A DNA stretch of 64,000 nucleotides from an uncultured Gemmatimonadales bacterium (GTDB lineage Bacteria > Gemmatimonadota > Gemmatimonadetes > Gemmatimonadales > Gemmatimonadaceae): contig OY969695.1 in the NCBI GenBank assembly GCA_963701965.1, positions 2,720,001-2,784,000 on the forward strand. Reading direction: 5' to 3'. The notes beneath the pieces are model-generated. The model saw nothing but the letters and a program-made list of their open reading frames with translations. It was not told where the DNA came from and searched no databases. The stretch's first letter is position 1, and each line of letters begins with the position of its first letter. Shown in pieces: positions 1-64,000 of the stretch. The position numbers and the translations under genes were made by a program.

Positions 1-454
1 TGCCCAGGCCTTGGAACGCGTACGGGGAAGACCGTGGCTTGAACGCGCCGCCGCGGAGGGCGCGCGCGCCCGCGGTGCGGACCGCGCGCGCGGTGGCGCG
101 GATCATGTCGCGCCCTTCGACCGAGCACGGGCCGGCGATGACGGCCAGCGCGCGACCCCCGACGATGCACGGGGAGTCGGTGGTCCCGGCGCCGAGCGTG
201 ACCGGAGTCGTGGCGCCTTCGGCGGCGAAGCCCCGCGCGGCCAGCTTGTAGGGACGCAGCACTGGCGTCACCGACTCGACGCCCGGCAGCGCCAGCAGCG
301 GCACCTCGGCCAGCGCGGACTCGTCGCCGACGCAGCCGATCACGACGCGCTGCTCGCCGCGTGAAAGGTGGGTTCGCAGGCCGAGCGACTCGACTCTCGC
401 GCAGATGTGCGCGATCTCGGCTTCGGTAATACCGGCTCTCGCCACGATGATCAT
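1..454 (-). CDS. aroF: DAHP synthase type I-beta with N-terminal regulatory domain (3' end outside window)
   Basis: Not in ORF track; manual translation from ATG 454 gives MIIVARAG...VIAGPCSVEG...LRGGAFKPRSSPYAFQGLG, the I-beta DAHP synthase motifs. Confidence 0.93.
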   Translation of the reverse strand, partial: MIIVARAGITEAEIAHICARVESLGLRTHLSRGEQRVVIGCVGDESALAEVPLLALPGVESVTPVLRPYKLAARGFAAEGATTPVTLGAGTTDSPCIVGGRALAVIAGPCSVEGRDMIRATARAVRTAGARALRGGAFKPRSSPYAFQGLG

Positions 455-472
455 AGGAAGAAGAGAAGAAGT

Positions 473-505
473 AAAAAAGGCCCCCGTCGTTTGACGGAGG
501 CCTTT
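473..505 (-). terminator. Attenuator terminator upstream of aroF
   Basis: Minus strand AAAGGCCTCCGTC-AAAC-GACGGGGGCCTTT-TTT: 13-bp stem with one G-U and a U tract, ~20 nt before the aroF ATG. Confidence 0.85.
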
Positions 506-537
506 GGTGTTCGCTGCTCGCCGCTATGTGCTAGCGT

Positions 538-606
538 CTACGCGCGCGATCGCCAGGCCCCCGGAGGGAAGGCCCAATAAAAGCGGTAGGCGTAGTGGCA
601 GCGCAT
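538..606 (-). CDS. Aromatic amino acid attenuator leader peptide (22 aa)
   Basis: MRCHYAYRFYWAFPPGAWRSRA*, with 3 Tyr, 2 Phe and 2 Trp, directly upstream of the terminator and aroF. Confidence 0.8.
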   Translation of the reverse strand: MRCHYAYRFYWAFPPGAWRSRA

Positions 607-647
607 GATGGACAATGTCTCTCGGGCGAAGGGCTTTCGCAAGGGTA

Positions 648-1058
648 CTACATGCCCGCCATGCCCAACTCACCGCAGGCGACGATGGTGCCCAGATCGC
701 TCGGTGACTTGTGCACGTTGATGGCGAAGCTTCCATCATCCGGCGTCGCGTACGGCAACGTGACGTCGACCTTCGCGCTGCCGTCCTTCCCCGCCTTGAG
801 CGGCGTATAGGCCGTCGCCGGGCCCACGACCTTGCCGTGGTCCGCGCACTTGCCTTCGTGCACGTGCCAGGGATACGTCGCACCCGGCTCCCCGCCCGTG
901 ATCATGACCGTGGCGTGCGTGCTCTTGGCATCCTTGCCCGGCTCGACGGTGGCCGTGCCGACGATCGTCGACCCGCTCTCGGATGCAAGCTTGGCGGCCC
1001 ACTTCATGGGCATGATGGCGGCACCGGCGGCCAACGCAACAGTGGCGAAACGGTTCAC
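648..1058 (-). CDS. Exported Cu/Zn-SOD-like/CHRD-like protein
   Basis: Signal-like N-terminus; WHVHEGKC, INVH and IVACG motifs; GAGGAG RBS. Confidence 0.65.
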   Translation of the reverse strand: MNRFATVALAAGAAIMPMKWAAKLASESGSTIVGTATVEPGKDAKSTHATVMITGGEPGATYPWHVHEGKCADHGKVVGPATAYTPLKAGKDGSAKVDVTLPYATPDDGSFAINVHKSPSDLGTIVACGELGMAGM

Positions 1059-1164
1059 TCTGCTCTCCTCGAGGTAGGGGCTACGAAGTAAGGGATCACG
1101 ACGGAACTTGCGAGATGTACGCCGCTTTGCGCAAACCGGATCACTATCGTGTTACCGGGCGCGT

Positions 1165-1488
1165 CTAGGCAGAGCGCCGGAGAAAAAGCTCCAGCTGCCG
1201 GGGGTCGGCCGGCGATTCTTGTCGGAGCTGGCAAGTTTGATGGTAGAACGACCACAGCGCGATAGGCGCGCGCAGGCTCGCGCGCGGCAGCGACGCGATC
1301 GCCAGCGCCTCCTCGCGGACGCGGCGCGGCAGCACGGACGCCGCGCCCGTCACGAGGCTGTACACGGCTCCCACGTCCCGCGCGGCGACCGCGGCGGACA
1401 GCGCGGCGAGGAGCCGGAGCGGGGAGCGATCAAGCGCTCTTTCGCGACCGCGATCGACCAGATTTTGCCTTCGACGTTTTCGCGCCAT
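1165..1488 (-). CDS. Hypothetical protein with C-terminal QLELF
   Basis: 107-aa ORF overlapping the end of ku; fills the gap; ends in a clamp-binding-like motif. Confidence 0.5.
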   Translation of the reverse strand: MARKRRRQNLVDRGRERALDRSPLRLLAALSAAVAARDVGAVYSLVTGAASVLPRRVREEALAIASLPRASLRAPIALWSFYHQTCQLRQESPADPRQLELFLRRSA

Positions 1489-2326
1489 GTTTGGCTGCCG
1501 GCTCGGTTTCGGCCTCTGCTTCGGTTTCTTTCTTCTCTTCGGCCGCCGGGCGCTTGCGGCCCTGCTCCAGGCTCTGGCGCAGCCGCTCCATGAGATCGAG
1601 CACTGGCGTGCCCTCCGGTTCGGTCTCTTCGCCGACTACGATCTCCTTGCCCTTCAGCTTGTCCTGGATGAGCCGCATGACGTACTCGCGGTAGTCATCG
1701 GTGTATTTCGAGGCGTCGAACGGCGAGGCCAGGCTGCCGATGAGCTGCTCGGCCATCGCCAGCTCGGCGGGCTTCACGCTCTCGGCCGGGAACGTGTAAT
1801 CCGCCGGGTCGACGAGCTCGGCCCCAAATCGCATGACCTCCAACACCAGCGCATCGCCGAGTGCTTTGATGCTGGCCAGCGATTCGCGCTGCCGGAGGGC
1901 GAACTTGCCGATCCCGACCATCTTGGTCTTCCGGATGGCCTCGCGCAGCAGCGCGTACGGGCGCTCGCCGCCTTTCTGGGGGACACAGAAGTACGGCGTG
2001 TCGAAGTACCGCGGGTCGATCTCGCTCTCCTTCACGAAATCGAGAATCTCGAGGGCCTTTGACGTCGTGGGCCGCGCCGCCTTGATCTCCTCGTCCGTAA
2101 TGACCACGAACTTGCCCTTGGCGTACTCGTAGCCCTTGACGATCTCGGCCCAGGGAACGGCCTTCTCCTCGGCGTTGCAGAAGCGCTCCAGATGAATCGG
2201 AGACAGGTCTTCCGCGTGTAGTTGGCGAAAATGCACGCCGTCCCCGTCCGAACGAACGGCCGATCGCAGCTCAATGGGTATGTTCACCAGCCCGAAGCTG
2301 ATTGCGCCCTTCCAAATGGCAGCCAT
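1430..2326 (-). CDS. ku: NHEJ protein Ku
   Basis: MAAIWKGAISFGLVNIP, EIVKGYEY, IDPRYFDTPY, FDASKYTDDY, DLMERLRQSL and a basic tail. Confidence 0.96.
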   Translation of the reverse strand: MAAIWKGAISFGLVNIPIELRSAVRSDGDGVHFRQLHAEDLSPIHLERFCNAEEKAVPWAEIVKGYEYAKGKFVVITDEEIKAARPTTSKALEILDFVKESEIDPRYFDTPYFCVPQKGGERPYALLREAIRKTKMVGIGKFALRQRESLASIKALGDALVLEVMRFGAELVDPADYTFPAESVKPAELAMAEQLIGSLASPFDASKYTDDYREYVMRLIQDKLKGKEIVVGEETEPEGTPVLDLMERLRQSLEQGRKRPAAEEKKETEAEAETEPAAKHGAKTSKAKSGRSRSRKSA

Positions 2327-2359
2327 GGTAGGGGGCGTAACGCCGCAAACACGGGACCC

Positions 2360-2385
2360 TTGTGGATGTCCACAACCTGTGCACA
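2360..2385. promoter_or_regulatory. Degenerate DnaA-box cluster between ku and the dnaA-like gene
   Basis: Palindrome TTGTGGA-TG-TCCACAA (2360-2375) and TGTGCACA (2378-2385). Confidence 0.5.
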
Positions 2386-3411
2386 AAATCCGGTGTGCTC
2401 AACCCCAATTACACGTTCGCCCAGTTCGTGATCGGCCCGTCCAACGACATAGCCGCGGCGAGCGCCTCGGCCGCCGCCGAAGCACCAGGCCGGGCGTACA
2501 ACCCGCTGTTCATCTACGGCGACACGGGCCTCGGCAAAACGCACCTCATGCACGCGGTCGCGCACGCGGTGATGGCGCGCCAGCCGGCGACGCGCGTCGT
2601 GTGCGTGTCGGCGGAGCGCTTCACCAACGATCTCGTGGCATCCATGCAGCAGATCGCGCTCGAGGCGTTCCGCCTGCAGTACCAGACGGCCGACATGCTG
2701 TTGATCGATGATGTGCACGTGCTCGCGGGTCGGCGCGCCGCGCAGGACGCCTTCGCCGAGACATTTCGGGTGCTGTACGAGCGGGGGCGGCAGATCATGC
2801 TCACGTCCGACCGGGCGCCCCAGTCGTCGGGGCTCGATGCCGAGTTGGTGGGACAGTTTCGCTGGGGGCGCGTCGCCAATGTCTCGCGACCCGATGTCGA
2901 GCATCGGTTGGCGATCCTGCGCGCGAAGATCGGGACGGGTGCCCACGGAGCGCTGCCGGACGATGTGCTGCTGTTCTTGGCCGAACAGGTCCACACCAAC
3001 GTGCGCGCGCTGGAAGGGGCCCTCGTGCGCCTCGTGGCCTACGCGTCGCTCACCGGGCGGCCGGTGACCCTGGCGCTGGCCCACGAAGCGCTTCCGCTCG
3101 CTGCCGCCGCAGGGAGGGAGACGGCGGCGCCGGATGCCTCGGCGGTCACGCGCCGGGTGGCCGCCGAGTGGGGGGTGACGCCAGAGGCCCTGGCCTCGAA
3201 ACGGCGTACCCGGGAGATCGTGGAGCCCCGCCAGGTGGCGATGCATCTCTGTCGTGAGCTATTGGGCATGACCCTCACGGACATCGGTGCCGCATTCGGT
3301 GGGCGCGACCACTCGACGGTGATACATGGGCTGGAACGCGTGCGTGATGCGATGGCCTCGAACCCCGCATTTTCCGGCCGCATTCAGCGCATCGAAGCGG
3401 CGCTCAAGTAG
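2362..3411 (+). CDS. DnaA paralogue, domains III-IV only (alternative start GTG 2395)
   Basis: LNPNYTF, YNPLFIYGDTGLGKTHL (Walker A), LLIDD (Walker B), TSDRAP, NVRALEGAL, PRQVAMHL, FGGRDHSTV; no domains I/II. Confidence 0.92.
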   Translation: MDVHNLCTKSGVLNPNYTFAQFVIGPSNDIAAASASAAAEAPGRAYNPLFIYGDTGLGKTHLMHAVAHAVMARQPATRVVCVSAERFTNDLVASMQQIALEAFRLQYQTADMLLIDDVHVLAGRRAAQDAFAETFRVLYERGRQIMLTSDRAPQSSGLDAELVGQFRWGRVANVSRPDVEHRLAILRAKIGTGAHGALPDDVLLFLAEQVHTNVRALEGALVRLVAYASLTGRPVTLALAHEALPLAAAAGRETAAPDASAVTRRVAAEWGVTPEALASKRRTREIVEPRQVAMHLCRELLGMTLTDIGAAFGGRDHSTVIHGLERVRDAMASNPAFSGRIQRIEAALK

Positions 3412-3529
3412 CGTAAACGCACGTATCCGCAAGTCCCCGTCATCTGGTCGCCTGTGACGGATCGGCAGGCCTCCGCGTGACACGGCGACCGCCGTTGTTA
3501 CGAAGCGGATTCCGGGTGCGCGCGCGGCA

Positions 3530-3626
3530 ATATCCACATTCCACCCGATGCCGCTAGTGCCACGTATCGCGCGGGTTAGGCAGACACCGGCGAGTTATCC
3601 ACATAGGGTTATCCACGTTATCTACA
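3530..3626 (+). promoter_or_regulatory. DnaA-box cluster downstream of the dnaA-like gene
   Basis: ATATCCACA 3530, TTATCCACA 3595 (perfect), TTATCCACG 3609, TTATCTACA 3618, all in the same orientation. Confidence 0.75.
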
Positions 3627-3671
3627 TACAGGGCAACAACTTACACTGTCACAGGGCGTTGCGTTCCCGGC

Positions 3672-4133
3672 ATGAACCTCGTATACCTCTCGCACCCGGC
3701 TGGAATGTGCCGGAATACCACCGGATCGCGAGCGGAGTCGAGAGGGCTACTTGGGATGAATCTTGTTGCGTGCGACGCGCCGGCGGGCGTGCTCGATCGG
3801 GCCCCGCATACGGCGCTGCGACAGGACACGTCGACCGAAAACTGGGACGGATTCTGGGGTAGCGATGACCGCTACTATGCCCGATGCACCACCTCGGGCG
3901 GCCGGGTCAACTGGTTTCGGCTGGACGATGGCGGCGACGAGGCCGCCCCGGCCATCGACGTCCCCCAACCCTCCGTGGCCGCCCTGCCGGTCCCTTCGCC
4001 AGCCGCCTCGGCCATTGCCGGCCGTCACACCGTGGTCTTCCGTGTCGGACGCAGCGCGTCCCACGGTTGCGTGATCGGTGTGCGCCGTCCGATCAAGCGC
4101 TCGCGAGCGCGATCTGCTGACTTCACGGCGTAA
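3672..4133 (+). CDS. Hypothetical protein (start uncertain)
   Basis: ORF fills the gap and has a protein-like core WDGFWGSDDRYYARC; no family recognised. Confidence 0.35.
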   Translation: MNLVYLSHPAGMCRNTTGSRAESRGLLGMNLVACDAPAGVLDRAPHTALRQDTSTENWDGFWGSDDRYYARCTTSGGRVNWFRLDDGGDEAAPAIDVPQPSVAALPVPSPAASAIAGRHTVVFRVGRSASHGCVIGVRRPIKRSRARSADFTA

Positions 4134-4213
4134 CCGTGTTTGGCTACGCCGTCGTGTCCGGGGCGATCCGCGCCTCGGTCAGAGTCGCTTTTTCTTTACT
4201 GGGTAAGGCCGCC

Positions 4214-5149
4214 CTACTGGGCCAAGCCCGGCAGCGCGAGCTGTTCCGTGCGGCGCTGGGCGAGCATGACGGCGCCGCCGTGCAGCCAGGAGAGCGCGAC
4301 GTCGATGGTCGCGTTGCCGGACGCTGCGGCGCGGGCGACCGTGAAGTGCAGCGACAGTTGCCGCAGAATATCGACGGGCTCGGACCGCGTGAGGTAGGTG
4401 ATGAGCGCGGCGGCGGCGTCGGCAATGTGATAGAGCGTGAACAATCGGAAGCGCACCGTGGCTGCCGCGTCGTCGTCGAGTCCCGCGAGGAGCGCGGTCT
4501 CGCCGGCCTCGCGCTCCTCACGGATCGCGCCCAAACGCGAAATCGCGCGGCGGTACGTGGTACCGCTGGAACGCGAGGGCGCCAGCAGATCGACCCACAC
4601 GTGCGCGAGGCGGTCGGTGAGCACCGCGGCCCAGTCGGCGCCGGCACCCGCGTGCAGCGTGCGCAAGACGTCGCCGGTGCGGAGCCAGTCGCCGAGGTCC
4701 GATCGCCGATCGCCCACGGTGCCCAGCGCCGCGACGTGCAGGAGACCAATGAGTCCCGTCTCCCCGGGCCCGCGCGTGGGCAGCACGCGATGCAGTTGGA
4801 ACGCGCGCGCGGCGACGGCGACCAACGCGGGACGGAGAGCGTCGGCGGTGTCCGGCGCGGCGACGGCGCCGCCGTTTCCACTGGAGCGCCGCACGAAGGG
4901 ATCGAGCCAGTCGAGGGCCGCGACATCATACGCCGTGGCGAGTACGCTGACGGCGGGGATGTCTTCGTCGGTCGGCGACGCCGGTCCGTGTCGGGCCGAC
5001 CACAGACGCTGCGCGGCCGCGAGCGCTCGCGAGCGCTCGTGTGCGTCAATGGCGGTAACCGCCCAATGACCATCGAGCGCGCTGACGGCCCCCGGCGGAC
5101 CGGGGGATCCGTGCAGCGGCTCAGTCTTGAGCGGCGACATCGGAGTCAT
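4214..5149 (-). CDS. Helical hypothetical protein, possibly a stand-alone N-terminal domain of Ski2-like helicases
   Basis: 311 aa with GGAG RBS; HWAV, LHVAALGTVGDRRSDL, LYH, HF and LSWLH pattern; ends QLALPGLAQ. Confidence 0.65.
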   Translation of the reverse strand: MTPMSPLKTEPLHGSPGPPGAVSALDGHWAVTAIDAHERSRALAAAQRLWSARHGPASPTDEDIPAVSVLATAYDVAALDWLDPFVRRSSGNGGAVAAPDTADALRPALVAVAARAFQLHRVLPTRGPGETGLIGLLHVAALGTVGDRRSDLGDWLRTGDVLRTLHAGAGADWAAVLTDRLAHVWVDLLAPSRSSGTTYRRAISRLGAIREEREAGETALLAGLDDDAAATVRFRLFTLYHIADAAAALITYLTRSEPVDILRQLSLHFTVARAAASGNATIDVALSWLHGGAVMLAQRRTEQLALPGLAQ

Positions 5150-5461
5150 TCAATCTCCGCGGAGTGGATCTCGTTCGCTCTGAACCACCGTTTATCACAA
5201 TACTGCGGGAGCAATAATCGCGAAAGGACTGGTCGTGCCTAACGTTACGGACGATTTACAGCTGGTATCGTCCGGCAGGGCCCGGGGCTGTCACGGCTCA
5301 GTAGCGAAATCCGCGAATCCCGGTACATTTCCCGACCCATTTTCCGTTCTTGGATAGTGGGGTTTGAACCCGGCGCGGCGCGCCGTTTCCGCCTGCTGTG
5401 CTCGTCGTCCCGAGACACAGATCTTCGTTTCATCCTCAACGCGGTCCTTGGGGAAGTCGAC

Positions 5462-5812
5462 ATGCCATCTCTCCCGCGCGAGCTACTTCTGCCGTCATTC
5501 GAGGCGGAGGGCCCGTGCGACCTCGCTCCACCCTCACACTGTAACGAGCTCGGCGGTTCGCTGTCCGCGCTCGCGACTGGTCTCTCCCACGCAGAGTCGG
5601 CGGGCGCATTGCTCGCCCTGTCCGAGCACGCTTCCGTGCTGCGGCTCATATGGGAAGCGCACGCCCGCGGGGCGATCGCGTTACCGCCGACTCTGGCCAG
5701 TCGCGTCGTCCAAGCCCGTCGCTCGATGCCGACCTTCCTCAGCGCAAGCTCGGCCACCAGCGCCTTTGCTCATGCGTCCATGACGCACGAGCCTCCGATT
5801 ACGCCGTCGTAG
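5462..5812 (+). CDS. Hypothetical protein
   Basis: ATG after a G-rich RBS; followed by an intrinsic terminator. Confidence 0.45.
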   Translation: MPSLPRELLLPSFEAEGPCDLAPPSHCNELGGSLSALATGLSHAESAGALLALSEHASVLRLIWEAHARGAIALPPTLASRVVQARRSMPTFLSASSATSAFAHASMTHEPPITPS

Positions 5813-5834
5813 CCGTCCGCTTTTTTCGGTTTTG

Positions 5835-5864
5835 AGGCGCCCCGCACCCGGGGCGCTTTTTTTT
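5835..5864 (+). terminator. Rho-independent terminator
   Basis: AGGCGCCCCG-CACC-CGGGGCGC followed by T8. Confidence 0.8.
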
Positions 5865-5976
5865 GCCTACGATCCAGCTGTTGTCATCGCGGCAAATGGC
5901 GTTATACTGTGACCGTTTCGTTGCATGCCGTGACACAATGGTGACTCAGCTGGCAGGAAATTGCCGGGGGTGGAGC

Positions 5977-6471
5977 ATGCGGGCGCTATGGGGCGTGATC
6001 GGCGGGTTCTCGGTCCTCTCGGGGTGTGCGGCGCACCATCCCGCGGCCGAAACGGCGCCTGACCGGGGGTTCACCGTCGTCGAAATCCGGCCCGTGTCCG
6101 GCCAGACGCTGGGGCAGCAGTTGGTTACCCAGGCGGAGCGCGCCCAAGGCTTGAGCCTGGCGCCGATCCTGGAATTGACGTCGCCGTGGTGCCACGAGTG
6201 CTTCGTGCTCGACCATACGTTCGATGACCCGCATATGCGCGAGGCGCTCAAAGGGACGTACATCATCCGCATGGACGTCATGCGCTGGGCCGGCCGGTAC
6301 GGCGAGACCGGCCTGGGAGCAGTCACGATGGCGCTGCCGTCGTTCGTCCAGCTGTTCGACAACGGCCGGGGGATCGGCCAGTTCGTGGACGCGCGCTCCT
6401 GGGTCGCCGATGCGCCGGGGACGGTCGCGCCGTCCCTCGGCGCGTTCGTCCGGTCGGTCGAGGATCGCTAG
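5977..6471 (+). CDS. Thioredoxin-like lipoprotein
   Basis: Lipobox LSGC; PWCHEC CxxC motif; LPSFV cis-Pro-like loop. Confidence 0.7.
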   Translation: MRALWGVIGGFSVLSGCAAHHPAAETAPDRGFTVVEIRPVSGQTLGQQLVTQAERAQGLSLAPILELTSPWCHECFVLDHTFDDPHMREALKGTYIIRMDVMRWAGRYGETGLGAVTMALPSFVQLFDNGRGIGQFVDARSWVADAPGTVAPSLGAFVRSVEDR

Positions 6472-6503
6472 AGCTCCGCGCTGGAGCTCAGTGCAACCGC
6501 TTC

Positions 6504-7136
6504 CTACGGCTTGGCGACGGGGGCCGCCACCAACGGCGCGATTTGGGGCGCCGGCGGCAGGAACTGGCTGGGATAGTAGAACACGAACGCGTGTCGGTCG
6601 CACTGCACCAGCGCGAACGCGTCGCCACGGGCGATGAGCTTGCGGGCGTCCTCCCGGCTCGCCTGGCAACTATAAGCGTCGGCGCCGCCGGCGTAGCACT
6701 GGTCGGGGCGGTCGCTGTAGCACGTCGCCGGCGGATGCGTGTGCACTTCGGGCACGCCGGGCGGACAGGCGAAGGTGGCGCCGTTGGGCGTGGCCTCGAC
6801 GGGCGCGATCGGCTGGATCGCCATCACGCGATACACGGTATCGGCATCGCGGCCGTCCATGACCGTGGTCTTGCGCGCCCCTGGCGCTGCCTCCGGCGAG
6901 CCGACATGCGCATTGCGCGAGGTGGCAGTCCACCACTGCGTCACGCAGTAGGTCCGCTCGACCTGCCGGGCACCATCGCTCCACTGCGCCGCCAGCGCGT
7001 TCCGGGCGTTGTCCATGACGACGCCGTACCGCATCACCTGTGAGGCGAGCGGCTGGGCCGCGGCCAGCCAGAGGCTGGCGACGACGGCGTACCGTCCTAT
7101 GGATGCACTGGCGTTGATGTGTCGCAAGCGAGTCAC
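6504..7136 (-). CDS. Exported Cys-rich protein with JAB/MPN-like motif
   Basis: Signal peptide; E(RTYC)...VHTHP...SRED. Confidence 0.55.
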   Translation of the reverse strand: MTRLRHINASASIGRYAVVASLWLAAAQPLASQVMRYGVVMDNARNALAAQWSDGARQVERTYCVTQWWTATSRNAHVGSPEAAPGARKTTVMDGRDADTVYRVMAIQPIAPVEATPNGATFACPPGVPEVHTHPPATCYSDRPDQCYAGGADAYSCQASREDARKLIARGDAFALVQCDRHAFVFYYPSQFLPPAPQIAPLVAAPVAKP

Positions 7137-7210
7137 CTACCGTAGCGAACATGCTTATTGGGTCGACGAGCGTTTTTTCTTAGCGTCACTTTTGGCAACT
7201 TTCTCCTTCC

Positions 7211-7624
7211 ATGCCCCCACGACCGTCCCGTGATCTGTCGCACCTCCTCGCGGTGATGCAGCCCGTGCTCGATCCGCGCGAGTTGGTGTTCGCCACACTC
7301 CCTCACCCGATCCTTGGCCTCGCGTCGATCGCGTCCTTTGTCGAACCCGAAGGTCTCAGCGTGATCCTCGAGCGCAGCGAGGCGACGCGCGCCGGCCTGC
7401 CGTACATATATCCTTGCCGCCTCATCACCTTGTCGGTGCATTCGGCGCTCGACGCGATCGGTTTTGTGTCCGCGGTCACACAGGCGCTGGCCGACGCCGC
7501 CATCAGCGTGAATCCGGTCTCGGCGTACCATCATGATCATCTTTTCGTGCCGGCCGATCGGGCGATGGATGCGATGGCGGTCCTGGCCGCGCTCAGCGCG
7601 CGCGCGGGGCCATCGGCGCCGTGA
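7211..7624 (+). CDS. ACT-domain protein (DUF2241-like)
   Basis: EPEGLSVIL, ITLSVHSALDAIG, NPVSAYHHDHLFV. Confidence 0.85.
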   Translation: MPPRPSRDLSHLLAVMQPVLDPRELVFATLPHPILGLASIASFVEPEGLSVILERSEATRAGLPYIYPCRLITLSVHSALDAIGFVSAVTQALADAAISVNPVSAYHHDHLFVPADRAMDAMAVLAALSARAGPSAP

Positions 7625-7736
7625 CCGCCGCGGAGGACGCGGCCGCTCGCTATTTCGCGGGACGCCCGGATGCGCTCCCGGCGCCGCGCCGGACGCGGAT
7701 CGTGCGAGCGATGGTCTGAGCGCGTTATTTTACGCC

Positions 7737-8300
7737 ATGTCCACCACCGACGAGATTCTCGCCGCCAACGCGCGCCACGCGGCGTCGTTCGATCGGGGCA
7801 ATGCGCCGCTGCCGCCCAAGCGGCATTTGGCGATTGTGACCTGCATGGACGCGCGTATCCTGCCGTCGCGGATCTTCGGGCTGGAGGTCGGCGACGCGCA
7901 CATCATCCGGAACGCAGGCGGGCGCGCGGCGGAAGCGTTGCGGTCCCTCGTCATCTCGCAGCAGTTGCTGGGGACGACCGAGGTGGCGCTCGTCCACCAT
8001 ACGGACTGCGGCATGTTGACGTTCACGAACGTCGACCTGCGCGCGAAGGTTCGGGCGGCGCTTGGCGCCGAAGCGGCGGCCGAAGCGGAGCAGATCGATT
8101 TCTTGACGTTTCCCGATCTCGCGCAGAGTGTGCGGGACGACGTCGCGTTCCTGCGCGATTCGCCGCTCATCCCGGACTCGATCATCATCCGCGGATTCAT
8201 CTATGACGTGCGGCGGGGGACCTTGACCGAGGTCGACTCCGACCCGGTCGCTCTGCCGGCGACATCGATTGGCACGCGAAAGGCCGGCACCGACTACTGA
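7737..8300 (+). CDS. Beta-class carbonic anhydrase
   Basis: TCMDAR, RNAGG, HHTDCG zinc ligands. Confidence 0.93.
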   Translation: MSTTDEILAANARHAASFDRGNAPLPPKRHLAIVTCMDARILPSRIFGLEVGDAHIIRNAGGRAAEALRSLVISQQLLGTTEVALVHHTDCGMLTFTNVDLRAKVRAALGAEAAAEAEQIDFLTFPDLAQSVRDDVAFLRDSPLIPDSIIIRGFIYDVRRGTLTEVDSDPVALPATSIGTRKAGTDY

Positions 8301-9504
8301 TTTCCGACTGCTCTGGGGCGGCCAGACCGTCTCGGAGATCGGCTCGCGCATCACCCGGGAGGGGTTGCCGCTCACCGCGGTCCTCGTGCTGGGCGCCACA
8401 CCGGCGCAGATGGGCGTGCTGGCCGCGACGGGCGGAGTCGCGGTGCTCGCGGTGGGCCTCGCGGCGGGCGTGATCGTGGACCGCCACCGCCGCCGGCCGC
8501 TCATGATCGGGGCCGACGTGGGTCGGGCGCTGTTGCTGGCGAGTATTCCGGTGGCCGCGTTCCTCCACGTCCTCACGTTCACACAGCTGCTGGCGATCGC
8601 GCTGTTCGCGGGCGTGCTGACGGTGACGTTCGACGTGGCGTATCGATCGTACCTGCCGTCGCTGGTGCCCCCCGATCAACTGATGGACGGCAACCGGCGC
8701 CTGGCGATCTCCTCGTCGGTCGCCGAGGTCGTCGGCCCGGCGGCCACCGGTGTGCTGGTCCAGGCGCTGACCGCGCCGATCGCGATCCTCATCGACGCGG
8801 TGAGTTTCGTGGTGTCGGCGGTGTCGCTGGGGGCGATCCGCACGCCGGAACCTGACGCCGATCCCGGCGCCGCCGGATCGTCGCTGTGGAGGGATGCGCT
8901 GGCGGGAGCGCGGACGATCGCCGCGCACGGGACGTTGCGCGCGTTGGCGTATCGCTCCGTGCTGGCGTACTTCGGCTACGGCGTTCTCGGGCCGCAGTAC
9001 ATCCTGTACGCGATCCGGGTGCTGCACTTGAGTCCATCGGTGCTCGGCGTGCTGATCGCCATCGGCGGGGCGGGGGCGTTGTCGGGGTCGTATTTCGCGG
9101 ACCGGTTGACGGCGCGGCTCGGCGTGGGTGGGGGGTTCGTGACGGCGGCGATCATCATCGCTGCCGCGGCCGTTCTCATCCCGCTGGCGTCACATGACCT
9201 GTCGTTGTCGGTGGTCTTGCTCGGGGTGTCGCAGTTCCTCGGCGACAACGGGTTCGCGCTGTACACGGTGAATGAGATCACGATCCGGCAGCGGGTGGCG
9301 CCGCCGGATGTGCTGGGGCGCGTGAACGCGGCGATGGAGTTGGCGTCGCGCGGCGTGATGCCGGTCGGCGCGCTGGTCAGCGGGGCGTTGGCTCAGGCGT
9401 TCGGTGTGGTGCCGACGCTGTGGGCGGGCGCGCTGATCGTCTTTTGCTCGTGCTTCTGCCTGATTCCGCTGCTCACGCCGGAGCCGGTCGGTTCTTTGTC
9501 GTAG
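8269..9504 (+). CDS. MFS transporter
   Basis: FRLLWGGQTVS, GVIVDRHRRR, ~12 hydrophobic segments. Confidence 0.9.
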   Translation: MARERPAPTTDFRLLWGGQTVSEIGSRITREGLPLTAVLVLGATPAQMGVLAATGGVAVLAVGLAAGVIVDRHRRRPLMIGADVGRALLLASIPVAAFLHVLTFTQLLAIALFAGVLTVTFDVAYRSYLPSLVPPDQLMDGNRRLAISSSVAEVVGPAATGVLVQALTAPIAILIDAVSFVVSAVSLGAIRTPEPDADPGAAGSSLWRDALAGARTIAAHGTLRALAYRSVLAYFGYGVLGPQYILYAIRVLHLSPSVLGVLIAIGGAGALSGSYFADRLTARLGVGGGFVTAAIIIAAAAVLIPLASHDLSLSVVLLGVSQFLGDNGFALYTVNEITIRQRVAPPDVLGRVNAAMELASRGVMPVGALVSGALAQAFGVVPTLWAGALIVFCSCFCLIPLLTPEPVGSLS

Positions 9505-10369
9505 CGACCATCGGCGCGAGCACGTCATCCATGGTGGTCGTTCCGCGCCGGACGGGGCCCGCGCCGCGCTCGGCGTCGATGCGTCCGGCGTTGTGGGCAT
9601 CATACAGGTCCGCCACGAGCTGGGCGTAACTGGCACTCACGCCGCCGCGCAGTAGCGCGGGCACGCGCTCCCCGGCCGCGAGCGCGCGCGCCGTGATGGG
9701 GCGCCCTGCCAGTCGACCGAGGATCGCGGCGACCTCCTCCGATGTATACCGGCGCGGCCCCTCGACGTGCACGATCCGGCGATGCTCGGCGTCGCCATCA
9801 GTCAGGAGCTCGGCCGCGACGATGCCGACGTCGGGCGCGGACACGACGGGGAATTCCTTGGTAACGGGCGCGTGCAGGGTCGTGAGCACGCCGTTGGCCA
9901 CGGCGCCCCCGGCGAACCGCGCCCAGTTCTGCATGTGCTCGGCCGACCGCAGGAACGTCACTCTCCCATTCAGCCGGGCGAGGCGCTGTTCGAGCCGATG
10001 GAACAGGAGCGTGACGCCGGTACCGTCCGGCACTTCGGCGCCATAGTCGGAGATCGCGAGCACGTGCGGCACCCGCGCACGGTCGAGCGCGGCTCCGAGC
10101 CTCGCGATCGACTGCTCCATCTCGCGGACGGCGTCCTCGGCGCGCGGGGTGATCGGGCAGATCACCTGTGCCGCGTCCGCTCCCTGAAACGCCGCGACGA
10201 GCCCGTCCGGTTGCTCCAGGTCCGCCACGGCGAGCTCGCAGCCGAGTGCTCCGAGGTCGCCGGCGCGGGCAGCGTCGCGCACGACGGCCTGCACGTGTAC
10301 ACCCTGCCCGCGCAGCGCCCTCACCGTCGCCCGTCCGATTTTCCCCGTGGCACCGAGTATGGCCAACAT
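9473..10369 (-). CDS. NmrA-family NAD(P)-binding protein
   Basis: ILGATGKIG Rossmann motif; VSAPDVG. Confidence 0.88.
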   Translation of the reverse strand: MLAILGATGKIGRATVRALRGQGVHVQAVVRDAARAGDLGALGCELAVADLEQPDGLVAAFQGADAAQVICPITPRAEDAVREMEQSIARLGAALDRARVPHVLAISDYGAEVPDGTGVTLLFHRLEQRLARLNGRVTFLRSAEHMQNWARFAGGAVANGVLTTLHAPVTKEFPVVSAPDVGIVAAELLTDGDAEHRRIVHVEGPRRYTSEEVAAILGRLAGRPITARALAAGERVPALLRGGVSASYAQLVADLYDAHNAGRIDAERGAGPVRRGTTTMDDVLAPMVATTKNRPAPA

Positions 10370-10480
10370 ATCAAATCAAGTCCTGCAGTCTCGCGATGGG
10401 TTCCGGACGCGATGGTTCATCGTTTGCTCGAGTCCGCTCGCGGGGGCTCTGGCGCGTCCAATGTGGTAGTACTACGTTTT

Positions 10481-10504
10481 TGTATGTACAGAACGGTACT
10501 TACA
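10481..10504. promoter_or_regulatory. Putative BrnA operator
   Basis: Inverted repeat TGTATGTAC-N6-GTACTTACA abutting the brnT start. Confidence 0.55.
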
Positions 10505-10613
10505 TGCGCTATACGTGGAGTGTCGGGACACGGGCGAGGAGACCGTACGGATCATTTCCGCGCGAAAGGCGACGCGGTTGGAACGGAGCGCGTATGAAGA
10601 CAGGCTCAGGTAA
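10504..10613 (+). pseudogene. brnT: BrnT toxin remnant with internal deletion
   Basis: N-terminal MRYTW joined out of frame to the C-terminal EETVRIISARKATRLERSAYEDRLR*. Confidence 0.75.
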
Positions 10614-10953
10614 GGGTCGTGGGCGGCCGGTCGCGCAACCTCGAGTTGCGCGCGAACTGACGGCGTCCCAGCGGAGGGAGCTGTCGTTTCTAGCCACGCT
10701 TCCCGATGAGTCGATCGACCTTTCGGACGCGCCCGACGTTGCCAACTGGACGTCGCCGGTGGTGGGCCGGTTCTATCGCCCGATCAAGGAACCGGTGACG
10801 CTGCGGATCGACGCCGACGTGTTGGCCTGGCTGAAGGCGTCTGGCCCCGGCTATCAGACGCGGATCAACCGATGGCTGCGGACTGCGATGGAGACAGAAG
10901 GCGCGCGCGTGAAGCGTTCTGTCGCGAACAGGAGCGGCCGCGCGCGACGCTAA
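10594..10953 (+). CDS. brnA: BrnA antitoxin
   Basis: DESIDLSDAP, FYRPIKEPVTLRIDADVLAWLK, GYQTRIN. Confidence 0.9.
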   Translation: MKTGSGKGRGRPVAQPRVARELTASQRRELSFLATLPDESIDLSDAPDVANWTSPVVGRFYRPIKEPVTLRIDADVLAWLKASGPGYQTRINRWLRTAMETEGARVKRSVANRSGRARR

Positions 10954-10957
10954 CGCG

Positions 10958-12469
10958 TCAGGTCGACGCCCAGAGATGTTGCGCCGCGTACGCGCGCCAG
11001 GGGCGCCAGGCGTGGGCGCGATCGAGCAGCGCCGCGGGGGTGCGGTCGAGGCCCTCGTGCGTCGCCATGACGCGCATGAGTCCTACGTCGGCGGCCGGGA
11101 ACGCGTCGGGTTCGCGCAGTTGGCGGAGCGCGATGTACTGCGCGGTCCATTCGCCGATGCCGCGGATCGACCGGAGGCGACGGACGGCGTCTTCGAGTCC
11201 CGCGGTCGCGTCAAACAGGTGCGGATCGGCGACGGCGGCCGCGGCGAGCGCCGAGACGGTCGCGGCGCGGCTCCGCGGCATGCCGAGACTCGCGATGTCG
11301 GCACCGATCAGCGCGTCGGGTCGCGGAAAGACGCGGGTGAGCGCGCCGTCCGGCTCGGCCAGCGGCGCGCCATAGGTCGAGACGAGGCGCCCGGTCAGGC
11401 GGCGGGCGGCCGTGAGCGTGATCTGCTGGTGGAGCACGGCGCGGATGGCGAGCTCGAACCCGTCCCATCCGCCGGAGACGCGGAGTCCCGGGCGCGCCTT
11501 GACGAGCGGCGCGAGCGTCCGGTCCTTCGAGAGATGCGCGCCGATCGCGACCGGATCGGCCGCGAGATCGAATACGCGGCGGAGCCGCGCGATGATCGCC
11601 GGCAGCGCAGGAATCCCGGTGACGCTTCGCGTCGCGTGATCCGGGGTCGGTTGGACCGATCCCGGCCAAGCCGGGATCATTGGGAAGCGGACCGTGGCCC
11701 GCAGCGCGTTCTTATCGGCCAGCTCGACGGTGACCGTTCCCTGGGCCCCATCGAGATCGATCGATCGCGTGTAGCGGTCCGCCGTGACGTGCTCGATGCC
11801 GGGGATGGCGCGCCGGCGGAGGTGTTCGATCATCGCCGGCCAGTCGTACGGCGGCTGATAGCGGAGCAGGAGCGCGATCTCCCCGCGCGGTCCGATCGCG
11901 CCGTCGGGTGTGCGGGTGCGCCGGAGCATGCCGGGCGATCGGCCGAAGAGCGTCGCGAACGTCTCATTGAACCGTCGGACGCTCTTGAACCCCGCGGCGA
12001 ACGCCACGACGCCGAGGGGCATCCGCGTCTCGTGGATGAGTTGTTTGGCGAGGAGGACGCGGCGCGTTTGGGCGACGGCGATCGGCGAGGCGCCGAGGTG
12101 TTCGCGGAAGAGGCGCCGGAGTTGGCGTTCGCCGACTCCAAGCCGTTCGGCGAATCCCGCGACGTCCGCTTCGTCGAGCGCGCCGTGCTCGATGAGCGCC
12201 AGGGCGCGGGCGACGGTGCGGGACGTCGTCCGCCACGCGCCCATGTCGGGCGCCGTCTCCGGCCGGCAGCGGAGGCAGGGGCGGTAGCCCGCCTCTTGGG
12301 CCGCGGCGGCCGTTGGGTAGAACACGACATTCTCCGGTCTCGGTGTGCGGGCGGGGCACGTTGGGCGGCAGTAGATGCCGGTCGTCTTGACGGCCGTGAA
12401 GAAGCGGCCGTCGAACCGCGAGTCGCGCAGCGCGAGCGCTCGAAAGCAGGCGTCGTGGTCGAGATCCAT
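10958..12469 (-). CDS. alkA: AdaA-AlkA fusion (Ada Zn/AraC regulator plus 3-methyladenine glycosylase) with 21-aa insertion
   Basis: RDSRFDGRFF, IYCRPTC, PCLRC, AraC HTH, GIGEWTAQY, FPAAD, WRPWRAYA. Confidence 0.93.
   Translation of the reverse strand: MDLDHDACFRALALRDSRFDGRFFTAVKTTGIYCRPTCPARTPRPENVVFYPTAAAAQEAGYRPCLRCRPETAPDMGAWRTTSRTVARALALIEHGALDEADVAGFAERLGVGERQLRRLFREHLGASPIAVAQTRRVLLAKQLIHETRMPLGVVAFAAGFKSVRRFNETFATLFGRSPGMLRRTRTPDGAIGPRGEIALLLRYQPPYDWPAMIEHLRRRAIPGIEHVTADRYTRSIDLDGAQGTVTVELADKNALRATVRFPMIPAWPGSVQPTPDHATRSVTGIPALPAIIARLRRVFDLAADPVAIGAHLSKDRTLAPLVKARPGLRVSGGWDGFELAIRAVLHQQITLTAARRLTGRLVSTYGAPLAEPDGALTRVFPRPDALIGADIASLGMPRSRAATVSALAAAAVADPHLFDATAGLEDAVRRLRSIRGIGEWTAQYIALRQLREPDAFPAADVGLMRVMATHEGLDRTPAALLDRAHAWRPWRAYAAQHLWAST
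11616..11678. repeat. 63-bp palindromic element, copy 1 (in-frame in alkA)
   Basis: 57/63 identical to 12726-12788; multiple hairpins; ATC duplicated at the junctions. Confidence 0.88.
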
Positions 12470-12503
12470 ACGGAATAGTCGCCGGGGTGCTGGCCCAAAA
12501 CTA

Positions 12504-12564
12504 GCGGATTTCGGACACTGACATTCGGCGGCGTTTTCCCTCGGAGTTGGCGTCCGAAAACCGC
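12504..12564. promoter_or_regulatory. Inverted 13-bp sites in the alkA/ogt divergent promoter (putative Ada sites)
   Basis: GCGGATTTCGGAC (12504) and GTCCGAAAACCGC (12552), one mismatch. Confidence 0.5.
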
Positions 12565-12619
12565 CAACTTTGCCGAATTCACCAGGCATGTTTCGGGACC
12601 ATTCTTTTGGGAGTGCATC

Positions 12620-13231
12620 ATGCCGGTTTCCGCATTTCATCTCGAGCGCGTCGGGACCCCGACCGGGCCGTTTCTCATCGTCACCGATGACGAAGGGCGC
12701 CTGCGGGCGGCGGAGTGGGAGGATCTCGGCGACGCTCCGCGTCGCGAGATCCGAGGTCGGTTGGACCGATCCCGGCCGAGCCGGGATCTCGCGCATCGCA
12801 TGCATCGGTCGCTGCGCGTGCCGTACGGGGAGCGGGTCGAGTTGCGGCCGATCGCGGCGCCGTCGGCCGCTGCCCGGGCGCTGGAAGCGTATTTCGAGGG
12901 CGAGCTGGAGGCGGTCGGTGTGCTACCGACCTCGACGAATGGGACGGAGTTTCAGCGCGCGGTGTGGGATGCGTTGCGGCGGATTCCTGTCGGCCAGACG
13001 ATGAGCTATAGCGGCGTCGCGCTCGCGATCGGGCGGCCGACGGCGACGCGCGCCGTCGGACTGGCGAACGGTTCGAATCCCATTCCCATCTTCGTGCCGT
13101 GTCACCGCGTGATCGGCGCCAACGGGTCGCTCACCGGGTTTGGCGGCGGAATCCATCGCAAGCGGTGGCTCTTGGCCCACGAGCGGGCGCTCGTGGACGA
13201 GCAGCACTCGCTGTTGGTTGGCGCGCGGTAA
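12620..13231 (+). CDS. ogt: O6-methylguanine-DNA methyltransferase with 21-aa insertion
   Basis: GTEFQRAVW, RAVGLANGSNP, VPCHRVIG. Confidence 0.95.
   Translation: MPVSAFHLERVGTPTGPFLIVTDDEGRLRAAEWEDLGDAPRREIRGRLDRSRPSRDLAHRMHRSLRVPYGERVELRPIAAPSAAARALEAYFEGELEAVGVLPTSTNGTEFQRAVWDALRRIPVGQTMSYSGVALAIGRPTATRAVGLANGSNPIPIFVPCHRVIGANGSLTGFGGGIHRKRWLLAHERALVDEQHSLLVGAR
12726..12788. repeat. 63-bp palindromic element, copy 2 (in-frame in ogt)
   Basis: Bounded by GGATCTCG at 12721 and 12784, 63 bp apart; no stop codon in any of six frames. Confidence 0.88.
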
Positions 13232-13236
13232 GACAC

Positions 13237-13776
13237 TCACCCGCTGTGGCCGGCGCACTGCATGACGCCGAGGTATTGACTCCACGGCCCCACGGCCTGC
13301 CGATACTGGCAGGCCATGATCCGTGAAATCTGGTGCACGTGCGTGAGGTCGTGTCCCGCCCATGCCGCGAGCAGCTGCGCCATGGTGACCGTTCCCAGCG
13401 CGGGATGGCGTCCACGCAACGCGAGCTCTCGCGGGCCGAGGTTCATGGCGCGAAGCGCCTGAAGGTTCTCCTTTCGCGCGCGCGCGAATTCATCCAGCAA
13501 TTGCGCGAGCGATTGGCCTTGGGATTCGCGAACGTGGCCGAGGCGGTCGAACGGTTCGAACGAACGGCTCTCACCGTGCTCGAGAATCATGCGGGCGCGG
13601 GGCATCCAGTCGGTGCGCTCCCCGTGTATCAGATGGCCGACGACATCGTACGCCGTCCACGAGTCGCCGCCTTCGTTCTGCGTCGTCCACGCGTCCGGCA
13701 GGTCGCGGAGCCACGCGTCGAGCGTGGCGGGCGTGCGTTCGAGGAGCGCCATCGTATGAGCGAGGTCGTGGTCCAT
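13237..13776 (-). CDS. DinB/YfiT-family metalloprotein
   Basis: WTAYDVVGHL, WAGHDLTHVHQI. Confidence 0.88.
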   Translation of the reverse strand: MDHDLAHTMALLERTPATLDAWLRDLPDAWTTQNEGGDSWTAYDVVGHLIHGERTDWMPRARMILEHGESRSFEPFDRLGHVRESQGQSLAQLLDEFARARKENLQALRAMNLGPRELALRGRHPALGTVTMAQLLAAWAGHDLTHVHQISRIMACQYRQAVGPWSQYLGVMQCAGHSG

Positions 13777-13821
13777 GACCGGTCCTCAGGTGCGGCATGT
13801 TTCTTTCGTTACGAACGTGTT

Positions 13822-14632
13822 ATGACGCTCCGACGAGTCTGGCTTGCGCCCATTCCCGTGCTCCTGGCCGCGGCGGGCTGCGCCGTCTCCCAGCAGCAGG
13901 AGGTGGCCATGGGGCAGCAAGACGCTCTTCAACTGAGCCGCCAGTTACCGGTCGTGCAAGACCCGGCGATCGACGCCTACATCAATGCACTCGGGAACCA
14001 GAATGGCGAAGCTGACGCCGCGCGCGGATCTCGACTGGCACTTCTACGTCGTGAACACGGGCGTCGTAAACGCGTTCGCGGTGCCCGGCGGGTACATCTA
14101 CGTCAATCGTGGCTTGATCGACCACACGGAGCGCATGGATGAGCTGGCCGGAGTGCTCGGGCACGAGATCGGGCACGTGGTGTTGCGGCATTCGGTCAAG
14201 CAGATGCAGCAGATGCAGGGCACCAACATCGGCGTGGCGTTGGGGTGCATTTTGACCCAGGTCTGCGACGATCCGGCGGCGCAGGCCGCGGTCAACACCG
14301 GCGCCGGGCTGGCGTTCGCGAAGTTCAGTCGGGACGATGAGCGTCAGGCCGATGAACAAGGGGTCCTCAATACCACGCGCGCCGGCATCAGTCCGCAGGG
14401 GATGGAGTCGTTCTTTCAGAAGCTCGTGGCGCTCGGCGGGCCCGGGGCGTCGGGCGGGGTGGCGGTGTGGTTCCAGGACCATCCCGGGACGCAGGATCGC
14501 ATCGACAATGTGCACCGGCAGATCAGCGCGATCCCGCCGGCGAAGTTGGCGACGCTGCGGACGGACGATCCGGGCTTTCGGGATTTCAAGGGGCGCATCG
14601 CAGCCTTGCCGGCACCGCGGCCCGCCAAGTAG
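13822..14632 (+). CDS. M48 metallopeptidase lipoprotein (+1 frameshift near 13997)
   Basis: Lipobox AAGC and QQEVAMG in frame 1; NAFAVPGG, HEIGH, FSRDDERQAD in frame 2. Confidence 0.85.
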
Positions 14633-14636
14633 CCGC

Positions 14637-15428
14637 TCAAGACCGGGTGAGCTCCTGGCAGAAGAGGTCTGTCGCCTCATCCGCCGGAAAGAAGCACTCG
14701 ATCCGGAGCTCCTCCAGCGTGACATTCTGCGGCGTCGCGAACGTGGTGATGGTCCAGAAGAACGTCATCTCGCGCCCGTCCTTGCGATAAATGATCGTCC
14801 ACACCGGCTCCGTGGGCGCGTCCCACGCCTCGCGCGTGCGCCAGCGTGGCGGCACGGTTGGAAATGCCAGGACCTGCGCCAGCAGCGCCCGCGCCCGCGG
14901 ATCGAGCGGCGCGGCCGCGACATCGGCATGAAGCTGGCGGAGGAGGTCGATCGCGACGTCTTCCCAGTTCGCGATCAGTGGCCGGAGGATCGCGGGATCG
15001 AACACCATGCGCATCGCGTTGCGATCCGCCGGCCGTTCGCCGAGCAGCCAATCAAAGAGCCGGCCAGTGCCGCCGTTGGCCATGAGCACGTCCCAGTGTC
15101 GGCTGACCACCACCGCCGGATACGGTTCCTGCTGCTTGAGGATCAATTCGATCGCGCGCCGCGCGCGGGTCATCTCTGGCGCCGCGATCTCGTTCTCACC
15201 ATAGAACGGCGCATAGCCGGCCGACATCAAGAGCGCATTGCGCTCCCGCATGGGGACGTTGAGCGCCCCCGCCAGCCGCCCGATCAACTCGCGACTCGGC
15301 TGCGCCTTGCCCGTCTCCACGCAGCTCGAATGCCGCGACGAGACATCGGCGGCGAGCGCCAGATCCAGCTGACTGACCCGGCGCGCCACGCGCCACTCGC
15401 GGAGGAGATCGCCAATCGGAGAAGACAC
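14637..15428 (-). CDS. XRE-family regulator with MmyB-like ligand-binding domain
   Basis: IGDLLREWR, SQLDLAL, ETGKAQPSRE, EPYPAVV, ELRIECFFPAD. Confidence 0.9.
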   Translation of the reverse strand: MSSPIGDLLREWRVARRVSQLDLALAADVSSRHSSCVETGKAQPSRELIGRLAGALNVPMRERNALLMSAGYAPFYGENEIAAPEMTRARRAIELILKQQEPYPAVVVSRHWDVLMANGGTGRLFDWLLGERPADRNAMRMVFDPAILRPLIANWEDVAIDLLRQLHADVAAAPLDPRARALLAQVLAFPTVPPRWRTREAWDAPTEPVWTIIYRKDGREMTFFWTITTFATPQNVTLEELRIECFFPADEATDLFCQELTRS

Positions 15429-15459
15429 ATCGGATGTTAGACGGCCGCCGTGCCAAAGA

Positions 15460-15480
15460 CCATGACCTCCGAGGTCATGG
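15460..15480. promoter_or_regulatory. Operator palindrome between the XRE regulator and the hydrolase
   Basis: Perfect inverted repeat CCATGACCTC-C-GAGGTCATGG. Confidence 0.75.
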
Positions 15481-15512
15481 CTTTTGCCGGGACGCGTCGC
15501 GACTATGCCGCC

Positions 15513-16475
15513 ATGCAACGCCGACACTTCATCCAGCTTAGCACCGGCGCCGCGCTCGGTGCCTACGTCGGACGCTCGCGCGTGCTCGCCGCGGACGCGC
15601 CCGGCGGCCCCATCGATGCGTCGACCTTCCATGCAATGCGGCGGTTCGCCGATACGCGCTACGGGCGTATCGCCTACGTCGAGCGCGGATCCGGCAAAGC
15701 CGCGCTATTCCTCCACGGCTTTCTCCTCAACGGCTTCCAATGGCGCGGGGCCATCGAGCGGCTGTCGCCGTACCGGCAATGCGTCGCGCCGGATCTCATG
15801 GGCCTCGGGTACTCGGAGATCCCCGAGGGACAGTCGCTCGCACCGCTCGACCAGGTCGGGATGCTGGCGGCGCTACTCGACACGTTGCACATCCCGGATG
15901 TCGACCTCATCGCCAACGACAGCGGTGGCGGCATCGCGCAGCTGTTCGTGGCCCGCTACCCGCACCGGGTGCGCACGCTGTTGTTGACCAACTGCGAAGT
16001 CGTGATCGACAGCCCGCCGCCGTCATTGCTGCCCGTCATCGCCATGGCGCGTAAGGGGACGTTCGCCGACGAGATCATCGTGCCGCAGCTCAACCCGACG
16101 TTCGCGCGATCGCCCAAAGGCATCGGCCCCCTCCTGTATCAGGATCCGGCGCACCCGACCGACGAAGCGATCCAGTGCTACTTCACGCCGCTCGTCAGCT
16201 CGCCGCGGCGCGAGGCGCAGGTCGGCGCCTACGCGATCGCGCTCGAAAAGGACGCCTTGCTCGGCATCGAGCCGGCATTGCACCGGTTCAATGCCCCCGT
16301 TCGCATCGTCTGGGGTACGGCCGACACGATCTTCTCGCCCGCCTGCCCCGACTGGCTGGACCACGCGTTCCCGCGCTCGCGTGGCGTGCGGCGCGTGGAG
16401 GGCGCCAAGTTGTTTTTCCCCGAGGAGCAGCCGGATCTCCTCGCGACCGAGGCTCGGGCGCTCTGGGGCGGCTAG
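15513..16475 (+). CDS. Tat-exported alpha/beta hydrolase (dehalogenase/epoxide hydrolase-like)
   Basis: QRRHFI Tat motif; LHGF; NDSGG Asp nucleophile. Confidence 0.85.
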   Translation: MQRRHFIQLSTGAALGAYVGRSRVLAADAPGGPIDASTFHAMRRFADTRYGRIAYVERGSGKAALFLHGFLLNGFQWRGAIERLSPYRQCVAPDLMGLGYSEIPEGQSLAPLDQVGMLAALLDTLHIPDVDLIANDSGGGIAQLFVARYPHRVRTLLLTNCEVVIDSPPPSLLPVIAMARKGTFADEIIVPQLNPTFARSPKGIGPLLYQDPAHPTDEAIQCYFTPLVSSPRREAQVGAYAIALEKDALLGIEPALHRFNAPVRIVWGTADTIFSPACPDWLDHAFPRSRGVRRVEGAKLFFPEEQPDLLATEARALWGG

Positions 16476-16632
16476 TGGGTCCACTGGCGACGTATCACAT
16501 AGCGCACACATTTTGGATCGCCCATGAGGCTGCGCTTTTACCGGCACACGCAGTCATGTGACCGAATGGCGGGTCGGATGGTTGGTTCAGCTGTCGATCA
16601 CGATCCAGCCATTCTCTTTGGAGCGATCAGAT

Positions 16633-17124
16633 ATGACCGTTGAACGTTGGGGGCGCGGGATCATCCCCGCCGTCGTCCTGTCAGCCACCATCGCCGCGTG
16701 CAGTGCCTCGACGGCGCCCAGTGGGAGCCGGACGCCGACGGCATCCGTGGCGGTACAGAGCGCGAGCAACAAGTCGACGAGCCGCATCGAGGGCCTCGTC
16801 GTTGGGGATAGCGACCAGCAACGGAGCGCGATTCCGCTGGCCGGCGCGGTGGTGAGCCTTACCCTCCTGACCAGCCCCGATACTTCGGTGGCAAAGGATA
16901 CATTGCCCGTCGTGGACACATCGGGGGCGGGTGGGAAATTCGCGTTCAGTCGCCTGAGTGCGGGCACCTACATCGTGGCCGCGTCGCCGCCGCCGGGAGC
17001 CCCATATCTCCCGAGCGCTGGGACACTCGTGACCGTGCGGTCCGGCGGCTCGGTGAAGGTCAATGTTGTGCTGCAGACATCGACGCCGACGTCGCCGCCC
17101 CCACCGCCGCCTGATTCCGCCTGA
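16633..17124 (+). CDS. Lipoprotein with carboxypeptidase-regulatory-like (beta-sandwich) domain
   Basis: Lipobox IAAC; IEGLV...PLAGAVV...GKFAFSRLSAGTY; Pro-rich tail. Confidence 0.7.
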   Translation: MTVERWGRGIIPAVVLSATIAACSASTAPSGSRTPTASVAVQSASNKSTSRIEGLVVGDSDQQRSAIPLAGAVVSLTLLTSPDTSVAKDTLPVVDTSGAGGKFAFSRLSAGTYIVAASPPPGAPYLPSAGTLVTVRSGGSVKVNVVLQTSTPTSPPPPPPDSA

Positions 17125-17161
17125 TTCCACCGCGCCGTGAGCCCGTCTCGCCGCTGACGGC

Positions 17162-17743
17162 GTGACGAGTGACGCATCGTCAGCCGATGCCGAGGTCCCG
17201 TCGGACGCTGCGCTGGCGGCGGGTGTCCGGCGGGGCGTCGCGGCGGCGTTCGCGGCTCTTGTCGGCCGGCATTACCCGACGTCGCTCCGCTACGCCGTAC
17301 GCTTTCTGGGGCATCGAGAGGATGCGGAGGATGCCGTTCAGGAGACGTGGCTGCGCGTCTACCGCGCGTTGGGGAGCGGCGCGTACCGGGAGCAGGCCGT
17401 CTTCGAGCGGTGGTTGTTCCGGATTTTGCTCAACGTATGCCGGACGGCGGCGGCGAGTCGACGTCGGCGTGACGCGGGACGAACGCCCGTTCCGGACATC
17501 GACTTGGCTCCGGTCGCGGCGGATGCCGGCGGAGGCGGGCCGGTGGGCGAGCCGATGATGGACGCGCTGCTCGCGACGCTCGATCCGCGCACGCGAGAGG
17601 CCCTCTTGCTCAAGCATGGGCTGGGGTTGGATTATCCGGAGATGGCGCGCCGAACCGGCGACAGCGTGTCGGCGCTCAAGATGCGCGTCAAGCGCGGCTT
17701 GGAGGCGCTCCGGTCGCGCGTGCTCGAAGGAGACGATCGGTGA
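17162..17743 (+). CDS. ECF sigma factor
   Basis: DAEDAVQETW, WLFRILLN, region 4 ALKMRVKRG. Confidence 0.9.
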   Translation: MTSDASSADAEVPSDAALAAGVRRGVAAAFAALVGRHYPTSLRYAVRFLGHREDAEDAVQETWLRVYRALGSGAYREQAVFERWLFRILLNVCRTAAASRRRRDAGRTPVPDIDLAPVAADAGGGGPVGEPMMDALLATLDPRTREALLLKHGLGLDYPEMARRTGDSVSALKMRVKRGLEALRSRVLEGDDR

Positions 17744-18270
17744 CGGACGAGGGCGAGCTCGAGCGGCGCATGGAGTCGGCAATCCGCCAGTGGTATGCGG
17801 GTCCACTCCCGATCGACCACGCGCATCGGTCGACCGTGATCGACGCGGCGATCCGTGGCGGCCGGCGATCGATGGGGCATCGCCGTTGGATCGCGGGCGT
17901 GTGCGCGGCGGCCGTACTCGTCGGAGCGGTCGTCGCCGTGCGCGGGGAGCACGGCGGGAGGCATCGGGTGCGGGTCACGCCGACCGAGGTCAATGTGCGA
18001 TTCGTTCTGCGCGGGGCGGAGGCGGAGCGCGCGGGCCGCGTGAGCATCGTCGGCGATTTCAACGGCTGGAACGTTGCGGCGACTCCGCTCGATCGGGTGT
18101 CGTCGAGCGAAGGCGTGTGGGCGGTTGACGTGCACATTCGCCCAGGGAGATATGCGTATGCGTTCGTGGTCGACGGCCGCGACTGGATCGCGGATCCCAC
18201 GGCACCGCTCGCGCCGGACGGATTCGGCAATCCGACGTCGGTGATTGTCGTGGGATCGGGCGCCACGTGA
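17740..18270 (+). CDS. Putative anti-sigma factor with CBM48/AMPK-like glycogen-binding domain
   Basis: Overlaps the sigma stop; one TM segment; VSIVGDFNGW, PGRYAYAFVVDG, DGFG. Confidence 0.8.
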   Translation: MTDEGELERRMESAIRQWYAGPLPIDHAHRSTVIDAAIRGGRRSMGHRRWIAGVCAAAVLVGAVVAVRGEHGGRHRVRVTPTEVNVRFVLRGAEAERAGRVSIVGDFNGWNVAATPLDRVSSSEGVWAVDVHIRPGRYAYAFVVDGRDWIADPTAPLAPDGFGNPTSVIVVGSGAT

Positions 18271-18899
18271 GTGGTGCGCCGCGTGGCGTTTGGGCCGTCG
18301 CCGCGGTGCTCGCGATGATGGGCGATGCGGTGCGCGGTCATGCGCAGCCGCCCGTCATCGATAGTCTCGTCGCGCAAGCGAACGCCGAGGGGTTGCCGGG
18401 CGACGTTCTCCGGGCCAAGGCGCTGGAGGGGGCGAGTCGCGGCGTGTCGAGTGAACGCATTGCGCAGGTGGTCGTCGCCTACGCCGGCGCGTTGCGCCTG
18501 GCGCGATCCATTCTGGCGGAAAGTGGAGAGACGCCCGCGCTGCGGGAAGAGTTGGTGGCCGTGGCGCAAGCGCTGACCGCGGGCGTGTCGCGTTCGGCTG
18601 CCGGGACGTTGGCGACGGCGGCGCATGCCCGGACCGCGGCGCCGCCGGTGACGGTACCGTTCGTGGTGACGGTCGATCTCGTGGCCCGCGGTGTCCCGGC
18701 GGATTCGGCGGCGGTGGGCGTCCAAGTGGCCGTGCGGCGCGGGGCGTCGGACGCGGAGCTGTCGCGGTTGCGAGAAGCGATCGCGCGGGACATTGGCGAC
18801 GGCGTGCCGCCGCTCGACGCGGCGATGGTCCGCAGTGGGGCGGATCCGGCACGGCCGGCGAGGCCACCGGCGACGTCGATGCCGCCCGTCCCCCCGTGA
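18267..18899 (+). CDS. Exported helical hypothetical protein
   Basis: 4-bp overlaps on both sides; signal peptide; GLP...KALEG motif. Confidence 0.7.
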   Translation: MSGAPRGVWAVAAVLAMMGDAVRGHAQPPVIDSLVAQANAEGLPGDVLRAKALEGASRGVSSERIAQVVVAYAGALRLARSILAESGETPALREELVAVAQALTAGVSRSAAGTLATAAHARTAAPPVTVPFVVTVDLVARGVPADSAAVGVQVAVRRGASDAELSRLREAIARDIGDGVPPLDAAMVRSGADPARPARPPATSMPPVPP

Positions 18900-20122
18900 G
18901 GTCCGTCCTGGTGGTCGTTTTCGTCGTCCTCGTCGGAGCCGTGAGCCCGACGCTGGACGCGCAGGCGCCACAGGTGCTGGGTGGTTCCGGCCGGGTGTTC
19001 GGCGCACCGTCGGCCACGAGCGCGCAGCTGGGTCTCGTCACGCCCAACGGGTTCGGTGTCGTGGATGCGACGTCCGACAATGGGACGACGGGGACACCGC
19101 GCACGACGTGGACGTCGAGTATTACGGGAGTTGTGCCGCTCGCGTCTCAAGGGCGCGTGGTCGGGAATGCGGTGTACGCGACGGCCGTGCGGCAACCGGG
19201 GTTCGCCCTGCGGTACGAGCGGGGCGTGGCATCCGGCGCGTGGGCTGGCGTTCGCGCGGGGCCGGCACGCCTCGACAGCCTGGGAGACGATCCGTGGGAT
19301 CCCGTCGCGCCGTCGTTCGTGTTACCGATGCCCCGTCCCGTCATCGGCGGGCCGATCGGGCTCGGGGGTGGAGTGTGGAGCCACCGGTGGGGCGTGGTGT
19401 TCGGTGCGTCGGTGACAACGGGTACCGAGGGATACCGTACACCGCACGTGTCTCAACAGTGGGTCTCCGCGTCGGTGGGTGGCGCACCGGATTCGACGGT
19501 GGCGGAGCTCGTCACTGACACGAGCATCTCGTCCAGAGCGGTGACGACGTGGTTGCTCAAGCTGTCAGCCCATCGCACGCTGTCACGGTTGACGCTGGAC
19601 GCGAGTGGCGGTGTGCTGTCGACGCCGGAGACATCCCGGATCGGGTGGGCGAGCGCGTCGGCGGCGTGGCGACTGCTTTCGCCGATCGCTGTCGTGGTCG
19701 CGGCCGGCACCCGAGGCGCAATGTTGGTGTCGCCGCTCGGCGGCGTGCGCGAACGGGCCTATGCCACGGGTGGGCTGAGCATCGGCCGGCCGGTCGCCGT
19801 TCGGACGCCGCGCACGAGCGACGCGGCGTCGAGCGATCTCCGGTACTGGCTGGCGCGGTCCGATAGCGGGTACACGCTCGAGATTCGGGCGAGAGACGCG
19901 CGGCAGGTCGAGGTGATGGGCGACGTGACGGATTGGCGGGCGGTGGTGTGCGATCCCGTACGCGGCGACGAGTGGAGACTGTCGACGCCGGTGATGCCCG
20001 GCGTCCATCAGCTGGTCGTCCGCGTCGACGGGGGGCGGTGGACGGTGCCCCCGGGGGCGTCGCGCGCCGTGAGCGAATTCGGCGACGTCGTGGGCGTGAT
20101 CGTCGCGCCAGTCCGGGGGTAA
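18896..20122 (+). CDS. Exported protein with C-terminal glycogen-binding domain
   Basis: Signal peptide; beta-strand-rich middle; VEVMGDVTDW, PGVHQLVVRVDGG, EFG. Confidence 0.7.
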   Translation: MRSVLVVVFVVLVGAVSPTLDAQAPQVLGGSGRVFGAPSATSAQLGLVTPNGFGVVDATSDNGTTGTPRTTWTSSITGVVPLASQGRVVGNAVYATAVRQPGFALRYERGVASGAWAGVRAGPARLDSLGDDPWDPVAPSFVLPMPRPVIGGPIGLGGGVWSHRWGVVFGASVTTGTEGYRTPHVSQQWVSASVGGAPDSTVAELVTDTSISSRAVTTWLLKLSAHRTLSRLTLDASGGVLSTPETSRIGWASASAAWRLLSPIAVVVAAGTRGAMLVSPLGGVRERAYATGGLSIGRPVAVRTPRTSDAASSDLRYWLARSDSGYTLEIRARDARQVEVMGDVTDWRAVVCDPVRGDEWRLSTPVMPGVHQLVVRVDGGRWTVPPGASRAVSEFGDVVGVIVAPVRG

Positions 20123-20134
20123 TCGCGGCGGCGG

Positions 20135-20848
20135 TCAACGCTCCCAGAGCTTGAATCCCCCGAGAAAGGCGTCGTTATTGTGGCCGCGTCGGCAACCGTG
20201 TGGCAGGCGCTTCAACTCCTTCGCGTTTCCGCCGCCGAGCACCAGGTCGTCGAGGAAGAGTCCCGACATCAGCCGGAGCGCAATCCGCTCGACGCGCTTG
20301 CCCCACTGCTTGCGCCCGCTCTGTTTCAGCCCACGAGTGCCAATGTAGTCCTCGAGCGTCCTCTTCCCGAAGGCGAGATTGCCCAGGCGCATCGGCAGGA
20401 CGGTGCCATCCATCACGAGCGCGCTGCCGAGTCCCGTCCCGAGTCCGAGAAATAGCATGACGCCGTGCCGGTAGCAGCCCAACGCCTGCATGACGGCGTC
20501 GTTCGTCAGTTTGACCGGGCAACCGAAGGCCGCTTCGAAGTCGAATCGTGTCCACCCCGGCGCGAGGTTCGGCGCCTCGCCGACGGCGTGTCCGTCATGG
20601 ACGCTCCCCGGGTAGCCAAGCGAGACGACGTCGTAGCTCCAGTGCTCGGCGTGCTCCTTCACGCCTTCGACCATCGCCGCCGGTGTCAGCGCCCGTCCCG
20701 ACGGGAACTTGCGGCGCTGACGCTGGCCGCTCGCCAGCATCTTGACGTTCGTACCGCCGACGTCGACGACCAGCACCTTCACGGCCTCACCCGTGTGCGA
20801 CCGATCATTCCCGCTCGTGCGACCGCGTGTCTTGGCTGGTGCCGTCAT
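20135..20848 (-). CDS. ROK-family kinase (polyphosphate glucokinase-like)
   Basis: DVGGTNVK, NDAVMQA, GLGTGLG, GGGN; ATGA overlap with ack. Confidence 0.88.
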   Translation of the reverse strand: MTAPAKTRGRTSGNDRSHTGEAVKVLVVDVGGTNVKMLASGQRQRRKFPSGRALTPAAMVEGVKEHAEHWSYDVVSLGYPGSVHDGHAVGEAPNLAPGWTRFDFEAAFGCPVKLTNDAVMQALGCYRHGVMLFLGLGTGLGSALVMDGTVLPMRLGNLAFGKRTLEDYIGTRGLKQSGRKQWGKRVERIALRLMSGLFLDDLVLGGGNAKELKRLPHGCRRGHNNDAFLGGFKLWER

Positions 20849-22065
20849 AGGATCTCCCGATTCGGTCGCATTGCAACACCTGCTCCGATCACGCCCATCA
20901 CCTCGCGCAACATCGTGAGGTCCTCCCGCGTCTCCACGACGAGAATCCGGGTGCGGGACCCCTGCCGCGAGACATCGGCGTCCGGACGGCAGTTCGCGTT
21001 GGCGTCCGGATCCACATCGACGCCCAAGAACCCGAGCCCAGCGCAGCATGCGGCGCGGATCTCAGCAGAGTGCTCGCCGACGCCGGCGGTAAAAACGAGC
21101 GCGTCCAGCCCGCCCAGCGAGGCGCTGAGCGCGCCGATCGCCTGCCGCACGCGATACGTGTAGACCCGAAGCGCCAGAGCCGCCCGCTCGTCCCCGTTGG
21201 CGGCCGCGCTCAAGACTTCGCGCATGTCCCCCGAGGTCCCGGAGACGCCGAGCAATCCCGATTCGTGGTTCAGGATGTGCTCCACCTCCGGAGCGGTGAG
21301 GCCATGGTACGTCTGAACGTGCAGCACGACGCCAGGATCCAGGGCCCCGCTTCGTGTCCCCATCATCAGGCCGTCGAGCGGCGTGAAGCCCATCGTGGTG
21401 TCGACCGAGCGACCACCCAGCACGGCGCAGGCCGAGCAACCGTGACCCAAATGGCAAATGACGAGCCGCAGCGCTTCCGCTGGCCGGCCCAGCATCGCGG
21501 CCGCGCGACCCGCGCAATACGCGTGACTGAGACCGTGGAACCCGAAGCGGCGAATGTTCCAATCGCGGGCCCAGCGGCCTGGCACGGCAAAGGTGTAGGC
21601 CTCCGCCGGCAACGTGGCGTGGAATGATGTGTCGAACACCGCGACGTGCGGCACGTCCGGCAAGAGGGCTTCGGCCGCGGCGAGCGTCTCGAGCGCCGGC
21701 GGGTTGTGGAGCGGCGCCAACTCCGAGAGCTCGGCGATCCGTGAGCGTACCGCCGGTCCAATGGGGACCGCGCGCGTGAACTCGCCGCCGAACACAATGC
21801 GGTGTCCAACGGCACCAAACACGGATCCGTTCGCGCCTCGCGCTGGCGACGACGCGTAGTCTTCAGCCACACGCCGCACGGCCTCGGCGTGCCCTCGCCA
21901 CGGCACGTCCTCGGCCGCGCGCGCATCTCCAGTCGGGGAGAACGCATAGCGCGTCACCGGACCGGCCCAGTCGGCCGAGGCCTGCGCGATCACGCGACAG
22001 TCCTCAGCCTCCATGACCACGCATTTGAGGCTGCTCGATCCCGCATTCAACAGCAGCACCCTCAG
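20845..22065 (-). CDS. ackA: Acetate kinase (start CTG 22065 or GTG 22059)
   Basis: [43 protein letters not shown]. Confidence 0.95.
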
Positions 22066-24527
22066 ACGTTATCTCCTTCGGTCGAGGTGCCGCCGCCAGC
22101 CACCGCGGCGCCGCCCTCCCAGCGCCAGCCCACGATCTCCGGCATGTCATCGCCGTACTCCTCAATGTAGTGGCGGTGCTCGATCAAGCGGTCGCGGATC
22201 GCTTGCTTGAAATACGCCGCGCGCGCGCCGAGCTGCGGCACGCGATTGATCACGTCCTCGACCAGATCGAAGCGATCGAGCTTGTTCAGCACGACCATAT
22301 CGAAGGGTGTCGTCGTCGTTCCCTCTTCGTTGTAGCCGTGCACGTGGAAATTCCGGTGATTGGTGCGCGAATAGATGAGCCGATGGATGAGCGCTGGGTA
22401 TCCGTGAAACGCGAAGACGACAGGCCGGTCCTTGGTGAACAGCACATCGAACTCGTCGTCCGGGAGACCGTGCGGATGCTGCTTGGCCGGTTGGAGCCGC
22501 ATGAGATCGACGACGTTGATCACGCGAACCTTGAGCCGTGGCAGGTGACGGCGGAGGAGTTGGACGGCGGCCAGCGTCTCCAAGGTGGGAACGTCACCGC
22601 AACAGGCCATCACGACATCGGGCTCGACGCCTTTGTCGTTACTCGCCCACTCCCAAATGCCGATGCCGGCCGTGCAATGCTTGACCGCCTGGTCCATGTT
22701 GAGCCACTGCGGTGCAGGCTGCTTGCCCGCCACGATGACATTCACATAGTTGCGGCTTCTCAGGCAGTGATCCGTGACCGACAGGAGCGTGTTCGCATCG
22801 GGCGGCAAGTAAATCCGAACGACCTCCGCCTTTTTGTTCGCCACATGGTCGAGAAATCCCGGATCCTGGTGGCTGAAGCCATTGTGATCCTGACGCCAGA
22901 CGTGTGAGCTCAACAGGTAGTTGAGGGACGCGATGGGTCGTCTCCACGGAATGTGCCGGCAGGCGTTCAACCACTTCGCGTGCTGATTGAACATCGAATC
23001 GACAATGTGGATGAACGCCTCGTAGGAACTGAGGAACCCGTGACGGCCGGTCAGGAGGTATCCTTCGAGCCACCCCTGACACTGGTGCTCGGAGAGCACT
23101 TCCATCACGCGACCGTCCGGTGCCAAGTGATCGTCCTCGGGTCGTATCTCCGCGACATAGCATCGATTCGTCACCTCGAGGATGTCCTGCCAGCGATTGG
23201 AGTTGTTCTCATCCGGGCTGAACACGCGGAAGTTCTGATACCCCATGTTCAACTTCATGACGTCGCGCAAGAAGCGCCCCTGCACGCGTGTCGACTCGGC
23301 GATCGTGGCGCCGGGACTCGGGACGTCGGCCGCGTAACCGCGAAAATCCGGAAGGCGCAACTCCTTGAGCAGCGTCCCGCCGTTGGCGTGCGGGTTCGCG
23401 CTCATGCGGCGGTCGGCTCTGGGCGCCAGCTCCGCCAATTCGAGCACCAGCTTGCCCTCGGCGTCGAACAGCTCCTCAGGGCGGTAGCTCCGCATCCATC
23501 GCTCGAGGATGCTGATGTGCTCGGGTTGGTCCATGTCACCCATTGGGACTTGGTGACTCCGCCAGTAGCCTTCCTCCAACTTGCCGTCGATCTCGCGCGG
23601 ACAGGTCCAGCCCTTCAATGTGCGGAGCACGATCATCGGCCACGCCGGACGCTGCTCGATGCCGCGCTCCCGGGCGTCCGCCCAGATCCGTTCGATCTCG
23701 CCCACCACGTGATCGAGCGTCTCGGCCAACTCCTTATGGACGGCCTCCGGGTCGGTGCCCTCGACGACGTACGGCGTGTAGCCCATGCCCTCGAGGAGCT
23801 TCATGAGCTCACCCCTCGGGATGCGGTCGAGGTAGCACGGGTTGGCGATCTTGTAGCCGTTCAAGTGCAGGATGGGGAGGACGCACCCATCGCGTGCCGG
23901 GTTGAGGAACTTGTTGCCGTGCCAACCGGTGGCCAGCGGGCCTGTCTCGGCCTCGCCGTCGCCCACCACGCAGGCCACAATGAGGTCCGGGTTGTCGAAC
24001 GCGGCGCCGAACGCATGGGAGAGGGCGTAGCCGAGCTCTCCCCCTTCGTGCATCGATCCCGGCGTCTCCGGTGCCACGTGGCTTGGAATGCCACCAGGGA
24101 AGCTGAACTGCTTGAACAGCCGCTTCATCCCCGCCTCGTCCTGACTGATGTCGGGATAGACCTCGCTATACGTGCCTTCCAAGTACGCGTTGGCGACAAT
24201 GGCTGGTCCACCGTGGCCCGGCCCGATGACGTACATGATATCGAGATCGCGACTCTTGATGACCCGATTGAGGTGCGCGTAGATGAGGTTGAGACCGGGC
24301 GTGGTGCCCCAATGCCCGAGCAACCGCGGTTTGATATGGGCTCGCGTGAGCGGTTGGCGCAGGAGCGGGTTGTCGAGCAGGTAGATCTGTCCGACCGATA
24401 GGTAGTTCGCCGCGCGCCAGAGGGCGTCGATCTTCCTCAGCTCGTCGTCGGCGAAGCGAGGCGCCGCGGCACGAGCGCGACTGGTCTTTCGGTCGGCGGT
24501 CATCGGGTTTGGGATCGTCGTGCTCAT
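22062..24527 (-). CDS. xfp: Xylulose-5-P/fructose-6-P phosphoketolase
   Basis: [47 protein letters not shown]. Confidence 0.97.
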
Positions 24528-24554
24528 GCAGTCCTCCTGAGCAGTTGTCTGGGT

Positions 24555-25677
24555 CTACTTGGTCACGGCGATCGATTTCCGGAACAGGATCACGCTGTAG
24601 GCGAAGAACGCCGTACCAACGGCCGCGACCATCGCGAAGTGGCGCCACACCGCGCTGATCCCGCCGCCACGGTAGATGATGATTTGCGAGAAGCTGACGA
24701 AGTGCCGCGACGGCAGAAAGTACGTGATGGCCTGGAGCCAGCTCGGCTGACTCTCGACGGGCGTCGATCCGCCCGACAGCAGCTGGAGCACGACGATCAC
24801 GAGGACGATCAGCAGCGCGAACTGCGCCATCGAACGCGCCATCGTCCCCAGAAAGACACCGAGCGCCGTGGCGAAGAACAGATACAGCACGACCCCAAAG
24901 AACCAGAGCGGCATCGAGCCTGCAAACGGCACCTGGAGCGCCATCCGCACGATCAGGAAGAGCGATGCGGCCGTCGCGACGAGGATGACGAGACTATTGG
25001 CCCACACCTTGGCCATGGCGATCTCGAAGGCAGTGAGCGGCATGACCAAGAGGTGCTCGAGCGTCCCGTGTTCGCGCTCGCGAATGACCGCGGCTCCGGT
25101 GAGGACCACGGTGAGCAGCGTCAGCTGGTTGATGATCGCCACGATGCTGGTGAACCATGCCAATGCCGTTCGGGTTGAACAGCTTGCGCACCACCAGATT
25201 CACGGACTTGGGCGGTGTGACATCGGTGCGACTGAGAAAGGACGCGATGCGGTCGTCAATGATGTTCTTGATATACCCGGAGCCAATGCCCGCCTGCTGC
25301 ATGGCGGTCGCATCGATACTCACCTGGATGTCCGGCTGACGACCCGCGCGCAGGTTCCGCTCGAACTGCGGCGGGATCGTCACGACGAACATGAATCGCC
25401 CTTCATCCATCACATCTTCCACCTCGCTGGTCCGGATCGGCTGGGCGAATTGGAAGCGGGGTGGGTAGAACGCGTTGAACAACTCCTGCGAGAGCGCCGA
25501 GCCGTCCTCATCCGCGAACGCGATCGAGGCATTGTTCACTTCGTTCGAGGTCCCCGTGGCCTGAGAGTAGATCGCCAGCGTGAAAGCGTAGATGACGAAC
25601 AGCACCATCACCCGGTCGCTGACCAGACTGCGGATCTCTTTGATCCCGAGCCAGAGAATGTTCAGCGCGGAGCGCAT
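24555..25677 (-). CDS. ABC-2 permease, YhhJ-like (+1 frameshift near 25161)
   Basis: LGIKEIRSL...FNPN in one frame; REREHGTLEHLLVMP, SGGSTPVES in the next. Confidence 0.85.
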
Positions 25678-25679
25678 CC

Positions 25680-28475
25680 CTAACTCTCCTGCTTTTTCAG
25701 GCCAAGCGTGCTGATGGCCCACAGGATCGGGAACGAGCAGGCGAGTATGAGCAGATCGGGCGCCATGAGTCTGGGCATGAGTCCTTTGGTGTACGCCCCG
25801 AGGCTCGAGTGCATATAGTAGGTCGTTGGCCAAATCGTCCCCACAATGCGCGCGCCGCCTTCCAGCGTCGAGACCGGCTGCAAGAGACCGGCGAATTGGA
25901 GGGTCGGCTGGATGGTGAGAATCGCCGTCACGAAGACAGCCGCGACCTGCGTCTTGGTGAAGGTCAATGTCACCATGCCGACGCCCGTCGTCACGATCAG
26001 GTAGAGCAGCGTGCAGAGTGTCAGGAGGAGGAAGCTGCCCTTGATGGGCACACGGAAGACAATCAGCGCCAGGGCGGCCATGATGAAGAAGTTGATCATC
26101 CCGATGGCGACATAGGGGATTTGCTTGCCCAGCAGGTATTCGAACCGGCCCGTCGGCGTGACATAGAAGTTGATCATCGACCCCAGCTCTTTCTCCCGCA
26201 CGATGCTGACGGTCATGAGAATGGCCGGAATCAGGATCAAGAGCAGGGCCGGCACACTCGGCACGATCGAGTAGATGCTCTCGAAAGTCGGGTTGTACAT
26301 GTACCGTTCTTGGATCGATGCCGTGTACTTGGACCGCCCGGCGCCGAGCTCGGTGGCCCGATCATCCTCCAGTGTATTGTGCACGCCCCGGACGTACTGG
26401 GAGACGGTCTCCCCCCGGTAGGTCATGGCGCCGTCCACCTCGGCCAAGACATCGGGTTTGGAGCCCCGCCGGAAATCGCGGCCGAAATTCGGCGGGATCT
26501 CGAGCAGCAGCGAGATCTCGTCCCTGCGCATGCGATCGAGTCCGGCCACGTCCGACTGGGCCGGGCGCGTCGGCGTGAAGTACACCGCCGTTCCGGCGAA
26601 CTCCTCGAGATAGGTGCGGCTCTCGGGCGACCGGTCGTTGTCGAGCGCGGCGTACCGAATGTGCTCCACATCCGTGGTGATCCCGAAGCCGAACACGAGC
26701 ATGAGCAGCGCTGAACCAATGAACGCAAACGCCAGGCGGATCGGATCGCGGAGGATCTGCATCGTCTCGTTGCGCATGTACGCGACCATGCGTTGGAGTC
26801 CCTTGCCTTTCGTGGTCTCGTGTGGTGCCGCGTGGACGGTCGCGTCCGCTGCGACCGGAGTGGTCGTGGGCGTCGCCGCGGCGGGTGTGGCCGGTGTGGC
26901 CGGTGTGGCCGGTGTGGCGGTAGAGGCGATGGCATCCTCCATATAGGCGATGAATGCCTCTTCCAGGGTGGCCGCGCCGCGATCATCAATGAGCTTCTGC
27001 GGCGCGTCGCAGGCGAGCACTCGCCCCGCGTGCATGAGCGAGATGCGGTCGCAACGCATCCCCTCGTTCATGAAGTGTGTCGTCACGAAGATCGTCACGC
27101 CCTGGTTGCGCGACATGTCGATCAATACCTCCCAGAAGCTGTCGCGCGCGATCGGGTCGACCCCGGACGTCGGCTCGTCGAGGATGAGCATCTTGGGTTC
27201 GTGTAACACGGCGACGGCGAGCGACAGGCGCTGGCGGAGGCCGAGGGGTAGCGAGTCCGCCAGCGCATCGAGGTGAGGGCGCAAGCCGAAGCGATCGACC
27301 AGCGCATCGATGCGGGCTTCCGCCTTCTCTTTGGGGATGTGGAACAGTCGCGCGTCGAGCACCAGATTCTGCCGGATGGTCAATTCGCCATAGAGCGAGA
27401 ACGCCTGGGTCATGTACCCGAGGTTGTTGCGCACCACGAGACTTCCCGCTTCGACCGAGCTGCCGAACAGTGTCGCCGTTCCCTCGCTCGGCGGAAGCAG
27501 TCCGGTCAGCATCTTCATGGTGGTCGACTTCCCGCAGCCGTTGGAGCCGAGGAAGCCGAAGATCTCGCCCCGCTCGATCGACAAGGTCACATGGTCGACC
27601 GCGGTGAAGGTGCCGAAGCGGCGCGTCAGACCCTTGGCATCGATGGCGATGTCCGAGGCGCCCGCGGGTCGCGGCGGAATCGTGATGTCGGTGTGCCCTT
27701 GGCGCAGCGCTTCCGGCAGGAGCGCGATGAAGCAGTGCTCCAGGTCCGCGCTGTGCGTCCGCTCCATCAGCTCCGTGGGCGTGCCCGTCGCGAGCACCTG
27801 GCCGGCGTTCATCGCGACAATCCAGTCCCACTGCTGTGCCTCGTCCATGTAGGCGGTCGAGATGATCACGCTCATGGTCGGCCGATCGGCCCGGATGTCG
27901 TTGATCAACGTCCAGAATTGCCGTCGCGACAAAGGATCGACGCCGGTCGTGGGCTCATCGAGGATGAGGAGGTCGGGGTCGTGCACCAGCGCGCCGCAGA
28001 GGCCCACCTTCTGCTTCATGCCCCCCGAGAGCTTGCCCGCGGGCCGGTCGGGGAATGGCGCGAGCCCCGTCGCCTCGAGGAGTTGCGGGACGCGGGCGGC
28101 GCGCTCGGCGGCCGATAGGCCGAAGAGCCGCGCCATGAAGTCGACGTTGTCGTACACGCTGAGCTCGAGGTAGAGGTTCTTCCCCAACCCCTGCGGCATG
28201 TAGGCGATTCGAGGACAGACGGCGCGCCGGTGCCGGACGTCGTCAATGTTGCCACCGAGCACCGTCACCGTGCCCTGCTGCAGTTTCTTCGAACCCGCCA
28301 CGATCGCCATGAGCGTCGACTTGCCGACGCCGTCCGGGCCAACGATGCCCACCATGAGGCCACTCGGGATGTCGAGAGAGATCCCATCGAGCGCCGTCAC
28401 CTTCCCATAGTGGTGGGTGACATTCTTGATCGACACCACTTGTTGCCGAGACGTTCCGACCCCGGTGGACATCAT
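25680..28475 (-). CDS. rbbA: RbbA-like double ABC ATPase fused to ABC-2 permease
   Basis: GPDGVGKS, YMPQGLGKNLY, LSGGMKQK, GSNGCGKS, RDPIRL, REKELGS. Confidence 0.92.
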   Translation of the reverse strand: MMSTGVGTSRQQVVSIKNVTHHYGKVTALDGISLDIPSGLMVGIVGPDGVGKSTLMAIVAGSKKLQQGTVTVLGGNIDDVRHRRAVCPRIAYMPQGLGKNLYLELSVYDNVDFMARLFGLSAAERAARVPQLLEATGLAPFPDRPAGKLSGGMKQKVGLCGALVHDPDLLILDEPTTGVDPLSRRQFWTLINDIRADRPTMSVIISTAYMDEAQQWDWIVAMNAGQVLATGTPTELMERTHSADLEHCFIALLPEALRQGHTDITIPPRPAGASDIAIDAKGLTRRFGTFTAVDHVTLSIERGEIFGFLGSNGCGKSTTMKMLTGLLPPSEGTATLFGSSVEAGSLVVRNNLGYMTQAFSLYGELTIRQNLVLDARLFHIPKEKAEARIDALVDRFGLRPHLDALADSLPLGLRQRLSLAVAVLHEPKMLILDEPTSGVDPIARDSFWEVLIDMSRNQGVTIFVTTHFMNEGMRCDRISLMHAGRVLACDAPQKLIDDRGAATLEEAFIAYMEDAIASTATPATPATPATPAAATPTTTPVAADATVHAAPHETTKGKGLQRMVAYMRNETMQILRDPIRLAFAFIGSALLMLVFGFGITTDVEHIRYAALDNDRSPESRTYLEEFAGTAVYFTPTRPAQSDVAGLDRMRRDEISLLLEIPPNFGRDFRRGSKPDVLAEVDGAMTYRGETVSQYVRGVHNTLEDDRATELGAGRSKYTASIQERYMYNPTFESIYSIVPSVPALLLILIPAILMTVSIVREKELGSMINFYVTPTGRFEYLLGKQIPYVAIGMINFFIMAALALIVFRVPIKGSFLLLTLCTLLYLIVTTGVGMVTLTFTKTQVAAVFVTAILTIQPTLQFAGLLQPVSTLEGGARIVGTIWPTTYYMHSSLGAYTKGLMPRLMAPDLLILACSFPILWAISTLGLKKQES

Positions 28476-28486
28476 CAACCCATCCC

Positions 28487-29488
28487 TCAGTTGCCGACCT
28501 TGGAGGTGCGAGTCGTTGCGCCCTGCAGCCAGGCGGGCCACGGCGCCGCGGCGTTCACCTTCACGTACCCGATGCCCCGCACGCCCGTCTTGATCTGGTC
28601 CACGTACTCCATCACCAGATCGCGCGGCACCTGGATCTTCACGCGGAACATCAGCTTTTCCCGCTCGCTGCGCGTCTCGACCTGCTTCGGCGTGAACTGC
28701 GCTTCCGGCGACACGAAACTCACTTGCGCGGCGGCCGCCCGGTCCGGTTGATAGTCGACCGTAATCCGCGCGTCGGCGCCGACCTTGACCGCGGCCGCTT
28801 GCTCGGCGGGCAGGAAGATCTCCATGTACACGTCCTCCAGATTCACCAGCGTCAGCGCCTTCCCGCCCGGCGCCAGCACCTCGCCCGGCTCGGCGAGGCG
28901 ATACAGGACGCGACCCACCACCGGCGACACGAGAGTGGCGTCGGCGATGCGGGTTTGTATGGTCGCCACGTCGGCGCGCGCCACCGCGACATCCTGACGT
29001 GCCGCGGCGAGCCGGGCCTGCTCCTCGACGAGGGCAGCCTGGGTCGTCTCCAGTACGGTGTTGCGCACGTCGCTCTCCCGCTGCGACCCGGCGCGCTCGG
29101 CGACCAGCGCGTTGGCGCGCTGCGCTTCGATTTTCGCCAGCCCGATCTCACTCTGCTGTCGGACGATCGCCGCTTGCGCCACGGCGATCTGCTCCTGTGC
29201 GGCTGCCACGCGCGCCTTGGCTTCCGCGAGCTGCGACTCGAGCGTGGAGACGTCCATGTGCACGAGCACCTGCTCGGGCTTCACCAGATCGCCTTCCTCG
29301 ACCAGAATCTCCTTCACTCGCAGCGGCTCCCGGGCCGCGACGTCCACCAGCTTGGCCTCGATGCGGCCGTTCCCCGACGCAATCCCGGCCGGCAACGCCG
29401 ACTGCTTGGACTTCCAGTAGCGATAGCCAAAGAAGCCTGCCGCGGCGACCACCACCACCGCGAGGATCCATGTTCCACGCTTGGACAT
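28487..29488 (-). CDS. HlyD-family membrane fusion protein
   Basis: SGNGRIEA, coiled coil, AQFTPKQVET, EKLMFRVK. Confidence 0.93.
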   Translation of the reverse strand: MSKRGTWILAVVVVAAAGFFGYRYWKSKQSALPAGIASGNGRIEAKLVDVAAREPLRVKEILVEEGDLVKPEQVLVHMDVSTLESQLAEAKARVAAAQEQIAVAQAAIVRQQSEIGLAKIEAQRANALVAERAGSQRESDVRNTVLETTQAALVEEQARLAAARQDVAVARADVATIQTRIADATLVSPVVGRVLYRLAEPGEVLAPGGKALTLVNLEDVYMEIFLPAEQAAAVKVGADARITVDYQPDRAAAAQVSFVSPEAQFTPKQVETRSEREKLMFRVKIQVPRDLVMEYVDQIKTGVRGIGYVKVNAAAPWPAWLQGATTRTSKVGN

Positions 29489-29494
29489 CGTGCA

Positions 29495-31099
29495 TCACCT
29501 TGGCTTCGAGGGACCGGCCGGTGCGGGATTGGGCAGCGGCTGCGAGAGCATGTCGCCCCAGTTGGTGCGTCCTTCCATCTCTTTCCGCATGCTGTCCGAC
29601 ACGAATGGCTGCCCGAGACGGATCTGCCATCCGCCACCCATCGCCTTGTACAGACCGACGAGGCTCGTGGCGACGGATGAACGCGCATTGGCCAGATCGT
29701 TTTCATCGGTCAGGAGAGAGCGCTGGGCGTCGAGGACCCGTTGGAAGTCCACGGCGCCTTCGCGATACTGCACGAACGACAGGTCTACCGACCGTTGCGC
29801 GCTCTGTACGGCTTTCTCAGCGGACGCCACCCCTTCTTGTGACCGGAGGAAGCCGACGATCGCGTCATCCACCTCTTGTGCCGCTGCGAGCACCGCCTGC
29901 TGGTACTCGACGAGGGACTGCTGATACATCGCATCCTGCACCCGCACGGTATTCTTGATGCGTCCATAGTTGAAGAGCGGATACAACAGCTGGGCCCCCA
30001 ACGAGTAGAAGAAGCTCGCCGGATTGAAGAGCGGTCCGCCGGTTCCCGGAGGGCCGCCGATGAGGCTGCGGAAACCCAGCACGGCGTCGATGGAGAACTG
30101 CGGATACAGCTCGGCCTTGGCGACCCCGACGCGCTCGCTCTGCGCGATGGCGCTGAGCTCCGCGCTCCGGACGTCGGGACGCCGGCGGAGCAAATCGGCG
30201 GGCACGCCCAACGCGACGTTGGGCGGCACCGTTGGAATGCCTTTCTGGAGCTGGAGCAGCTCTTGGAGCGAGCCGGCATTTTGCCCGAGCAAGGTGCACA
30301 GCGCGTTCTGCGTCTGTTGCAAGTTCGCCAAGAGCGGTGGGATCGATGCGCGCGTGCCCTCAAGTAACGTCGTCGCTTGGTCCACGTCCAGTTCCGAAGT
30401 GGCGCCGTTGCGGAATCGGGCATCCGCAATGCGGAGTCCTTCTTCTTGAATCCGGACATTCGTCCGGGCCTGGTCGACGAGCACCTCGTACGTGCGCATG
30501 ATCGTGTACGTCCGCGCGACTTCGGCGGTCAGCGAGACGACGGCGTTGTCGTAGTCGGCGACCGTTCCCAGGTAATTCGCGGTCTGCGCCTTCACTTCCT
30601 TCCGGTACTTGTGCCAGAAGTCCAACTCCCAGACCGCGTCGAACCCCACCTCGTACACACCGAAGTTGGAAGCGGCTGTACTGCTGAGCGCGTCGGCCGC
30701 GCGATCACTCAGGCCGACGGCGGCCACCCGGGCGAGCGCCACCTGGAACTGCGGATACTGCGAGCCGACGGCGATGTGCAGCTGGGCCCGCGCGGTCAGG
30801 ATGCGGAGCCCTGACGTCTGGAGCGGGAGATTCTGGTGGTAGGCGAGCGCAATGAGGCGCGCGAGTGTCGTATCGCCGAACACGGTCCACCAAGCGCTGT
30901 CGATGCTCGTCAGCGTCCTGAGCGTGACGCGCGGGTCGCCCTGCCCCTGCCATTCGCTCGGTACGGGAAGCTTGGGCGCCACGTACTTCGGGCCCACGGC
31001 GCAGCCCGCGACCACCGACGCCGCGGCGACAAATGCCAGCGCCGCTCCGGAGCCTGGCCAGCCGGGCGCGCGGCTCCTGCGGTGTCTGCCGTCGCGCAT
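29495..31099 (-). CDS. NodT/TolC-family outer membrane efflux lipoprotein
   Basis: AGCAVGP lipobox, WELDFW, LLRRRPDVR, LYKAMGGGW. Confidence 0.93.
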   Translation of the reverse strand: MRDGRHRRSRAPGWPGSGAALAFVAAASVVAGCAVGPKYVAPKLPVPSEWQGQGDPRVTLRTLTSIDSAWWTVFGDTTLARLIALAYHQNLPLQTSGLRILTARAQLHIAVGSQYPQFQVALARVAAVGLSDRAADALSSTAASNFGVYEVGFDAVWELDFWHKYRKEVKAQTANYLGTVADYDNAVVSLTAEVARTYTIMRTYEVLVDQARTNVRIQEEGLRIADARFRNGATSELDVDQATTLLEGTRASIPPLLANLQQTQNALCTLLGQNAGSLQELLQLQKGIPTVPPNVALGVPADLLRRRPDVRSAELSAIAQSERVGVAKAELYPQFSIDAVLGFRSLIGGPPGTGGPLFNPASFFYSLGAQLLYPLFNYGRIKNTVRVQDAMYQQSLVEYQQAVLAAAQEVDDAIVGFLRSQEGVASAEKAVQSAQRSVDLSFVQYREGAVDFQRVLDAQRSLLTDENDLANARSSVATSLVGLYKAMGGGWQIRLGQPFVSDSMRKEMEGRTNWGDMLSQPLPNPAPAGPSKPR

Positions 31100-31109
31100 C
31101 GCATCCCCC

Positions 31110-32037
31110 TCAGGCTCTCGCGCTCCCGGCAGGTTCGACGCGTACGGCCTGGAACGTGTCGACCCACGTGCGGTAGCGGCGTGCAATCTCCGTGACCGCC
31201 GCGTCTCGCGTGATCTTTCCGGCCCGCCAGTCCACGAGTGGATCCCAGAACGTCGTGCGTCCCACCGCGAAGCCCACGAAGCCCGGGACCGCCGCCGCCG
31301 TGGTGAGCCAGTGGCGCACCTTGTCATCACCCTCGGCCCGGCCCAGGACGATGCACCCCACGTGATCCCGCCCGCCGCGGCGCGCCGTCTCTACGATCCG
31401 CACGCAGTCGTCGCGGCGGTCCAGGCCTTCGATCTTCCAGACGTCGGGCTCGACGCCGGCGTCCTGCAGCTCTTCGATAGCGCGCACCATGAGTCGCGGC
31501 CGAACCTGGAGATCATACACGTCCCTGCCACGATCGAGCTGCGATTTCTCGGGCGGCACCAAGAGCTCGAACATGTATCGCGTCTGGTCGCTCGTATGCA
31601 GGTAGTCCGACAGCTGTGCCAGGCGTCGCGCCTGACGTCGGTTCAACGGCACATCACCCTGCGGATTGTAGCGGACCAACACCTTGCAGAACGTGGTGGG
31701 GCGCGCGGCGATCTGGGCGGCGAAGTTCTCGTACTCGAAGTCGAACTCGGCCTGGCCGCTTTTCTCGGCCGGACTCGCGGTGACGAAGCCGCCCTTGATC
31801 GCGTCCGAGAGAATGTCCGAGCCGAACATTCTCATCGACGAGGATTCCAGCCTTCTCCCGAGGGACCCCCGCCTGTACGGCCGCCTCGAAGGCGTCGTAG
31901 ATCACTCGCTTGGTGGCAGCGATCTCCGCCGTCTGCTCGGGACTCAGCTCGCCCCGCCAGCCGAACATTTGCGTCTTGAAGGAGCCACGATGGTCGAACG
32001 GAAGGACGTAGAGTGGCTTATCGTATCCGAGTGTCAT
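31110..32037 (-). CDS. DUF2090 class I aldolase-like protein (+1 frameshift near 31830)
   Basis: LPFDHRGSF...GILVDE in one frame; KVLVRYNP, DVWKIEG, GFAVGRT in the next. Confidence 0.82.
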
Positions 32038-32084
32038 CAACCACCTCGCAATTGCGTTGTCCAGCACGCCGTACGGCGCTCGTG

Positions 32085-34016
32085 CTATCCGCGCTTCGCG
32101 AGCAGAGCCCGCTTCGACGCGATCACTGCCATCAATGCGTGCCACGACTCGACGAACGCCGCCGCCCCATCCTTCTGCAGGCGGGCGGCGAGCGCGTGGA
32201 TGTCCGTCCCTTCCGCGGCGAACCGCGCCAGTACAACGTCCGCTTCCCCGCCGTCCGCCCGCATGAGTGTCGGGACGTCGCCGTGCTCCGCGAGTTCGGT
32301 CAGCGTGCCCTCGGGCATCGTGTTGACGGTGAACGGCGCGGCCAGCGCTCTGACATAGAACAGTTTGGATACGCCCGGATCCTTGCTCGCGGTGCTGGCC
32401 CAGAGCAGCCGCTGGGGCCGCGACCCGGCGTTGTAGATGCGCTGCCAACGGGGCGAGGCGAGGAGCGAGCGATACGCCTGGTACGTGCGCTGGGCGACGG
32501 CGAGGCCGAGCCGGTTGCGGAGCGCGGCGGGTACTGTGTCGGCGACGGCGGCGTCCCACCGGCTCACGAACACGGAAGCCACGGAGCTCACGTCCGGCTT
32601 GAGGCCCGCATCCAGCCGGCGCTCGATGCCGCGGAGAAACGCCTCGGCCACCGCGAAGTAATGTTCGCGGGAGAACAGCAGCGTCGCGTTCACGGGGATG
32701 CCGGCAAAGATGACCTCCTCGATCGCGGGCAGCCCTTCGCGCGTCGCCGGGATCTTGATCATGAGATTCGGCCGGTTCGCGCGCACGAAGAGATCTTTGG
32801 CCGCCGCGACGGTGCCGGCTGTGTCGTAGGCGAGGAGCGGCGACACCTCGAGCGACACCCAACCATCGACATCATCGGTCCGATCGTAGATCGGGCGCAA
32901 CACATTGGCGGCGCGCCTCAGATCATCGATGGCGAGGTCGAAAAACACTTCCTCGTCGGTGGCATCCGTCATGCGCGCCTCGGCGATCGCCACGTCGTAT
33001 GCCTGGCTCGTGGTGATGGCCCGCTCGAAGATCGTGGGGTTGGACGTGAGGCCGGTGACGGACAGGTCTTTCACGTACCGCGCGAGCGTGCCACTGGTCA
33101 ACAAGTCGCGCGTGATGTTGTCGAGCCAGAGGCTCTGTCCCAGCCGGTGGAGTTGGCCCGTGGCCCGCGTCGCCGGGCCGCGAGCGGGCGCGGCGCGTGG
33201 AAGGATGTACTGGACCACCGCGTCGGCGAATCCTTCGTCCTCGTACGAAGTCGTGACGACGTTCGCGTGCCGCTTGACCTCGTCACTGGCGTTGCCCATC
33301 GCAATGCTGAGCCCACTCCGCTCGAACATGGCGATGTCGTTCAGCTGGTCGCCGAGCGTGGCGATCTGCGCCAACGGTATCTTCAGATACCGCGACAGGC
33401 GCGTGATCGACGAGCCTTTGTTGGCCGCCGGGTGGGTCACGTCGAGGTAGTGCGGCTGGGATCGCACGGCAGTGACCTGCGTGCCGAACTCCTCCTGGAG
33501 GGCTCGCTCGCACGCCGCGACGCGATCGTGGTCGAGGCTCGCACCGACGATCTTCACGATGCCCGTCAGCACATCGTCGAAACTCGGCACCACCGTCGGC
33601 GCAAACTGGACGGTCGAGGTTTCCCGGTCGACGCGCGGGGCTTGGGCGTCGCGCACATACCACTGCGTCGCGGAGTAGAGCCACACGTCGATGCCATGCG
33701 ACTCGATCGCCTCGACGAGCGCGGGGAGCAGATAGTCCGGGATCGCCAGCTGATCGAGGAGGGAAAGATCCGGGAGCACGATGGCCCCGCCGTTGAAGGC
33801 GGCCATCGGCATGGTCAGCCCGAGGGGCTCGACGAGCATTTGCAGGCCGCGGGGCGGCCGGCCACTGGTGATGGCGAAGATGATCCCGTTGTCCCGCATC
33901 CGCTGCACGGCCTGTTTGGCGCGGTCAGTGATCACCTTCTCCTTCGTGACCACCGTACCGTCGACGTCGGCCAAGAGGGCAGCGATTGCAGGGGAGCCCG
34001 GGGTGGAAACGGCCAT
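32085..34016 (-). CDS. tal: Cof-type HAD phosphatase fused to transaldolase
   Basis: DVDGT, SGR, GDQLND; then GQSLWLDN, TSNPTIF, SLEVSP, IKIPAT, SVFVSRWD, LWAST. Confidence 0.9.
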   Translation of the reverse strand: MAVSTPGSPAIAALLADVDGTVVTKEKVITDRAKQAVQRMRDNGIIFAITSGRPPRGLQMLVEPLGLTMPMAAFNGGAIVLPDLSLLDQLAIPDYLLPALVEAIESHGIDVWLYSATQWYVRDAQAPRVDRETSTVQFAPTVVPSFDDVLTGIVKIVGASLDHDRVAACERALQEEFGTQVTAVRSQPHYLDVTHPAANKGSSITRLSRYLKIPLAQIATLGDQLNDIAMFERSGLSIAMGNASDEVKRHANVVTTSYEDEGFADAVVQYILPRAAPARGPATRATGQLHRLGQSLWLDNITRDLLTSGTLARYVKDLSVTGLTSNPTIFERAITTSQAYDVAIAEARMTDATDEEVFFDLAIDDLRRAANVLRPIYDRTDDVDGWVSLEVSPLLAYDTAGTVAAAKDLFVRANRPNLMIKIPATREGLPAIEEVIFAGIPVNATLLFSREHYFAVAEAFLRGIERRLDAGLKPDVSSVASVFVSRWDAAVADTVPAALRNRLGLAVAQRTYQAYRSLLASPRWQRIYNAGSRPQRLLWASTASKDPGVSKLFYVRALAAPFTVNTMPEGTLTELAEHGDVPTLMRADGGEADVVLARFAAEGTDIHALAARLQKDGAAAFVESWHALMAVIASKRALLAKRG

Positions 34017-34295
34017 GGGAACCCTCGGATACGGCGGCCGAGTCCGGCGGCACGCGTCCATACCACCGCCATCGCCGGTCACTGCAGCGCGTAGACTGTA
34101 TAGGTACCCGTGCGGCAAAACGCGCGCATGAGGACCAAAGTCTAAGGCATTGCAGGCCATGGCTTCGCCGCATTTGCGATCGCATCGCGGCGGTCACGAT
34201 AGGACAGTCTCTGTGCCATCGGTGATTTCCAGTGCTATTGGCGTGATTTGTGGCGCCCGGTTGCCGGGCACGATCCGGCGACCCATGATGTACGC

Positions 34296-35399
34296 ATGCC
34301 GGATGCACGCCAGCCGACCGACGGTTTGCGGAGTTCCCGGGTCGTAGCGCTCGCACTCGTCGTCGGAACATTCTTCGTCACCCAGGAAGCGTTGACCGAT
34401 CTCGCCGGGGGGCGATCGATCAACGTCGGCGCCGACGTGCGGGTCGCGCTGCTCTTCTGGGGCGCGTGGGCGCTCCTCACGCCCGCGGTGCTCGTGGCCG
34501 TACGCCGGTGGCCGCCCGACGCCAAGCCGATCTCCCGTTCACTGCTCGTGCACACGGCCGTGGCGGTGATCTTGGCGACCGTACAGTACGGGGTCGTGAT
34601 CACGCTCCGGTCGCTGCAGCTGTCTCTCCAGCACGGGGTCGGTCTCGGCGCGGCGTTTGACGGGGTCGCCAGCCCCAACGCGTTCGTGTGGGGCGTGTTC
34701 ACGGGCGTGTTCTTTTATGCCGTGGTCGCGATGGTCTACACGGTCGTGCGCTTCCAAAGTCTTTACGCTGCCGAGCGGATCAGCGCCGCCGCGTTGGAGG
34801 CCGAGCTCACGCGATCCAAGCTGGACACCCTGCGGTCGCAGCTTCGGCCCCATTTTCTGTTCAATACGTTGAACGCGATCTCCGTGTTCGTGACCGAGGA
34901 TGCGGGGAAGGCCGAGCAGATGCTGTTGCGGTTGTCGACGCTGCTGCGGCGGAGCCTCGACGAAGAGGCGCATGAAGTGCGGCTCGAACAGGAGTTGGCG
35001 TTCGTCAATGACTATCTGGATATCCAGCGCGGGCGATTCGGCGATCAGTTGCGTGTGGAAGTCACGGTCGATCCGGCGGTGCTCGACGCGCGCGTGCCGG
35101 TGTTTCTGATCCAGCCGCTCGTGGAGAACGCGATCGAGCACGGGAAGACCGACGACGCCTGCACGACGATCGTGTTGTCCGCGGGCCGCCAACACGACAT
35201 GCTGCACATCACGATCGTCGACGACGGCTTGGGATTCGGGGACGGCGCGCCGAGAGTCGAGGGGATCGGACTCGGCAACACGCGGGCGCGGCTCAATCAC
35301 CTCTATGGTCCGCAAGCGACCGTCGAGCTGCATGGGAGACCGGGGTCGCCGGGGACGCGCGTGGAGATTCGCATTCCCTTTGCACCGGTGCCCGCATGA
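34296..35399 (+). CDS. LytS/YehU-family sensor histidine kinase
   Basis: TM N-terminus; SQLRPHFLFNTLN, QPLVENAIEHG, GIGLGN. Confidence 0.93.
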   Translation: MPDARQPTDGLRSSRVVALALVVGTFFVTQEALTDLAGGRSINVGADVRVALLFWGAWALLTPAVLVAVRRWPPDAKPISRSLLVHTAVAVILATVQYGVVITLRSLQLSLQHGVGLGAAFDGVASPNAFVWGVFTGVFFYAVVAMVYTVVRFQSLYAAERISAAALEAELTRSKLDTLRSQLRPHFLFNTLNAISVFVTEDAGKAEQMLLRLSTLLRRSLDEEAHEVRLEQELAFVNDYLDIQRGRFGDQLRVEVTVDPAVLDARVPVFLIQPLVENAIEHGKTDDACTTIVLSAGRQHDMLHITIVDDGLGFGDGAPRVEGIGLGNTRARLNHLYGPQATVELHGRPGSPGTRVEIRIPFAPVPA

Positions 35400-36175
35400 A
35401 GGTGCTCATCGTGGATGATGAGCCGGTCGCGAGACGAGGGCTCCGGCGGCAGCTCGGAGTGCTGCCGGGTGTGACGTGCATCGGCGAGTGCGGCGGGCGG
35501 GCCCAGGCCATCGCGGCCATCGTCGAGCGGAGTCCCGACGTCGTGCTGTTGGACATCCAACTCGGCCGGGCGACGGCGTTCGAGATCATCGAGGAGATCG
35601 GAGTCGACGCGATGCCGTTGGTCGTGTTCGTGACGGCGTACGATCGGCACGCGCTGAAGGCGTTCGAAGTCCACGCCCTCGACTACGTGCTCAAGCCAGT
35701 TGACCCGGACCGTTTGCGCGAGGCGCTGGAGCGGGCGGCGTCGCAGCTCTCACTCCAGCGCGGCGCGTCACTGGCCGACCGGCTGGAGGGGCTGCTGGCG
35801 CAGCATGCGGCGGTCGCTCCGGAGACGGTGCCGTCGTCGGCCGACCGTCTGGTGGTGCGGGACGCGGACCGTCTGTCGTTGATCGAGATCGAGCAGGTCG
35901 ATTGGTTCGAGAGCGCCGGCAACTATGTCCGCGTGCACAGCGCCGGTCGGGCGTATCTCATGCGCACGACCATGGATCGCATCGCGCAGCGGGTGGCCGG
36001 GCGGAGCGCATTCATCCGCGTGCGGCGTTCCGCGCTCATCAACGTTCGGGCGGTGGCGACGCTGGAGCGCTATGGGAAGGGGACCTACGTCGTTCATCTC
36101 CGGAATGGGACGAAGGTGATCTCGAGCCGCTACTATCAGCCCGGTCTGCGCCGGCTGCTCGGATCGTCAGCGTAG
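35396..36175 (+). CDS. LytTR-family response regulator
   Basis: IVDDE, LLDI, FVTAYD, LKP; LytTR domain SAGNYV, FIRVRRS. Confidence 0.94.
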   Translation: MKVLIVDDEPVARRGLRRQLGVLPGVTCIGECGGRAQAIAAIVERSPDVVLLDIQLGRATAFEIIEEIGVDAMPLVVFVTAYDRHALKAFEVHALDYVLKPVDPDRLREALERAASQLSLQRGASLADRLEGLLAQHAAVAPETVPSSADRLVVRDADRLSLIEIEQVDWFESAGNYVRVHSAGRAYLMRTTMDRIAQRVAGRSAFIRVRRSALINVRAVATLERYGKGTYVVHLRNGTKVISSRYYQPGLRRLLGSSA

Positions 36176-37072
36176 CGTACGGGCGACGCGGAACCCCAGC
36201 ACGACGTCGCGGTTGTCGGCCGGGTTCCTCTCGCGCGTCGCGGGGCGGAGGAGCCAGGATGGGTAGAACCACGACCCGCCGCGATCGACGCGGAGGCAGT
36301 CCTTTGCCGTCTCGACGGCGCGGCCATCGTGCGGCGCGGTGGTGTAGTTGTCGATATAGCAGTCTTCCGTCCATTGCCAGACGTTGCCCACCATGTCGTA
36401 GAAGCCGAGGGGGTTCGCCGGCTTCGAGCCCACCGGGTGCGGGTGACCCTCGGCATTGGCGTCGTGCCAGGCGTAGCGTGGTGCGTCGGTGTCCTCGTCG
36501 CCCCACCAGAACCGCGTCGTCGTGCCGCCGCGTGCCGCGTATTCCCACTCCGACTCTGTGGGGAGTCGGTAGCCGCGATGGACGGTGGTATTGAGCCAAG
36601 CGACGTAGGCTTGCGCGTCCGTCCACGAGATGCAGACCACGGGGTCGCGGTCGGTTTGCGGGAAGCCGGGGTTTTGCCAGTTGGTGCCGGGGAGTTTCTT
36701 CCACAGCGAGTTGTCGGCGTGGACGCCGTCGGAGACGTGGCATCCATTGCCCGCGGCGTATCCGGTTGCCCGCACGAAGGCGGCATATTCGCTTCGCGTC
36801 ACATTGTATCGGCCCAACGCGAAGGACGCGAGCGTCACGTCGTGGGGCGGGGATTCATCGGCTACGGATGCCGGGGTGGCACCGTGATCGACGGCCCAGG
36901 CGCGCGCGGCCGCCGAGGAGCCCATGGTGAACGAGCCAGCGGGTACGACGACCATCTCGGGGCAGGCCGGGCAGTCGCGGAACGCGCTCCCCGGCGTACG
37001 GTCGGACTGTGCGGCGGCGGTCGCCGTCGATGTTAGCGCTGCCAGGAGCCAGGCGGCTCTAGTACTCGCCAT
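36167..37072 (-). CDS. Exported FGE-sulfatase-domain protein
   Basis: CPEMVVVPAGSFTMGS, RLPTESEWEYAAR, YDMVGNVWQW, RGGSW, GFRVAR. Confidence 0.9.
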   Translation of the reverse strand: MASTRAAWLLAALTSTATAAAQSDRTPGSAFRDCPACPEMVVVPAGSFTMGSSAAARAWAVDHGATPASVADESPPHDVTLASFALGRYNVTRSEYAAFVRATGYAAGNGCHVSDGVHADNSLWKKLPGTNWQNPGFPQTDRDPVVCISWTDAQAYVAWLNTTVHRGYRLPTESEWEYAARGGTTTRFWWGDEDTDAPRYAWHDANAEGHPHPVGSKPANPLGFYDMVGNVWQWTEDCYIDNYTTAPHDGRAVETAKDCLRVDRGGSWFYPSWLLRPATRERNPADNRDVVLGFRVARTLR

Positions 37073-38537
37073 AGTGTCCTTTCGTTGCGTCGAGCAGGGC
37101 GTGGGGATCGTATCCAATGCCGTCCTTGAAGACGATTTCGACGTTTTCGATGTCCGCGATGTGTGTGGCGGGGTCGCCTTTCATCACGACCAGGTCCGCG
37201 TTCTTTCCGACGGCGATGGAGCCGATGTGTTGGGCGCGGCCGAGGAAGGTGGCGCCGTTGAGGGTCGCGATGCGGATGGCTTGGACGGGGCTGAATCCGG
37301 CGACGACCAGGAGCTCGATTTCCCACTGGTCGCCAAAGCCCGGGAGGAGACCGTGGAGGCCGACCGGATCCGATCCGGCGAGCAGGAGGCCGCCGGCCGC
37401 GGCGAATGCGCGCTCCAGCGCCATGTCCCGGGCGAGCAGGCGCGCGGGGTCGCTGCTCGCTTTGGACGTGCGCCGCCAGTCGGAATAGGTTTGGCGGACG
37501 GGCGGTGCCATGGCATCGAGTACGGCGGGGCGCGGCGCCGGCAGCGCGTCGGTGTCGCCGCCGAGGCCTCGCACGGACGCCGCGGTGCCGGGCAGGGTGG
37601 ACGTGATGGCCACGTGATGTCGCAGGAGATCGTCGATCAGGCGCTTGGCGTCGGGGCCATCGGCGCTCATGTGATCGAGCGTGTAGTCGCCGCCGCTCGT
37701 CGAGCAGGTGTCCGGTCGCTTGTCGGGGTCCATCCCGGTGTTCGTGAAGAACCCGTGCTCGAGGTTATCGATGCCCGCGTCGATCGCTTCCTCGTAAGTG
37801 ACGGAGCACAGGTGCCCGGTGACCTTGATCCCGCGTTTGTGGGCTTCCTCGATCGCGGCCCGCAGCTCTTCGCGGGTGATGTGGGTGTACGCTTTGAGCG
37901 ATGTCACGCCGCGATCGGCCCAGTAGCGCACCGTCTCGCGAGCATCGTCCGGTCCCGTGAGCTGGTGCATCTGGAGATTGGGACTGGCGCTGGCGCCTTC
38001 CAAGTAAGGACCGGTGACGTCGAGGTGTGGCCCAGGGACGACGCCGGTCTCGATCAGATGCGCGAGTCTCAGGTCGGTGTACGGGTCGATGCTGCCCGCG
38101 GTGCGCATGGTCGTGACGCCGTTCGCCAGATAGAGGCGGGGCGCCGAGAAGCTCATTTGCAGGAACAGGGCGGGCGGATCGAAGGTGTTGTCGCTCTTGA
38201 GGCCGGGGCGCGCCAGGTACCACAGGTGGTCGTGCATGCCGACGATACCGGGCATGACCGCGTATCCCCGCAGGTCGAGGATGGTGGTGCTGTCGTGCGG
38301 CAGCCGATCGGCACCAGCCGCGATCGCGGTGATCTTGCCGTCCTCGATCGTGATATTCCGATCCATGCTCGGAGCGCCGCCGGTGCCGTCTATGATCTCG
38401 ACGTGCTCGAGGATGACCTTCGCGGTGCCGACGCGCACGTACTTCCGGACTTCGGGCGCCAGCGAGTCCGGGCGCGGGGCTTGGGCGCCCGCGGCGGAGC
38501 ACAGCGCCGCCAATGAGAGAACTGTCGTGAGTACCAT
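37059..38537 (-). CDS. Exported amidohydrolase
   Basis: PGIVGMHDH, GVTTMR, TGHL, GSD, GKNADLV. Confidence 0.9.
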   Translation of the reverse strand: MVLTTVLSLAALCSAAGAQAPRPDSLAPEVRKYVRVGTAKVILEHVEIIDGTGGAPSMDRNITIEDGKITAIAAGADRLPHDSTTILDLRGYAVMPGIVGMHDHLWYLARPGLKSDNTFDPPALFLQMSFSAPRLYLANGVTTMRTAGSIDPYTDLRLAHLIETGVVPGPHLDVTGPYLEGASASPNLQMHQLTGPDDARETVRYWADRGVTSLKAYTHITREELRAAIEEAHKRGIKVTGHLCSVTYEEAIDAGIDNLEHGFFTNTGMDPDKRPDTCSTSGGDYTLDHMSADGPDAKRLIDDLLRHHVAITSTLPGTAASVRGLGGDTDALPAPRPAVLDAMAPPVRQTYSDWRRTSKASSDPARLLARDMALERAFAAAGGLLLAGSDPVGLHGLLPGFGDQWEIELLVVAGFSPVQAIRIATLNGATFLGRAQHIGSIAVGKNADLVVMKGDPATHIADIENVEIVFKDGIGYDPHALLDATKGHYGEY

Positions 38538-38584
38538 CGTCACACACGTTACGGAGCGGTGTGTGGGAAGGCCTACACTTTGGC

Positions 38585-38614
38585 GATGGACGGGGGTGTC
38601 GCCGGGATGAAGGG
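38585..38614 (-). promoter_or_regulatory. Putative LytTR direct-repeat site
   Basis: Minus strand CCCTTCATC-N12-CCGTCCATC, ~50 nt upstream of the amidohydrolase start. Confidence 0.5.
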
Positions 38615-38702
38615 TACCGTGCGCGTGTTCTCTTGCGCCGCGGTTACTAGATTCATCGCGCACACTGACGGAGGTTCACATGGTACGGCACACACCGGCG
38701 CA

Positions 38703-39500
38703 GTGACGCGTACTGGCGGAGATGCGGGCGACCGATCATCGACTGATCCGTCGAGGGGACCCGCGGCTCACGAACCTCTCGACGCGTGGTTGCGACGGGA
38801 TCTGCTCGCTGAGTTCGGACCAGAACGTGAGTCCGAGCCGTGGGCCGCCACACAGGTCTCCCGCGTCATGACGCGCCTCTTAACAGCGCGCGAGACCGGG
38901 CGACCGATAACAGCAGAGATTCTCTGGGTGCGTGAGGTTACGGCATTCACCGTACCGGGTCACTACGCCTACGTCTCGCGCCGCCTCCTCGAGCGGTGTG
39001 CTACTGACGATCCTGTTGCCTTCGCCCTGGCCCACGAGATCGCGCACCATGATCTGGGTCATCTGCGTGGTTTAGACGAATTCGCCGCGAGCATCCCTCG
39101 CGGGCTCGACGGTCTGCGCACGGGCCGGGCGCTGCTCCTGGTGGCGCTCCTGCTGATTGAGCGACGTGTCCACGGTCCCGAAAAGGAAGCCCATGCTGAC
39201 GCGCGCGCCCTCGAACTGTGTCTGGCTGCAGGGTATGATGGTGAGCGGTGCATCCACCTCTTCGACATCCTCGAAGCCGATGCGCTCGACCGAGGGGATC
39301 TCGACGGAGTTTTCGGGACGGAGGACTCTCTTGTGTCGCCCGCCGATGGCGATCACTCCTGGTTGCAGGAGGCCCGCGAGTGGCTTTGGGAGCGTGTACG
39401 CGGCTACTTGCCGATCAGAGAACGCAAGGCGCGCCTCCGCGCATTGATACGAAGTGCTCCTGGGTGTCCGTCCCATCGTGACGACGCCCGGCATGCCTGA
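38703..39500 (+). CDS. M48-family metallopeptidase (start uncertain)
   Basis: AFTVPG, LAHEIAH, EAHAD. Confidence 0.78.
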   Translation: MTRTGGDAGDRSSTDPSRGPAAHEPLDAWLRRDLLAEFGPERESEPWAATQVSRVMTRLLTARETGRPITAEILWVREVTAFTVPGHYAYVSRRLLERCATDDPVAFALAHEIAHHDLGHLRGLDEFAASIPRGLDGLRTGRALLLVALLLIERRVHGPEKEAHADARALELCLAAGYDGERCIHLFDILEADALDRGDLDGVFGTEDSLVSPADGDHSWLQEAREWLWERVRGYLPIRERKARLRALIRSAPGCPSHRDDARHA

Positions 39501-39627
39501 AGATGTTCACCGGTATCCAGGAGTGACGCGCCTAGCCCCCGACTGTCGAGCGCTGGCCGCTAGCCAACGCCTCAGGCGGCGGCGATGTGCGAAGGAGCTG
39601 GATTACAACCATCCGCTCCTAGTTAGG

Positions 39628-41028
39628 CTACGGCAGTAGGCGTTGCGGTGAAGTCTGACCTGCCGCTTGGCGCGCGTCGGCGACGTTCGAAAGGCGCTCG
39701 TACAGGTTACGAGGAACTGTGAAGTTGAATGTTCGGCCGACCTTGCTCGTGATCAGCAAGTGCTGATCAGCCAAATCGAGCAGATCGGCCCGCGCGGTCG
39801 CGTAGCTCACATTATGAGATCTGCGGTGAGATTCGAAAGTGTATTCTGCGTGGGGACGCTTTAGAGCGTGATTCATTAGCGCGAGCTGCCTGTAGTTGAG
39901 TTGATTCTTGATTGCATCCGACTGCTGTAGCAAGCCAGCTGTCTTCTTCAGATCGACAGCTTTCTTGGCCAGGTACAGATGGAGCTCCTGAATAGCCTGT
40001 GTGACAATGCGAAGTTGCCCAAGGATGAAGTACGTAGCGTCATTGTCATCCGTCTCTGTATAGAGAAATGAACGGCCGTACGCACCGCGAGCCTTCTTGA
40101 TAATCCGCGATATGGATAGGAACTCGGCGAGCCAGTAGCCTTGGCGCACCATGGACCAGTAGAACAGTGCACGCGCGGTGCGGCCGTTGCCGTCAACAAA
40201 CGGGTGGTCATAAGCGAGCCAGAAATGAAGCAGGACGGCACGTATCACCGGATGCACAAAAGGATCCGCTGACTGCTGATTCGCAAACGCGCACATTTGT
40301 TCTATGCGCCACGCGAGTTCGTTGGCTGGTGGAGGGTCGTGGAGCATCGTGCCAATTTCGTCCGAAACGCAAATGTGCTCGTCGGCGTTGCGTGTTCGCC
40401 CGGCAGCGTCAGGATCGTCGAGAGTTCCGTCAACGAGTGTGCGATGGATCTCAAAGAGAATCTTTGGCGTTAATGGTTGGTCGATGACATCTCTGATAAA
40501 AAGGAGAGCCCGGTAGTTGTTGTAAATCATGCGCTCGCTGCGATCTTGTGGCTCTCTGCCGCGTTTGATCATGTTCTTAGCCACTTCTCTAGTTGTCGCG
40601 GCGCCTTCCAGTTGGCTGGAAGTAATTGCCTCCTCGATCAGCGAGGAATAGAGATATGTGTCGCGCGTCTGGGGATTCGTTACCTGTTCACTGATTTGAA
40701 TGGTTCCACTGGCGTCGCGGTCGATCTCATGTAGCAGTCGTTGGGCTATGTCGGGAAGCGCGTACTGAAACGGCATCCCTCCTTTGTCCTGAAGAGGAAT
40801 GGTTTGATACATTGCGGTTCGAGCCATCTTCAGGCCGAGCCACCACTGCTCAACTGTCAGTCCCGATGGCGGCTCGAGATGTCGCAGAATGTCCCAATGC
40901 TGGTACTTGCCGCGTACCAGTGCGCCGGTGCGAGCCGCAGCGATCTTGAGCCAGACTTGCGGACCACCTGCCGCGATTTCGCTCTGCATCAACGCGTAGA
41001 AGGTCGGTGGACTAACGGGGATTTTCAT
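39628..41028 (-). CDS. Fic-domain protein with internal inhibitory helix
   Basis: HPFVDGNGRTAR; SSQLEG inhibitory motif; visibly lower GC than the flanks. Confidence 0.94.
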   Translation of the reverse strand: MKIPVSPPTFYALMQSEIAAGGPQVWLKIAAARTGALVRGKYQHWDILRHLEPPSGLTVEQWWLGLKMARTAMYQTIPLQDKGGMPFQYALPDIAQRLLHEIDRDASGTIQISEQVTNPQTRDTYLYSSLIEEAITSSQLEGAATTREVAKNMIKRGREPQDRSERMIYNNYRALLFIRDVIDQPLTPKILFEIHRTLVDGTLDDPDAAGRTRNADEHICVSDEIGTMLHDPPPANELAWRIEQMCAFANQQSADPFVHPVIRAVLLHFWLAYDHPFVDGNGRTARALFYWSMVRQGYWLAEFLSISRIIKKARGAYGRSFLYTETDDNDATYFILGQLRIVTQAIQELHLYLAKKAVDLKKTAGLLQQSDAIKNQLNYRQLALMNHALKRPHAEYTFESHRRSHNVSYATARADLLDLADQHLLITSKVGRTFNFTVPRNLYERLSNVADARQAAGQTSPQRLLP

Positions 41029-41372
41029 TTGTTACGTTCACCAATCCTGGAATTGTCGTCATACATTTGTGACATGCTACTCCTTAACTAGTTGTGCTGT
41101 AGTCAATTATCGCGCAAATATCAATTTATGACAGATTGATATTTAGTTGATAAGTTATAATCGGGATACCCGAATATCAATCCGAAATGAATTGATATTT
41201 CGCACCTTCTCCTTTTGGCTAAGGTGACGCTGGCTGATTAGGCCATGGCCTCGGGGCCCCGAGACGCCATTGGGGGATCTGACTCGGGGCCGCCTGCTGG
41301 GCGACGTTGCTGTGCTTGCTCGGCGGGCCGGCCGGAGCAACGATAGTCGGTATCGCGAGCGGAGCGACTGTC

Positions 41373-42200
41373 ATGCCCAGCATCAGGACCAGCAGGATCA
41401 CCATGCATTACGATGCGCAGGGAAAGGGTGAGCCACTCATCCTCATTCCGTATCTGGCGGCTGACTATGCGTGTTACGCCTTCCAGGTTCCGGAGTATTC
41501 CAAGCACTTTCGCTGCCTCTCTGTCGACTTGCGCGGGACGGGCGAATCGGACAAGCCCAATGGTGTGTACACGACCGAGGACCTCGCGGACGATATCGCG
41601 GCGTTCATGCAGGCAATGGGGATTGAGCGTGCGCACCTTTTTGGCATGTCGCTCGGCGCAGCCGTGGGACTGTGGGTCGCAGCGAAGTATCCGGACAAAG
41701 TGCAGTCGCTGTCGGCGCACAGCGCGTGGCCGAAGACGGATTACTACGTGGAGACCCTAGCTCGGGATTGGCAGGTGGTGGCCCGGGCTCTCGACGACAT
41801 TCCCGAAATGACGGTGCGTTGTATCCTCCATTGGTGCCTATCGCCAGCGCTGTACGACACCAAGCCGGACTACATCGGGACCCTGGAGGAGTTCATTCGC
41901 GGCCGGCCCTCGCAGCCTGTGCCGGCGTTTCTCCTGCAGTCGAACGCGGTGATTCGGCATGACGCGACATCGCAGCTCGGTCGGATCACGGCGCCGACCC
42001 AGATCACGTTCGGCGCGCTCGACCTCGTCACCTCGACCCGCTTCGCGACCCCGCTATGCGAAGGCATTCCCAGCGCTGAGCTGTTGGTGTTCGACGGGTG
42101 TGCGCACGCGGCGCTCTACGAGCACGTCGAGGAGTTCAACGAGAAGACCGTGCAGTTCCTGTTGCGGCATACTAGGAGGGGCGCCGGGCAACTCGCGTGA
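41373..42200 (+). CDS. Alpha/beta hydrolase
   Basis: DLRGTGES, GMSLG, GCAH. Confidence 0.9.
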   Translation: MPSIRTSRITMHYDAQGKGEPLILIPYLAADYACYAFQVPEYSKHFRCLSVDLRGTGESDKPNGVYTTEDLADDIAAFMQAMGIERAHLFGMSLGAAVGLWVAAKYPDKVQSLSAHSAWPKTDYYVETLARDWQVVARALDDIPEMTVRCILHWCLSPALYDTKPDYIGTLEEFIRGRPSQPVPAFLLQSNAVIRHDATSQLGRITAPTQITFGALDLVTSTRFATPLCEGIPSAELLVFDGCAHAALYEHVEEFNEKTVQFLLRHTRRGAGQLA

Positions 42201-42368
42201 GACATGCTGGACTGAGGAGCGCTTCACGGAACGGGTGAGGCATGACTGTGGGCGGCGTAACGTGCGAAACGCCCACGTTTTGCCTAAAGGGGTGCCCCGA
42301 GACGCATGCGAACGGCAGTGGCGTAGCTTGAGGAAGCTCAATCAGGGCACTACGTTACACCGTCTTCC

Positions 42369-42441
<73 letters not shown>

Positions 42442-42762
42442 TGATTGCCTGAGTGTGGATCTTGGACTTTGTCCCTCTCGCGCGCGCCGTATGCTGGCGA
42501 CCGCCTTCATCTCTCAATCGCAAGTCAGTGCAACGCCGCTCGACCGCCGAGATGGAAGCGGCTGTCGAGAGTGCGATTCACAACCTCCCAGAGAGCAAGC
42601 AGTCGACTGGTGATGGGACCCAGATGAGTCACGCCCTACATCGCCTTAGGCACTCACCAAAGAAAGTAGAAGCCAGGTAGGGCCCGAGAAGGCTAAAGAC
42701 TTGCCGGATACAGAATATTGCTCTAAATTATACAGATCGCAGTGGTAATTCTGGAGGCACCT

Positions 42763-43011
42763 ATGGCGCGTTCAACGGGCGGCAAAGTCGCTCGCAAGAA
42801 CATGGACATGGATACGGTAAAGCTGCGCCGTGCCAGAGCCCTCCTCGGTGCGCGCACCGAGACCGAAACCGTCGATCGCGCGCTGGATCTGGTGATCTTC
42901 CAGGCCGATCTCGAAAGCGCCATTGACGGCCTTGCGGCCGCCGGCGGTCTCAGCGAGCCCTACGCCGATCTGGTCATGAAATCCTCGAGCGGGCGTCGTC
43001 GAGAGTCATAG
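42763..43011 (+). CDS. VapB-like antitoxin
   Basis: GGAGG RBS; RKNMDMD...ARALLGARTETETVDRAL; upstream of the PIN gene. Confidence 0.78.
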   Translation: MARSTGGKVARKNMDMDTVKLRRARALLGARTETETVDRALDLVIFQADLESAIDGLAAAGGLSEPYADLVMKSSSGRRRES

Positions 43012-43023
43012 TCTGCGGACTGA

Positions 43024-43471
43024 ATGGCGAGCGGCGCACGCCGTCATCATCGACACGAACCTCTACATCCAAGCGTTTCGCAACTCTGACGCTCGCCAGG
43101 CGTTGCTGGCCTTCCAGCGCCGAGTCGTCGGCAGGCTGGCGCTACACGGCGTGGTCGCAATGGAGCTCCGTTCGGGCGCGATGACTCGTCCTCAGCAGGC
43201 TGCCCTGGCTGATCTTGTGGGGCCGTTTCGAGAGCGTGGCCGCCTCATTGGTGTGTCCGCATCCGCGTACGTTGATGCCGGACGTGTTTTATCTGTACTG
43301 CGCCGCGAAGGACAGGTCGGCGAGAATCCAACGCCGTCGTTCGTACAGGACGTCGTGCTCGCGGCCTCAGTGCGCGAGCTCAGGGGACTGCTGGTGACAG
43401 AAAATGGCAGCGATTTCGCATCCATCCGGCGTCATCTCAGCGGATTTCAGTTCGTCGCACCTTGGCCGTGA
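43024..43471 (+). CDS. PIN-domain VapC-like toxin (+1 frameshift just after ATG 43024)
   Basis: VIIDTNLYI, MEL, DVVLAAS, LVTENGSDF; the nearby ATG is one base out of frame. Confidence 0.8.
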
Positions 43472-43704
43472 TCGAGCGCTCTGGGCTAGCTGTAGTTCCG
43501 CCCTCGACTAACGCAGCCGTCGGTAGCGCTTAACAACACTCCGGGCCGCGCGCGAGAGCGACGGCGAGTGAGTGGACCAGGCGGGGTGGCATTGGGTTGA
43601 ACCGGGTGTTTCGTGTATGGTCCCGGAGCGCCCGGCGTCGGGTCGAGTACCATTCTGGGTACTCAAGGGCGTTGGCGTCTCCGGAGGATTGAACTGCCCT
43701 GGTT

Positions 43705-43741
43705 CTGAAAATCCGCGCGTCGGCGGTTCGATTTCGTCGCT
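43705..43741 (+). repeat. Degenerate att copy of the tRNA-Phe 3' half
   Basis: CTGAAAATCCGCGCGTCGGCGGTTCGATTTCGTCGCT versus tRNA 42400-42436, 3 mismatches. Confidence 0.85.
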
Positions 43742-43750
43742 CGTGTTGTT

Positions 43751-46279
43751 GTGTTTGTGCTGCGCGATTCGCTCGGCATCGTTGTCCGGGAACTGGCGCG
43801 GATCGCTCCTGAGCCCCGCTCCGAGGAAATCTCGCTATTATGGTGTCTCTTTTTTTCGGAGCTTTGTCTGCGCCAGCTCGTTCTCGGCATCGTCGTTCTC
43901 GCGATCGCCGCTTGCGGTAGCTCGAACACGACGCCCACGGGTACGAAGCCACCGCCGCCGACTGCGTCGACTTTCGATACCTTGTCCCAGGGCTCGGTCC
44001 CGGCCTCGGGCGGGACGATCACCGTCAACAAATCCGGTGACCCGCTCAACGGGCTGACCATGACCGTGCCGTCGGGCGCGTTCTCTGGCGCGCTCACCGT
44101 CACCATCGGCTCGTCGACGAACAAGAACCTCCCGACGGCGAACGGCATCGTGCCGATCTCGCCCGTCGTGCACGTCGTGACCAGCGCCGGCGGCTATGCC
44201 AAGGGCGCGATCACGTTCAAGGTCCCGGTGACCGTGGCCACCGGTACGTTCCCCGTCGTCGTCTTGTATGACTCGGTGACGAAGGCCATCGAGCCGATGA
44301 CGACGATCGCCTACGACGGTAGCAGCGTGACGGCGATCACGGGGCATCTGAGCCAAGCCAGCGCCGCTTCGGTGTCGGCGGACCAAGTCCGCGGTCGCGT
44401 CCACGCGATGGCGAGCGGCGGTTCGTCGGACAGCTTGAGCGTCAGCTTTGGTGTCTACGCGATCCCGACGGCGGTGCTGAACCAGGATTGGGATACCCAC
44501 TATCGGCCGGGCACCAATGATTGGGAGATGCCGGCCTTCCCCACGGAGGCGGCGCCGGCGAGCACACTGCTCGGCGTGGCCGCGACGGAGTTGTGGTATT
44601 TCAACGCCAAACCCTCGACGACTCCGCTGCATGGCCGGTTCGCGGCCGTCCGCAACGCGCCCCTCAGCGACACGATCGGTTTCCACTGGACGAGTTTGAT
44701 CGACGGGCAGGTGAGCAACCAGGTGAATAGCTACCTCAGCTCAGCCTACAAGAGCGTCACGCAAGGCGTGGCCGACAGGGACTCGCTGCAGTTCAATCAG
44801 ATTCGCGCCAGCTTCGCGCTCGGCACCTTGAACGGCGGCGCGCCACTCCCGGTGCTCGTCGATCTCCAGAGCTCCGCGATCAATGGCTTCTACTTTCTGA
44901 TCGCGTACCGGGCGACCGGCAAGCAGATCTACGTGGGCGACCCGATCAGCCCCGGTGACAGCAGCCGGTTTCTGCAGTTGGTAGGCAGTGGTATGACGCC
45001 GTACGTGAATCCCCTGTACAAGGCCGGCGTCTCCTTCACCACGCCGCTCGCCACTCCTCTCGGCTTGGCTATCCCCCTCGCGCCCCTCGCGTCGTCGTAC
45101 ACCGACGCGACGGCGGGGACTGCCGGCGCCAGCCTCTTCCCAACGTCGGGGTTCTACACGTGGTCTGGCCCGCTATTCGACACAATGTATGTCGTCGACA
45201 CCCTGCGCTTCTGGGCGCAGTGCGCGACGTGCCAATACGGATTCACGTCGACGCTGTCCCCCAGCCCGTCAGGGAATGTGGAGTCGAGCTACAACATCTA
45301 TCGCCTGTCAGGCGGAGTAGTGACAGACTCGAATGGCGGTCTCGGTGCGAACGGGCTCTTAACGACGAGCACTTCATTCACGCCGGGTACGCAAGCCACG
45401 TTCGGCCTGCCACTCTCTTCGGCTGACGCCGCGGGCACAACCTCGGCGAGTGGCGCCAGGCGCTGGCTCGACTGGCATCAGTTCACGATCACGAATCTGC
45501 AGGTGACCATCTCGCCGACCGCGCTGCAGGCCGTGAAGAGCTCACCGCAGACGTTGCAAGTGTCGGTGAGCCCGACCCTGTTGCCGGCCGACGTGGCGTA
45601 CCAGTGGAACTTCGGCGACAGCACGCCCAACGTGACGGTGCAGAACAGCCCCAGTGTGCAGCACGCGTTCGCGAAGACCGGGACGCTCCCGACGACGGTC
45701 AAGATCATCGACAACCGAAACACCCAGGTGATCGCCCAGGGCAACACCACGGTGACCGTCACCGATCAAGTGGAAGTATGGTCGATTACGTCGCTCAGAT
45801 ATCTGTACACGCTCGTCAACGGCGTGCAAGGACACGCGGGTGACCCTGGCGTTCCCAATGACACGCTGGTGATCGTGGTGAATTTGACCCCCAATCCTAC
45901 ACTGGTCGCATTGAACGGTCCCCCGTTCCCGAACGCGAACTACCCTCAAGCGGGATTCGCTTTCGTCAGACCGAGCACTGGCCCGCTAGACTGGGCGAAT
46001 TTCCCGCCTGATCCGCTCGCGATCTCCACAGCGGCAGCTCCGTACGACGTCATCGGGTACAGCAACATTGGTACGGACACGTCGGGGACGATTACGGGTC
46101 AGGTGATCGTATCGAAGACAGACAGCGGCGCCACGAATATCGGCCACACCGTGAGTCTCGCCAAGAAGGGCGCGACGCTGAGCGGATACATCAGGTTCCA
46201 GTATACCGTGCCCATCAACGGCGTCCCGACCACCAACGTCCTCGTCGACAGCGTCATCGCTCAACGGGTATCACCATAG
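43751..46279 (+). CDS. Large Ser/Thr-rich surface lipoprotein with PKD-like domain (start uncertain)
   Basis: Lipobox IAAC; GGTITV...VPSGAF (ZU5-like); YQWNFGD...HAFAKTG (PKD-like). Confidence 0.75.
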   Translation: MFVLRDSLGIVVRELARIAPEPRSEEISLLWCLFFSELCLRQLVLGIVVLAIAACGSSNTTPTGTKPPPPTASTFDTLSQGSVPASGGTITVNKSGDPLNGLTMTVPSGAFSGALTVTIGSSTNKNLPTANGIVPISPVVHVVTSAGGYAKGAITFKVPVTVATGTFPVVVLYDSVTKAIEPMTTIAYDGSSVTAITGHLSQASAASVSADQVRGRVHAMASGGSSDSLSVSFGVYAIPTAVLNQDWDTHYRPGTNDWEMPAFPTEAAPASTLLGVAATELWYFNAKPSTTPLHGRFAAVRNAPLSDTIGFHWTSLIDGQVSNQVNSYLSSAYKSVTQGVADRDSLQFNQIRASFALGTLNGGAPLPVLVDLQSSAINGFYFLIAYRATGKQIYVGDPISPGDSSRFLQLVGSGMTPYVNPLYKAGVSFTTPLATPLGLAIPLAPLASSYTDATAGTAGASLFPTSGFYTWSGPLFDTMYVVDTLRFWAQCATCQYGFTSTLSPSPSGNVESSYNIYRLSGGVVTDSNGGLGANGLLTTSTSFTPGTQATFGLPLSSADAAGTTSASGARRWLDWHQFTITNLQVTISPTALQAVKSSPQTLQVSVSPTLLPADVAYQWNFGDSTPNVTVQNSPSVQHAFAKTGTLPTTVKIIDNRNTQVIAQGNTTVTVTDQVEVWSITSLRYLYTLVNGVQGHAGDPGVPNDTLVIVVNLTPNPTLVALNGPPFPNANYPQAGFAFVRPSTGPLDWANFPPDPLAISTAAAPYDVIGYSNIGTDTSGTITGQVIVSKTDSGATNIGHTVSLAKKGATLSGYIRFQYTVPINGVPTTNVLVDSVIAQRVSP

Positions 46280-46344
46280 GAGGCCCCCCGTGGTGCGCAT
46301 TGGGCCCCGTCGCCATACTTGAGGTCGACTTTCCCCCTACTCCA

Positions 46345-48645
46345 ATGCGTGCCACTCGCCTTTCGGTCCCCGCCCTCACACTCGGCGCCCTGCTCGCCAC
46401 TCCGCCCAGGGCGCCGCATCCACCCGCGCCGCGCCCGGTGACGACCGCGGAGTACGATCGTGCGGCCAAGATGCTCGGGTTCAACGTCGACAGCTTGGTC
46501 ATCGGCGGACGGGTGACCGCGACGTGGCTGCCGGATGACCGGTTCTATTACCGGACGACGACGCCCACGGGTAGCGAATGGCTGCTCGTCGACCCGGCCC
46601 ACCGCACGCAGCAGGCGCTGTTCGACGCCGCGGCGGTGGCGCAAGCGCTCGGGCGCGCGGGCGCCGGGACGTTGGATGCGAGGCACCTGCCCGCCACGCG
46701 GGTCGAGCTGTCCAGTGATGGCGCGCGCGTGACGCTCGAGATCCCGAAGCATCGGTGGCGCTGCAATGTGAATGGCCATGCCTGTCAGGCCGACAGTACC
46801 AAAGTGCCGGCGGTGCCCGAGGTGATGTCGCCCGACGGCAAGCGCGCGGCGTTCATTCGGAACTGGAATCTCTGGGTGCGCGACGTCGCGACCGGACACG
46901 AAACGCAACTCACGACCGACGGCGTCGAGAACTTCGGATACGCGACGGATAACGCCGGATGGGTCCACAGCAATCGCGCGATCCTCCTCTGGTCGCCCGA
47001 TTCGAAAAAGATCGCCACGCAGCAACAGGATGACCGACCGGTTGGCGACATGTACGTCGTCGAGACGCGCGTCGGTCATCCCAAGCTCGACGCGTGGAAG
47101 TATCCGCTCGCTGGGGACAGCGTGGTGTCGATGGTCTCGCGCGTGATCATCGACGTCGATGCGGCCAAGGTCATTCGCCTGGCGACGCCGCCGGATTATC
47201 ATCGGGCCATGTTGGGCGACGACATCAGCATGAAGGACCTCATCTGGAGCCCGGACGGATCCGCGCTCGCCTACGTCAGCACCACGCGCGATCACAAGTC
47301 CGCGACGGTGCACGTGGCCGATGCCAGCACCGGTGCGGTACGCACACTCTTCGACGAGCATTCGCCGACCCAGTTCGAGTCCGTCGCCGGATGGCGCATT
47401 CTGTGGCCCGAAAACCAGATCATCTGGTCGTCCGAGCGGAATGACTGGGCCGAGCTCTACGCCTACGACCTCAAGACCGGCGCGCTGCAGCATCCCATTA
47501 CATCCGGGTCCGGCCCGGTCACGGCCATCGACCACGTGGACGAGCACACCCATTCGCTGCTCGTCGAAGCCCGCGGTCGCGACGCGAGTGAGGATCCGTA
47601 TTTCCGACACTACTATCGGGTCGGCACAGACGGTCGTCAGTGGACCCCATTGACGCCCGAGAGCGGCGACCACGCCATCCAGGTCGCCCCTGACGGCCGC
47701 TATTTCGTCGACAGCTATTCGACCCCGGTCACGGCACCGACCGTCGTGCTGCGCGACGCGAACGGCAAAGTCGTCATGCCGCTCACGCACGCCGACATCA
47801 CGCGCCTGGTGGCCGCGGGTTGGAAGCCACCCATGCCCATCGTGACGACGGCCCACGACGGCAAGACCAAACTTTACGGGCTCCTGTACCGGCCCACCAA
47901 TTTCGATTCGACGCAACACTATCCGATCATCAACAGCGTGTATCCCGGTCCCCAGACCGGCAGCGTCGGCTCGCGTAGCTTCGCCGCCGCGCGCGGCGAT
48001 TGCCAAGCGCTCGCCGAGCTGGGGTTCGTCGTCGTGCAAGTCAATGGGTGGGGGACGCCGTGGCGATCCAAGTCCTTTCATGACGCATACTATGGCGCGA
48101 TGGGGCGGGACAACACGCTGCCCGACCAAGTCGCCGCGATGCGCGAGCTGGGCACGCGGTACCCGTGGGTCGACACGACGCGGGCCGCCATCTGGGGGCA
48201 CTCGGGCGGTGGGTTCGCCACGGCGGATGCCATGTTCCGCTACCCGGACTTTTTCAAAGTCGGCATCTCGGAGTCGGGCAATCACGACCAGCGCGCGTAT
48301 GAGGACGATTGGGGCGAGCGCTATCAGGGGCTCGTGGCCGGCGACAACTACGCCGTAGAGGCCAACCAGTCCGTCGCCAAGAATCTCAAGGGGCACCTGC
48401 TGCTGGCCCATGGCGCGATCGACGACAACGTCCCGCCCTACAACACGATGCTGGTCGCCAACGCCCTCATCGAGGCCAATAAAGAGTTCGATGAGCTCAT
48501 CATCCCCAACGCCCATCACGGCTACGGCGCCGCCTCATTCTACATGATGCGGCGCCGGTGGGATTACTTCGTCCGGTATCTCTTGGACGCCGAGCCACCG
48601 AAGGACTACCGTATTGCTGCCCCGGGGCCGACGCTGGGCGGTTAG
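46345..48645 (+). CDS. S9B dipeptidyl peptidase IV-like
   Basis: WSPD repeats, YPGP, GHSGGG, HGAIDDNV, AHHG. Confidence 0.93.
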   Translation: MRATRLSVPALTLGALLATPPRAPHPPAPRPVTTAEYDRAAKMLGFNVDSLVIGGRVTATWLPDDRFYYRTTTPTGSEWLLVDPAHRTQQALFDAAAVAQALGRAGAGTLDARHLPATRVELSSDGARVTLEIPKHRWRCNVNGHACQADSTKVPAVPEVMSPDGKRAAFIRNWNLWVRDVATGHETQLTTDGVENFGYATDNAGWVHSNRAILLWSPDSKKIATQQQDDRPVGDMYVVETRVGHPKLDAWKYPLAGDSVVSMVSRVIIDVDAAKVIRLATPPDYHRAMLGDDISMKDLIWSPDGSALAYVSTTRDHKSATVHVADASTGAVRTLFDEHSPTQFESVAGWRILWPENQIIWSSERNDWAELYAYDLKTGALQHPITSGSGPVTAIDHVDEHTHSLLVEARGRDASEDPYFRHYYRVGTDGRQWTPLTPESGDHAIQVAPDGRYFVDSYSTPVTAPTVVLRDANGKVVMPLTHADITRLVAAGWKPPMPIVTTAHDGKTKLYGLLYRPTNFDSTQHYPIINSVYPGPQTGSVGSRSFAAARGDCQALAELGFVVVQVNGWGTPWRSKSFHDAYYGAMGRDNTLPDQVAAMRELGTRYPWVDTTRAAIWGHSGGGFATADAMFRYPDFFKVGISESGNHDQRAYEDDWGERYQGLVAGDNYAVEANQSVAKNLKGHLLLAHGAIDDNVPPYNTMLVANALIEANKEFDELIIPNAHHGYGAASFYMMRRRWDYFVRYLLDAEPPKDYRIAAPGPTLGG

Positions 48646-49127
48646 TTCGGCCGCACGGCGACCACGTCGATTTCTACCAACGCGCCACGAACGCCGGCGG
48701 GCAGCACCACCTGCGTCGTGGTGCGGGCGGGCTTGTTCGGTTGGTCCTTGGTGCCGAAGAACTGGCTATATCCGGCCTGCATTCCGGAAAAGTCCGTCTT
48801 GCCGTCTTTCGTGATCTCGCCCCCAAGGTACACATGCATCATCACGACATCGCCCATCGATAGTTTCTGCGATTCGAGGAGCTTTTGGATGTCCTTGAGG
48901 ATGCCCACGGTTTGTGACTTGGCATCGGTATCGGTCTTCATGTCCGGGTCGAGCCAGCCACTCACATACAACGTGTTGCCGGCCCATACGGCCGCCGCGA
49001 TTGGCAGGTCCGCACCCGTCGGGTTTTGACTGGGCGGCAGCGGAATTTGCTTGACTTGTTGCGCTGACGCGGTCGCGACACCCAGCACCATCGCGAGTGC
49101 GAAGAGGCGAAAAGGCGTGATCATCAT
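48642..49127 (-). CDS. RidA-family protein with signal peptide
   Basis: TLYVSG, KPARTT, LVEIDV; ASA-QQ signal cleavage site. Confidence 0.88.
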   Translation of the reverse strand: MMITPFRLFALAMVLGVATASAQQVKQIPLPPSQNPTGADLPIAAAVWAGNTLYVSGWLDPDMKTDTDAKSQTVGILKDIQKLLESQKLSMGDVVMMHVYLGGEITKDGKTDFSGMQAGYSQFFGTKDQPNKPARTTTQVVLPAGVRGALVEIDVVAVRPN

Positions 49128-49298
49128 GCCGCCAACGTAGCCCTCGACTGACCACCGCACAATTTCGTTTTTCTCACGGCATCGTTGAGAAATATTTATG
49201 ATTTCTTGGCGACGTTGAGCCGTATATTGAGTATTATTCATGACAATCTCGCCGATCCCACGCGACCAGTGAGCACGGGACAACAATCCGCCACTCTT

Positions 49299-50171
49299 AT
49301 GCCCCTCACCAACCTCGATCTCGACGCCGTGCGCTCCCTTGTGCTGGCGGCCGATCTCGGTGGCTACGGCCACGCCGCCACTCGTCTCGGCCGCACCCCG
49401 TCCGCCGTCAGTCTGCAAATGAAGCGGCTGCAAGAGAGCGTCGGCGCCACGCTCTTTCGCAAACTCGGCCGGAAAGTGGTCCTGACCGAAGCCGGTGAAA
49501 TCGCGCTGCGCTTCGGCCGCCGGATGCTCTTAGCCAATGACGAGCTGTTGGACACGGTACGCGGCGCGTCCCTGGTGGGCAGCGCGCGACTCGGCTTTTC
49601 CCAGGACTTCGCCGACACGGTCCTGCCGCAGGTCCTCTCGCAGTTCACGAAGCTCTATCCACTCGTGCAGCTCGAGCTGCACATCGAGGGCAACGCCGCG
49701 CTCGTCGAGGGAATCGCGAAAGGCACACTCGACGTGGCGCTCGCAGTCGGGCAAGCCGATCAGCCGACAGCGGAGGTCGTCGGCACCATGCCGCTCGTCT
49801 GGATCGCCGGCCAGGACTTCACCCCGCGGCACGACCAACCAATCCCGCTCGTCGTGCTGGGACCCCAATGCGCGTTTCGCAAACGGGCCATTCAGCTGCT
49901 GGAGCAAGCCGCACAGCCCTGGCGCATCGCCGCGGTCAGTCCCAGTCTCGCGGGACTGTGGGCCGCAGCGCTTGGCGGGTTGGGACTCACGGCGCAATGT
50001 GTGCTCGGTGTCCCCCCCGCACTCGCCGCCTCCGAGCGACTGTTCGATCTGCCATCACTCGGCACCTTCCCGATCACGCTGCACGCGTCGGGCGAGCGAC
50101 TCAGCGCCGGCGTCGAGCGATTGCGCGGGATCATCCGGGATGAGCTCGCACGGCACTATCACACGAAATGA
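49299..50171 (+). CDS. LysR-family regulator
   Basis: AATRLGRTPSAVSLQMKRL, LTEAGE. Confidence 0.93.
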   Translation: MPLTNLDLDAVRSLVLAADLGGYGHAATRLGRTPSAVSLQMKRLQESVGATLFRKLGRKVVLTEAGEIALRFGRRMLLANDELLDTVRGASLVGSARLGFSQDFADTVLPQVLSQFTKLYPLVQLELHIEGNAALVEGIAKGTLDVALAVGQADQPTAEVVGTMPLVWIAGQDFTPRHDQPIPLVVLGPQCAFRKRAIQLLEQAAQPWRIAAVSPSLAGLWAAALGGLGLTAQCVLGVPPALAASERLFDLPSLGTFPITLHASGERLSAGVERLRGIIRDELARHYHTK

Positions 50172-50180
50172 GGTGACATC

Positions 50181-51065
50181 ATGATCCAGATCGTGAACGT
50201 CGCGCAACATCCGACGGTCTATCGCACGAAGCAGATCGACGGGCTCTCCATCTTTTACCGCGAGGCCGGCCCCTCGGACGCGCCGACGCTGGTCCTGCTC
50301 CACGGCCTCCCCTCGTCGTCGCGCATGTTCGAGCCGCTCTTCGCCCGGCTGTCCGACCGCTACCACCTCATCGCGCCCGACTACCCGGGTTTCGGCCACA
50401 GCGACTGGCCGGATCCTCAGCAGTTCGCCTACACGTTCGACCACTACGCCGAGGTCATGACGCACTTCGTGGAAGCGCTCGGCGTCTCGCGATACACGCT
50501 CTACATGCAGGACTACGGCGGTCCCGTCGGGTTCCGCATGGCGCTGGCGCATCCGGACCGGATCAAGGCGCTCATCGTGCAGGATGCGGTCGCGCACAAC
50601 GAAGGGCTGGGCGCAAACTGGAAGGCGCGGCGCGCCTTCTGGGCAGACCGCGCCGCCAATGAAAGCACGCTCCGGACGAATTTGTTGTCGCTGGCCACGA
50701 CGCGCACGCGCCACGTGGGAAGCGATCCCGACGTCGAACGGTATGATCCCGATCTCTGGACCGACGAGTTTCGGTTTCTCAATCAGCCCGGCCAGGCCGA
50801 GATTCAGAGCGACCTGTTTTACGATTACCGTACCAATGTCGACGCGTACCCCAAATGGCAGGCGTGGATGCGCGAGCACCAGCCCCGCCTGCTCGTGCTC
50901 TGGGGCAAGTATGACCTCTCGTTCGAGCTCTCGGAACCCGAAGCCTATCGACGCAATGTGCCAGGGGCGCAGGTGCACGTGCTCGACGCCGGTCACTTCG
51001 CGCTGGATACGAACGCCGACGAGATCGCGGGGTTGGTCCGGGGATTTCTCGATGCGGCACCATGA
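50181..51065 (+). CDS. Alpha/beta hydrolase (epoxide hydrolase-like)
   Basis: LLHGLPSSS, QDYGG, AGHFAL. Confidence 0.92.
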   Translation: MIQIVNVAQHPTVYRTKQIDGLSIFYREAGPSDAPTLVLLHGLPSSSRMFEPLFARLSDRYHLIAPDYPGFGHSDWPDPQQFAYTFDHYAEVMTHFVEALGVSRYTLYMQDYGGPVGFRMALAHPDRIKALIVQDAVAHNEGLGANWKARRAFWADRAANESTLRTNLLSLATTRTRHVGSDPDVERYDPDLWTDEFRFLNQPGQAEIQSDLFYDYRTNVDAYPKWQAWMREHQPRLLVLWGKYDLSFELSEPEAYRRNVPGAQVHVLDAGHFALDTNADEIAGLVRGFLDAAP

Positions 51066-51367
51066 CCGACTCTCAACTCGTACTCATCAACGTGTTTACG
51101 GTCACACCCGCCGACCAGCGGCGCCTGATCGAGCTGCTCACCGAGGCCACTGAACGCTTCGTGCGCTACGCGCCGGGATTCATTTCGGCCCGCTTGCACC
51201 GTAGCCTCAATGGCACGAAGGTCACCATGTACGCCCAGTGGCGCAGCATGGACGACTACGAAGCGATGCGCGCGGATCCGGCGCCGTTGCCCTACCTGCA
51301 GCACGCGCTGGCGATCGCGACGTTCGAGCCCGGCATGTACGAAATCGTCGGCACGTTCGCGCCCTAG
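51062..51367 (+). CDS. ABM-domain (antibiotic biosynthesis monooxygenase) protein
   Basis: LINVFTV, PGFISARLHRS, YAQWRS. Confidence 0.85.
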   Translation: MTDSQLVLINVFTVTPADQRRLIELLTEATERFVRYAPGFISARLHRSLNGTKVTMYAQWRSMDDYEAMRADPAPLPYLQHALAIATFEPGMYEIVGTFAP

Positions 51368-52881
51368 GCGTCATGCTCGAGCCGCGCTGCTACGAGCAAT
51401 CCGGTCGCAATGGCGACGACGGTCGCGGCAATCGCCGCGGCATGGAGCGATCCGGTGAACGCGTTTCGCGCCGCGCTCAGGAGTTGCGGACCGGCGTCCC
51501 CCGGCAGATGCTCGGCGACAGCGACGGCGCCGCCCAGCGTGCGCCGCGCGGCCTCGGCCGAATCGGGTAGCACCGCGCCGGGGACGTGCGTCATCGCGCC
51601 GCGGTAGGCCGCGGTGCCGATGCTTCCCAGCACGGCGATCCCCAGCGCGCCGCCAAGTTCCGAGCCCGTCTCCGAGATCGCCAATGCGGCGCCGGCGCGC
51701 TCCGGTGGCGCCGCGCCGACGATCAGGTCGGTGGCCAGCGTGAAGACTGGCGCGAGGCCCAGGGAGAGGATCGTGTCTCCGACAATGACACTCACGACGC
51801 CAGACGTAACGCCGACGCGGGTCAGCACCAAGCACCCAATCCCCGCGACGACGAGTCCGAGGCTTATCAAGCGCGCGGGCGGCACCCGCTGGGCCAGGCG
51901 CGGCACGACCAGGGATCCGAAAATGAACGTCACGGCGAACGGCACGTTCACCAGGCCCGCTTGGAGCGACGACAGCCCCAGCACCAGTTGCAAGTATTGC
52001 GTGATGAGGAAGAACGGGCCGAAGGCGATGAACGTCCCCATCGTGTACGCCGCGAGCGCGGTGCTGAACGAGCGGTCGCGGAAGAGCGCGAGATCGAGCA
52101 GGGGATCGCGGAGCACACGCTGCCGGGCAATGAACACCGCGCCCAGGAGCGCACCGGCGATCACGGCGACCGCGGCGCGTCCGTCGACGTCACCCTGCGC
52201 GGCGCGCTTGATGCCGTAGATCACGAGCAGCACGGCCGCGAGCGACAGCGCGGCGCTCGGGACATCGATCCGGCGGGCGGCCGGGTCCCGATACTCCGGC
52301 AGCAGTGCCGGACCGACGGCGAGCAAGACCAGCATGACGGGGACGCCGATCAGGAACACGGAGCCCCACCAGAAATGGTCGAGCAGCATGCCGCCCAAGA
52401 TCGGGCCAATCACGCCGCCAACCGAATAGCTCGTGATCCACACGCCGATCGCGAACCGGCGCTCGTCCGGGTCGGCGAACATGTTGCGGATCAAGGACAG
52501 CGTCAATGGCGCCAACGTCGCCCCGGCGACGCCCAAGATCGCGCGGGCGGCGATCAGCATCCCGGCGCTGCGGGCGAACGCGGCGAACACCGACGCCAGG
52601 CCGAACGCCGCGGCACCGATCAAGAGCAGGCGCCGGCGTCCGATACGGTCGCCCAGCGTTCCCATCGGCACCAGGAATCCGGCGAGCACAAACCCGTAGA
52701 TGTCCACGATCCAGAGCAGCTGCGCGCTCGTGGGCCGCAGGTCGGCGCTCAAGCTGGGCACCGCCAGATTCAATACGGTCAGGTCCATCGCGTAGAGGAG
52801 ACACGGGAGGGCGATGACGCCCAACCCGATCCACTCCCGCCGGCCCGCCCGCACCCCGATCCCCGTGGTCTCGACCTGCAT
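51364..52881 (-). CDS. DHA2-family MFS efflux transporter
   Basis: MDLTVLNLAVP, LGDRIGRRR, ~14 TM segments. Confidence 0.92.
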   Translation of the reverse strand: MQVETTGIGVRAGRREWIGLGVIALPCLLYAMDLTVLNLAVPSLSADLRPTSAQLLWIVDIYGFVLAGFLVPMGTLGDRIGRRRLLLIGAAAFGLASVFAAFARSAGMLIAARAILGVAGATLAPLTLSLIRNMFADPDERRFAIGVWITSYSVGGVIGPILGGMLLDHFWWGSVFLIGVPVMLVLLAVGPALLPEYRDPAARRIDVPSAALSLAAVLLVIYGIKRAAQGDVDGRAAVAVIAGALLGAVFIARQRVLRDPLLDLALFRDRSFSTALAAYTMGTFIAFGPFFLITQYLQLVLGLSSLQAGLVNVPFAVTFIFGSLVVPRLAQRVPPARLISLGLVVAGIGCLVLTRVGVTSGVVSVIVGDTILSLGLAPVFTLATDLIVGAAPPERAGAALAISETGSELGGALGIAVLGSIGTAAYRGAMTHVPGAVLPDSAEAARRTLGGAVAVAEHLPGDAGPQLLSAARNAFTGSLHAAAIAATVVAIATGLLVAARLEHDA

Positions 52882-52955
52882 GATAGAGAGTGCACCGGGT
52901 GCGGCGGCCCCCGCCACCCCATCGAGGAACCGCGCCCGGCGAAGCATATTTCCGC

Positions 52956-55412
52956 GTGATCCTCGCGCTCGCGGCGCTCGCCGCCTTGCTCGCCGCCCCG
53001 CCGCAACCGCGCGTTCGAGTCTCGCTCGATGATGCCTGGCGATACGCGGCTGGGACCAACACGGGCGCCGAAGCGCCGGCGTTCGACGACAGCCAGTGGC
53101 AGTCCGTGACACTGCCCCACACGTGGAACGCGAAAGACGCGCTCCAAGAGAGCGAAGCGTATCGGCGCGGCGTCGGGTGGTATCGCCGGCACCTCACGGT
53201 GGAACGCGCGTTGGCCGGCCGGCGGTTGTTCCTGTGCTTCGAAGGCGCGAACCAGGAGACGATAGTCTATGTGAACGGCGTGCGCGCCGGCGCGCACAAT
53301 GGCGGATACACCGCATTCACCATCGAGATCACGGATCTCGTCCGGCTCGACGCCCCCAACGTCATCGCCGTGCGCGTGGACAACGCGGCCAACCCCGACA
53401 TCCCGCCGCTCAACGCCGACTTCACGTTCTACGGCGGCATCTATCGCGACGTGTGGCTCGTGGCCACCGCCCCGGTCCACATCGACATGATGGACCACGC
53501 GTCGCCCGGCGTGTACGTCGACACGCCGTCGATCTCCGATACACAAGCGACCGTCCGCGTGCGCGGCACCGTGGTCGATCAGTCACCCGCGGGCGGTGCC
53601 GTGCGGATCGCGACGCGCCTCCTCGATCCCCACGGCCGCGAAGTGCTGCGCCTGGACACGACACTCACGGTCGGCGCCGGCGCGTCCGCCCCGTTCGCGC
53701 AGATGACACCGGCGATCCCGCATCCCACCCTCTGGTCGCCGGAGACCCCGGCGCGGTATCACCTCGTCGTGGAAGTCAGCCAAGGTCGACGCGTCGTGGA
53801 TAGGGTCACCGTGCCACTCGGCTTCCGGTGGTTCGCGATCGACGCCCAGCGCGGATTCGCGCTCAACGGACACCCCTACCGGTTGTACGGCGCGGCGCGC
53901 CATCAGGACGAGGGCGGTTTCGGCAACGCGCTGACCGCGACGATGCAGCGGTCGGACATGCGCTTGATCAAAGAGACCGGATTCAACTTCGTGCGCCTCG
54001 CCCATTATCCCCAGGCGCCCGTTGTGCTCGACGCCGCCGACAGCCTCGGGCTCATCGTGTGGGAGGAGATCCCGATCGTCAACGGGATCTCGCCCTCGTC
54101 CGCGTTCGCCGCCAACGCCGAGCGGATGCTCGTGGAGATGATCCGGCAGCACTACGATCATCCCGCGATCGCGTTCTGGGGTTACATGAACGAAGTCGAT
54201 GACCCCGCGCACGCGAGCCAAGTGCTGGCCCTGGCCAAGACGCTCGACCACCGGGCCCACCTCGAGGACTCCCACCGCGCGACCGGGATGGCCATCACGT
54301 GGAGGATGGTGAACGCCTACACCGGCCTCGCCAATGTCCCCGACGTCACCGGCCTCAATCTCTACTTCGGCTGGTACTACGAAACCCCCTATGCCCTCGC
54401 CAGCGTCCTCGACACCTTCCATGGCCAGCATCCCGCCCGGCCGGTCGTGGTTACCGAGTACGGCGCCGGCGGCGACGAGCGAATACATTCGTTCGCACCC
54501 GTCCGGTTCGATTTCAGCGCCGAATATGAGCAGCGGTGCCACGAGATCACCTTCCCGATCATTCAGGCGCGGCCCTGGTTGATCGGCAGCACCGTATGGG
54601 CAATGTTCGACTTCAGCTCCAAAACGCGCGAGGATAGCCGGGAGAACGTGAACAACAAGGGCCTGTTCACTTTCGAGCACGCGCCTAAGGACGTCGCCTC
54701 GTACTATCGGGCCATGCTCGCCCCGCGGCCGGTGCTCGCCATCGCGTCGCGCGGCTGGCGCCATCGCGGCGGCCCCGTCGTCCAGCCCGTCACCGTGTAC
54801 TCCAACCGCGACTCCGCCGAGCTCTTTGTCGACGAGACGTCGCTGGGCTGGCGCCACTTCCGGAATGCGACGGCCCGCTGGTCCGTGCCCCTGCACGCCG
54901 GCACGAACCGCCTGCGCGCCGTGAGCGGCGCGTTCGTCGATACGGTCACCGTGGGCTTCGAGTCCGTCAATGAAGACCCGGCCGTCAGCGCCGGGAACTA
55001 CCAGTATACCGACGCCGAGGGCATCCTGTGGGATGCCGATCAGGGCTACATGGGCGGCGCGATCCACGAGAGCCATCATCGCATCGCCGGCACCGACGAC
55101 AATGGACTTTACCAGACCACGCGCGAAGGATCCGACGGCTATCGATTCGCGGTACCCGACGGCACGTATACGGTCGATCTCCGGTTCGCGGAGACCGATA
55201 CGAACCCGCGCGTGTTCGACGTCCTCGTGAATGACGGGCTGGTGTTCGACCATCTCGACCTGGCCACACAGTTTGGACGCTATCGCGCCGTCCGCCGGCG
55301 CGTCACCACCACCGCGCGGGGCGGCCACGGCGTCGTCGTACGCCTCGTCGCCCACGTCGGCGCTACCACGATCAGCGGCATCCGCATCGCACCCACACCC
55401 CCCACGGAGTAG
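52956..55412 (+). CDS. GH2 glycoside hydrolase with C-terminal malectin-like domain
   Basis: LPHTWN, YGGIYRDV, RHQD, RLAHYP, MNE, TEYG; LRFAE...RVFDV. Confidence 0.92.
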   Translation: MILALAALAALLAAPPQPRVRVSLDDAWRYAAGTNTGAEAPAFDDSQWQSVTLPHTWNAKDALQESEAYRRGVGWYRRHLTVERALAGRRLFLCFEGANQETIVYVNGVRAGAHNGGYTAFTIEITDLVRLDAPNVIAVRVDNAANPDIPPLNADFTFYGGIYRDVWLVATAPVHIDMMDHASPGVYVDTPSISDTQATVRVRGTVVDQSPAGGAVRIATRLLDPHGREVLRLDTTLTVGAGASAPFAQMTPAIPHPTLWSPETPARYHLVVEVSQGRRVVDRVTVPLGFRWFAIDAQRGFALNGHPYRLYGAARHQDEGGFGNALTATMQRSDMRLIKETGFNFVRLAHYPQAPVVLDAADSLGLIVWEEIPIVNGISPSSAFAANAERMLVEMIRQHYDHPAIAFWGYMNEVDDPAHASQVLALAKTLDHRAHLEDSHRATGMAITWRMVNAYTGLANVPDVTGLNLYFGWYYETPYALASVLDTFHGQHPARPVVVTEYGAGGDERIHSFAPVRFDFSAEYEQRCHEITFPIIQARPWLIGSTVWAMFDFSSKTREDSRENVNNKGLFTFEHAPKDVASYYRAMLAPRPVLAIASRGWRHRGGPVVQPVTVYSNRDSAELFVDETSLGWRHFRNATARWSVPLHAGTNRLRAVSGAFVDTVTVGFESVNEDPAVSAGNYQYTDAEGILWDADQGYMGGAIHESHHRIAGTDDNGLYQTTREGSDGYRFAVPDGTYTVDLRFAETDTNPRVFDVLVNDGLVFDHLDLATQFGRYRAVRRRVTTTARGGHGVVVRLVAHVGATTISGIRIAPTPPTE

Positions 55413-55419
55413 ATCGCGT

Positions 55420-57483
55420 ATGCGACTCAGGATCATGTTCGCGCTCTTGCTTGGAGCCACGGCCGGCGCACAAACGTCCCGGCGCAGCATCACGTCCGCG
55501 GATCTCCTGCGCTTTCAGTGGGTGGCCGACCCGCGCATCTCGCCGGACGGCGCCCAGGTCGCCTATACCCTGGTCACGGTGAACGAGAAGAAGGACAAGT
55601 ACGAGACCAGCGTGTGGGTCGTCGCCGCCGACGGTCACGGCGCGCCCCGGCGCATCGCTGAGGGACCGCGCGACCAGGCGCCGCGTTGGGCCCCGGACGG
55701 CAAGACGATCGCGTTCCTGCGCGGCACCAGCGACACCGGGGCCGCCGAGCTCTACGTGACGCCGCCGCAACCCGGCAAAGCGCGGCAACTCACCCATCTG
55801 CCCAAGAGCGTGTCGGCCGCCGTGTGGTCTCCCGACGGGCGGACCATCGCGTTCACGAGCACCACCCTGCCGGGGGATACGGTACACGGCAAACCAAAGA
55901 AGAGCGACGTGCACGTCACCACGCGCGCCGTGTATCGGGACAACGACGAAGGCTGGCTCGACGATACGCGACACAACCATATCTTCGTCATCGACGTCGC
56001 GGGTAACGGCGCGCCGCGCCAGCTGACCGACGGCGAGTTCGATGAGAACGGGCTCGTTTGGAGCGGTGACGGGTCGCGCATCGTGTTCACGTCCGATCGC
56101 GTCCCAGAGCCGTACTACGAGAACCCCGATGACGACGCCTATACCGTGCCCGCCGCCGGCGGCGCCATGCAGAAATTGATCGACACCGACGGGCCGATCC
56201 AGGGCGTCACGCCATCGCCCGACGGCCACGCGTTCGCCTTCACGGGATCGATCAACCCGCCGCACCGGCAGTCGTACACGCAGAACGCGGTGTTCGTGTT
56301 TCGCGACAACGCGGTCCAGCAACTCACCACCGGCGGCGACGCCGAGATCGGCAGCAGCGTCACCGGCGACCAGCATCCGCCGCGCGCCGGATCGGGCGAG
56401 AGCCCGCTGGTGTGGTCGGCCAATGGCCAGAGCGTCATCATCGCGAACACGGTCCACGGTGTGTCGAACCTGGTGCGCATCAATCTCGCCTCGCACGCGA
56501 TCGATCCCGTGACCACGGGCGCCCACGACATCATTGGATACAGCGCCACGCCGGGCGGGACGCGGTTCGCCCTCACCATCAGCGACGTCACGCATTTGGG
56601 CGAGCTCTATGCGTTCGACCCCGCGACGAAGGCGCTCACGCAGCTCACGCACGTCAACGACCCCCTCTGGTCCGAGCTCAAGTTCGGACCGACGGAGAAG
56701 ATCACGTACAAGAGCTTCGACGGGACGCCCATCGAGGCGTGGGTCGTGAAACCGCCCGATTTCGATCCAGGAAAGAAGTATCCGCTGATCCTGAACATCC
56801 ATGGCGGTCCGCACGCCGCCTACGGCGAAACGTTCTTCCACGAGTTCCAGGTCATGGCCGCGCGCGGCTACGTGGTCCTCGCGCCCAACCCACGCGGCAG
56901 CACCACGTACGGTGAGCAATTCGGGAACGTGATCCAATATCACTATCCCGGCGACGACTACAAGGACCTCATGGTCGGCGTCGACACGCTCCTCGCCCGC
57001 GGCTACATCGATGAGAAACGACTTGGCGTCACGGGCGGCAGCGGCGGCGGCCTCCTCACCAATTGGACGGTGACGCAGACCCACCGGTTCGCCGCCGCCG
57101 CATCGCAGCGGTCGATTGCCGACTGGGCCGCGTGGTGGTATACGGCGGACTTCACGTTGTTCACGCCGAGCTGGTTCAAGGCGCCGCCGTTCAAGGATCC
57201 GCAGGACTACGCCAGTCGCTCGCCGATCACGTACGTCGAGCAAGTCACGACGCCACTCATGCTGATCGAAGGCGAAGCCGACTCCCGCACGCCGTCCGGA
57301 TCGGGCGGCATGACAATGTTCCGCGCCCTCAAGATGCTCCACAAGACGACCGAGATGGTCGTGTTCCCGGGGGAGACCCACGAGCTCTCCCGCTCCGGCA
57401 AACCGTCGCACCGGATCGAGCGCATCGACCAGATCAATGGCTGGTTCGACAAATACCTCACGGGTTCCGCGAGTACGAGCTGA
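55420..57483 (+). CDS. S9C acylaminoacyl peptidase
   Basis: IHGGP, NPRGS, GGSGGG, FPGETH. Confidence 0.93.
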   Translation: MRLRIMFALLLGATAGAQTSRRSITSADLLRFQWVADPRISPDGAQVAYTLVTVNEKKDKYETSVWVVAADGHGAPRRIAEGPRDQAPRWAPDGKTIAFLRGTSDTGAAELYVTPPQPGKARQLTHLPKSVSAAVWSPDGRTIAFTSTTLPGDTVHGKPKKSDVHVTTRAVYRDNDEGWLDDTRHNHIFVIDVAGNGAPRQLTDGEFDENGLVWSGDGSRIVFTSDRVPEPYYENPDDDAYTVPAAGGAMQKLIDTDGPIQGVTPSPDGHAFAFTGSINPPHRQSYTQNAVFVFRDNAVQQLTTGGDAEIGSSVTGDQHPPRAGSGESPLVWSANGQSVIIANTVHGVSNLVRINLASHAIDPVTTGAHDIIGYSATPGGTRFALTISDVTHLGELYAFDPATKALTQLTHVNDPLWSELKFGPTEKITYKSFDGTPIEAWVVKPPDFDPGKKYPLILNIHGGPHAAYGETFFHEFQVMAARGYVVLAPNPRGSTTYGEQFGNVIQYHYPGDDYKDLMVGVDTLLARGYIDEKRLGVTGGSGGGLLTNWTVTQTHRFAAAASQRSIADWAAWWYTADFTLFTPSWFKAPPFKDPQDYASRSPITYVEQVTTPLMLIEGEADSRTPSGSGGMTMFRALKMLHKTTEMVVFPGETHELSRSGKPSHRIERIDQINGWFDKYLTGSASTS

Positions 57484-59148
57484 TGGGTACCTTCCGGGCC
57501 ATGCGCACTTCGTTTGCCGGACTCGGCCTGCTGCTGTTCTCGGCGGCAGGGCTCAATGCGCAGACCGCCGGCCGCTCGCCGGTCTACGCGCCCCATGGGG
57601 TCATCGCGACCAGCCAACCGCTCGCCAGCGCTGCCGGGCTGGCGGTCCTGGAACGCGGTGGGAACGCGTTCAATGCCGCCGTCACCGCGGCGGCCGTCCT
57701 CGGTTTCGTCGAGCCGATGATGACGGGACCGGGCGGCGACATGTTCGCGCTGTTCTGGTCGGCCAAAGACCACAAGCTCGTGGGGCTCAACGCCAGTGGA
57801 CGCGCGGGCGCGCTCATGACGCGCGAGACGCTGGCGGCCCGCGGCCGCACCGCGGTGCCCCTCGAGGGCGCGGAGTCGATCATCGTGCCGGGCGCGGTCG
57901 CCGGCTGGCAGACGCTGCTCCAGAAGTACGGCACCATCTCGCTCGCGCAAGCGCTCAAGCCGGCGATCGCGCTCGCCGACAGCGGATTCCCCGTGTCGCC
58001 GATCATCGGTCGCGATTGGCGGGCCGCGGCGGAGCTGCTCAAGCAAAATGAAGGGGCCGAGCAGACCTTTCTGATCGACGGCGTGCGCACGCCGAACACG
58101 GGCGAGTGGTTCCGGAATCCCGACTACGCCAAATCACTGCGCGCGATCGCCACGGGTGGTCCGGCCGTGCTCTATGGCGGTGAGCTCGGACAGAAGATCG
58201 TGAAGCGGGTGCACGAGCTGGGCGGGTTCCTCACGCCGGCGGATCTCACCACCATCCACCCGACATGGGTCGAGCCCATCTCGGTCCCGTTCAAGGGACT
58301 CCGGGTCTGGGAGCTGCCGCCCAACAACCAAGGCGTGGCCGCGCTCGGAGATGCTCCGCATCCTGGAGCCGTACGATCTCAAATCACTCGGCTACAACTC
58401 GGCGGCCTATATCCATCGGCTCGTCGAGGCCAAGAAGCTCGCGTTCGCCGACCTCGCCCAGTACATCGGCGAGCCGGACGCCATGACCATCAAGGCGACC
58501 AGCCTCCTCTCCGACGACTTCATCGCCCGGCGGCGCGCCGCGCTCGATACCACCACCGCGTCGGATCAAGTCGATCCCGGCACGCCGGCGACGGCGAGTG
58601 AGACGATCTACCTCACGGTTGCCGACAAGGACGGCAACATGGTCTCGTTCATCAACAGCCTGTACTCGGAGTTCGGCTCGGGCGTCGTCGTGCCGGGCAC
58701 CGGGTTCGCGCTCGAAGATCGGGGAGCGGGATTCACCATGAAACCGGGGCTGGCCAACACCGTGGGGCCCGGCAAGCGGCCCTTGCACACGCTCATCCCC
58801 GCGTTCGTGACGAAGGACGACCAACCCTATATGAGCTTTGGCGTCATGGGCGGCGCAATGCAGCCGCAAGGGCATGTCCAGGTGCTGCTCAATCTGCTGG
58901 TCTTCGACATGGACCTGCAGTCGGCGATCAATGCGCCGCGCTGGCGGCATTACGACGGGCGGCGCCTCGGCCTCGAAGCGGCGATTCCCGATTCGGTGCG
59001 CAGGGCGCTGGAGGCGATGGGCCACACGATCATCGCGCAAGACAAAGTCATCGGCGCCTTCGGCGGCGGGCAGGCCATCCGCCGTCTGCCGCGGGGATGG
59101 GAAGCGGCATCCGATCCGCGGAAAGACGGCGAGGCCGTGGGCTACTGA
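57483..59148 (+). CDS. ggt: Gamma-glutamyltransferase (+1 frameshift near 58348)
   Basis: GGNAF, GPGGDMF, ELPPNNQG; then ETIYL (Thr nucleophile), KRPLHT, GGAMQPQG, DPRKDG. Confidence 0.9.
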
Positions 59149-60044
59149 TGCGGTCCGTTCGGATCATCGGCGTCCCGCTCGACCTGGGCCAGAGCCGCCG
59201 CGGCGTCGATATGGGCCCGTCGGCGCTGCGCATCGCGCGGATCGCCGAGCGCATGCAGGCGATCGGCTATGACGTCGAGGATCGCGGCAACGTGACCGTC
59301 GGCCAGCGCGAGCATCTCGGCGCCAATGACGCGTACGCGGCGATCGCCAATGTCTGCCGCGCGCTGGCGCTCATGACCGCGGAAGCGGTCCGCGCGGGCG
59401 CCAGCCCGCTGGTGTTGGGCGGCGACCACTCGCTGTCAATGGGATCCATCGCCGGTGTGGCCACGGCGCTGGCCGAACGGAACGAGAAGCTGGGCGTGAT
59501 TTGGCTCGACGCGCATGGCGACATCAACACGCCGGAGACGAGCGCGAGTGGCAACATCCATGGGATGCCCGTCGCGCACGTGCTCGGTCTGGGCGACGAG
59601 CGGCTCTCCCACATCGCGCAGCCCAGTCCCGCGGTCGCGGTCGAGAATTTCGTGATGGTGGGCTTGAGAGACCTCGATCCCCCCGAGCGGGCGACGATCG
59701 GCCGGCTCGGGATGACCGTCTACACGATGCGCGACATCAATGAGCGCGGGCTGGCCACGATCATGGCCGAGGCGATCCACGTCGCGAGTCGCGGGACTGG
59801 CGGGATCCACGTGTCGTGCGATCCGGACTGGATCGATCCCATCGAGGCGCCCGGGGTGGGGACGCCGGTGCGCGGCGGCGCCACGTTCCGCGAGGCCCAT
59901 TTGGCGTTGGAGCTGATCGCGGATTCTGGCCGACTGGTCTCGATGGATCTGGTCGAGATCAATCCCGTGCTCGACGATCGGAACCGCACCGCCTCGCTCG
60001 CGGTCGATCTGATCGTGAGCGCCTACGGGAAGCGCATTTTGTAA
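59148..60044 (+). CDS. rocF: Arginase
   Basis: RGVDMGP, GGDHS, DAHGDINTP, SGNIHGM, DxD, PGVGTP, VEINP. Confidence 0.93.
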   Translation: MRSVRIIGVPLDLGQSRRGVDMGPSALRIARIAERMQAIGYDVEDRGNVTVGQREHLGANDAYAAIANVCRALALMTAEAVRAGASPLVLGGDHSLSMGSIAGVATALAERNEKLGVIWLDAHGDINTPETSASGNIHGMPVAHVLGLGDERLSHIAQPSPAVAVENFVMVGLRDLDPPERATIGRLGMTVYTMRDINERGLATIMAEAIHVASRGTGGIHVSCDPDWIDPIEAPGVGTPVRGGATFREAHLALELIADSGRLVSMDLVEINPVLDDRNRTASLAVDLIVSAYGKRIL

Positions 60045-60059
60045 GAACGCGAGCGTGCG

Positions 60060-60743
60060 TCAAGCGCGACGACGGCGCTTGGTGGCGTCCCAAAGGCGAA
60101 ACCCGCCCAGGAAGGCGTTGTCGTTGCTCCCCAGCACGGTGTTCGGCGGCAGGTTGCCGAGGAGCGCGGCGTTACCGCCGCCGAGTACGACGTACTCCGC
60201 GGCCAGCGCCTCGGCCAGGTGCCGGATGATGTCGCGCGCATGGTTGCGCCACTTCTTTTTCCCCGATTGCGCGAGACCCGCGGCGCCAACGTAGCTCTCG
60301 TACGAGCGCCCTTTCTTGTAAGTCAGGTGCGCGATTTCCATGGCATCGGGGACTCCGTTGGCCACCACCGCGCAGCCAAGGCCTGTTCCGAATCCCAGGA
60401 ACAGCATCCGACCACCCTTGTAGCTACCCAGGGCTTGCATGGCGGCGTCGTTGATGACCCGCACGGGACAATCGAACGCCTTCTCGAAGTCGAATCCCAC
60501 CCAACCGGCACCGATGTTCACGGGATCGCAGATGGCCCGCCCGCCGTAGACGAAGCCGGGATAGCCGACCGAGACGACGTCATAGTCCCAGTCGGCGGTG
60601 GCGTGCTTCACCGCTTTGACCATCCGCTGGGGTGTCATGCCAGGGCCAGACGGAATCTTCACCCGCTCGTCCCGTCCCGTGGCCAACACCTTCACATTCG
60701 TCCCGCCGACATCGATAACCAGGATTTTCGAGGGTTCGTTCAT
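60060..60743 (-). CDS. ROK-family kinase (second ppgK-like paralogue)
   Basis: DVGGTNVK, NDAAMQA, GFGTGLG, GGGN. Confidence 0.9.
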   Translation of the reverse strand: MNEPSKILVIDVGGTNVKVLATGRDERVKIPSGPGMTPQRMVKAVKHATADWDYDVVSVGYPGFVYGGRAICDPVNIGAGWVGFDFEKAFDCPVRVINDAAMQALGSYKGGRMLFLGFGTGLGCAVVANGVPDAMEIAHLTYKKGRSYESYVGAAGLAQSGKKKWRNHARDIIRHLAEALAAEYVVLGGGNAALLGNLPPNTVLGSNDNAFLGGFRLWDATKRRRRA

Positions 60744-60751
60744 TGTCCGAG

Positions 60752-61456
60752 CTACTGGCGGTCGAGCGTATCCTGTAAGAACGCGAGTGTGCGCCGCCAG
60801 GCGTCAGGCGTCGCCTCGGCCTGGCGCGGCGTGCCGAAGTAACGGAAAAATGCGTGATCTTCCCCGGAATACACAGTCAGCGAGAACCCTTTGTCCTGGT
60901 CGACCAGCGTGTCCCGAATGCGCTCAATGTCCGCGTTGGGGATGCCCTTGTCCTTCGCGCCAAAGACCAGATAGAGTGGCGCCTGGATGAGCGGCGCGTA
61001 GTCCAGCATCGGCACGCGGTCGGGGCCGGCGGACTTGGCCGTCTGGGCGCCGTAGAATGAGACCGCCGCCGCGATCCCGGGAACGGTCGCCGAGAGAAAC
61101 GCCAACGAGCCGCCCCAGCAAAATCCCCACGTCGCGATGACGCCGGTGGCGTCGGGGCGGGCGCGGATGGCGGCGATCAGCGCGGTGAGATCCGCCCGGG
61201 AGTCGTCGTGCGTGATGATCGCGCGCGCCGCCAGGCCTCGTTGCATGCCCTCGGCGTCGTATCCCGACAGAAACTCCGGATCCGTCCGATAGAACAGCGC
61301 CGGCACCACCGTGAGGTACCCCTCGGCGGCCAGGAGATCGGCAATGTGTCGGAGCTCGGCGGTGACGCCGAAGATCTCGTGGAGCAGGATGATCGCGGGG
61401 TGCCGGCCGCCGCCTGGTGGAACGGCGACGTAGGCCGGCATGGCCCCGATCATCAT
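60752..61456 (-). CDS. Dienelactone hydrolase family protein
   Basis: HEIFG, GFCWGG, DHAF. Confidence 0.92.
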   Translation of the reverse strand: MMIGAMPAYVAVPPGGGRHPAIILLHEIFGVTAELRHIADLLAAEGYLTVVPALFYRTDPEFLSGYDAEGMQRGLAARAIITHDDSRADLTALIAAIRARPDATGVIATWGFCWGGSLAFLSATVPGIAAAVSFYGAQTAKSAGPDRVPMLDYAPLIQAPLYLVFGAKDKGIPNADIERIRDTLVDQDKGFSLTVYSGEDHAFFRYFGTPRQAEATPDAWRRTLAFLQDTLDRQ

Positions 61457-62886
61457 ACGGTCGCGTGCTTGCGCCGGCTCAGGAATTGGAAGAACTCGAC
61501 GCCTTCGCGCAGCCGGCGTTTCATCATGGTCGGGCTCTTCGCCATCTCCGCCGTCATCTCGGCGATCTTGCCAGCCCGGAAATAGAAGCGCTTGTAGAAC
61601 GTCTCCACGGAGTCGAAGATCTCCGTCTGGCCGAGGTGCTCGTAGGAGAGCGCCGCGGTCTGCATGCCGCGCTCGTCGACCAGATGCGTGTTCTCGTCGT
61701 CGGGCGGGAGCCAGCCGTTCTCTTTCGCTTGCTTGTAGAGAAACGTGCCCGGATACGGCGCCGCGATCGACACCTGGATCGTGTGCGGGTTGATCTCGCG
61801 CGCGTACTGGATCGTCTGCTGGATCGTCTCCCGGGTCTCCCCGGGCAAGCCCAGAATGAACGTCCCGTGGATGGTAATCCCCAGGTCGCGGCAGTCTTTC
61901 GTGAACTTCTTCGCAATGTCGATGCGGAGACCTTTCTTGATGTTATTCAGGATGTCCTGGTTCCCGGACTCGTAGCCCACGAGCAGCAGCCGGAGTCCGT
62001 TGTCGCGCATCACCTTGAGCGTGTCATACGGCACGTTCGCTTTCGCGTTGCACGACCACTCGAGCCCCAGTTTCCCCAGGCCGCGCGCGATCTCCTCGGT
62101 GCGCGGCCGGTCATCGGTGAACGTGTCATCGTCGAAAAAGACTTCTTTGACCTGCGGGAAGTACTTGGGGATCAACGCCATCTCTTCCAGCACGTGCCCC
62201 ACACTGCGCGTGCGGTAGCGATGCCCGCCCACAGTCTGGGGCCACAGGCAGAACGTGCACTTGGACCGGCAGCCCCGTCCCGTGTAGAGCGAGACGTACG
62301 GGTGCTTGAGATACCCAATGAAGTAGTCTTCGATCTTGAGGTCGCGCTTGTAGACTTCCGTGACGAACGGCAGCTGATCCATGTTCTCGAGGATCGCGCG
62401 GTCCGGCGTGCTGAGGGCCCGGCCGTTGTCGTCGCGGAACGTGACTCCATCGACAGACGCGAGCGGCCGCCCTTCGGCGATCTCCTTGATCGTGAAGTCG
62501 AACTCCTCGCGGGCGACGAAGTCGATGGCCTCCGAGGCCAGGAGCGACGCGTCCGGCTCGACCGCGACCTTGGCCCCGACGAATCCAATCATGAGGTGCG
62601 GATTCTCGCGCTTGAGCGCCTCGGCGACTTTGACATCGCCGGGGAACGACGGCGAGCTGGTGTGGAGCACGGCCAGGTCGAAGTCGCGCGCCATGGGAAG
62701 CACTTGGGCCAGCGAGAGGCCGGCCGCCGGCGCGTCGACCAGCTTGCTGTTGGGGACCAGCGCCGCGGGTTGGGCGAGCCAGGTCGGGAACCAGAAGGAG
62801 CGCACTTCGCGCTTCGCCTGATAGCGTGAGCCGGCACCGCCGTCGAATCCCTCGTAGGAGGGAGGATGCAGAAAGAGCGTGCGCAT
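61453..62886 (-). CDS. hpnJ: Hopanoid-associated radical SAM protein HpnJ
   Basis: FDGGAGSRYQA, CRSKCTFC, WPQTVGGH; adjacent to hpnI. Confidence 0.92.
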   Translation of the reverse strand: MRTLFLHPPSYEGFDGGAGSRYQAKREVRSFWFPTWLAQPAALVPNSKLVDAPAAGLSLAQVLPMARDFDLAVLHTSSPSFPGDVKVAEALKRENPHLMIGFVGAKVAVEPDASLLASEAIDFVAREEFDFTIKEIAEGRPLASVDGVTFRDDNGRALSTPDRAILENMDQLPFVTEVYKRDLKIEDYFIGYLKHPYVSLYTGRGCRSKCTFCLWPQTVGGHRYRTRSVGHVLEEMALIPKYFPQVKEVFFDDDTFTDDRPRTEEIARGLGKLGLEWSCNAKANVPYDTLKVMRDNGLRLLLVGYESGNQDILNNIKKGLRIDIAKKFTKDCRDLGITIHGTFILGLPGETRETIQQTIQYAREINPHTIQVSIAAPYPGTFLYKQAKENGWLPPDDENTHLVDERGMQTAALSYEHLGQTEIFDSVETFYKRFYFRAGKIAEMTAEMAKSPTMMKRRLREGVEFFQFLSRRKHATV

Positions 62887-64000
62887 CAAGCGAAAATCCT
62901 CTCTTCGTTCGTCCGGAGGACCCCATCGGGTCGGACCCACAGCTCCGTACCGCGCCACGTCACCCGCCGGCTCGTATAGCTCGCGATCCACAGCGCGAAC
63001 GACATCAGATCACGCATCGGGACCATCCACACGAGATAGGGCATCCGGTACCCCGCGATGATCGCCGCGATATTGTCGCGGTCCCAGCGCGCGGGGCGCA
63101 GCACGACGTAATGTAGCGCGATCCGCAGGAGAATCGCGAGCGCCGGGAGGACCAGCGTCCATGGCTTCGACCCATTGACCAGCGCGGCCAGTAGTGTCAG
63201 CGGCACCACGTAGGTCAAAAACGAGAGCGCGTGGCCCACCGGGGTCACCGTCCGGATCGTGCGCATCCAGCGCAGCTCGTGGTGGATCAACGTGAGCAGC
63301 GTCGGTTCGTGGGCCGTGGCCGCGACCTCGTACTGCGCGACCACGCAGCGGAGACCCAAGCGCCGGACGCGCGCGCCCAGCTCATAGTCGTCGGCAAGGA
63401 GCGGCGCCAGTGCGGGGAATCCACCGGCCGCTTCGAGCAGGTCGCGCCGGAGGGCCATGGTCGTGCCCGAGCAATACGCGTTCGAGCCCAGCGCCTGGCT
63501 GACCAGCACGGACGGGATGAACCACTCGTCGATCGCCAGGGCGCCCAGCTGTGACCAGAGACCTTCGGTCGGCCGGCCGCGATAGCTGCACGTGACGATG
63601 CCCACCGTCGGATCCGCCAACGGCGCCACGACGCGCTGTAGATACGATGGGCCCACCCGAACGTCGCTGTCCGCGATCACGATCGTGTCGTGCGTCGCCA
63701 GCGACATGAGGTGCGTCAGGATGTTGACTTTGCGATTCTCGCCGAGCGCGTGGGCGCCCGCCACGACCCGAATGTGCTGATGCGGGTAGTCGGCGGCGAC
63801 CCGCCGGGCCAGCGCCAGCGCGGGGTCGTCGCTGTCGCGCGCGCCGAACAGCAGCTCGACGGTCGGATAGTCCTGCGCGCAAAATGAGCGCAGGTTCGCC
63901 TCGAGGCCGGGCTCGAGCCCGCACAGCGGTTTGAGAACCGTGACTGGAACGGACGCAGCCGTCGAGGTCGCCGCCGTCTTCCGTCGCCAGGTCAACGTCG
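62886..64000 (-). CDS. hpnI: Bacteriohopanetetrol glucosamine glycosyltransferase HpnI (5' end outside window)
   Basis: VTVLKPLCG, NRKV, ADSD, LADDY, ELRWMRT. Confidence 0.88.
   Translation of the reverse strand, partial: TLTWRRKTAATSTAASVPVTVLKPLCGLEPGLEANLRSFCAQDYPTVELLFGARDSDDPALALARRVAADYPHQHIRVVAGAHALGENRKVNILTHLMSLATHDTIVIADSDVRVGPSYLQRVVAPLADPTVGIVTCSYRGRPTEGLWSQLGALAIDEWFIPSVLVSQALGSNAYCSGTTMALRRDLLEAAGGFPALAPLLADDYELGARVRRLGLRCVVAQYEVAATAHEPTLLTLIHHELRWMRTIRTVTPVGHALSFLTYVVPLTLLAALVNGSKPWTLVLPALAILLRIALHYVVLRPARWDRDNIAAIIAGYRMPYLVWMVPMRDLMSFALWIASYTSRRVTWRGTELWVRPDGVLRTNEERIFA

Follow-up and report, generated by a model that had tools for sequence, protein, structure and literature searches.

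The small dispersed repeats of Nostocaceae are very small and mobile, and some of them enter a short palindrome. Palindromes that lie in frame within genes are already known as well, and the available text of the papers cited here describes them as Rickettsia palindromic elements (RPE) and as intragenic REPs (PMC10969869, PMC3733652). How, then, do REP-like elements choose their sites and enter them? The question is open, above all where no RAYT is present. Here, we describe a repeat family from a Gemmatimonadaceae genome that was noticed as two copies in neighbouring genes. Its in-frame behaviour is ordinary; the reason for interest is the mirror of the host flank in one of its hairpins. Insertion leaves a readable record, which consists of mirrored host codons, an invariant core and empty alleles in relatives.

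As far as the available text of three papers goes (PMC3733652, PMC3333891, PMC3116915), the family resembles the GTAG and CGTC REPs, the BIMEs and the REPINs in having a short stem that is preceded on its 5' side by a conserved unpaired tag. It is likewise dispersed and lineage-restricted, forms tandem arrays, lies near gene ends, often at TAG, and has some copies in frame, repair genes included; the CGTC REPs described there also lack a known transposase. A REP is a stem-loop of 20-40 nt present at many loci, and here a 21-nt stem-loop occurs at about 73 loci. However, the tag is RTCGGTT followed by four variable nt and not GTAG or CGTC, a distinction drawn from how the text of those papers describes the tags. 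A RAYT flanked by repeats, as in the GTAG REPs, was not found in six genomes, and, unlike REPs as the available text describes them, the first hairpin includes host DNA together with its mirror copy.

Like RPE in the excerpted descriptions, the palindrome lies in frame in unrelated conserved genes and adds a peptide, but the units measure 63-75 bp here versus about 150 bp there, and no peptide is conserved (PMC10969869, PMC3733652). The IS200/IS605 elements, with IS608 as the example, are described in the text available as combining hairpin recognition with site choice by pairing to an internal sequence, which is proposed here as well; in contrast to them, no Y1 transposase was found for the family, no clear replichore bias shows overall, and its pairing arm varies by locus (PMC3201880, PMC5027513). 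Quasi-palindrome template switching, finally, shares arm homogenisation and loop inversion with the family, but the portion of the source at hand presents it as sporadic mutation, whereas here it would recur throughout a mobile family and end at a fixed core (PMC8604942).

Two copies in neighbouring repair genes

The window is the whole stretch of DNA that was analysed, 64,000 nt in length, and the genome from which it comes (G000) is one 5.12-Mb contig of 67% GC, with dnaA at 2.643 Mb. The original prediction placed two 63-bp copies, 57/63 identical and in the same orientation, at 11616-11678 and 12726-12788, inside oppositely transcribed genes. The coordinates, the identity and the orientation are all right, and the hosts are Ada-AlkA on the minus strand and Ogt on the plus strand. 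The features are as follows, in window coordinates.

10958..12469, minus strand: host gene ada-alkA, 503 aa (Ada_Zn_binding, HTH_18, AlkA_N, HhH-GPD)
11610..11642, plus strand: first hairpin of copy 1, whose 3' arm is the fixed one of the family, with an imperfect match to the flank
11616..11678, plus strand: copy 1, a 63-bp GATC-type unit, in frame and read on the minus strand within ada-alkA
11646..11656, plus strand: core GTCGGTTGGAC of copy 1; its TCGGTT is the sole block invariant across subtypes
11658..11678, plus strand: second hairpin of copy 1, 9-bp stem, CAA loop
12620..13231, plus strand: host gene ogt, O6-methylguanine methyltransferase, 203 aa, PCHR active-site motif intact
12721..12728 (left) and 12784..12791 (right), plus strand: 8-bp junction repeat GGATCTCG at the ogt copy
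12721..12752, plus strand: first hairpin of copy 2, in which the junction repeat on the target side takes part in the outer stem, GGATCTCG/CGAGATCC
12726..12788, plus strand: copy 2, a 63-bp GATC-type unit, in frame on the plus strand, ogt residues about 35-55
12756..12766, plus strand: core GTCGGTTGGAC of copy 2
12768..12788, plus strand: second hairpin of copy 2, 9-bp stem, CGA loop

The 5' foot (GAATC) of the first hairpin of copy 1 is probably target DNA. The junction repeats that had been reported are present, GGATCTCG in ogt and ATC in alkA, and the account of the stop codons also holds, with none in the six frames of copy 2 and two in copy 1, both on the + strand. The folding z-scores of the copies are -3.7 to -5.0. 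Of the hairpins that had been proposed, the middle one (GGTCGGT/ACCGATC) needs a C after GGAC, a position that is T or A in most copies, and it does not hold across the family. Nor does the proposed compensatory pair, since the other partners are combined in the pyk copy and in the unit at 2,676,713 of the genome.

The 21 residues in each protein are indeed extra, since the insert columns are empty in 119/119 Ogt and 119/119 AlkA homologues; most AlkA homologues are 482 aa long versus 503 aa here. In the AlphaFold model of Ogt, the insert lies in the N-terminal domain, with a strand on one side of it and a helix on the other, at low confidence (below 50 for residues 39-44), and the catalytic domain is predicted well. 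The nearest relative of the alkA copy is the ogt copy, and both carry an atypical loop. Therefore, the pair probably arose by a local hop and does not point to a preference for repair genes. The special link with DNA repair that the two hosts had suggested is not borne out, as units are also carried by the genes for pyruvate kinase, obg, cardiolipin synthase, MeaB and an ABC ATPase.

Family, units and insertion sites

The two copies belong to a dispersed family, in line with the mobile element that had been predicted: an nhmmer model found 76 units in the genome, and its reversed sequence gave 0. Hand curation of G000 gave about 73 loci (65, seven and one from separate passes; three are degenerate) with about 119 units, nine chance or inverted hits having been removed before the family counts, and 17 of the loci are tandem arrays that together hold 63 units. 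That these repeats are an assembly artefact is extremely improbable, given that the reading frame is kept in about 21 genes and that five further assemblies and ten contigs from metagenomes contain relatives, some of which lie at orthologous sites.

BLAST found dozens of related copies in the genomes G001 and G003. A 32-nt pattern was matched in 4/5 congeners and in 0/245 genomes from other genera of Gemmatimonadaceae. A loose pattern gave 57 hits in G000 and 0-4 in each of 400 other genomes of the phylum, the same as the control (this tally includes G308, which contributes one background hit). Among the genera searched, 76 besides its own, the family is restricted to one Gemmatimonadaceae genus. 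A Planctomycetota match (L074) lacks the hairpin and was dropped as chance, and viral contigs showed no exact match to the element. The original prediction had recognised no described family, and nothing was found above the Rfam gathering threshold; the literature, which was incompletely covered, yielded no paper on this repeat family or on flank-mirroring repeats. This is a real, genus-restricted family of REP/RPE-like type, and apparently an undescribed one.

Along an insertion, the host flank is followed by the top of a small hairpin (GC-NNN-GC), an arm, 0-3 unpaired bases, RTCGGTT, a 4-5 nt spacer and a 9-bp hairpin. The arm is often the reverse complement of 5-16 nt of the upstream host flank. 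Invariance across the family is confined to TCGGTT and the GC..GC that tops the second hairpin, and the distance from TCGGTT to the hairpin top is fixed in all subtypes and species; the 4-mers between RTCGGTT and the stem foot are GGAC, GAAC, TGAA, GCCT and others. The second hairpin is 21 nt long and covaries, with 47-50 of 50 pairs kept at each stem position by several pair types. Its loops are TGC, TTC or TCC in 40/50, that is, GNA on the other strand, and GNA loops are unusually stable in single-stranded DNA. Units are mostly arranged head-to-tail as direct repeats, with only two head-to-head pairs, which sets them apart from the REPs, BIMEs and REPINs. A MITE was considered and rejected, as there are no terminal inverted repeats (the ends are two different hairpins) and the junction repeats are not of fixed length. 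The loci can be grouped as follows.

Subtype A: GATC ends, 63 bp, about 24 loci, including both window copies
Subtype B: CTAG ends, 66-69 bp, about 15 loci
Singular loci: about 26
Subtype C: the main type of the congeners, 72-75 bp, with an extra small hairpin
Subtype E: type C with a different second hairpin

At two loci of G003, the mirror lies in a new outer hairpin with an older hairpin inside, and the element thus seems to gather hairpins while moving.

Empty orthologous sites, expected of a mobile element, were present for 5/5 congener insertions tested, in relatives with 86-96% identical flanks; the indels at these five empty alleles are 75, 72, 75, 72 and 68 nt. The pyk site is empty in 5/5 congeners. 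The likeness to RPE that had been drawn, namely in-frame insertion in conserved genes with empty orthologues, is therefore justified. The proposed targeting of GATC applies to about 24 of the 73 loci and not to the others, where TAG stop codons or, in congeners, NNGC^TC are used. The type C sites are NNGC^TC in three of four cases and GGGC^CC in one, with no duplication. The CTAG type carries a junction repeat of 3-5 bp, and in the GATC type the right GATC is nearly invariant and the left one imperfect, a pattern that would fit entry 3' of a short target with no duplication. Over the family, junction repeats range from none to 8 bp or more.

In G000, about 21 loci lie in frame within genes (17 from gene calls and four by eye), and the comparison of such loci with homologues covered alkA, ogt and pyk. 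Units inside genes are 63, 69, 72 or 75 bp long, those in coding sequence of G000 being 63 or 69 bp, and in an ABC ATPase gene an array of seven units lengthens the protein by 147 residues close to its start. Five of the six frames are used across the coding loci; consequently, the peptide is not the conserved feature. The AACCGAY strand is the sense strand at 15/17 coding loci, or 18/21 when the loci found by eye are counted. As for the predicted neutrality to reading frame, units are often in frame, but 62-, 65- and 68-bp units sit intergenically, so neutrality is not a design; it looks like a filter.

The arm that mirrors the host flank

At many loci, the 5' arm of the first hairpin is host DNA, and the 3' arm, just before the core, is its reverse complement. 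The 3' arms of the 18 loci with a predicted stop codon in the 5' arm match their own codons at 93/123 positions, whereas 100,000 swaps of loci average 48.7 and never exceed 72, the stop codon itself being excluded; the glutamate dehydrogenase locus is mis-registered by a bulge (1/3), which lowers the result. At this locus, the mirrored stretch is about 16 nt long and covers the GIYA codons together with the stop; at the DUF72 locus it is 13 nt long, over the SLF codons and the stop, and PccB and MBOAT are similar. These C-termini are unchanged in the empty orthologues (glutamate dehydrogenase 4/4, DUF72 4/4, MBOAT 4/4, PccB 1/1), and therefore the codons that are mirrored are host DNA; the comparison with orthologues covered 4 of the 18 stop-codon loci. 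Matched copies are mostly at stop codons, TAG being called in 15/18. When the own flank is compared with swapped flanks, locus 3044194 being left out, the scores are 8.33 versus 5.86 for 15 CTAG-type loci and 7.65 versus 5.32 for 26 singular loci, but 6.91 versus 6.39 for the GATC type, where the own flank is strictly best at 2/23.

The reading to which we give the highest probability, roughly 0.45, is that a mini-element of single-stranded DNA is moved in trans, pairs with its target and rewrites its arm while inserting. The element would likely move as single-stranded DNA by means of an enzyme encoded elsewhere, and its site would likely be picked by pairing of the internal arm with the host DNA just upstream. 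The folded strand would be the AACCGAY strand, where the loops are GNA, and one protein may recognise both core and hairpin. After joining, the extended target end would fold back onto the small hairpin, and a host polymerase could then use a few bases of the flank as template and switch back to the element. An arm variant, GATCC, would have spread to about 24 GATC-like sites, mostly genic, where only units of 3n bases survived, and the alkA and ogt copies would be of this variant and would stem from a local hop, in keeping with the closeness of similar GATC-type copies along the genome. Tandem arrays would arise later by local duplication. By analogy with REP/RAYT and IS200/IS605, our guess is that the mobilising enzyme could be an HUH-type nuclease.

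The timing of the arm can be judged from its divergence and inheritance. In 14 CTAG-type copies, pairwise differences amount to 71% over the 6 nt directly ahead of the core, which equals random sequence, versus 11.5% for the core and second hairpin. In arrays, the mean flank-match score is 7.5 for the 17 first units versus 6.2 for the 46 later units, and the later units retain the first unit's arm with no rematching to the new neighbour. In three orthologous copies at rbfA, the flank has changed and the arm did not follow. These observations argue for an arm written at insertion. The match of first array units and the drift of later ones, which count against it, suggest continuing correction or selection.

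The same figures weigh on an account without any copying, in which the variants of a pool already differ in their arms and each finds a complementary site, as the guides of IS608 do; guide-based site choice is described for IS608 in the available text of the source (PMC3201880). Ahead of every jump, the arm would need a mutation rate about six times that of the rest, and sites that match 13-16 nt of conserved codons would be very rare. The GATC-type arm, which adjoins several near-matching flanks with wobble-type mismatches, speaks for such a pool, which we nevertheless hold to be improbable. The mismatches of first hairpins in the GATC type, counted on the core strand with six degenerate or non-first loci left out, are A.C in 16 cases versus G.T in 6 (p = 0.052). 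On the GNA strand, most of these would be wobble pairs, in keeping with a choice of sites by pairing, whether the arm is written at insertion or later.

Could the arm be written later? An ordinary REP-like element might insert with fixed ends at short palindromes (GATC, CTAG, GC^TC), its stem being extended afterwards by intramolecular template switching at stalled replication, with selection for mRNA hairpins at gene ends. Such switching extends repeats of 4-5 bp to 11-16 bp and inverts spacers, according to the available text (PMC8604942). Some loops of the family are inverted (GAA, GGA), and both arms differ at once in the orthologous pair L071/L084; therefore, rewriting after insertion does occur. 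In the GATC type, one 10-nt arm adjoins four different flanks, so copying does not take place at every insertion, and a subtype with a mostly fixed arm, largely unmatched to its flanks, favours later rewriting. Matched copies are concentrated at stop codons, where an RNA hairpin could be selected, and 3' gene ends are a common location of REPs as described in the part of the source available (PMC3733652). However, later rewriting must alter nearly every CTAG-type copy while the rest of the unit diverged by 11.5%, must always end 0-3 nt before the core, and must spare the 46 later array units as a group as well as the rbfA copies. We regard it as the main alternative, at well below even odds.

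If the mirror is written at insertion, it would represent a route to target-templated insertion not found in the literature searched, and the core would serve as bait in looking for the enzyme. Written later, the mirror would be an unusually clean case of bacterial template switching that builds RNA hairpins over stop codons at dozens of loci. With either timing, loops of 21-147 residues are predicted from the sequence to be added to core proteins. Writing at insertion has a bolder version, which we think somewhat unlikely: a self-programming mini-transposon of 60-75 bp that writes the reverse complement of its target into itself at insertion, every copy thus holding a guide to its own site, and whose descendants would inherit this guide and seek similar sites, with an enzyme outside RAYT, DUF559 and GIY-YIG that would recognise RTCGGTT and the GNA-capped hairpin.

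Search for a mobilising enzyme

Mobilisation in trans, as originally predicted, agrees with the neighbourhood of the elements: the 226 neighbouring proteins, mostly from core genes, include no transposase or mobility nuclease family. Among the neighbours without a Pfam match, a minority of the 226, none recurs at unrelated loci when 395 were clustered. The RAYT/Y1 transposase profile PF01797 was found in 0/6 genomes (67-95% complete), the control being positive in 6/14. The IS91 profiles gave 0/1 (PF04986) and 0/6 genomes (PF14319), with both controls mute. For DUF559, no stand-alone gene was found in six genomes, and there is a weak match only within a 1644-aa frame. The GIY-YIG matches comprise UvrC, a UvrC-like gene that every genome has and, in G001, four unclassified ones, none of which is bracketed by elements. 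In G000 and G003, isolated elements occur close to the UvrC-like gene.

Several other candidates were also rejected. The RT and IS110 loci contain no element, no core-plus-hairpin site lies close to the split relaxase-like gene at about 4.314 Mb, and the core is absent from the ends of multi-copy IS. A motif search for an integron integrase gave no match, and the units are not attC sites, since GTTRRRY occurs in some subtypes only and the partner box RYYYAAC is absent.

These negative searches, which count against the reading that we favour, are compatible with a spread that needs no dedicated enzyme, through template switching at forks or through RNA and a host reverse transcriptase, via microhomology. 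The variable junction repeats point the same way, as do the two RT genes of the genome together with the bias of AACCGAY towards the sense strand. So do local hopping and the excess near dnaA: 35/65 loci lie there versus 21.6 expected, and among 23 GATC-type loci the sequence distance grows with genomic distance (Mantel rho 0.30, p = 0.010). Nevertheless, such a spread leaves unexplained both the constant distance of TCGGTT from the hairpin top across subtypes and species and the confinement to one genus, and we give it a low probability. Replichore polarity was considered as well; it looked strong near dnaA but failed genome-wide (36/65, p = 0.46). In a region chosen after the data had been seen, the orientation is polar at 25/35 loci (p = 0.017).

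Possible reuse of a site, and the CTAG-type copies

One intergenic gap is occupied by the element in three lineages, that is, in the genome holding the window (L108), in the congener G001 (L146) and in a metagenome contig (L096), and a different subtype is found in each of them, which suggests that a single site has been used repeatedly. At another position, 3' of the MBOAT stop codon, G001 carries a different hairpin repeat (L224), and the genome holding the window has a CTAG-type element at that site.

A CTAG-type insertion is also present in the congener G003 (L080), with a net insert of 68 nt, which is off frame. The empty allele in G001 (L171) reads TAG where the congener G005 (L172) and the genome holding the window read TAC, and this TAG is the same as the left junction of the element in G003. 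The TAG is possibly a footprint of excision; alternatively, it could be a nonsense change that arose earlier. The inner hairpin of CTAG-type copies, for example that of L123, is CAGGGTGCTGAAAAA, which resembles some IS ends; a full IS bounded by such ends was looked for, and none was found.

Arrays and head-to-head pairs

The element also occurs in tandem arrays and in head-to-head pairs, the latter resembling REP dimers. Their locations in the genome holding the window are as follows.

2,607,086-2,607,529: 441-bp array of seven tandem units (L019), in frame and open, close to the beginning of an ABC ATPase gene
2,274,911-2,275,165: four-unit array (L014), at imuA-imuB-like genes
380,339/380,436: head-to-head pair
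896,606/896,670: head-to-head pair

In the same genome, four identical 45-bp tandem units (4,085,199-4,085,378) contain a hairpin and lack the element core.

Origin of the alkA-ogt gene pair

Among the best homologues of AlkA and Ogt (window 10958-13231), the few with a named source belong to other phyla, e.g., Stellaceae and Micropepsaceae, and the DNA of the congeners gives only weak, partial matches to the gene pair. The pair was probably acquired horizontally, and the element would have been inserted afterwards. The neighboring gene converges on alkA.

Window 10759-10953: gene with a BrnA antitoxin domain

Other features of the window and the genome

Window 42400-42436 and 43705-43741: two direct copies of a 37-nt repeat, with 92% identity
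Window 2398-2874: second strong DnaA-family match (E 4.7e-53)
Genome 4,313,731-4,316,927: relaxase-like gene split over two frames, adjoining an integrase fragment

The relaxase-like gene and the integrase fragment probably represent a decayed integrative element. The 37-nt direct repeat, which resembles a tRNA 3' half, is possibly an attachment-site duplication. The genome has further DnaA-family matches, namely dnaA itself (2.643 Mb) and another two near 0.594 Mb.
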